Shown: piece by piece, positions 1 through 64,000 of the stretch
How the letters are laid out: each line of letters begins with the position of its first letter
How positions within the stretch are numbered: the stretch's first letter is position 1
Assembly (NCBI GenBank): GCA_033442325.1
Contig: JAWQFM010000007.1
Coordinates: 2,110,208-2,174,207 of the forward strand
Direction of reading: 5' to 3'
Length of the DNA: 64,000 nucleotides
DNA from: Salpingoeca rosetta
Lineage: Eukaryota > Protista > Choanoflagellata
Notes under the pieces: model-generated
What the model was told of the DNA's origin: nothing
Seen by the model: only the letters and a program-made list of their open reading frames with translations
Databases searched by the model: none
Position numbers and translations under genes: made by a program

Positions 1-98
1 ACAGAGACACAGACACACACACACACACAGACACACACAGACACACACACACAGACACACACAGACACACACACACACACACACACACCAGTCGCACC

Positions 99-238
99 TG
101 CCCGCCAATGGAGAAGGTCAGGCCCCAGCCGTCAAACTCCTTCTTGAGCGCCTCCACGAACGTGCGGCGAACGCCGGCCTCCTGTGGTCATCAGCGGTCA
201 TGATGGCCACACATCTGGTGAGAACGGCGTTCAAAGTG

Positions 239-273
<35 letters not shown>

Positions 274-1475
274 GCGTCTTACCTTGTCAAAGGCCTCAAA
301 TGCGTTGCGCTCTGCACGGGAGCAGTTGCGGCCGATGGGCGAGACGTTCAGCATCCCGTTGCGGAACTCAATAAAGGTGCCGCTGTCAGCAAGCACGTGT
401 TTCGGGTGTGAGTCGGAAGTGCCTGGCGCGTGAGGAGGTGGAGGGCAAGCACAGGTCTCTCATTGACCTGGCGTCGCCTCTGTGAAGATCGACGCAGTCA
501 CAGGCACACACACACACACACACACACAGACACACAGACACACAGACACACAGACACACAGACACACAGACACACACAGACAACACAGACAGGCACTGTA
601 CCGCTTCTGGGGAATGTCGAGGTTGGCAATGTACTTGAGGCAGAAGTTGAGCAGCTTCTGCATCTTCTCCTCGCCAAGGAAGCCGAGGAAGCTCTGGCAG
701 AGAAGAAGGGCAAGTCAGGGCGTGTGTGAGTGTGTGTGTGTGTGCAAGTCGATGTCGCCAGATGGCAGCACTTGCGTGGAGAACAAAGGCGCGACGGACA
801 AGCAGCGTACCTGTGTGGCAAGCTCCTGCTCTCCCTTGAACGCGGTGAGGCCGTTCTCCGCAAAGCAAAAGTCGTAGGCGGTGCGCGCTGTGCGTGTGTG
901 TGTGTGTGTGCGTGTGTGTGTGCATGCACATTGGGAGAAGGAGGTCAGGCAGGAACACACAGACAAAGAGCTACACAGACAGACGCAGACACACAGACAC
1001 ACATACACACAACACACAACACACAAACACACAAACACACAGGCACAGACACACACACACACATACAACACACGCGCGCACACGCACACACACACGCACA
1101 CGCATGCAACACACACAGACACGCATACAACACAAACACACACGCACCAGTGCCGGCCATCTGCTCCTCGATCTTGTTGAGATCAGAGCCGCCGACGAGG
1201 CCGATGGCGCACTTCTTACGCAGCTTCTCCATGAACTCCTTCATCTCGGGCTGAATGACCTGTCACGGCGACGTACACGCCAGCACCATCAGACATGCAC
1301 AGCCATGTACACGATCATGGTGAATACGCAACACCCTCTCCAAACAACACTTCAAGCTCTCCCTCGACACCTGTCCCTGCGCGAAGCAACTGACCGAGCG
1401 GGCCACCGTCAAGGTGCCGTCGACGTCGAAGAGGCACAGTACATCCGGCTGTTCGCGGTCGGAGAAGTCACTCAT
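99..1475 (-). CDS. PMM: Phosphomannomutase (eukaryotic HAD-IIB PMM), multi-exon, 3' end runs off the window
   Basis: Spliced exons read [26 protein letters not shown] / [22 protein letters not shown] / [10 protein letters not shown] / [17 protein letters not shown] / [21 protein letters not shown] / [13 protein letters not shown]. The DVDGTL HAD motif and the [16 protein letters not shown] signature are PMM hallmarks. Confidence 0.96.
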
Positions 1476-1737
1476 GATGGCGAGGGTGGGGTCGGGACTG
1501 TGCGGCGGAAGGGGCAGTACTTTGTTTGTTGTGCTGCTTTGATGATGATGAATGCGCGTTTGTTGTTGTTGTTGCGGGAATTGTTTCCGTTGTTGTTGTT
1601 GTTTGTTGTTGTTGTTGGTTTGTGCCACGTCAGCTGGATGGATGGATGGATGATGATGTGGCAGTGGTTTGCTTGCCGTTGCGTTTGCTGCTTCTTTTAT
1701 GTTGAGCCAGCACCGTCCTTGCTTCCCGCTCCCAAGA

Positions 1738-1788
<51 letters not shown>

Positions 1789-1814
1789 ACACCACATGGC
1801 TTCGCTGCTTTCGA

Positions 1815-4800
1815 CTACGACTGCGGGTACAGCTTGCCTGGGTTGAGGAGGTTGTAGGGGTCGAGGGCGTGTTTGATTGCGTGCATGGCAGCAATGGCCG
1901 GCGCACCAAACTCTGCTGTCAGGAACTCGCGCTTCCCAACTCCAACGCCGTGCTGCAGCGGCAAGCGAGGTTGTGTGAGTGAGTGCGTGTGTGTGTGTGA
2001 GTGAGTGCGAGTGAGTGCGTGTGTGTGTGTGAGTGAGTGCGAGTGAGTGAGTGTGTGTGAGTGAGTGAGTGTGAGTGAGTGAGTGAGTGTGTGTGAGTGA
2101 GTGAGTGTGAGTGCGTGAGTGATTGTGTGAATGTGTGAGTGTGAGTGAGTGTGTGAGTGAGTGAGATGTTCTCATCAATGAGCGTTCCCACCTCGCCCGT
2201 GCACGTGCCGCCAAGATCAATCGCTTTTCTGCAAAGAGGAGGAGGAGGAGGCGGAGAGACGCAAACGTGAGCTCTGTTGACGTTCAGCGCGCGCGCGCAC
2301 ACACACACAGACACACACAGACACACACACACACACACAAACACAGACACACAAACACAGACAACCCTGGTCACACACTCACATACTCATAGCCCATTCA
2401 ACCCCAACCCCCCGGCCTCCTCTGACCTTGCGAGCGAGGCTGAGAGGTCGTGGACCCGCTGCACCTCGTCGCGGTCGTTCGCATCAAAGACGGTGATGCA
2501 GTGGAAGTTGCCGTCGCCGACGTGCCCCGCAATGGGCGCTGCATATGGCGTGGTCGAACAGACAGGAGGCGGTAGCAGGCAGAGTGTGTGAGGGAGAGAG
2601 GGAGAGAGAGAGAGTGTGTGTGTGTGTGATGGTGGTGTGGCGAGAATCACACAGTGTGTGTGTGAATGCGTGTGTGCGCGAGCGCCTAACAACGGATTCA
2701 AGCCAACATGCTGTGTCGTCTGTTCCAAAACAGACACAGACACAGACACAGACACACAGATACACACACAGACAGACAACGGCCAGACCTGTGAGGTTGA
2801 GGCGGTGAACCTCGTGCGTTGCGTGATGCACCATAGCCGGGAGCTGCGAGATGGGGACACACACGTCTGTCGAGTACCCCTTGGCGCCAGGACGAAGCGA
2901 CAACGCAGCATACCTGGGCAACATGGAGCACATGCACACGTAAGCACACGCATGTGTCGAGGAGGGTGTGTGAGCAGGGATGGCAGAGGGAGGTGACTGG
3001 TGGTTCACATCAGCTTCGCGCGTGCGAATGAAAACCAGAATAGACAGGACAAACGCACACTCCTCCACACGAGTGCATGCAAGCACAAAACAAGCCACGA
3101 CAGGACACACCCACACCCACATGCACATGGACATGCACATGCGTGGGTCATCCCCTCAACCTCACCACGCGTTATGGCGGGCCTCCCAGAGTTTATTGCG
3201 CGTTTCAATGTCGTGCGCGTGTGCGAATGCGTCGCCGCCGTTGTCGGCTGCCAGCTCCTGTGCAAACGAAATCTGCTCATCCAGCGACGAGGCACTGAAG
3301 CCTGAAGTGTTGGGATGGAGGGGGATGGGTGGCGCATGGAGGGAAGGGAAGGGTTGTGGTGTTGGCGTGAGTTGGAGATGAAAGGGTGAGAGTGTACAGG
3401 AAGAAGAACTGGGCAAATCACACACACACAGACACACACAGACACACAGACACACAGACACACACACACAGACACACACACACGCACACACACATCAGCA
3501 CACACAAACCATGGAATTCGAGGAAGAGGTGTGGCTTCTCGACGTATTCTGTCGTTTTCTTGAATGTGTTGAACGCTTTCATCATGCCGGCATCAAGCAG
3601 CTCTGTTGTGCACACGCACACACACACACATGTGCGTGAGCAGCAATCGCACGCCTGTGTGCAGACATATGCACAGCCAAGGGAGCAAATCACACCACAA
3701 TCAACCCACCCACCAACCAACCAGCCATCCTCGGCCCGGCTCACACGAGCTGCACCACCCTGCCTCCCCTCTCCCTCATCATCACCCCACTCCACCCCCT
3801 TCTTCCTCCTTCAACAGCATGCGTACCCATGCGTGCGACGGGGATGTTGCACTGGATAATCTGCGCGGCCGTCTGGCTGGCCTGCTCCACGCTGTCAAAC
3901 GCACACACCGCCGACGCCACGTGCTCGGGCTGCCCCTGAAGTTTGAGCGTGGCTGCCGTGATGATGCCCAGCGTGCCCTCGGAGCCAATCAGCAGATGCG
4001 TCAGGTTCAGCCCCGCAGACGACTTGGGCGCCCGGCCCTTTGGAGGAGGAGTGAGGTTGTGAGTGAGATTGTGAGTGAGATTGCGTGTGAGTGTGTGAAT
4101 GAGGTTGTGAGTGAGTGCGAGTGAGTGCGTGTAAGTGTGTGTGTGTGTGTGAGTGCGTATGTGTAAATGTGTATGTCTGTGTGATTGTGTGTGCGACACA
4201 AAGTTACGGTTTAGCTGTCATACAAACAAGTCTGTCTTCACGATAACATAACACTGATGACCAAGCAACGTGCACACCCGCATTTGTCCCCCTCCTTGTC
4301 GCAAACACCAAAATCACCGACCACCACACGCCACGAACCTTTGGTCCTGCGGTGTGCATGATCTGACCATCAGCCATCACCACCTGCAGATTAAGCACAT
4401 TGTCGCGCATTGTGCCATATCGAACAGCAACGGTGCCAGACGCACCCGTGGCGCACATGCCACACAGCGACGCATCTTGTGGTGTCGCGTTGTGTGGCGG
4501 CGGCGGGCGGTGACATGACATGATGGCGAGGAGGATGTGCGTGCAAGGTAAACGATGGAATGATGGGGCAAGGCGGCAGCACACATTGTGGTGAAGACAC
4601 GAGAACGTGAGTGACAAAAGAGAAAAGATTGCCACAAATGATATTCACAGACAGGAACGCAGGCACATCGAGAGAAAGGAAGAGACAGACAGAGAGAAAC
4701 GGAGAAAGAGAAAGAGTGAAAGAGTGAAGCCGGGCCGTGCAACCAATCTCCAACACACACACACACACATCAAGATGTACGCACACACAGACACAGACAC

Positions 4801-5461
4801 AGACACACAGAGACACGCACAGCCGAGCAGCCGAAAGACGGTTGAGTGGAAAAGGACATACCGGCGCCAGGGTCGATGGGAAACCAAAGGCCTGTGTCGC
4901 GAAGATGCGCGTTGAGTGATTTGCGCGTCACGCCAGGCTGCACCGTGCATGTGGCATCCTCCGTGTTGACATCGACGATGGCGTCCATCTTGGACAGGTC
5001 AATGCACACGCCTCCCTGTCAAGCAGAACAGTGTTGTTCAGACACGCGTCACGCCATGCGACCACATGTGCTGATAGAAGACGAGGGAGGAGCAGCATGG
5101 GGCAGCGTGGGGCAGTCCTCACGACAATAGCGAGAACACGAAGAAGGAGAGAGCGTGGTGAAAGTGCAATGAGCCCGGAGCAGCTGCGGGTAGGGTGGTG
5201 TGCGTCTCACCGAAGGTGCGCTCACGCCGCTTTCCAGCCCCGTGCCTGTGCCAAATGGGATCATGGGTACGCGGTGCTGGTGGCATACTTGCGCCACAGC
5301 GCTTACTTGCTCAACGCTGGTTGGATAGACCACTGTGCAGTGCGTGCAGTGGATGCAGAGAATGTATGGGACAAGCCACGCGCACAGACACGCACATACA
5401 CAACGGCATACAGAATCACACAGCCACACAGGTAATCACAATCGCATTTCCGCAATCACAA

Positions 5462-5492
<31 letters not shown>

Positions 5493-5810
5493 AACAACAA
5501 ACAAACAACAAACAAACGCACGCTATCACACTACCTGCATCTGGGAGGTGAGGTGCATGAAACGATTCGTCGTGCGAGTGTTGGTCCCGCACGGCCGTGG
5601 CCGTGGTCACAGCTTGCTTGCCAAGTGCAGCTTCCAACTCCTTCAACGCTGCAGATACCACCGCAGCACCCACCCGCGAGCCTTCTGCAGGCTGCTGCTG
5701 TTGCAGTTGTCGATGTGTGTGAAATGACGCAACACCAGCACTGCATGCACTGCGTGCACTGCGCAGCCGCACAGCCATACCCACACGCCTCAGATCGCTC
5801 GTGCGCGTGG

Positions 5811-5842
<32 letters not shown>

Positions 5843-5952
5843 GCTGCTGTGACAGCACTTGCTGCCCTCCTCGCCGCAGCATGGCGAAGGCTCGTGGTGG
5901 TGCAGCAGCGGCAGGTGCTCTGCTGCCTCGCAACGCCCCAAGTTCGGAACAT
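1815..5952 (-). CDS. LDHD: Mitochondrial D-lactate dehydrogenase (FAD-linked oxidase, LDHD/DLD1 family), multi-exon
   Basis: Exons read [131 protein letters not shown] and [11 protein letters not shown]..stop. The N-terminus is Arg-rich and transit-peptide-like. The start codon is inferred. Confidence 0.93.
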
Positions 5953-6050
5953 TTGCGGGTGGTATTCATAGAAATCAGCAAAAGCAGGCAGAGGGAGGCA
6001 GTAACATTCGCCAACAGCACTCATCACCTGCACCATCTCTGACCAGCACG

Positions 6051-6534
6051 ATGGCAATCACAGCGGAGAGCATCCGTGCGAAGCTCCAAGATGCACTGGA
6101 GGCACAGCATGTTGAGGTCAGAAGTCATGTGTGTGTGTGATGTGTGTGTGTGATGTATATGATGTGTGATGTGTGATGTGTGTGTGATGTGTGATGTGAT
6201 GTGTGTGATGTGTGATGTGTGTGTGATGTATGTGATGTGATGTGTGGATTGTATGCATTTGCTCTGATGATTGGTTTGCACGGGCTGCAACATCCACGCT
6301 CAACATTACCCCTCCCTCCCTCCACACACACACACATGCGCACACGCACTCCATCTCAGGTTGAGGACACTTCTGGTGGGTGCGGCCAGGCTTTTGAGGC
6401 GGTGATTGTGTCAACACAGTTCCAGGGCTTGCCTCTTCTGAAGCGGCACCGCCTCGTCAACACTGCCCTCGAAGACGAACTCAAAGCCATCCACGCCTTC
6501 TCTCAGGTGAGCGTGCTCTCGCCTGTTACGTTGT

Positions 6535-6573
<39 letters not shown>

Positions 6574-6789
6574 TGCGGCATGTCATGCTGCAGGGATGTG
6601 TTGCGTGACTGTTTCTGACGGGTGTGCGTATGTGCCCTCGTGAGTTGTGACATTATGCTGGGTTCAGTTGCATGTTGTTGCGACCTATGTTTCACGGCCA
6701 CACATTCATCGACGCATTGTACGCTTACTTGCGACCAGAAAACGTACACGCCAGAGCAGTGGACCAAGATCCAAGAAAAGGCTGCGTGA
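6051..6789 (+). CDS. BOLA2: BolA-like protein 2 (Fra2/BOLA2 type), 3 exons
   Basis: MAITAESIRAKLQDALEAQHVE / VEDTSGGCGQAFEAVIVSTQFQGLPLLKRHRLVNTALEDELKAIHAFSQ / KTYTPEQW..; contains the BolA2 SGGCG and IHA motifs. Confidence 0.93.
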
Positions 6790-7200
6790 TAAGGGCAGCT
6801 GTTGCGTGCGAGGCCATGTTGTCGTCATAGTGAATCAGTCACCCCTGGCCTCACATTTCCTTTCAATCCACAACACCACTTCACACTGACATTGCTGGGG
6901 GGGGGGGGTTGGCTCAGGGTTGGTGCTGCTTGTTGTTTCTTAGATGCATAGAAGACAGATCAGAACAAGGCCAATGGATGATCTACAGCCATGAAATGGA
7001 TACAAAGGGAGCGAGAGACAGAGAGAAGGAGAGAGGGGTGGGAACATATCGAGGGAAGGGAGAAGAGGGGCAAACACATACACACACAGACACACACAGA
7101 CACACACAGACACAGACACAACACACAACACACAGACACACACAGACACACACGCACACACACACGCACACACACACACACACATATGACTGCCACGTCG

Positions 7201-8086
7201 TTACTGGTCCACGGGCTGCACACCAATGTCCTCTTGCTCCATGTCCAGTTCATCCACATCAGCGGTGTCACCACCACCACTACCGCCGCCACCGCCACCA
7301 GCGCCTGTCGACTGCTCATGCAACAGCACGTACTCGCGGGTACTGAATCCAAACTTGAGCGCATCGCGTTCCCGCAGTTCGTAGTAGCGCCGCGGCTCAA
7401 GCTCCTTGCCGTTGAGTGTCGTCTTGTTTGTGCTGCAGCGGTGATGATGGTGGTGTGGTGGTGGTGGTGTGCCACGCGCACATGTGTGTGTACGTGTGTG
7501 CATGTGAGTGCATGTGTGAGTGTGAGTGCATGTGTGTGTATGTGTGAGTGTGAGTGTGTGTGCAATTGTACAAGTATGTACGTGTACGTGTGTGTGGTAA
7601 TAAGAAAGCTGGGGCGAGCAGCATGATACGTGCACAAAGCAGTTGAAAAGCATGCACACAGAACATGCAAGAGCCAAATGTGTGTTTGGGCGCACCTGCC
7701 AAGGTCCATGATGTATGGCTTGATGATGTTTTTGGAACGGGCACCGGCCTTTTGCGGCACGAGCCGAAATTGAATCACTACATGGTTGGTTTGGTGTGAA
7801 ACAGGAGGAGGGGCGGGGGAGGTGAGCGGGGCGTAGGATGAGGTGGACGCAGCCCAACAGCGCAATTGGCACATGAACCAGGCGGGCAACGATGTGGATA
7901 CCAGATACAAATATACAGAATGAATGGGTTCACAAACACAGACACAAATGCACGCGCACAGACAGATGCGCACAAAACCAGCCACAAACACACAAACATG
8001 TACAGACACACACACACACACGAATGCACTGACACACACACACACACACACTCTCTCTCTCTGTCTCTGTCTCTTTGTCACACACG

Positions 8087-8124
<38 letters not shown>

Positions 8125-8932
8125 CACACACACACACACACACACACTGACCGGCGTGCTGTTTTGAGATGGATGGGTGGAGCATGGGAATGTCGGAGAC
8201 AGAGTCATCTCGACCAATGAGGTAGCACGACTGGCGATGAATGTAGATGAGGGGCAGAAGCTCGTCGCCCTTGAAGGGATACAGGCGCCAGCGCAGCTTG
8301 GGCTTGCGCGCCTCCGGCGGCTCAACATGCTGAATCACAACACCCTTGAATGTGTTGGCGTCATTGAAGAGCAAGCCAGATTGCTCAAAGTTGGGCAGCT
8401 CCTTGGGCTTTTGCTCTTCATCACCATCTTCGTCATCGTCACCATCCTCTTGAGGGCCCCATCGCTCCTTGCCGGGTTCAACGCCTTCGTCGTTGTCGTT
8501 CTGCTCTTGACGCCACCTTGGCCGCCGCGGTCCGCGACCACCACGCTCTCTCTCTTCACGCAGAGGCGGTGCCTGCGGTGCCTGCGGTACCTGTCCTTCC
8601 CGCCGGGGTTCTTCTCGCGCTGCGCGTTGGTGGAAACGTTCGTTACCGCCACTGTTCCTGGCGGTGCGGTCGTGACGCTGCACATCGCGCTGGCCACGGC
8701 GGTGACGGCTTGCATTGCGGTCATGGTCGTCGTCGTCGTCGTCATCCCACCGGCTTCTTCTTGTGGGCTTCCGGTCGTCCCTGCCCCGCCGCGTGTCTCC
8801 ATCACCGCCATCATCATCATCATCTCTCCTCCTCCATGGTTCATCCCCTCGCCTGCCGCGGCCCTGCCTGCCAGGCGGAGGGCTGCGGCTGCGACTCCTG
8901 CTGCCTCGTCTGCCGCTTCGCTCCATCATCAT
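7201..8932 (-). CDS. SNIP1: SNIP1/Pml1-like FHA-domain protein (RES complex)
   Basis: RS/RD-rich N-terminus, then [51 protein letters not shown] / VIQFR..KPYIMDL / [31 protein letters not shown]. Confidence 0.93.
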
Positions 8933-9179
8933 TGTGGAAAAATAATAGATGACACAACCACTTTTCGGCTGACGCACAACGCTGCTGACCCACACAACAA
9001 ACAACAAGTGAGGAGGGTCTTGCTTCTTTCCCTTTTGGTGGTCTGTGATCGCTGGCTCATTCATCTCATGTACCCCGTGATCCACAAGCAGGCGTCCACT
9101 CGTTTGTTCAGGTGATTGCTGGCTGGCCTGATTGCCTCACTGCTCCCCATTGCCTCTTTGCTTGCGCAGCAGCAGCACC

Positions 9180-15205
<6,026 letters not shown>

Positions 15206-15334
15206 GCGCAAGGTGGGGGGGGGGGGGGAACACCGCTTTGGCCAAGTCGCCTGCACTCAATTGTTGTTGGGCGCATGCGTAGTTGTGTGTGTGTGTGTGT
15301 GTGTGTGTGGTTGGGCGCATGCGTAGTTGTGTGT

Positions 15335-15370
<36 letters not shown>

Positions 15371-15761
15371 ATGTGCGTGTGTGTGTGCGTCTTCATTCCA
15401 TTCCACCGTTTCCATTGCAACCGTGCCATGTCATGCCGCGCCATGCCGTGATGTTCGCCTTCAAACTGTTACATGTGTTGCTTGTGTTGTTGCGTCACAT
15501 ACGCACTGTTGTTGTGCTGTGAGCAACAGGGTGACCTGCGCGGTATCACATCAAATCACACCAGTAAACGTCGTTCACACACAGACACAAACACAGCACA
15601 CACAGAACACACGATCCAGTGAGGCGCGAGAATGTGTTGGTGCTGTGGCGAATTTTCCCGACTTGCACCACCAAAGACAACCCAAACAAACAAACCCAGC
15701 CAACAACAACAACAGCAGCAGCACCCTCACATCGCTCGCCCAGAAACACTGCCTGCCAGTC

Positions 15762-21047
<5,286 letters not shown>

Positions 21048-21613
21048 TTTGATAAGTCTCGCAATGTGATGGTTTGTTTGCACACTCTTTTCTCTGAACG
21101 ACCCCGTAAACGATTGCTCGTCAACTCTTCTCTGCCCTCAACGCCTCAGTCGCCGTGCGGATCAAAACAGTTGATGTTGGTGGTTTGTATTGAGAGAGTG
21201 ACGAGTGGCCATCACAGCACGACACAAAGACGTGAAGCAAAAGCCAAATGGAGAATAAAAAGGTTCCCCATGGGGTAGGTCAATGGACAGAGAAGGGATC
21301 ATCACAACAGGACACGCCTGAGAGAGCCACGCGCAACACGAACCAAGCCGGTGGCAACCAAACGCTCATGGTGTGGTCACAAGCACGAGAACGTGTGCTG
21401 CAGGGGCAGCTTCAGAGCGAGCAACATTGATCAAAGACAAAAGGCAAAGAGAAAGAGTGGATGGATTCAAAGTCAAGCAAGCACATGCGGCAGTCCCAAT
21501 TACGTGCAGCGACACAACAGAGTTCACGATGCAACGAGGCAGCGGTGACAAAAAAGTGTGATCAGCACGCAATCAGCGCAGCAGCACAAGCAAGACGGCG
21601 TCGGTCAGGACGC

Positions 21614-22015
21614 TTAGTACTCCTGGCTCTGGGAAGCGGCCTTCTTGCCACCCTTGCCCTTGGGGATGAGGTTGCTGTGGATGTGGGGGAGGACACCACC
21701 CTGGGCGATGGTGACGCCAGAGAGGAGCTTGCTGAGCTCGTCATCGTTGCGGACGGCGAGCTGGATGTGGCGGGGGTTGATGCGGTGCTTGTTGTTGTCA
21801 CGGGCAGCGTTGCCGGCGAGCTCGAGAATCTCAGCGGCGAGGTACTCCATGATGGCGGCGAGGTACACGGGGGCGCCGGCACCGATGCGCTGGGCGTAGT
21901 TGCCCTGGCGGAGATGGCGGTGGATACGGCCAACGGGGAACTGCAGACCGGCGCGGGAGGAACGGGTCTTGCTCTTGCCAGTGGAGGCCTTGCCAGACTT
22001 GCCACGACCAGACAT
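21614..22015 (-). CDS. H2AX: Histone H2A with C-terminal SQEY (H2A.X type), intronless
   Basis: [40 protein letters not shown]. Confidence 0.97.
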
Positions 22016-22297
22016 GGTTGCTTGTAGTTGTTGGGGGGTTGGAAGAAGGAGGGTGAAGCGGCGGTTGAGGGTCCTGAGACTTGATTGGATAGCAGCAGAT
22101 GAAAATGAACCGAACAGGCAGGCACACTCCACAATCACCCCGACCATCCGTCGAAGTGGTGGTGCTTGGTGCTTGGTGCAACGGCGCCAGTGCCGTTTTC
22201 CCTGCTTGGTTTGTGTGGCTTTCGCAGAGGCGCGGGCGTTGTCCCTTTAATGCAAGAAAGAAAGGGCGAATTTTCGTAGACGGTGTCTGTTTGTGCG

Positions 22298-22337
22298 TTG
22301 GCGCGAAACAAAACAAATTCTCTCTTTGCCCGCCAAA
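22298..22337. promoter_or_regulatory. Two E2F-like sites in the divergent H2A.X/H4 promoter
   Basis: TTGGCGCGAAA at 22298-22308 (reverse complement TTTCGCGCCAA) and TTTGCCCGCCAAA at 22325-22337 (reverse complement contains TTTGGCGG). Confidence 0.5.
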
Positions 22338-22348
22338 CACGTTGGTGA

Positions 22349-22855
<507 letters not shown>

Positions 22856-23475
22856 GCGAGCCAACCTCCACACTCACTTGCACGCAACGCATGCACAATC
22901 TTCATTGTGTCATGCTTTCGTCCTGTCTTGCCCATCTCTCTACCACTTGTCCCATAACCTTGATTGATTGACCTTGTATAAGCATGTTGTGATTTGCTGC
23001 TTGTCCACTGGCACGGCACACTTCATGTTTAGACTGTCTTCTCCCCCTCCCTAAGCGTGTGTTCTGTTTTGCCCTGAGAATGATGTGAGCTGCGCTACGT
23101 TTCTTCTCTTTGTTGGCGTGTGCGCGCTCCTCTTCTTTGATGAACTGGGATCCACACCATTAAACCTCCCCCCAAACTTATTTCGTGAACTGAGCAACAG
23201 CAATTGTGTGTGAGCGGAGGAAGAGTTAGGGGACTGCATGCCACTGAGCACGTTTGACGCTGCTGCAGTCAGGATAGGGTAATAGTGCTCGCAGAGTAAT
23301 CAAAACACTGCACAGCATACATAAAGGTGGGTTCGCTGATTCACATGTGTTTTTATTGGTTTTGGGCCGGCCAGGCAGTGTACTGGAGGGAAAAGGAAGA
23401 CTGTTACAAGGAAGCATGCATGCGCGATGGTGGTATTGCAAGCAAGTGTGTGATGTGATGGTGACACACGCGAGT

Positions 23476-25844
<2,369 letters not shown>

Positions 25845-26780
25845 GGTGGTGGTGATGGAGCTACGCTGGCTGGGTTGTGGCTTGTTGGTTGGTCGGCAGT
25901 GGCAAAGGGAGCAAGGTGGAGAGAAGAAAGGCACCAGAAGGAAACATAGGGGAAGATGTTGCGAATCGCCCAAACACACTTTGCTGCATTATATGTTGTC
26001 GCAGACTGGTCTCTCGATCGCGACCCATCGCGACCCAACGCGACTCCAACGCTGTTGGGCCCAAACGCAACCATCTTGCGTACACGCCTTGCGAATACTG
26101 ACTGACATGGCCAAGAGAGTGAAAGTGGTGCCTGGCGCCAGCGCTTGCTTTGGCCCGCTGCTCGACACAGTTTCGCATCGCACACGTTTCAATATTTTCA
26201 GTGGTTGGGGCTGGCTGCCACAACAACCACCCGACGTGTCAAGCAAGCAACCACACCAAACACAACAACAACAACAAAGATGTCACATCATCATCATCAT
26301 GTCACACCTTCACACCCCCACACCCCCCACACACACAAGCATCCCACGTCCACCAACAACCACCACAACAGCCAGCCAATTCAATATGAGGGCTGACAAG
26401 ATGTCGTTCATTGCACGGAAGTGAGAGTCAAAGGCACGCAGCGTGGATGTGACAAGAGCAGAAAGCCCCCTTAAGTGTCCCAACCAAACCGACTGACATG
26501 TCTGTCTCACCACCACCACGAGACAAGACAAAGGCAGAAAATACACAGACGGACATGCCTTCGAGCAGCAGTCTCGTTCTGACCCGACCAGCAACATCGG
26601 CCTGCGTCCAGTCCTCTCGCCACTCAGCACTTCCGACCGCCACAGCAAACCGCCATGCTCTGGCGTGTTCGGTTGACAGGTTGGCTCATTTCCTTCTCTC
26701 TTTCCCCGCACGCAACTGTTTCTGTGTGCCTATCCTTTCTCTCTGGTGGCGACATTTGCTTTGCTGGTCGGGGAGCGGAG

Positions 26781-31630
<4,850 letters not shown>

Positions 31631-31687
31631 TTCTCTGTGTGGTTTTGTTGCGTTTGTGTGTATGTTTTGTGTGTGTGTGTGTGTGTA

Positions 31688-31768
<81 letters not shown>

Positions 31769-32338
31769 TCGATATGTTCATATGCATGTGTTGTGCGCGT
31801 GTGTGCGCGTTCATTTGTGCGTGACACCTGTGGTGTTTCAAAGGGGAACGATTAGCCGAGTGCTTTCGCGTCTGTGTGCACTGTTCTGTTAAGCATCATC
31901 GCAATTGTCTTCAGTGGACTGGTCAAGTGTTACGTATGCGTGTGTATGAGCAGACGCGCGTGTTCATTCGTCATCAACGTTCATCCATTCTGAAAAACAT
32001 ACACACCCAGTGACAGCAAATCAAGCGATCCTCGTGGAGGAAATACACACACACACACATACACACACACTCGCTCGGAAAGAAACTAGTGGAAGAAGTA
32101 AAGCCGCTGACACACACGCACACGCACACACACTGACTATTGAACTGAGCGGCACCATTGTTGCCAGTGTAAGCACCACACGCAGCATGCACGAGAAAGG
32201 AATGTGGGATGCTACTGCGACTCGAACAGATGCAGCAGCAACAGGCACGGCGAGGTGAACTGGAAATGGGTGGAGGGCACGACCAAGTTAGAAGGACGAA
32301 GAGAAAGGGTGAGGTGGAAGGGGGTTGTGGTCTTGTGC

Positions 32339-32534
32339 CTACACGAGTCGGGTGGACATGTTGATTGTCTCTGCGCGCGGTTTCACACCGGCGCTTGTCA
32401 GCGCATTCGATTGCACCTCCTGCATCTGCCCAAGCACATCCTCCTGCGGTCATGTGTGTGTGTGTGTGCGCACGTTGTGTTGTGTTGTGTTGTGTTGTGT
32501 TGTGTTGTGTTGTGTTGTGTTGTGTTGTGTTGTG

Positions 32535-32633
<99 letters not shown>

Positions 32634-34046
32634 ATGAACCACCCATGCGAGCAGCAAGGAGAACTGCCCATCAATCAACACATCAGCCATTGACACATCA
32701 GCCACCGACCATCCCGCCCACGACGCATACCGGGACATCTGGCATGAGCCTGAGGGGCTCTGCCATGACGGCAGCGGCGTCTGTGATGGTGCTGCGGGGA
32801 ACGCTTGGCGGCTGCTGCACCGTCGCCTCCAGCACACGCGCCCTAACATCCACACGAACACGCACGCACGCACACGCAAACGCAGCATGGCCGAGAGGCA
32901 AGAGATGGGCGGGTATGTGAGCACATGGGTAGACATATGCCGTTGTCGAATCGTAACGCCCGCGAGACACACGCCCTGAGCAAGATAGGGGTGCTCAGGG
33001 TGAGGTGAAGCACACACACACACATATAATACACACGCACACACACATATAATACACACGCACACACACGCACAACACACACGCACACACACACAACACA
33101 CACGCACACACAAGTCCCACACAATGCATGACCGACCGTCGATCCATGACATCATCCTCGTCCTCATCGTCGCTTTCATATCCGCGATGTGTATTCATCA
33201 TTGCACTGTGACAGTGACGCACATTGGCAACAATAGGAGGTGAGACGTTTTGTGATGTTCGCGTATCCTGTGCACCATTCGGAACACGTGCACTCATCGA
33301 CAAATGTCTGTAGCAAGCTTGAACTCCTGCAGCTTGAAAAGGTCTTGCGGGCATGGCTCAAACTCCCCAAGTTCAAGCTCAAGGCTTCACGCCCAACCAC
33401 ACATTCACATGGGCACACAAGGAGACCTACTCTTCCAGCTGCTGTTGCAAGTCTTCTTCTTGTCGAGCGCGCTCTTCTGATCTGTCGATGACAGCCGCAA
33501 TTCGGTCAGGGCGTCTGAAGGTGTGGACACATGAGTAAAAGGTGAGAGGTGTAAGGGGGGTGCACGAGGTGAGAGATGAGAGGGGTGCGTTGTGAGAGAC
33601 AAAATGGTCAGAGGTGCGACGTGAGAGGCAAACTGTGGGGGAGGAGAGGCATGAAGAAGTAGAGGTTAAAACTTGAGAGCAGGGATCAAGCCTGGTGCAT
33701 TCGACAACGCTCCACGACGAACAAGCACATTGACTCACTGTTGATGGTGCGTTGCTGGCGTAACCGGCTGTGATGCTGCTGCACGTGAGGTCGGTGCGCG
33801 GGATCGAATGTTCTCGTCCCTCAAATCTGAGCCAATACCAAAGGGAAGGCCACGGCCACCATCACACGCACACACACAAGAGTGAGCAACAAGGAGCGAG
33901 TGTGCGAGTGGATGCCCACTTGCTCGTGCAAGTAGCGACACGGTGCACATACACACACACACACATACACATATCGACACACATCGACTCACATCTACAC
34001 ACACTGCAGCAGGCTCACCTTCATCTTTACTCTGTCCACAACCCAT
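32339..34046 (-). CDS. LAMTOR1/p18-like Ragulator anchor, 6 exons, about 160 aa (hand-spliced)
   Basis: MGCGQSKDE|DLRDENIR..|QRPDRIAAVIDRSEERARQEEDLQQQLE|DAMMN..EDDVMDR|RARVLEATV..STITDAAAVMAEP..|EDVLGQMQEVQSNALTSAGVKPRAETINMSTRLV*. All junctions are GT..AG and in frame. N-terminal MGC acylation motif. Confidence 0.6.
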
Positions 34047-34213
34047 CTTTGGTTGGTGTCTGTGTCAAGCAAGCAAGTAAGCGAGCGAGCGAGGGAGCAG
34101 GCAAGCAAGCGGGTTGAAGGGTGTGTGATGTGGTGCGTGTTTCTTCCTCTCCAAAGTCGTCGTCGTGGTCGATGAAAATTAAGTGATATCTTCGGCAATT
34201 CTTCCCAACTTGG

Positions 34214-34801
34214 ATGGCCAGCAAACACAAGAGCGACAACAAGGAAGCAAGCAAAGCAAGAACCAAGAAGCGAGCTGAACCGCACATGCACAGCAGTCGT
34301 CTGCTGGTTGTGTTGTTGTTGCCGTTGTTGCTGGTGACGGTTGTTGCAGGAGGGCAGGGGAGTGTCCACGAAAGTGACTGCGGTGATAACAGTGTTGCTG
34401 CCACTGACACCATGAGCAGCGAAAAGGCTGCCGACGCCCGCAGAGCAGAGGTTGGGGCAGAGGCGGAGGCGGAGGCGGAGGCGGAGCCGCGGCTTGCCCT
34501 GCCTTCTGCCATGGCCAACCCAGACAAGGAGAGCACGCTGTCGTCGCTTACCGTGGACGGCGACGCGGTGGCCCTGGACGAGCTTGGCCCCATGGTGGTG
34601 AATAAGGACGGCACGCTTTCGCGCATCACAAACTGGCGGTCCATGTCGGAGCAGGAGCAAGCAACAACGCTCCGCGTCCTGAAGAAGCGCAACGCACAGC
34701 GCATCAAGGCCCTCGGTGGTCAGCTCCCAGGAAACGTCAAGGTCCAGCAAGACAAGTCACAACAGCACCAGCAGCACCAGCAGCAGAAAGCTGACTTGTG
34801 A
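34214..34801 (+). CDS. Small intronless conserved hypothetical protein with hydrophobic N-terminal segment
   Basis: Clean ORF with a hydrophobic stretch (LLVVLLLPLLLVTVVAG) and a C-terminal LDELGPMVVNKDGTLSRITNW..EQATTLRVLKKRN domain that I recognise from uncharacterised fungal/protist proteins. Confidence 0.75.
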   Translation: MASKHKSDNKEASKARTKKRAEPHMHSSRLLVVLLLPLLLVTVVAGGQGSVHESDCGDNSVAATDTMSSEKAADARRAEVGAEAEAEAEAEPRLALPSAMANPDKESTLSSLTVDGDAVALDELGPMVVNKDGTLSRITNWRSMSEQEQATTLRVLKKRNAQRIKALGGQLPGNVKVQQDKSQQHQQHQQQKADL

Positions 34802-35569
34802 CTGTCGCGCGAAACAGTTGCTGGCTGCGTTCACCCCGCTTCCGTTTCGCGCGCCCTACTAATGATCATGTAACTGAACCCTTATCTCGTCTGCCTGCGT
34901 CTGCCTGCGTGATGATGCTGTCGTTTACAAGTCGTTGGGGCTTGTTTCTCTGCGTATCTCCATCCAGTCCAACGCCTTGTTCGTTTCTTGCTGAGGCACA
35001 AGTTTCAGGCGTGACACTTGCTTCTTTGGGATGTGCCATGCTGTAATGCAACAATACACCCATAACCATAACCATTTCCGCTCAACAGTAACGAACAATG
35101 TACACGAGGCAGGGAGGATTGGGGAGACGGGACACAGAGACGGAGAGAGAGGGGAGGGGGATGAAGGGGAAGCAAAGGTATGACGCAGGTGCTATCTGAC
35201 AAACACCATCGTCTGGGGTGCTTCAATCAAACAAGGGGCATGGTTTCTACTGGTGCCGGGGCGTCGTCTATCTAAATCGATGAAGAAACGTTGGCTGCCG
35301 ACTTGCGTAGCGCAGCCTTTGATTAACAGGTGACGGGAAGGGCGAATGGAAAGGTTTCACTACACGCGTGATTCTACCATCGTCGCGTGACCTGAAAAGG
35401 CACAGCATGCAGTCACGGGAGGAGCATGCGAGCAGCAACAGCAGGCGTGAGCGCAGCAGTCATGAGCGGAACGACAGGGCCCAAGACGACGGTGCATGGT
35501 TGGAGAATTGAAGCGGGGACGAAGGTATTGGGTGACAGAGGGGTGCAGTTGTCGTGCCAAATGGCATTG

Positions 35570-35650
35570 TCAACCTGCCGCCGTCTTACCATCATGGTCG
35601 TCGCTTTCGCGCGCAGCAGCAGCAGCAGCAGCGGTGACAGTCACGGCATT

Positions 35651-35682
<32 letters not shown>

Positions 35683-35774
35683 GTCTGCGGAGTGGGCGGT
35701 ACGAGTCCGAGTGAAGGCGGCGGGAGAAGTAAACGCTCGCCGCAAAGCCCGCAGCAACGCACGCAAGGCCAGCG

Positions 35775-35846
<72 letters not shown>

Positions 35847-36156
35847 GCGGACGTATTCTATTATTCTTTTTGATTATTTTTTTTTATTCTTTTTTTTATT
35901 TTTTTTTTTTTTTTAAGTATAGCTAATGAAATAGCGTTATTCGGCGAGTATGAGGTGGATGGGGTGACTCTTTGAAACATGTCCGCTCCCCCCCCTCCTG
36001 ACTCTTACTTGCAAACAGTCTATACATGGCAGGAACTATGACTAGTCGCCTCCGCGGAACCATTATCTAACACAATACCCGCGTTACGACTGGGCGGGGG
36101 GTGAAGTATCCGGACCATTAAGGGCACTGTCCGTCGCAGACAGACCTACCTCCTAC

Positions 36157-36226
<70 letters not shown>

Positions 36227-36503
36227 GCAGTGTGCGTGCTTACACAGCGCAGGCCTTGATGAAGAAGCCGTCGTAATCGGCAGAGGCGGAGGAGAAGGGG
36301 CGGTAGAGGAGAACAGCAATGGCGCCAACATACCCAAAGCAGTCGCTGATTAGCACTGACGAGCAGAGCCAGCACACCGCGTATCCAGACACGTGCGAGG
36401 GAGGGGAGAGAAGGAGGAGAAATGCGTGACGAACGTGAGTGCGTGTGAACACCGTGTGGCGCAGCGTGCATGTAGCAGTAGATTGACAAAGGTATGCGTG
36501 TAT

Positions 36504-36544
<41 letters not shown>

Positions 36545-36786
36545 CACAGACTCAGACACACAGACTCAGACACACAGACACACACATACGCACACACACA
36601 CACACAAACACGCAACGGACCGAGGAAGACGGAGGTGCCGTCCGTGTGTGTGGCGGCGAGCAATCGATCGTACAGCGAGCCAGAAAACGGCACAATCGAC
36701 ACAAACGTCGCACACCCTGGACGCGCACACGGGACCGAGGCCACACGTAATGAGGCAATGAGCGTTAACACAGCACGTTCAACGCA

Positions 36787-36834
<48 letters not shown>

Positions 36835-37693
36835 AATGCACTGTACGCAATGTGCGTATGTGCGCGTGTGTTCGTTGCCACAGCTGCGACATAACCCCCC
36901 CCCCACCTCATCCATGAACGCACCAATCAGGATGATGAGGGAGTAGCCCGTGAGCGCGCTGCGCACATATGCAACAACGGCGAGCATTGCAATGCAGCCC
37001 CCAACAGCCAGCAGCGACAGACACAGCTTAAACGCCCGCCTGACATGGTGATGGTGGTGGTGGTGGTGGTGGTGGTGGTGGTGATTTGAATGAGCAATGA
37101 ACACGGTGTCTTGTGTGGCTGGGTGTGAGCACGTGTGCGATTGCATCAAATTGGTTGTGCACGAGTGCGTTGGATTGTTTGACGCCAAAGGAGATTGAAG
37201 CATCCCAAGCATCTCCACACCTGTTGTTTCGGATGCGGACAAGCAGCAGCAGCAGGATTGTGGACACAATTCCGCCTGAACACGCGCACGCATTCGCAGC
37301 CACACAGCAGCAGCAGCAGCAGCGGTGTGACGGCTTTGTTCATGCGAGCACGCTCGTTCGACACAAAGGAACCAAACCAACACCACCCAAATCAAGTCAT
37401 ATCTATCCAAGACAAGCAACCGTCCCAGGCGCAGCAACACCCACAGCCAAACCAAAGCACAAACAATGAGTAAATCAAACCAAGCCAAGCCAACCAAACC
37501 ACCACGACCTCTTCTCTTCTTCACCTGGAATGTCGGCAGCAAGGTAGTCCTGTGGTTGCGGGGACCGCCCGAGAAGCGGTGTGTATATGTCATTGGCGAA
37601 GAAGTCGCGATAGGAGCGCAGCGCAACAGCGGCCATATATGCAATGTTGATGCACACCAGCCCCGGCCAGAAGGACCTGTCACGAGCGGGGGG

Positions 37694-37773
<80 letters not shown>

Positions 37774-38182
37774 GTGTGTGTGTGCGCGCGCGCGCGTGTG
37801 TGTGCGCGAGGCGGGTGTGTGTGTGTGTGTGTGAGTGAGAGAGTGAGAGAGACAGAGACAGAGACAGAGAGAGACAGAGACAGAGAGAGACAGAGACAGA
37901 GAGAGACAGAGAGAGAGAGAGAGGTGGGAGAGGTTAATGTATTCGTTCGCGTACATGTGTGTGCGTGCGTGCGTCTGTCTGTGCGTATGTGTGTGTATGT
38001 GCATGTGTCTCGTTGTTGTCGTCGTCGTCACAGACAAGGGCAAGTGCGAGCAGCTCGCCATATCCACAATGGCAACTCATACTTGAGAAAATGGTTGCGT
38101 TCAGGAGCGGGCATCGGCTTGCGGACGGACTGCGACTGGCGATTATGGCGCGCAGCACGTCATCATGTCAGAGGCAGTGTGA

Positions 38183-38224
<42 letters not shown>

Positions 38225-39287
38225 TCATGTGTGAGTGATTGGGTTTTGGGCGAGTGATTGTATTTTGAGTGAGTGATTGCACTTTGGGTGAGCGGTGGTC
38301 AGTGCGGAGAATGCACACATGTACACACACACACACACATGTACACACACACACACATGCACAGGTACACACACACACATATGTACATGTACATGTACAC
38401 ACGCACACACACACACATGCACATGTACACACACACACGCACACACACACATGCACATGCACATGTACACACGCACCTCCCCTCCTTCTGTCCCCAAACA
38501 CCAACCTGCTGGTCCTTGAGCGACGGCGGCGGGATGCAGTCGAGAACATATGTGCAGACGACAAACACCGGTGTTGCGAGCAGCACGATGAGGAGTGGCA
38601 TGAGCAGTGGCGCGACAACACCAAGCAGGGCCCGGGCAACGGCGCGCGCCGCCGAACTGCCAAACACGACCACCATGTTGAGGGCGGATATGTACAGCTC
38701 CGTGTTCTGCCGCCCTTCGAGGTACGCGAGCAGGGCCGTGTAGATGCACCCGGTGGGGAACCCCGCAGCGAACATGCCAAGCGTTGCCAGCACAGGCATG
38801 TCGAGGGGCAGGAAGGCGGTGAAGCCCAGCCCGCCAAGCACAAACGTGGCGATGAGGAAGCGGAAGCGGTGCGCGGGCTTGAGTGCGCTCAGCACGCGTA
38901 TTGCCGGGAATTTAGAAACGGCCATTGCGAGGACAGATGCAGTTGACATCCACGTCTTGACACCCAGACCAGCCATGGTGGGCTGCGAAAAGTCATCGTT
39001 CTCCAACAGGTACACGGGATAGCGGAACAGGTACACACACCTGCCAGCAGTGTAGTGTGTGTGTGTGCGTGTGTTGTGTTGTATTGTGTTTGTGAATGCG
39101 TAGTGTGTATGTATGTGTGTGAGCGCAGAAACGCTTGCTAAAGTTGGGGTGAACGTGTTGGATAAACACACGAGCAAGTGCTTGTGTACAATCATTCTAG
39201 TGAGAAGTCAAACCCCACAGTTGAACACATGTCACAGCTTCACCAACGACAAACTGACCCATTGCACACACTGCACACACTGCACAC

Positions 39288-39339
<52 letters not shown>

Positions 39340-39754
39340 ACCACACACACACACACCAATATGCGATGATGATGGCAACGGAAGGAATGACGGCGCGTGC
39401 CAGGTCGGATGTGGCCATGAGGCGTTTCAAGCGAAGACGCACGCCGCGAAGCGTCGTGGGACACCCACGCAATGCTGCAGCTGCCGCAACAGCGGCTGCA
39501 CCAGTGTCGCCAGCACCGCTGCTGCCACTACCACTGCCGCCGCCATCGTCTGTGTCGCTGGCGGGGTGGGCGTGCCGGCGGTAGTGTGTCTCGTCCTGCA
39601 CAAGCAGGAGCCGTGTGTGGGCGCTGTCAGCACCGCCACCGCCGCCATCATCCTCGTACATGTGATGGCGTCGTCTTGACCCTCCACTGCCACCACCACT
39701 CGCACCGCCGCCACTGCTACTGCTCGCAGAAGCAGCTGTTGCGTTGGTGGTCAT
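35570..39754 (-). CDS. DUF5690-like multi-pass membrane protein (MFS-like), multi-exon
   Basis: Exons read YLFRYP, SKFPAIRVLS, LAYLEGRQNTE, CIPPPSLKDQQ, VRKPMPAPERNHFL, FWPGLV..LRSYRDFFANDIY, IRNNR|RAF, LYDRLLAA..GTSVFL, ISDCFGYVG and AASVYFSRR, giving about 10-12 hydrophobic segments. Confidence 0.7.
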
Positions 39755-42265
39755 TGCCGTGCTGCTACTTCGGCTGCTGCTGCCGCTGCTTCGGCTGCTG
39801 CTGTTGTTGTGGAGGTTACTGTGGCCGCTATGATTTCATAGCCACACACTCACATACACACACACACAACACAACACACGTGTCCTTCCGCACTACACAG
39901 CTGCTTGAACTTAACGCCGCGTTGTGTGATGGGATGGCGCTGCCCGTGTTGCTTCAGGATCAGCACTCTGACCACCCTTTGCTGCTTGCGCACTTCCTGA
40001 CCCGAAGGTTTCGCCTCGAGCAAAGCAAAGCAAAGCAAAGCAAAGCAAAAGCAACCCACGACGAATCTTCAACTCCTGTGCTGCTGCCACCTGCCAATCA
40101 CAAGCCGCAGCTGCGCCGTGGCAGTGCGGCACAAGCAAACCGGAAAAGTCTACCAAGTAAGACGGGATCAAACTCTGCCGCCACATTTCAAAACGAAGAC
40201 ACAGATGGGCACGCACACGCACACACATGGGTGCACACGGTCTGCGGTGACACGCACCACCCACCGGCACAAGTGTTGTGCATGCATGGGATGTTGGACG
40301 TGTGCGACTCACCCTGGCAACGTTTGCGTGTGGCGAACTGCACGAGCGCCGCTGGGTAGGCCTTTTGCACACTCGCACGCGCCCGACAGAAAGGACAGAT
40401 GATCTGCATGCATGAGCCAAGAATAGGTTGTCACACGCATGCTGTTCTGGTGCATGTTGTGTGTCTGCATGTGTGTGTGTGTCTGTTGGATTGTGTGCTG
40501 CACACGTCGATCATGATCGTGATCGCTTGATCGCGCTCGTGCCCCCGTGTGTGTGTGTATTGGCGGAACACCCTCACAAAACACAAACAAACAAAACACA
40601 GCAACACAGCCGACCCACCTCTGCTGCTGACTTGCTGCACGCACAAAGTCACGCACGCACAAAGAAAACGACGGCGGTTTTTTTTTTCTTCTGTCATTGA
40701 TGGCTACAGTTTATGTTGTCGTTTACAGAGTTTTGGGCACATCTTCAAGAAGGTTGCCAATTTTCGGCTTGATTGCTCACGTTTGGTTTGTTTGAAGAAA
40801 GCAACACAGCCTGCACGTTTGTCGTGTGTGCATGTTCTTTGTTGCGTGTGTGTGTGTGTGTGCGTGCAGCCCCAGACACAGCAACCTCTCTGTCTTTGTT
40901 CTGCGACGCACACCCCCCACACAAACACAAACACCACGCACAACCTATCCTCCAACCAACCAACCAACCAACCAACCAACCAACTGCTTTTGTGCTCCCG
41001 CACTTTCGCCAGCCTTCTCTCATCTTCAACCTTCGGTGAGCTTCCACCCGTTCACCTCCCTTGCTCCATCTGTGATCGTCCGCGCGGGTGATCGGCCTAG
41101 CCGATGTTTTGGCTGTTTCTTCAATGTTCTCTCTCGCTCTCTCTCTGCCTTCTTGGTTTGACTGTGTGCACGCACACACATCCACCACCCACCCTCGCTT
41201 GCGCTTGCTTACTTACTTGCATGGTTGCTTGCACGAAGGATAGCCTATCTCCCTCCTATCCTTCCCCACCCGCATTGCGTTGTTGTGCCCATTCACACGC
41301 CTCATTTTCTCACCTTGCGTCGGTTGCTTGTTTGCTGATCACCACCCCATTCCCTCTTCTGGCTATTGTGACTCCCCACCATCACAGCTCCCGCGTCTCT
41401 GATCGTCGGCATCCATCCACGCCCTCAACTGCCTCGGCCGCCTCCATTTAGTCGCTTGCACTTGGCTGCGTCATCACCATCATCAGCCACAACACCGCAA
41501 GCCCACACATCACTTGGCTCCAGCAGCACACAAGCGCTCAACCAGCAAACCAGACAAGCCACAAACACAAACAAACCCCTCCCCAGCCGCTTCAACTGGA
41601 CAATCAACCTCACAGGTAGGCAAGGCAATCACTGCCATGCGCCACGGCCATCCCCACAGTGCCGCTTGCTTGCTTGCTTGCTTGCTTGCCGTCGTGTGTC
41701 GGCGCCAACCCTGGCTCCAGCCACCTTCCCCTCCCCTTGCTTCCCGTCCATTCTATCCATTGTTCCCCCCCCCCTTTGTGTTGTTGTGGGCGATTTGACT
41801 ATGTGTTTTCGATGGTGGCTGGTGATTGTGTAGTTGGTGTTGGTGTCGTCTGGTGTTGTCGTTGTTGTTGGTGTTGTCCCTTTGTGCAACTCTTCCTCAG
41901 CGTTCCCACTTGTTTACCCTCCTTCTTCTCCTCCTCCGCCTTCCCCGACCCAGCCGTTCGTTCCACTCCATTGTTTGTTTTGCCCCCAACTTTCACAAAC
42001 AACAACAACTCCCTCCCCCCCCCCTCTCTTCTTCTTCTCAAACCGTTATTTGTGTTCAAGTCATCTGCCCACACCCCCATCACGACTCACACCCATCTCC
42101 CCCCCCCCACCTCTCCATTTCAACATCCACCATGTGCGTTTCCCCTTGCTTGTTGCTCCCAGGGCATTTGGATCTGCGAGTCCCCTTGGCGATCGTTCCC
42201 CGACACATCTCCCCAGCCCCCGCCCTCAAGCGCACGCACAAGCACTCCAGCACAGCGCGCCAACC

Positions 42266-42340
42266 ATGAGCGGCCTCACCATGGCTGCGGCCCCGGTCAT
42301 GTCCCCGGGACTTGAACAGCTCTCCCCGCGCGCACGCGGT

Positions 42341-42379
<39 letters not shown>

Positions 42380-44135
42380 AACGCCACCGCCACAACAGCA
42401 AGCACGCTCTCCGCCTCAATGAGCAAGGTGCCCCTGTTCAGTGCCGACGGCACCACCAAAGCGCACCTGCACATGAGGCAGCAGCCCTCTGTGTTCACCT
42501 TCGACAGCAGCACCAACAGCAAGGAGGCTGCTGTGGCCCCGACGTACGCGCGTGCGTCGTCCTCATGGTCGTCGTCGTCGTCGTCGGCCTACCCGGCCAG
42601 CGTGCGATCGGCAGCGCCCCTGCTGCGCTCCAAGACAACCGCGGACGTGTTCACCGCACCAACATCAGCCCCCGCGGGTAGCACCGCCACCAGCCTGGCG
42701 CCGTCAGCGGGAACGCCAGCAGCGACTGTGGGCCGGACATCAGCCGCCTCCCCCTCCTCGTCATCGCCGTCGTCCACGTCATCGGCGGGGTCGGCGACCG
42801 CGGGGAAGCGCGCGCCGCGCGCCAGCGCATCCGCCATCAGCGAAATCCTCAGCATTCCGCTGTCGCAGGCACCAACCAACAAGGCGCCAACAACAACACC
42901 ATCAACAGCCTCCGCCATGCACCACCACCACCACCACCACAGCCAGCAGGCACAGACTCCCACGCAGGGCCACCACAACACGATGCACAGCCCGGGCCCG
43001 CTCTCGGCCATGTCATCCGCTGCTCCGCCATCAGCAGCCATGTTCTCCCCAACCTCCACCAGCAACGGCATGGATGCGGCGTCTCAGGGCGCATACGACA
43101 GCCCGCCGCGCCAGGTGCTTGATCTGCAGCCCCCACCAAAGAAGGCTAAGATGGGGGGAGACAGCACAACAACCGCGGCAGCGGCAGCATACTCGATGCC
43201 GCCATCCAACATGTTCCCGTCGTCCATCGGCGACTCATCAGCACCAACCTACCACCACCGCCAGCAACACCAGCAACCACAACAATACTACCACCAACAC
43301 CAGCGACCACAACAATACTACCAGCAGCAGCAGCCTGCGCCGGCCAAGTCGCTTCCATTCTCCAGCACGGCGTCGCTCGCGTCTCTGCTGGAGGCCGGGC
43401 AAAGGCTGACGGAGAGCCTGTATGGTGCATCCTCCTTCGAGCACAGCCAGGGCGCACCCCCTTCACCCACACTTCCGTCCGCCGGCGCAGCCACGACAAC
43501 AGCCGCCAGCCCGGGCGTCAACAACCCGTTCAGCGGCGTTGTGTCGTCGGCGGCCCCAGCTGCCGGCGCACGTGATGTCAGCAACGGCCTCTCGTTCTCC
43601 AACATCACCAGCACGGATGGCGGCGCCGCCGCTGATGTGCTCACGGACGCAAGCGCGGCCATCGCCGACATCACGTCCCCGTCGGTGCCGACGGCGTTTG
43701 ACCGCTTCTTTGCAAGCCTGACGCAGGACGCCACCGACGAGATGGTGGCCTCGCTCAACCCGGGCACGGAGGAGTCGGGTGCATTTGAGTGCGGGTTTGA
43801 TGTGAACCAGATCCCCACCATCAACGACGCTGTGCTCAACCTCCCGTCGTTGTCTGACAGCATCACCACCGACGATGCCCCCGGCACTACCACCACCGCC
43901 GCCGCCGCCTCTGCCTCTGCAGCGCTCAGCCTCAGCAACCAAGGGTCCGTGCATGCGGGCAACAACAACAACAGCAACAACAACGCCATCGGTGAGCGCA
44001 GTGTGGGAAGCAAGCAGCACAACGGTAGCAACAACGCCCGCCCGCGACGCCAACGCAAGGCGCTGACCACCACGGCGGCTGCCAGGGCGTCCAAGCGCCG
44101 CACGTCTGCCCGTATCCGCCAAGCCCGCACCTCAA

Positions 44136-44168
<33 letters not shown>

Positions 44169-44662
44169 CAAGCTTGCAGCAAAGCATCCAGCGCAGCCAG
44201 CTTCCCCAGTTCCACAACTACGGCGAGCAGCATGCGTTTGCAAACCAGGATGGGGTGACACCGCCCCACAGTGCATCTTCGCTGGACTCGTGCGCGTTCT
44301 CCGACATGAGCCTGCCTCTCTTCGCTGGCGATGACAGCACGACGGCCCCTTCTCGTCGCTCCAAGAGCAGCCGCCGCTCCAGCCGCCACAGCCAATCCTC
44401 CAAGGACTCGCTCAACGCCACGCGCCGCATCGCAAACATGCCGCCGGAGAAGCGCGAGCGCGTGCGCAAGTTGGCACGCGATGCAGCCCGCCGGCGCCGG
44501 CGCGAAGAGCGCATGAAGGACACGCACCGCGAGCAGCTGTGCGAAGAATTGAAGAAGCGAAACGACACCTTGCGACAGGAACGCACGCAGCTGCAGATCA
44601 AACTCAACGCTCTCGTGCAGGTGGCCATTGAGAAGTTTCCACACTTTGTGTCAACGCAGTGA
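42266..44662 (+). CDS. bZIP transcription factor with long low-complexity N-terminus; CDS intronless
   Basis: Long open frame ending in a basic region (EKRERVRKLARDAARRRRREE) and a heptad zipper (L-KKRNDT-L-RQERTQ-L-QIKLNA-L). Start taken at caaccATG 42266. Confidence 0.82.
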
Positions 44663-45221
44663 GCTGGACACTGTGAAAGCGTGTCGTGTGGTTTGAGGTG
44701 TTTGATCTGCCATCTCCGGAGAGCTGACAACACTGGCAATGTTACATCGACATGCTTTACACCAACGCCTTCCATCTTGGTTACACTTCTTGCGTTTGCG
44801 TGCTGTTTATTCATCCATTCCCATGTTCAAAGCGCTTTCACACCACACCCCCCCCCCCCGCAACTTTCATTCCGTTTTGCTCATCTCCCTCTCATTGCGG
44901 GTCTTTTCCACGTTCTCATTGTGGCTGCGTTATTTGCACCCATCGTACCACCACCTTGAGACACGCCACGTGCCGTCTCGCGTGGTTGTGTCTGCGCCTT
45001 TTGCCTTTTTTTCTCTTCGTCTTGTGTGTTGCGTACTCAATGCCGCTGCAAACAGCAACAATGCCACTGTTACACCTTTGGGGTTCCTTCCTGTTGTCTG
45101 CCCACTCGCTTTCTGTTGGTTATTCTTTGTTCTCTCTTTTCGTGCATGCCCAGTGGGCTCATATCCATCGCCTTCATAAACAGAGTGAACGAACAAAAAA
45201 ACAAATGAACGATGCACATGC

Positions 45222-45315
<94 letters not shown>

Positions 45316-45598
45316 GGTCGGTGGGTGGGTCGGTGGGTGGGTCGGTGGGTGAATGTGCGAACTTGTGATTGCTGGCTGTTGCTCGGACCAAAATGGATCT
45401 GGTGGTCGTCGTGTAATTCGTCATCAGTTCACATAATACTAGCACTTACAAACATCGCCTTTGCAATCGCAAACGTCAATGCCAGGCAGCTCGCCACTTG
45501 CTGACCCGAATGCACACTCACCAACACCTTCAATCACAACTCCAGTCGCTTACACCTTCTCCTCTCGCTTGGCCCACACGCTTGTCCCACTCCATGGC

Positions 45599-45633
45599 TC
45601 ACTCCTCCATCTTACTGCCACCATCACCATCAG

Positions 45634-45713
<80 letters not shown>

Positions 45714-46384
45714 AGTGCGACGGCGCGCGCCACCTTGCGCACGGCTGCGTCGTCCATCTCCATCGGCCAGTCGTCCGACCGCCGCATGTCGTCGCTCAGC
45801 ACCGGCGCAAACTCAACGTCCTCAGAGTCAACCTCGGGCACGCGCACATCCTCCCGCTCCTCTTCCTGCTCGTGTCCGCGCGTCTCAAACGGAAACGTCC
45901 GGTTGAACCCAAACCGGCAGTTCTCCCCAGTGCAGCCCGTGTTGTGCCCCATGTCGCGCTCCTTGTCGCTGCTACCGCTGCCATCGCTCGCGTGCCCATC
46001 GTTGGCGCTGCTTTCTTTGCCATCAACGGTGCTGCTTTCACCGCCGTCATCGTTGCCATTTGCCAGCCTCCTTCTCTCCTCCTCCGCTTCCTCTTGCTCC
46101 TCCTTAAGCCATTGCGCCTGCATCACCCGCCGCTCGGCGTCATATCGCAGCCGCTGCGCCGACACCCGATACCGCGTGCGCACCGTCTCCGCCCGCTTCG
46201 ATATCCGCTGCGCAATCACCGAGTGTGCGGCCAGATGCAGGAAGAACTGCAGCCGCACGTCGCCCTCCTCCTGCTCCTTGTGCTNNNNNNNNNNNNNNNN
46301 NNNNNNNNNNNNNNNNNNNNNNNNNNNNNNNNNNNNNNNNNNNNNNNNNNNNNNNNNNNNNNNNNNNNNNNNNNNNNNNNNNNN

Positions 46385-46446
<62 letters not shown>

Positions 46447-46454
46447 CACACACA

Positions 46455-46508
<54 letters not shown>

Positions 46509-48159
46509 GCACGCACGCACACACACGCACACACACATCAGACACACACCAGGATGAGGTCGATGGCAGCTGGGGTGGCGGGTACGGCACGGAAATCACG
46601 GCGCTTCCACTTGGGAAACCGCGTCTGTACCCGAAAGCACAAGAAGTATACAGAGAAGAGGTGACCACACAATCGCGCAAGCGAGCATGAACACATTTGC
46701 ACACACACGCATACACATTTGCACACACAATTATTCACATACACAGTTGCACACACATGTACTCGCATACACATTTGCGCACGCATATGTACTCGCACGC
46801 GCGCACACGCATGAACACACACACACATATGCACACAAAATGCACGAGTTCACAATCACGCATGCTTGGAACGCACGGAGAAGGCGGGGAGGCGAGCGAG
46901 CGCGGGCGCTGTCTCGCGTGTGGGCGTGCCAAGGTACTGGAAGATGATAAACAGCTGGCCAATCTCACACTCTTTCGCGAACATGTGCGGATGCATGAAC
47001 AAGTCGAGGAACACGCAACCAAACGCCCACATGTCGACGGCCTGCCCATAATACTTGGCGCCAAGCAGCAGCTCTGGCGCTCTGTACTGGAGCGCGTATG
47101 TCTGGTGAACGCAAGAAAATGGCCATAAGGGGCACGGACGAGTCGACAGAACAAACAGGGGCCATGAGGTGTGGCGTTTCTCGTGGAGCAGACAACGCGT
47201 GGTGTCAAACACATACACGCACACACGCACACACGCATACAAGCACAAACACACGCACAAACACACGCACAAGCCCACATGTACACGCAGCACGCACTAA
47301 CACACACACTAACACACGCATGCGGGTTGTGTCGCACCTTTGTGGGATTTTGGTGCAACGGAAGGTGGAGTGGGCGTGCGTTGTGAAAGCCGGCGAGCTT
47401 GAGTGTGCCTGTTACGGTGAGGAGAATGTTGTCTGGCCAGACACCACAATGAACAAGGCCATGGCTGTGACAGCAGTTGAGAGCTTGCAACAGCTGTCGG
47501 CACCACTGGTGGGCTGTCTTGTGATGGACCGTGTCTGCGTTTGCTTCCAAGAACTGGGCGAGGCTTGCCACACACGGCTCAAACACGATGGCAACTTGCT
47601 TCGACGTGGTGATCCAGTCCACCACCCTGTCCATGCGAGCAAGTGAACAGTTGTGAGAGGTAAAGTGGCTGTGGTTGTGGTTGTGGCTATGGTATGGGTG
47701 CGGTTGTGCTTGTGGCTGTGGTTGTGGCTGTAGTTGTCGCTATGGTTGTGGTTGTGGTTGTGGCTGTGGATGTTGGCGTGAGCGCCATCAGCGGGAGAGC
47801 AGTGCCCCGTCCCTTCGCTCGATGATGGTTTGTGTCGAAGCGTCTTGTGATTTGAGTGGTGGAAACTGGACAGAGGAAGTGCGCCACAAGTGTCAATCGA
47901 CAGACGATGTGAGGAGGCGCGATGGGACTTACGAGATGATGTTTTCGTGGGCAACGTCTTGGAGGATGCCGAGTTCCCGTAAACACCGCTCGTCAAGGCC
48001 GTGGCGGTTGAAGTCGTTCTCGTACAGTTTCAGCAACACAAGCTCGCCTGTCTTTCGTGACTTGGCCTTGTACATGGGCACGTCCGATGGCCACAGGACG
48101 CGCCGGAACTTGTGATACGCCTGCACGATTGCCTCCACATGCTGCACACCATCAGCCAT
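45599..48159 (-). CDS. CDK-like probable pseudokinase; charged/poly-Asp tail beyond the gap is probably the same gene
   Basis: YKAKSRKTGELVLLK, GLDERCLRELGIL..HENII, LVHCGVWPDNILL, LKLAGFHNAR, LQYRAPELLLGAKYY..VDMWAFGCVF, CEIGQLFIIFQYLGTP, FPKWKR. Linkage of the 45599-46284 exon across the gap is inferred. Confidence 0.8.
46285..46384. other. Assembly gap (100 N)
   Basis: Run of N. Confidence 0.99.
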
Positions 48160-48216
48160 GATGAACAGACACAGGGTTGTGTGCTGATGTGTGTGTGTGT
48201 GTGTGTGTGTGTGCTG

Positions 48217-48271
<55 letters not shown>

Positions 48272-48281
48272 AGCGTGTTGG

Positions 48282-48319
48282 TGGCGGGAAGTCGTGTGGT
48301 TCTTTCGAGTTGGCGGGAA
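48282..48319 (-). promoter_or_regulatory. Two E2F-like TTCCCGCCA sites upstream of the CDK-like gene
   Basis: TGGCGGGAA at 48282-48290 and 48311-48319 on the + strand. Confidence 0.4.
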
Positions 48320-48688
48320 CTGAGTGGCGACTGAATTCAGTGTGAAGGAAACTGGCTTGCTTTGGCAAAGGAAAAGTGGAAGGAAAGGAAACAAGGACGA
48401 CGGGAAGAAGGAACCAAACAACTGTGGAGCGTAACGATAACGGGGGAAACACACACAACACAGAACAGGGGAAGCAACAGCAGTAGGTGGTGATGACGAT
48501 GGTGATGATGATGAGGGTACAGCGAAACACAGCGTGAATTGGAATCAGGAGGGGAGACTTTGATTGACAAACAGTGTGAGAGCGCGCGCGTGCGTGCTTG
48601 TGTGCGTGTGTGCGTGTGTGTGTGTGTGCGTGTGAGCGTGTGTGTGCGTGTGAGCTTTCCTAAGGTCGTTGTTGTTGTTGTTGTTGCG

Positions 48689-49452
48689 TCACTTGTGGGC
48701 AGCAATCTCATCCAGCGAGACGCGCTTGAGGCTGTTGGCGGGCATGTACTTCCACGCCGGCCGGTCCGCTGTCAGCATCAGCACAGAGAGACGGATGCGG
48801 GGTGCAACATGTGGCGGTGGCAGTGGGATGGCGTGAACAAGGCATGTCAAGAACAGTCGAAACGAGAGGAGAAGCGGAGGGAAGTTGTGTGGAGAAAAGC
48901 CATCGCGCTTATGTTTGGCACACAATTGAGGCAGGCACATAGCAGGAAGAAGGCACACGACAGGAAGATGGCAAGCGCAGACGAAAACTTACGGCGCACA
49001 TCGCCCGTCTCGTCCTTGACGTCGAGGTACCCCGGCACGTGTCCCTGCACGCACACACACGGCATGGCAGGTAGCGATGAGCACGGTGAAGACAATGCAC
49101 ATGTGTATGCACGTACATGTATGGGTGTTGCGTGTTGCGTGTGTAAAAGTACGGGTGTGGTTTGTATGTATGAGTACGTCACGTTTGTGTGTATGACCAC
49201 GTGTGTGTTGTGTACATGAGTGAGTGTGGTGTGTGTGTGTGTGTGGGGGGGGGGGTTGAGCGTGCTGCATACCCGAACAGCGCGGCGAATGTGGTCGACG
49301 TTGTTGAGTTTGCGCACAAGCTCGCTCTTGTCTTCAACCTCAAGATCCTGCACCAAACAGCAACAGGTGAGCACGGCAATGCTCAAGACAATGTTCAAGT
49401 GCTCCACACCACTTTCTCCGCATGTGCGTGTGTGTGTGTGTGTGTGCGTGCG

Positions 49453-49551
<99 letters not shown>

Positions 49552-49647
49552 ACGGACGTCATCTGAAAGCGGCGGGAGGGCGTCGACGTGCTGGTATTGC
49601 GACCGGATCTCGTCCACCGGCAGCGAGTCGTAGGCCGGGTCCTGTAG

Positions 49648-49681
<34 letters not shown>

Positions 49682-51314
49682 CACAACACAACACAACACA
49701 ACACAACACAACACAACACAACACAACACAACACAACACAACACAACACAACACAACACAACACAACACAACACAACACAACACAACACAACACAACACA
49801 CATATGTGAGCATCATCATTAGTATCATCACCAGTAGTTGCTGATAACAGGGAGCGTGTGAACAAAAGCACAATGCGAGAGCAACGTGCAACGTACAACC
49901 GCAGCAAAGACTGCCACGCCAACACTTGGTCGCCAACGTACGCTTTCCCGCTGTGGCTCCGTGTACATTGGGTTGGAGTACCCAAGGTCCGGCTGGGATG
50001 TGTTTTGCGTGTGATGTGAGTTGGATGCATTGCGACGCACGACTACCACCACGCCGGAATGCAGTGTGCATCATCACCACGCCGGAATGCAGTGTGCATC
50101 ATCACCACGCAACTCCCCCCCCCAAAACAAACAGCACCACAGCACCACACCCCTCCCGTCGGTTCAGCCAAGCCACCTGCGGGGCGTGTGTCTCGCCGTA
50201 TTGCCCCTCATCCGGCAGCAGCGACGGCTCCCCATATCCGGGCTCGTCGGGCTCGCCGTACACATTCTCCTGTGTGTGTGTGATTTTGTGTGTGTGTCAC
50301 GTCCATACATACGCACGCACGCACACGCACGCACACGCACGCACACGCACGCACACGCACGCACACGCACGCACACGCACGCGCACGCACGCACACGCAC
50401 GCACACGCACGCGCAGGCGGCAAAGCGCTTGGTAAGGTGTTACCAGCCCGCCACACCACAGACACCAACGAGTGGCACGTACCGCGAGCAGTGCCTGCGG
50501 GTTGTCGTATGGCTGTCACAATCGGAGATGGTGTGCGTGGATGCGAGGGTGAGGGTGGTGAGATGTGTCGGCGAGAGGGTGTGGTGAATAAACACGACAA
50601 CAATGCAACACACAAGCAAAAGCGTAACAAGGGCAAGCTGCACGTTAATACTGCACGTGAATGGAAATGCATGAAGATAAGTGCAAGTACGCAAGCAAAA
50701 GCAAGTACAACATCGTGCATACGTGGTCGTGTTTGATGCGCTGCGGGGCGGAGGGCAGGCTGCTGGGGTTGTCGTAGGGCTGCACACAACATCACACGAG
50801 CACACGGACACGAACAGGGTTGTTGTTGGTTCAGTTGTTGTTTAAGTTGTTGTTGTTGTGAGTTCATTTTTTGAACGCGCATGTTCATGTGCATGTGCAT
50901 GTTCAAGTGCATGTGTGCATGTGCATGTGAAACATGTCGATGCATGCCCCGCATGAGCCCACCCTGCCCCTCTACACATGCAAACTCACGTTCTCGACGG
51001 TCTAAACGCGCACCCGGATTCGCAGGCAGCAGCGTGGTAGCGCGCAGAGTTGAGGAGTGAGAGGGGAGCAGAGGAGCAAGCACACACAAAACAAACCACA
51101 CACATCACCACACAAAGAACCAAAACACCCAAGCAACGAACAAACAAACAAACAAACAAACAAACAAACACACAAACAAACAAACAAACACACAAACAAA
51201 CAAACAAACAAACAAACAAACAACAACACGAACCGGGTTCTTCTTGCGGCGAACGGACGGCTCCGTGACGATGTACTGGTCGTCATCCTGTACGCACAAC
51301 GCAGCCACGTGTGT

Positions 51315-51404
<90 letters not shown>

Positions 51405-51637
51405 AGGTGGGGATCGCCGTGTCTATGTACAAGGACGACGCATGCCGCCGTGTGTGTATGCCTGTATATGTGCGTGCACATGCGATTACATTACGGCAAC
51501 CACCACCATCATCACCACCCCGCAACCAACAGATGGCTTCGCTTCGTTCCCCTCTGCTGTCCCCTCCTGCACACGTGAACGCGAACACGTGCGCAGGCAG
51601 CAAGGAGGGGGGGGGTGATCGTGGTGTGCATGTGTGC

Positions 51638-51688
<51 letters not shown>

Positions 51689-52272
51689 TTTGTTTGTTGC
51701 GTATGCGCGCGCGATGATGGTTTCAGTGCAAGCAACGCAAGTATGTACAGCGTGGTGAGTGAAACAGTTCCAAATCACATGACAATCGTGACCAGACGAT
51801 ACAAATGCCTAATGCCTATTGCCTAATGCACAGTGTCCTAAATGTCGTCTCAATCCATACCACCACCACCCCTCACCACCTTCTCTACGGGTTCAGCCCC
51901 ATGACAAAGCGAGGGCATGCCGATATGTACAAGAACTCGAACCACCGCCTCAAAGTGACTATTGCGACGAACTACCACACGCAAGGAGCGCATGTGCATG
52001 CGCGTGCGTATGCGTGTGTGTGTGTGTGTGTGTTTGTATGTGTGTGTTGGCGTATGTGTAAGTGTGCATGAGTGTGAGTGCACAACTCACCACTTCGAAG
52101 TAGGTGTTGTCCAGCTCGCGTGCGCGCTGCTGCTCCCGGCTCAACGACGCATACGTCTGCCGCAGCACGCGTGGTGGGTGTGTGTGTGTGTGTGTGTGCG
52201 GGTGTGTGTGTGTGTGTGTGTGTGCATAGAGTGTGAGCGTTCAGGCGGCGCTTTGTGCGAGCATAACACTGG

Positions 52273-52303
<31 letters not shown>

Positions 52304-52650
52304 CACACTCTCTTTTATCTCACTCACTCATACGTGCACACACACACACACGGTCCCAACAGCAGCAGCAAGAGCCATGCGGGTGTGCACGTACGGGGTC
52401 GGCTGCTGGAATTCTTTCGTAGATGCTCTTGTCTGCAGCCTTGGCCTGATATGGGCGGTCATATGTGTTGTCCTTCTTCTTCTGCTGCTGCGACCCCTGC
52501 GTCCGTTGTCACAATGGGGTGAGTAACGTTGGTGTGCTGAATGAAAAACAGACACACAGACAAACAAGACAGACAAGACAAGACAGACAAACCAAGACAG
52601 GCAAGACAAGACAGGCAAGACAAGACAGACAAAACAAGACGGACAGACAG

Positions 52651-52682
<32 letters not shown>

Positions 52683-53233
52683 GTAGTGTGCGTGCACAAA
52701 ACACCGGTCGCGTACATTTGCGAGGACGAATGCCTGGCCGAACGTTTCCAACACTTCGTCGCTCAGTTGCCCGCAATCAAAGACGAAGCACTCTAGGTCC
52801 ATCACAACAAAAACGAGGACACAGACACACATTGCAAACGCATGAGTGTGCGAGCGCATGTGAGGTTGCGACATGTACATATTGGTGTGCACGTGCTCAG
52901 CTTTGCTGCAAGTGTATGTGCGTGTGCATGGGTATGTGTATGTGCGTTTGTATGTGCGTGCGTGTGTGTGTGTGCGAGGGACTGTGCACGTGCCGTCAGC
53001 TGCGTGGCCGCGCACCTCTGAGACCGACGTCGTTCTTGCCGACGTAGCAGATGAGCTCATAGTCGTCGTCTTCGCCGCCCGCCGCCAGCGAAATGAACCG
53101 CATGGGGCTGAACTGCAGCATCTGTGTGTGGGGGGATGGCAAGCAAACGAACGAAACCGGGCAGATGTGTTGAGATGACGAGTGGGTCGAGGGTTGCAGG
53201 AGACACATAGGAAGGTACCGAACACAACATGTA

Positions 53234-53275
<42 letters not shown>

Positions 53276-53748
53276 TGTATGTGTGCAGGGGCAATATAAC
53301 CGGCAGGGATGCCGTACTTTTCATGCTTTGTACGTACCCCCACTTCGACGTAGTCGCCCGTGTCGTCCTTCTGCTCGCAGTAGACAGCATCCAACAGCAC
53401 ATGCAGGAGTGAGCAAAGGAACAAGGCTGCTGGGAAACATGTGACAGAGAGTGAGCGAGTGAGTGAGAGTGAGAGAGTGTGTGTGTGTGTGTGAGTGAGT
53501 AAGAGGTCAGTGTGTGCGCACGTGCCTGGACGGGGACGATCATGAGGCCGTCGGAGGAGATGTTGAGGTTGACGTCCACCTCGGCAGGCGTGACGGGGCC
53601 AGACAGGTACTTGCTCAGATACCCGGGCGAGATCTGTGACTGCGGCTTGCGAAGACCAACTCGCGTGGCAACCGTGTGGATCAGGTCGCTGCAAACGGCC
53701 CACAATTGCGTATGGGTTGCGTGAAGAGTTGCGTGTACGTGACAGAGA

Positions 53749-53790
<42 letters not shown>

Positions 53791-54594
53791 CAAGTGGTGC
53801 GTGACAAGTGGTGCGTTAGAGGTGTGTGTGTGTGTGTAGCGTTGCATGAGGTACATGGTATGAAGAGAAGCGAGCAGAGGCGAACGGAGCGGTGAGCAGC
53901 ACACAGGTGTGCACCAAGCGGCCTCCGCGAGCAAGCTTGCGGCGCGTCTCACTCACCGCATCAGCGCTGTTTGATCGATGACGCTCAATGGGCGAAGGGA
54001 CTGCGAAACGACAATGGATCCCACATACTGCCACACCAAACGAAACGGGTCAAGAAACAGAAAAATAAAGGTGTGAGGAAGCGAGCGCACACACATGTGC
54101 ATATGTGCACAGGTGCACGCACATGTGCAAGCTCATACACACATGTGCATTTACACACTTATGTGCATTTGCACAAACATGTGTATTTGCACACATATTC
54201 ATGCACGATCACACACACACACACACAGAAAAAGGGTTGCAACAGTGCTGCTGTCATCACAACCACTGCTGTCATCACAACCACTGCACAACACTATTGG
54301 CCGCGCACGTACCACGACGGGAAAGCTGTAGAACAGTCCCTGTCCTGCACTCAGCGGAGTATCGTCGTGGAGCCAGCCTGAACCAATGACATTTGACAGC
54401 GAATGAGTGAGTGAGTGAGTGTGTGAGTGTGTGTGTGTCTCCTCAGGCAAACGTCAACACTTCAACACACAATGGTGACGCTACGAATCACCCGACCGAT
54501 CCAAAGACCGCTCCCCCCGCCCCCGCCCCTTCCTTCTCTCCTCTCCTCTTCTCCTCTCTTTGCCTCTCCTCCAACCTGACTCAGGCTTGTCCAT
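48689..54594 (-). CDS. Shc-type PTB-domain adaptor with tyrosine-rich tail and no SH2 domain, about 19 exons
   Basis: MDKPES|GWLHDD..SFPVV|YLGSIVVSQSLRPL..|MRFISLAAGGEDDDYELICYVGK..|ECFVFDCG..DEVLETFGQAFVL parallels the Shc PTB (GWLH..YMGCVEVLQSMR..ISFASGG..YVAK..TIGQAFEL). Tail exons end ..SLDEIAAHK*. Confidence 0.85.
49679..49800. repeat. (CAACA)n pentanucleotide microsatellite, intronic
   Basis: Tandem acaac units adjoining a (CA)n tract. The complementary unit occurs at about 32474-32540. Confidence 0.9.
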
Positions 54595-54865
54595 GAACGA
54601 GTGGTCTCTGCGGCGAGAACCCATGATGTGATGTGATGGTCTTCAGATGAGGTCGTCAGAGATGGGATGGTGGTGGCACACACAACAACAGAGTCGCGGA
54701 GTGGGCCCGTCGCGGAGTGTTAATGTCGACACCACATAAAGTAGTAACACAAACACGACTGGCTGTGAGAGAGCGCGCGAGAGAGTGGTGTTGGTTGTTG
54801 TTGTCCTCTGCTACACCCGTTGTCCCTCCCTCCCTCCCTCTGCACCACCCTCCATCTGTCGTTTG

Positions 54866-54945
54866 ATGATGGCTGACCAGACGGCATCCACTGCCGCTGC
54901 CTCCGGCGGCGAACGACCCATGCGCCTTCTCTCTGTTCAAGGTGT

Positions 54946-54998
<53 letters not shown>

Positions 54999-56200
54999 GG
55001 GGTGAAGAAATCGTTCTTCCTGGCTTGATGGAATATGCCACTGCGGTTGTGCAGTGCTGCTTGTTGTTGTTGTTGTTGCTGGTATTGGTTGTGTTGTGTG
55101 TTGATCCCGCGTGTCTGGTGCGCCACTACCGGGTCGTTGTCCCTATACATCCTTTGCCCGTTGTGGGTGCGCCTGTGTGCATGCGCGATTGCTCACTTCA
55201 AGTGTCCACCACGATACCGAATCGCTGGCTGTGTTGATGATCTGTTGCCAGATCTGCGCACGCTGGCCCAAGAGGACAGCACATCACAGTTGCTGCAAGA
55301 GTTTGAGCGCATCCCAACCTTCATGGCCTCCCCGGCTGATATCCCAGATGGCACTGGCCCAAAGAACAGATGTGCGTACTGTGGTGCTTGGCATCTTCTC
55401 CCACACCCCTAGTTGCTTTGTGTTCTGCCCGTTGCGAAGCGTGCACACGATCTTTGGGTTATTGTATGCTTTGCAAGCACACGCTGTTTTGGGCTTGTGC
55501 TTGCGCCCTACTCATGTCTCGCATCACACTGCGCTGCCTTCTCGCGCTTTTCCGTTGCAAACCATACCATCATCGCGTCTGCAGATGTGAACGTGCTGCC
55601 CAGCCCGCACTCCCGGGTGAATCTGGGAAAAGTCGGCTCCGACCACACATCGACAGTACGTTGCTTGTGTTGTCCTGTGTGTGTGTGTGTGCGGTTGTGT
55701 TCGTCTGCCTGTCTGTCTGCCTGTATGTCTGTCTCTGTCTTTGTCTCTGCCTTGTGTGTCTGTGTGTGTGCGATCTGAGCAATGGCACTCCGCTGCGTTC
55801 GATGTCACATCAACACCACCATTTTACTCCGCTTTGTTTTGCCTCTGATGTGCAACTGACTTGCCCCGGCGTCTTCATTTGCACACGACGATGGCGTATG
55901 TGACATCGTGCTGATATTGGTTTGCAGTACATCAACGCCAACTTTGTCACCGGTTACAACCATGCCGAGAACACATACATCGCCGCACAAGGCCCAAAGG
56001 CCAACACCATCTGGGACTTCTGGTGCGTGTGCCTGTGTGTGTGTGTGTGTGTCTGTTTGTTTGGGGGTATGTCTGCCTTGCATGTCTGTGTGTCTGTGAG
56101 CGTGCGTGTCTGCGTGCGTGTTTGTCTTCCTGTGCACGACTGTGCTTGCGTGTGTGCAAGCTGACAGGCTTGCTAACTCAATTGATTTACCTCTTGTCCC

Positions 56201-56237
<37 letters not shown>

Positions 56238-56765
56238 GGTTTCCTATGTGTTGTTTTGCAGGCGCATGATCTGGGAGCACAAGTGCAGGATAATTGTGAT
56301 GATGACGGGGCTGAGGGAGAACGGCCGTGCAAAATGCGACAAGTACTGGCCAGATATTGGGGAGACCATGACAGACAAGACCACGTTCACAGTACGCACG
56401 CACATGGAGCTCGTGTGTGTTTGTGCGTGTGTTTGTGCGTGTGCGTATGTGTGTGTGTATGTGTGTATGTGTGTGTGTGAATGTTTACATGTGTTTACAT
56501 ATGTGTTTACATGTGTGTATGAATGTTTACATACATGTGTGATTGTTTACGCGTGTGAATGTGCAAGCGCGGTCGTTGGTCCGTCCTGTTCCTATGGACC
56601 GCCGAGCTCGCTGCTTGATTGTGACGTGTGTGCCTGTGCTCTCCCATCCCGCGATGTGGCAACAGGTGCGGACGGTGGAGGACGTGGACTGTGAGGACTA
56701 CGTGCTGACGACGTTCAGCCTGCAGCACATCCCCTCGGGCGAAACCGTCAACATCTCCCACTACT

Positions 56766-56801
<36 letters not shown>

Positions 56802-56906
56802 GCGCACGTTCGCTTTGGGGAACATGGCGAGGGAGGTTGGCCATCGCAAGGGAATGTCGGAGGAGAATTGATGTCTTGTTTGCACGCCTGAAGACTCAAC
56901 ACACGT

Positions 56907-56940
<34 letters not shown>

Positions 56941-57381
56941 TATCGGCTTGTGCCACTGCCTCGTCCGCCATCGCAGGTTCACCAGCTGGCCCGACCACGG
57001 TGTGCCTGACGAGACGTGGCCTGTGCTTGACTTTGTGGGCGCCGTTCGCAAGCACGCGAACCATTCGCACGACGCCGCGCCCATTGTTGTCCACTGTAGC
57101 GCAGGCATCGGCCGCACAGGTCCGACTTGTGCGTATGTGTGCATGTATGTATGTATGTGTGTGCACATGTTTTTCGATTGGGGCATGCACTGTTTTGCTA
57201 CGTTGAGTCGTTTGATTGACGTCGTCATCACACACACACACACACATGCACACGTGAGCAGGCACCTTCATGTGTTTGGACATCTGCATGCAAGAGTTGC
57301 AGAGCGAATGGCGGTGCGTTGTCTGTCGACACCGTCTGATCGCCAGTGCATGTACTGCTTCCCTGTAGCTCAAACGCGCCT

Positions 57382-57477
<96 letters not shown>

Positions 57478-58608
57478 CGAGTAACCTCTGATCACACGCA
57501 CACACACACATACACGCACACACATGCCGTGTGATGATGGCACTGGCGTGCAGGGTGTGCGATGTGTTTGGCACCGTGTACCGCATGCGTCAGGAACGCG
57601 GTGGTGCTGTTCAGACAGGCGTCCAGTACACATTCATCCACAAGGTCCACATGCCCATCTTGTTTCCGTGTGTGCCCCGTTGTATCTCCCTCCTTGCCCG
57701 CCCTGTTTCCTCTCAATCCCCAGCAGCCGGGATCTGTGCTCACACTGTGCTGGCTGTATCCCCCCGCCACTCTGCGTGGCCTTTGAATGCGCCCTGGACA
57801 CCATGCGAGCAGGCGTTGTATGATTACGTCACGCCTGGCCACCCAAAGTCCATGTTTGGAAGCAACATGCCAAGGTGTGCGTGTGTGCGCGTGTATTGTG
57901 TGCGTACGCGCACATGTGTGTGTTCATGCTTGACTGGTCGTCCATTCATCCTCCGCTCTTCTTCATACTGCATGCTTCTGCTGCTGCAATCCTCACCTCC
58001 GCCTCCGTCCATCACCACGCTCTCTCCTCTTCGTTCTCCCTTTGTTTCCTCTTCGTTCCTCTTCGTTCCTCCCTTCCCCCGGCTGCCAGGGACGTTGGGC
58101 TGATCAAGCCGTCTGGCGGCAGCTTTGGCTTCACCCTCCGCGGGTCCTGCCCGCCGTTTGTTGTCAAGCTCGACAAGCACGGCATCGCAAAGGCAAACGT
58201 ACGCTCCTCTCCTTTATTTTGTGTGTGTGTGTGTGTGTGCGTGTGTGCGTGTGTGTGTGTCTATGTGTGTGTGCAGACGATCACGCTGGCTCAGATGCCG
58301 CCCCTGCGTCCAGTGCCATGGAACCACGCTCGTACCTTGCCCCTTTTTCTCTTCACTACACAGCACGCACGTGCACACATTAGCACACCATGTGCGCGTT
58401 CAACATCCACGCCCGCATATTGTTGAATCCTCACGCTGTGTCTTTTCGTTGCGTGCGGGTGTGGCAGGGCATCAAGCTTGCCGATCATTTGCTCGCCGTG
58501 AACCAGCAAGACACCAGCACAATGGAGCACACGCAGGTGGTGGAGCTGATCCGAAACTCAGGCGATGTCGTCACCCTCACCGTCATCTCAAAGGCCCCAA
58601 TCGCATAG
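54866..58608 (+). CDS. Non-receptor classical protein tyrosine phosphatase with C-terminal PDZ domain
   Basis: KNR|YVNV, YINAN, YIAAQGP..DFW|[28 protein letters not shown]|[17 protein letters not shown], then PDZ ([36 protein letters not shown]). Confidence 0.94.
57384..57473. repeat. (CT)n microsatellite in a PTP intron
   Basis: Pure CT run. Confidence 0.9.
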
Positions 58609-58626
58609 CCCTATCGTGTCACTCCC

Positions 58627-58664
<38 letters not shown>

Positions 58665-59376
58665 TTTGTCTTTCACATGGGTTTGCTTGTGCGTTTACGT
58701 GTTCATTTGGCAGTTTGAATTTTTTCTTGTATGTATGTTTGTTTGAGAGTTGCGCGCCTGTACCCCGCCATCGTGTGTGCTTCATCTTCGCTCTTATCTG
58801 GCTCGTTCAACAGACATGTTCTTGCTCTTGCACTTGGTTTACTCCGGCTTGCCGTGCTTGCTTGGTTGTATCGTTATCGGTGCATCCCACAAGATTCCGA
58901 CCACGCCTTCTTGCTGTTTCCGCTGGGTTTTGCATGTGTTGTTCATCTCGTCGCCTGTTGCCGCGTTGCTTGTGTTATGTTACATTACACACATGACTGT
59001 CTCGTTCTCAGTACAAGGTATCGCCGACCTGGTGTCACGGGTCACCACTGTGACGTGTCTTTGAACGCCCTTGCACATATTGTACGTGAACCTGCAAGCC
59101 AAACAACGACCTCCTCCGTCAATACACGTGCGTGCACGCCCACGTTGGTTTTACGTGGCATGCCTGCAGCCACCGTTGTGCGAAACGGGCCCGCACACGT
59201 TTATCTGAATTCAAGCCCTTTTGTGGGCCTTTGCTGACCCCGCACGTAGTACCCATGCCGTTCGCCCCGGTATTTAAACGACTTACAACACGGGAGCAAA
59301 GTGCAATCAAATCAAATTTTCATTCGTAAGACGTGGCGAATATTCGCTGGCGTTCATGGATTTCCGGTGGATGACG

Positions 59377-59488
<112 letters not shown>

Positions 59489-59643
59489 TGTGCACGCTAT
59501 GTATGCGTGTGCATTATGTGCGCGTTGAACGCGGCATTTTCTTTGTCCCTCTCAGACACAGCACGTCCCTCCTAGCTGTGTGACACGACAGCCCGATTTC
59601 GTCGACGGCGAGCGACCACACGACAACGCCCACGAAACCGACC

Positions 59644-62600
59644 ATGTCCATCCCGGCGGCCTTGCTTATGGAGGGCAGCCTCAAGGCGATCAGCGTCAGT
59701 GAGACATGTCCCACGCTCAGGTGAAGAAAGATCCAACACAGAATTTGCCAGCTAACTTGATGTTCCGAGGTCTTTAGCCAGATCACCAGAGCATATGCAA
59801 CCAGCTCAACTCGACTCGCACATGGCGATTGGCGCATGCATCGTAACTCGCCTCTTCCTTCCTGCTTACCTGACAAACGCTTCTCTGCCTCTTTCACCCT
59901 ACTGCCACTGCCCAACCACACACATGAAGGCTGACCAGCCTTGAACCTGGATCCGAGGTGCGCTTGAAGCAAGCGCTGGCTCGAAACACAAGTTTGGTCG
60001 CCCTCATGTAAGTGGAGGCCATCAAGGCCTATTGGCACATCACCAAGACACTCTGAACGCATTTGTCGCTGGTGTGTATATGTGTGCGTGCGCGTGCGTG
60101 CGTGCGAGTGCGTGTGTGTGGCTGATCAACATACCTACATATCTATGTGTGTGATGGTGCCTCTGCCTTGCAGAATTGAAACAGAAAGGCGGCTACCTGG
60201 GCTCGGAGCGGCGCTTGCTCACGCTCTGATTTTCAACACCACACTTCAGACCCTCGAGTAAGCTGTGGGGCGTGTATTGCTTTGTGGATACCACTGTCTC
60301 TTGTAGTACATACCGCGTTTGGTCTTTCTGAACCATTTACCAAATCACACACACGCTCACATTCACACGATGTGGGGTCCACAGCATTACCGGTGCACAC
60401 TGCGAAGGCAAGGCCGTTTCTCTGCTTGCTGAAACCCTCAAGAAGAACAGGAGCCTCACGTCTCTGCTGTCAGTACCACGCTCTCATACTGTTGTTTGTT
60501 GAGACAATGCACCTGAGGCATACACACACACACGCACACACGCACACGCATACGTGAGTCAGTGCCTTTGCCTTGATTTCGTCCTACGTTTTGTTGGAGT
60601 CCAATCAAACGCCCTCACAAAGTCGTCATACATCCGAATGGTTCTGTCTTCTCACCTTCACCAGGCTGAGAACCTGCGACTCAGATGGACTGCTTGCGCT
60701 CGCGGACGCCCTCACGCAAAATGATACGCTCAGCACTTTGACGTGAGCCTCGAGATGCGCGTGCGTGTTGGCTTGTATGTTGACGAGGAACAGCGTGTGC
60801 TGTTCTTGATGGCACGTGGTTTGCTTTCCTTGAAAGCACGGCCATTATTATCCTCCCTCCCTCCTCCACCGCCCTCTCTTCCTTTCCCCTTCTCCCATCT
60901 CTGCTTGGTTTAGCTCTGTGTTGTGTCTGCTCACGTGACTGTTGTGATGTGACTTACTGGCCGCGCTTGTGCAAATGCGTCTTCCCTGCAGACTCGGCGA
61001 AGGCATCATCAGCGAAGAGGCCGCACTCGCGTTTGCTCACACGATACAGGCAAACAAGGCCCTGACCGTCCTCAGGTACAAGTTTTGGCTGAGGGGCGTG
61101 CAGGGTTCCTGTGCGTGTTGCATTATGCAGTTCATGCCCGACCTTCCATTCCCCGACACTAAGCGTCCTGGCACAGCCACAATGTTTGTATGACGGGAAC
61201 CTTTCATGGCACGGATAACTTCTCCAGCCTTTCAATCACTGTGACGACGGCCCAAAGCGCACACGCACTCATACGTGCTTGTCAAATGAATGACTCCCTG
61301 GAGCAGCTCATGTGAGTACAACAGGTTGCACACCTGTCACCTGGCTTGCTTGTGATCACTTGGTCTGTTGTTGGTTCGCATCTGTTGGTGCACACATGCA
61401 CACGTGCATGCAATATGCATACGAACACGTGTGCAAGCACTCACTCACTCACACACACACACACACTCTCTCTCTCATATGTACTTTGGGTTGCTGTCAT
61501 GCACACACACACGTGCATGCCCGCCGCTCACACTCCCAATCCCTTCATGTCCCCCGCACCATCACACCAATCACCACTCGCAGGCTATCCACGAGCATCT
61601 GTCACACTGCAAAACCAGGCGCGCTGGAGCAGCTTCTCAGGGACAACTCAACGCTGCAGCGCCTCGAGTATGTCAATACCACCCGACCAAATACACACAT
61701 ACACACACACACACCACACCACACCACACCACACCACACCACACCACACACCACACCACACACACACACCCGTGCTGCGGATGGCTGTCGCAAGGGAACC
61801 ACCCCCTCCGTGTAGACACATGCACACTGTTCATGCGGATGCATGCATTCTATGTAATCTCCATCAGGCTCGATAGCGTTGATTCGCGGGAGGCAAGTGC
61901 ACTGGCCTCTGGACTGCGGAACAATGAGGTGCTGGAAAAGCTTGTTATCAAGAAGCAAGTGGGCGGCACGGACGGCAGCTGGGCACTCGCGCACATTCTT
62001 GTCAACAACATTGGACTCCAGACATTTGTGTAAGTTGATCGCGTGTATATGGTTGTCATCGAGTCGGGGAGGGTGGGAAAGGGGGGGGGGGGCGGCTCGT
62101 GTGTGCACGTAAGTCTGCCCCTGCGTTTGCGATCAACAATTGCACGAACAATTCGTCTTAGTGCCCCACCATAGGTGTGCACTCACATCCACATCTGCAT
62201 GCCCTATCGTACACACACACACTTCCGCACACACACGCATTCACTCACACACACTCTCTCTCCTTCGCTTCCACTGCCGTTTGACCAATTGACAGGCTGG
62301 GCCATGACAACAGTGAGAACGGACAATCTTGGCCGCTCGCGCGCGCACTGCGAACCAATAGCACCCTCACCTCCCTCACGTAAAGATTTGTTTTGTTGTT
62401 GGCTGGTTGCCGTTGCTCCATTCAGCGTGACGCACAGCGCTGATACTGCTGCTGCTGCTTTTGTTGCTCTTGTACAACCTTGTTACCTTTGTGCGCTTCG
62501 CAAACATGCATCATTCCTCACGCGCTCCGCCATTGATGCCACTCCACAATGCACACAAACATGATGCACTCACATTTACAATTGATGCGTACGCAGGCTA

Positions 62601-64000
62601 TTTGGTCCAATCTTATCTGATGCAGCTTGTGCACTGGCGGGTGCGCTTGCCAGTAACACTTCTCTCCGATCGCTTGTGTAAGCAGCACATAGATACACCA
62701 TCAACACACACGCCTGCACTCACCAATGTGTGCGGATGCAAGGCGCTGCCTGTGCTTATTTATCAGCCTTGCAGCCATGTTCCCAAACATAACACACGCA
62801 CACACACGCACGCACACACACACACACGCACGATCGTCACCGCATTCCTTGCTTGCTTTTCATTCTGCTGCCCAGGATCCTTGAAAATGAGCTGGACGAA
62901 GCAGGCGCATGGACACTAGCCAACGCCATCAAGAAGAACAAGTCGCTCCACAACGTTTCGTGAGTCGGCAGGCGTCCCTTGCACAAACTCTTTCATGCAT
63001 CGTCGTTGAGTGTCATGCATACACATGCACACACACATACACACGCGCACGCACGCACAAACACAAGAGGCGACGCCTTGTCTTCACACCACTGTCATCT
63101 TAAACAAGCCTGACTGTGCTTGCTTGCTCGCTTGTTCGCTTGTTCGCTTGTTGCATGACGGACTAGATTGTCAAACGGAACTGTGGGCGACGCCGGCGCC
63201 AAAGCATTTGCAGGGGTCATTGCACACAACACGTCCCTGCAATACCTCGAGTACGTGTTCAGCTGCTTGATGAGGGCAGAGGCTGTGGGTTGAGAGGGAG
63301 GGGGGTGGGGTGGCAATCGCTCCCCATTGTGCGATCTGTTCCTGTGTGTTTTCCACGTTTCCACGCCAATTCGGTTCACTCAGAACACTGTCGATAGCTA
63401 CTCACACTCACGTTACCTTGCCAACACCCAACTGGGGGTTCTGTTTGCACTGCTACGATGGCTTGGCCCCTCCGCCCTCCCGAATGCTTCTCCTTGCATG
63501 TGCCCAGCCTCAGCAATAACGGCATCAGCGGCGAAGGCATTTTGGACATTGTTCACGCTCTGGCATGGAACACCCAGCTCATCACCCTTGAGTATGTACA
63601 GGGCATCACATCAGTCAACTTTTTGATGATTTGATGTCACACCTTGCGTGATTAGCATGATGAGTCAAGCGTTGCGTGCGATAGTCATTTCTCTTACTGA
63701 TGCGTGCCCATGGTGTAGTTTGACGGGGAATGCAAATGACCGAGCACTGGGCGAAGAAGCCGCCAAGATGCTGTGTACCGTTCTGTAAGTTGTGTGTCTG
63801 CCTTGCCTTGGTCCAGAATGTACTCTGCAACAGTTTCATACCATGGTGCACACGTCTGGGTCCCTGTGTTGCTCCTTGCCGAGTGCTGTTGAGCTTTCGC
63901 CCAAGGAGCAAGCGGTTGAGTGCTTGGGTGCTTGCTGGGGTGGGGACCCACGAATTGTTGCCCTGACTCGCTTTTCGTGCGACTTGTGTGCAGGTTCGAT
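59644..64000 (+). CDS. Ribonuclease-inhibitor-type (NLRC3-like) leucine-rich-repeat protein, 3' end beyond the window
   Basis: Serial exons such as GLGAALAHALIFNTTLQTLE, GLLALADALTQNDTLSTLT, ISEEAALAFAHTIQANKALTVLR, LENELDEAGAWTLANAIKKNKSL, LSNGTVGDAGAKAFAGVIAHNTSLQYLE and LSNNGISGEGILDIVHALAWNTQLITLE. The start codon is inferred. Confidence 0.85.

What the first reader, a model, noticed from the sequence alone, without database searches (positions are those of the whole stretch)
48689..52500. Modular phosphotyrosine scaffold: each docking motif on its own frame-symmetric mini-exon
Seen: after the PTB domain come about ten consecutive phase-0/phase-0 exons: GSQQQKKKDNTYDRPYQAKAADKSIYERIPAADP | TYASLSREQQRARELDNTYFEV | DDDQYIVTEPSVRRKKNP | TVEN | PYDNPSSLPSAPQRIKHDH | PYDNPQALLA | ENVYGEPDEPGYGEPSLLPDEGQYGETHAPQ | PDLGYSNPMYTEPQRES | DPAYDSLPVDEIRSQYQHVDALPPLSDD | DLEVED..AVR, then GHVPGYLDV... 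That is about 17 tyrosines and no SH2. Established: YxN binds Grb2 SH2, YxxP binds Crk/Nck/Abl-type SH2, and animal Shc ends in an SH2. Inference: a Shc-PTB protein with Dok/IRS/LAT-like logic, in which any cassette can be skipped or duplicated without frameshift, so SH2 outputs are rewirable by splicing or exon shuffling.
Basis: partly seen in the sequence, partly recalled or inferred. Interest (0 to 1): 0.75.

Follow-up and report, generated by a model that had tools for sequence, protein, structure and literature searches.

The report
SH2-less Shc-like adaptor, mini-exon tail
This is a real gene of the choanoflagellate Salpingoeca rosetta for a Shc-type phosphotyrosine adaptor that lacks the usual SH2 domain and whose tyrosine-rich tail is split into nine or ten small in-frame exons, but nothing yet shows that these exons are used as swappable cassettes.

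Summary
The minus-strand gene 54624..48689 is PTSG_03868 (XP_004995600.1, 439 aa) of Salpingoeca rosetta. Introns 7-16 are all phase 0. The tail has 17 tyrosines, and the gene ends at a stop codon without an SH2.

- The PTB is Shc-type: the only solved relatives are Shc1 PTB structures, and the aligned binding residues are kept.
- The tail resembles Shc CH1.
- The same genome also has a canonical PTB-CH1-SH2 Shc on another contig, so this gene is an SH2-less paralogue. Its family occurs across choanoflagellates and carries a conserved C-terminal module with no known relatives.
- "One motif per exon" is overstated: the tail exons hold 0-3 tyrosines each.
- The phase-0 run is not exceptional. 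Two paralogues have about 74% phase-0 introns, and their similar tails lie in exons of up to 417 and 1071 nt. A metagenomic orthologue has no introns.
- The introns here share only microsatellites.

No S. rosetta transcript data could be examined, so cassette splicing is untested. One Choanoeca perplexa paralogue has two transcripts that differ only by an in-frame 22-residue piece holding two tyrosines, which keeps the idea alive.

The parts
52716..54624 (-). Exons 1-7 (54624-54576, 54377-54313, 54027-53957, 53688-53526, 53370-53338, 53121-53016, 52792-52716). They encode the N-terminal Shc motif and the Shc-type PTB domain (aa 1-188). Intron 4 has a GC donor.
   Evidence: Exact mapping of P0001. 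Pfam PID E 2.7e-10. Shc1 PTB structures E 1.5e-14. AF2 pLDDT about 85-96. Foldseek best hit 4xwx.
52395..52496 (-). Tail exon 8, 102 nt, phase 0-0, 3 Tyr (includes YDRP).
52091..52156 (-). Tail exon 9, 66 nt, phase 0-0, 2 Tyr (DPTY, YFEV).
51222..51287 (-). Tail exon 10, 66 nt in the annotated model (weak gtttgt donor). 1 Tyr, phase 0-0 either way.
50990..51001 (-). Candidate 12-nt micro-exon (TVEN), flanked by ag and gtgagt. It is not in the annotated protein. It is the best-scoring in-frame candidate in that intron.
50723..50779 (-). Tail exon 11, 57 nt, phase 0-0, starts with PYDNP (a YxN motif).
   Evidence: Its first bases plus the acceptor match exon 12 at 16 of 17 positions.
50483..50512 (-). 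Tail exon 12, 30 nt, phase 0-0, PYDNP again. It is collinear with a contiguous piece of the canonical Shc CH1.
50177..50269 (-). Tail exon 13, 93 nt, phase 0-0, 3 Tyr (YGEP twice, YGET).
49942..49992 (-). Tail exon 14, 51 nt, phase 0-0, 2 Tyr (YSNP overlapping NPMY, then YTEP).
49558..49641 (-). Tail exon 15, 84 nt, phase 0-0, 2 Tyr. This is the start of the conserved C-terminal region (the SQYQHVD motif).
49273..49347 (-). Exon 16, 75 nt, phase 0-0, no Tyr. It holds the conserved helix motif (..LVRKLN..RR.V).
48993..49044 (-). Exon 17, 52 nt, phase 0-1, holds the GYLDV motif.
48689..48768 (-). Exon 18, 80 nt including the stop codon. It holds the conserved RP.W.Y motif. The gene ends here without an SH2.
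   Evidence: No SH2 hit in the window.

Best explanation
The stretch is the 3' two-thirds of PTSG_03868 of Salpingoeca rosetta, an SH2-less paralogue of the adaptor Shc.

Shown:
- The protein has an N-terminal Shc-type PTB domain. The residues that align with the phosphotyrosine- and NPxY-binding residues of human Shc are kept.
- It has a tail of about 160 residues that is predicted to be disordered. The tail has 6.7% tyrosine and is related to Shc CH1. It holds three YxN motifs, seven YxxP motifs, three [ND]PxY motifs, and YFEV and YLDV.
- It has a conserved C-terminal module of about 90 residues with no known relatives.
- It has no SH2.
- The family is found in both craspedid and acanthoecid choanoflagellates, and it coexists in S. 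rosetta with a canonical PTB-CH1-SH2 Shc.

Inferred:
- The PTB docks on phosphorylated NPxY-type sites of receptor or cytoplasmic tyrosine kinases.
- The tail is then phosphorylated and recruits SH2 proteins. Grb2, Crk and Shp2 homologues are reported in choanoflagellates. The protein would thus work like FRS2, Dok or IRS while being Shc by descent.

The tail is encoded by nine or ten phase-0 mini-exons. My reading is that this is a lineage-specific, intron-dense gene structure. It follows the strong phase-0 bias of this gene family, with at most one local exon duplication (the two PYDNP exons). I do not read it as a demonstrated splicing or shuffling device.
For: - Identity: the protein is found letter for letter as PTSG_03868 and maps exactly to the window.
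- PTB: Pfam PID. The only PDB relatives are Shc1 PTB structures, E 1.5e-14, and the match includes the N-terminal motif before GWLH. The best structural match is 4xwx, TM 0.81 normalised by target. S138, R162 and F184 are invariant and K156 nearly invariant in 15 homologues.
- Tail: pLDDT below 50 for residues 192-348. Tails of all 21 full-length homologues tabulated have 4.6-7.7% Tyr (the 250-aa fragment P0023 has a 59-residue tail without Tyr). There is local similarity to the CH1 of the canonical S. rosetta Shc.
- Canonical Shc at C9: PID E 1.3e-15 and SH2 E 3e-10 on the same strand, with CH1-like ORF pieces between them.
- Gene structure controls: PTSG_09968 has 13/17 phase-0 introns and tail exons up to 417 nt. 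M. brevicollis 22120 has 7/10 phase-0 introns and a 1071-nt tail exon. A metagenomic orthologue has no introns. The introns here share only microsatellites.
- SH2 readers in choanoflagellates: PMC7260276 (Grb2, Shp2) and PMC5043372 (Crk).
Against: - No phosphorylation, binding or expression data for this protein were available.
- The similarity of the tail to CH1 is short and weak (17 residues, E 0.064 in a 10-kb search).
- No intron splits a Tyr core (positions -1 to +3) at any of 11 tail junctions. The post hoc p is about 0.03-0.04. Together with the intron density (one per about 76 nt, against one per 170-300 nt in paralogues), this hints at some constraint or history that the by-product reading does not explain.
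- A relative does produce an in-frame isoform with or without a Tyr-bearing piece.
- No genome-wide phase table was available, so the background frequency of phase 0 in S. rosetta is only bracketed.
Confidence: 0.6

Rival explanations
1. The frame-symmetric mini-exons are true cassettes that are skipped or included by alternative splicing, which tunes which SH2 partners the scaffold recruits.
For: All tail exons are 0-0, so every skip is in frame. No junction cuts a Tyr core. Exon 10 has three possible in-frame 3' ends or micro-exon choices. Choanoeca perplexa transcripts of the long paralogue differ only by an in-frame 22-aa insert with two Tyr.
Against: No S. rosetta transcript evidence could be reached. 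P0001's 90% cluster has a single member, and no isoform of 241 aa or more turned up. The introns are about 200 nt. From general knowledge, that length usually goes with intron definition, where intron retention is more common than exon skipping. The C. flexa isoforms differ by a frameshift, not a cassette. Paralogues and an orthologue encode equivalent tails without mini-exons.
Confidence: 0.2
2. The tail grew by tandem duplication of phase-0 exons (evolutionary exon shuffling), without present-day alternative splicing.
For: Exons 11 and 12 both begin with PYDNP, and 16 of 17 bases match across the acceptor and the first codons. Tail length and motif number vary widely between species, from 129 to 697 residues.
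Against: No other exon pair is similar. Exon lengths all differ (30-102 nt). The flanking introns share only microsatellites. Residues 280-296, which cross two junctions, align to one contiguous piece of the canonical Shc gene. That points to intron gain or loss inside an old coding stretch rather than to inserted cassettes.
Confidence: 0.2
3. Closed-loop or autoinhibited adaptor. The conserved C-terminal module folds back onto the PTB domain, so the tyrosine-rich tail forms a loop, and ligand binding or phosphorylation opens it.
For: The C-terminal 90 residues are conserved in both SH2-less families. AF2 gives them pLDDT 74-88 and a whole-chain pTM of 0.62, although 36% of the chain is disordered. 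A short strand is predicted at 418-421, with no partner strand of three or more residues within the module. There is a precedent: the Mint1 PTB is autoinhibited by a C-terminal helix (4dbb, listed).
Against: Contacts and PAE cannot be read with these tools. The model of the long paralogue was too poor to test it (mean pLDDT 36). The Atlas search of residues 345-439 found no usable match.
Confidence: 0.2
4. The tail is not a phosphotyrosine scaffold. The tyrosines serve another role, for example as aromatic stickers in an acidic disordered region.
For: No phosphorylation data exist. Many motifs are not conserved in position between species.
Against: A Shc-type PTB with aligned binding residues kept is attached. 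YDNP, NPxY-like and Y[LF][DE]V motifs recur across the family and in the canonical Shc CH1. The genome holds at least 92 SH2 matches.
Confidence: 0.08

Closest known systems
Animal Shc family (ShcA-D: PTB-CH1-SH2) and its S. rosetta orthologue at G000:C9
   Same: The N-terminal motif and the Shc-type PTB with aligned binding residues kept. A CH1-like Tyr- and Pro-rich tail with YxN motifs. Local collinearity with the CH1 of the canonical S. rosetta Shc.
   Different: No SH2. A conserved C-terminal module (..LVRKLN.. and RP.W.Y) with no known relatives takes its place. The tail is cut into 9-10 mini-exons, whereas the canonical gene has contiguous CH1-like ORF pieces of about 80 and 52 residues.
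PTB docking proteins FRS2, Dok and IRS
   Same: The logic is the same: one PTB reader followed by a long disordered multi-tyrosine tail that recruits SH2 proteins, and no SH2 of its own.
   Different: The PTB is Shc-type, not IRS-type. No PH domain or convincing myristoylation signal was seen. There is no sequence relationship outside the PTB fold.
PTSG_09968 / MONBRDRAFT_22120 (long SH2-less Shc-like family of choanoflagellates)
   Same: Shc-type PTB, Tyr-rich tail (about 6% Tyr), related C-terminal motifs, mostly phase-0 introns.
   Different: The tail is 580-700 residues long and is encoded in large exons (up to 417 and 1071 nt). The motif repertoire differs (TYD[MV], NPDYHE).
One-repeat-per-exon cassette arrays (84-nt LRR and 99-nt ankyrin exons), noted by this scan elsewhere in the same genome
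   Same: A run of same-phase, frame-symmetric small exons.
   Different: Those arrays have equal-length exons and homologous introns that were duplicated as units. Here the exon lengths all differ and the introns share only microsatellites.

Membership tests
Shc family | Shc-type PTB domain at the N-terminus, including the conserved segment before GWLH | tested here: met
   phmmer against PDB hits only Shc1 PTB chains (1shc, 1n3h, 2l1c, 4xwx), E 1.5e-14, covering residues 6-186. Pfam PID. Foldseek top hit 4xwx.
Shc family | Residues that bind phosphotyrosine and NPxY (human R67, S151, K169, R175, F198; numbering and roles from memory) | tested here: met
   The aligned residues are R50, S138, K156, R162 and F184. 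S138, R162 and F184 are invariant and K156 nearly invariant in 15 homologues. R50 is replaced in at least three of them (P0008, P0009, P0011). Binding itself was not tested.
Shc family | CH1 region with phosphorylatable YxN (Grb2-type) sites | tested here: met
   Three YxN motifs (Y268, Y287, Y331) in a predicted-disordered tail. There is weak local similarity to the CH1 of the canonical S. rosetta Shc. Phosphorylation was not tested.
Shc family | C-terminal SH2 domain | tested here: not met
   Pfam finds only PID. No SH2 match falls in the window among 92 in the genome. The frame ends at the stop at 48689-48691. Most homologues end at the same C-terminal motifs, and none carries an SH2 in the precomputed Pfam column.
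IRS/Dok/FRS2 docking proteins | IRS-type PTB plus a membrane anchor (PH domain or myristoylation) | tested here: not met
   There is no PH or IRS Pfam hit. The PTB is Shc-type. The N-terminus starts MG, but the following residues do not fit the myristoylation consensus as I remember it, and most homologues have no Gly at position 2.
Exon-cassette arrays (duplicated exon+intron units) | Equal-length same-phase exons with homologous flanking introns | tested here: not met
   All are phase 0, but exon lengths are 102, 66, 66, 57, 30, 93, 51, 84 and 75 nt. Intron-to-intron matches are only microsatellites. Only exons 11 and 12 share a 17-nt start.
Alternatively spliced cassette exons | Transcripts with and without the exon | not testable with these tools
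   No S. rosetta transcript resource was reachable. The only evidence is in relatives: C. perplexa isoforms with an in-frame 22-aa difference and C. flexa isoforms that differ by a frameshift.

The most novel reading that the evidence does not exclude
Choanoflagellates carry, beside canonical Shc, two old families of SH2-less Shc paralogues. In these a conserved C-terminal module clamps back onto the PTB, so the tyrosine-rich CH1 forms a closed loop. Short in-frame tyrosine-bearing pieces are included or skipped by splicing, as seen in Choanoeca perplexa and as made possible by the phase-0 mini-exons of PTSG_03868. The result would be a scaffold whose valency is set at the RNA level in a single-celled relative of animals.
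Probability: 0.12. Interest if true: 0.65.

Novelty: new variant of a known kind. Interest (0 to 1): 0.4.

Why it matters
Shc links tyrosine kinases to Ras in animals. This work shows three things:
- The closest unicellular relatives of animals have a full PTB-CH1-SH2 Shc.
- They also have lineage-wide SH2-less Shc paralogues that follow FRS2/Dok-like logic.
- The paralogues carry an uncharacterised conserved C-terminal module.

That adds detail to how phosphotyrosine adaptors diversified before animals arose, and it gives concrete genes to test in a species that can be manipulated genetically. The exon-phase pattern is real. By itself it is not strong evidence for a splicing-based rewiring device. 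It becomes interesting only if transcript data show cassette use.

Tried and rejected
- Exon-by-exon Pfam scans gave almost nothing because the exons are too short. The database protein P0001, found with exon 4 as query, was used instead.
I repeated the step with references only.
- SH2-remnant idea. The C-terminal motif in the long family that resembles FLVR, and the W in RP.W.Y, looked like SH2 relics. Their order is reversed relative to an SH2, and no SH2 score appears, so I dropped the idea.
- Introner or repeated-intron idea. Intron similarities are only microsatellites, so I rejected it.
- The AF2 model of the long paralogue family was meant to test C-terminal docking. The model was too poor (mean pLDDT 36).
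- The Atlas search of the C-terminal module found no usable match.
- The Barroeca monosierra gene locus was not on record. The metagenomic scaffolds that carry P0003 (1664, 733 and 724 bases in the three places shown) were not examined further.
- My crude ab initio exon finder recovered only 13/18 and 7/11 known exons. Its model of the second short paralogue (L002), which has mixed phases in the tail, is not reliable and is not used as evidence.
- Literature searches for Shc in choanoflagellates found no description of this family.
Full report
**What is there.** The window is G000:C7:2110208-2174207 of a 55.4-Mb genome in 68 contigs. The gene sits on the minus strand. An HMMER search of 1.84 billion proteins with exon 4 as query returned a 439-aa protein with 100% identity. 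It is PTSG_03868 / XP_004995600.1 / UniRef F2U5M0 of Salpingoeca rosetta, named only 'PID domain-containing protein'. From then on I used that database protein (P0001) as the reference for the spliced product.

**Exon structure.** An exact protein-to-genome mapping gives 18 exons from 54624 to 48689. The phases of introns 1-17 are 1,0,2,0,0,1,0,0,0,0,0,0,0,0,0,0,1.
- Exons 8-16 are nine consecutive phase 0-0 exons of 102, 66, 66, 57, 30, 93, 51, 84 and 75 nt.
The annotation lengthens exon 10 by 12 nt, using a gtttgt donor inside a GTTT repeat.
- On position weight matrices built from 33 introns, the annotated donor scores 2.4, close to the training minimum of 2.0. The micro-exon's acceptor and donor score 4.3 and 9.3, and it is the best in-frame candidate in that intron. 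Only RNA can decide, and all versions are in frame.
- Nearly every intron carries a microsatellite.

**The protein.**
- Pfam sees only PID.
- The only solved relatives are human and mouse Shc1 PTB domains (E 1.5e-14). The match includes the segment before GWLH that is typical of Shc.
- The residues aligned with human R67, S151, K169, R175 and F198 are kept (numbering and roles from memory). Three of them are invariant in 15 homologues.
- AF2 with that alignment models the PTB at pLDDT about 85-96 and leaves residues 192-348 below 50. It gives the last 90 residues pLDDT 74-88, with pTM 0.62.
- Foldseek's best hit is the Shc PTB 4xwx.
- The tail (aa 188-439) has 17 Tyr (6.7%). It holds three YxN, seven YxxP, DPTY, NPMY, DPAY, YFEV and YLDV motifs.
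- The tail exons hold 3,2,1,1,1,3,2,2,0,1,1 tyrosines, so the title's 'each motif on its own exon' is overstated.
- No junction cuts a Tyr core (positions -1 to +3). The post hoc probability of that is about 0.03-0.04.

**No SH2 here, but a canonical Shc elsewhere.**
- None of the 92 SH2 matches in the genome lies in the window. The frame ends at a stop, and about 530 nt further on a kinase-like gene on the same strand begins at about 48160.
- Searching the genome with the paralogue P0018 showed a Shc-like PTB exon at C9:1885677-1885850 (minus strand). It lies 1.4 kb upstream of an SH2 match.
- That locus (L004) encodes the Shc N-terminal motif, a PTB (PID E 1.3e-15), CH1-like stretches of about 80 and 52 contiguous residues with many Tyr motifs, and an SH2 (E 3e-10). 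All are on one strand.
- So S. rosetta has a canonical Shc, and PTSG_03868 is an SH2-less paralogue.
- Residues 280-296 of PTSG_03868 cross the exon 11|12|13 junctions. They align (10 of 17 identical, E 0.064) to one contiguous piece of the canonical gene.

**The family.**
- Word-index and profile searches found about 20 homologues, all with PID only.
- They fall into a short family (295-591 aa, which includes this gene) and a long family (648-929 aa, which includes PTSG_09968, M. brevicollis 22120 and Barroeca monosierra P0012).
- Those with names come from Hartaetosiga, S. infusionum, Choanoeca flexa and perplexa, Stephanoeca, Mylnosiga, Barroeca, Acanthoeca, Savillea and Microstomoeca. These include both craspedids and acanthoecids.
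- Both families have Tyr-rich tails (4.6-7.7% Tyr).
- Both have related C-terminal motifs (..LVRKLN.. then P.W.[YF]). Pfam, PDB and the Atlas find no match for this region.
- A second short-family paralogue lies at C9:1860574-1864000.

**Is the phase-0 mini-exon run special?**
- Controls mapped in the same exact way: PTSG_09968 has 18 exons and 13/17 phase-0 introns, with tail exons of 38-417 nt. M. brevicollis 22120 has 11 exons and 7/10 phase-0 introns, with a 1071-nt tail exon holding 25 Tyr.
- A metagenomic scaffold carries an orthologue as one uninterrupted 445-codon ORF.
- So tails of this kind do not need mini-exons, and phase 0 dominates the whole family (20/27 in the controls).
- A run of 10 or more in 17 introns has probability 0.004 at p0 = 0.5 and 0.14 at p0 = 0.74. 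At p0 = 0.5, tens of such runs are expected in a genome with roughly 88,000 introns. That intron total is from memory, and the estimate is an upper bound because it treats all introns as one chain.
- An excess of phase-0 introns is general in eukaryotes (PMC3488318). Notes of this scan report other all-phase-0 genes in this genome (I did not check them).
- What is unusual is the intron density: one intron per about 76 coding nt in this tail, against one per about 170 and about 300 in the two controls.
- Intron-to-intron similarity is only microsatellite. The one sign of exon duplication is a 16-of-17 base match across the acceptor and first codons of exons 11 and 12, which both start with PYDNP.

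**Splicing evidence.**
- None could be obtained for S. rosetta. P0001's 90% cluster has a single member, and no variant of 241 aa or more was found.
- Choanoeca perplexa has two transcripts of the long paralogue that are identical except for an in-frame 22-residue piece with two Tyr.
- Choanoeca flexa has two transcripts of an orthologue that diverge by a frameshift after residue 320.
- The first is what the cassette idea predicts. The second is not.

**Likely mechanism.**
- Inferred: the PTB binds phosphorylated NPxY-type sites. The tail is then phosphorylated and recruits SH2 proteins. Grb2 and Shp2 homologues (PMC7260276) and Crk (PMC5043372) are reported in choanoflagellates.
- The conserved C-terminal module may pack on the PTB, as a helix does in Mint1 (4dbb). 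This rests only on AF2 confidence values. A second model meant to test it failed.

**Verdict.** This is a new variant of a known kind of adaptor, and the cassette-splicing claim remains open.

Noticed in passing
window 55200-58610, + strand: A classical protein-tyrosine phosphatase (PF00102, with the WPD loop and the [10 protein letters not shown] active-site motif) followed by a PDZ domain. It is transcribed divergently from the Shc-like gene, with about 600 nt between the two starts.
   Followed up: partly
G000:C9:1883600-1887270, minus strand (L004:3600-7270): A canonical Shc orthologue of S. rosetta: Shc N-terminal motif, PTB, CH1-like pieces with PGYLDV and YDNP motifs, and an SH2 close to animal Shc. 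The CH1 is in large contiguous pieces, not mini-exons.
   Followed up: partly
G000:C9:1860574-1864000, + strand (L002:553-4000): A second short-family SH2-less Shc-like gene with Tyr motifs and the same C-terminal motifs. The protein searches did not return it, so it may be unannotated or mis-modelled. My crude exon model suggests mixed intron phases but is unreliable.
   Followed up: partly
window 53524-53525 (intron 4 donor): The annotated model needs a GC-AG intron (donor gcacgt). An orthologous transcript supports the resulting protein sequence across this junction.
   Followed up: partly
window 48600-54700: Nearly every intron of the gene carries a microsatellite: (GT)n, (CA)n, (ACACA)n, (CACGCACGCA)n or (AACA)n.
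   Followed up: no
L003:8975-10039 (Monosiga brevicollis CH991543.1): The long Shc-like gene of M. brevicollis (22120) also has a tyrosine-phosphatase-family gene (PF13350) as a near neighbour. It belongs to a different phosphatase family from the one beside the S. rosetta gene, so this may be coincidence.
   Followed up: no
L009:1227-2564 (metagenome scaffold SONG20-1_SAMN08290282_METAG-scaffold_23422): An orthologue from an uncultured source is encoded as a single intron-free ORF of 445 codons covering the PTB, the tail and the C-terminal motifs.
   Followed up: partly
window 45600-48160, minus strand: A CDK-like kinase gene starts about 530 nt downstream of the Shc-like gene's stop, on the same strand. 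It is the subject of another note of this scan.
   Followed up: no
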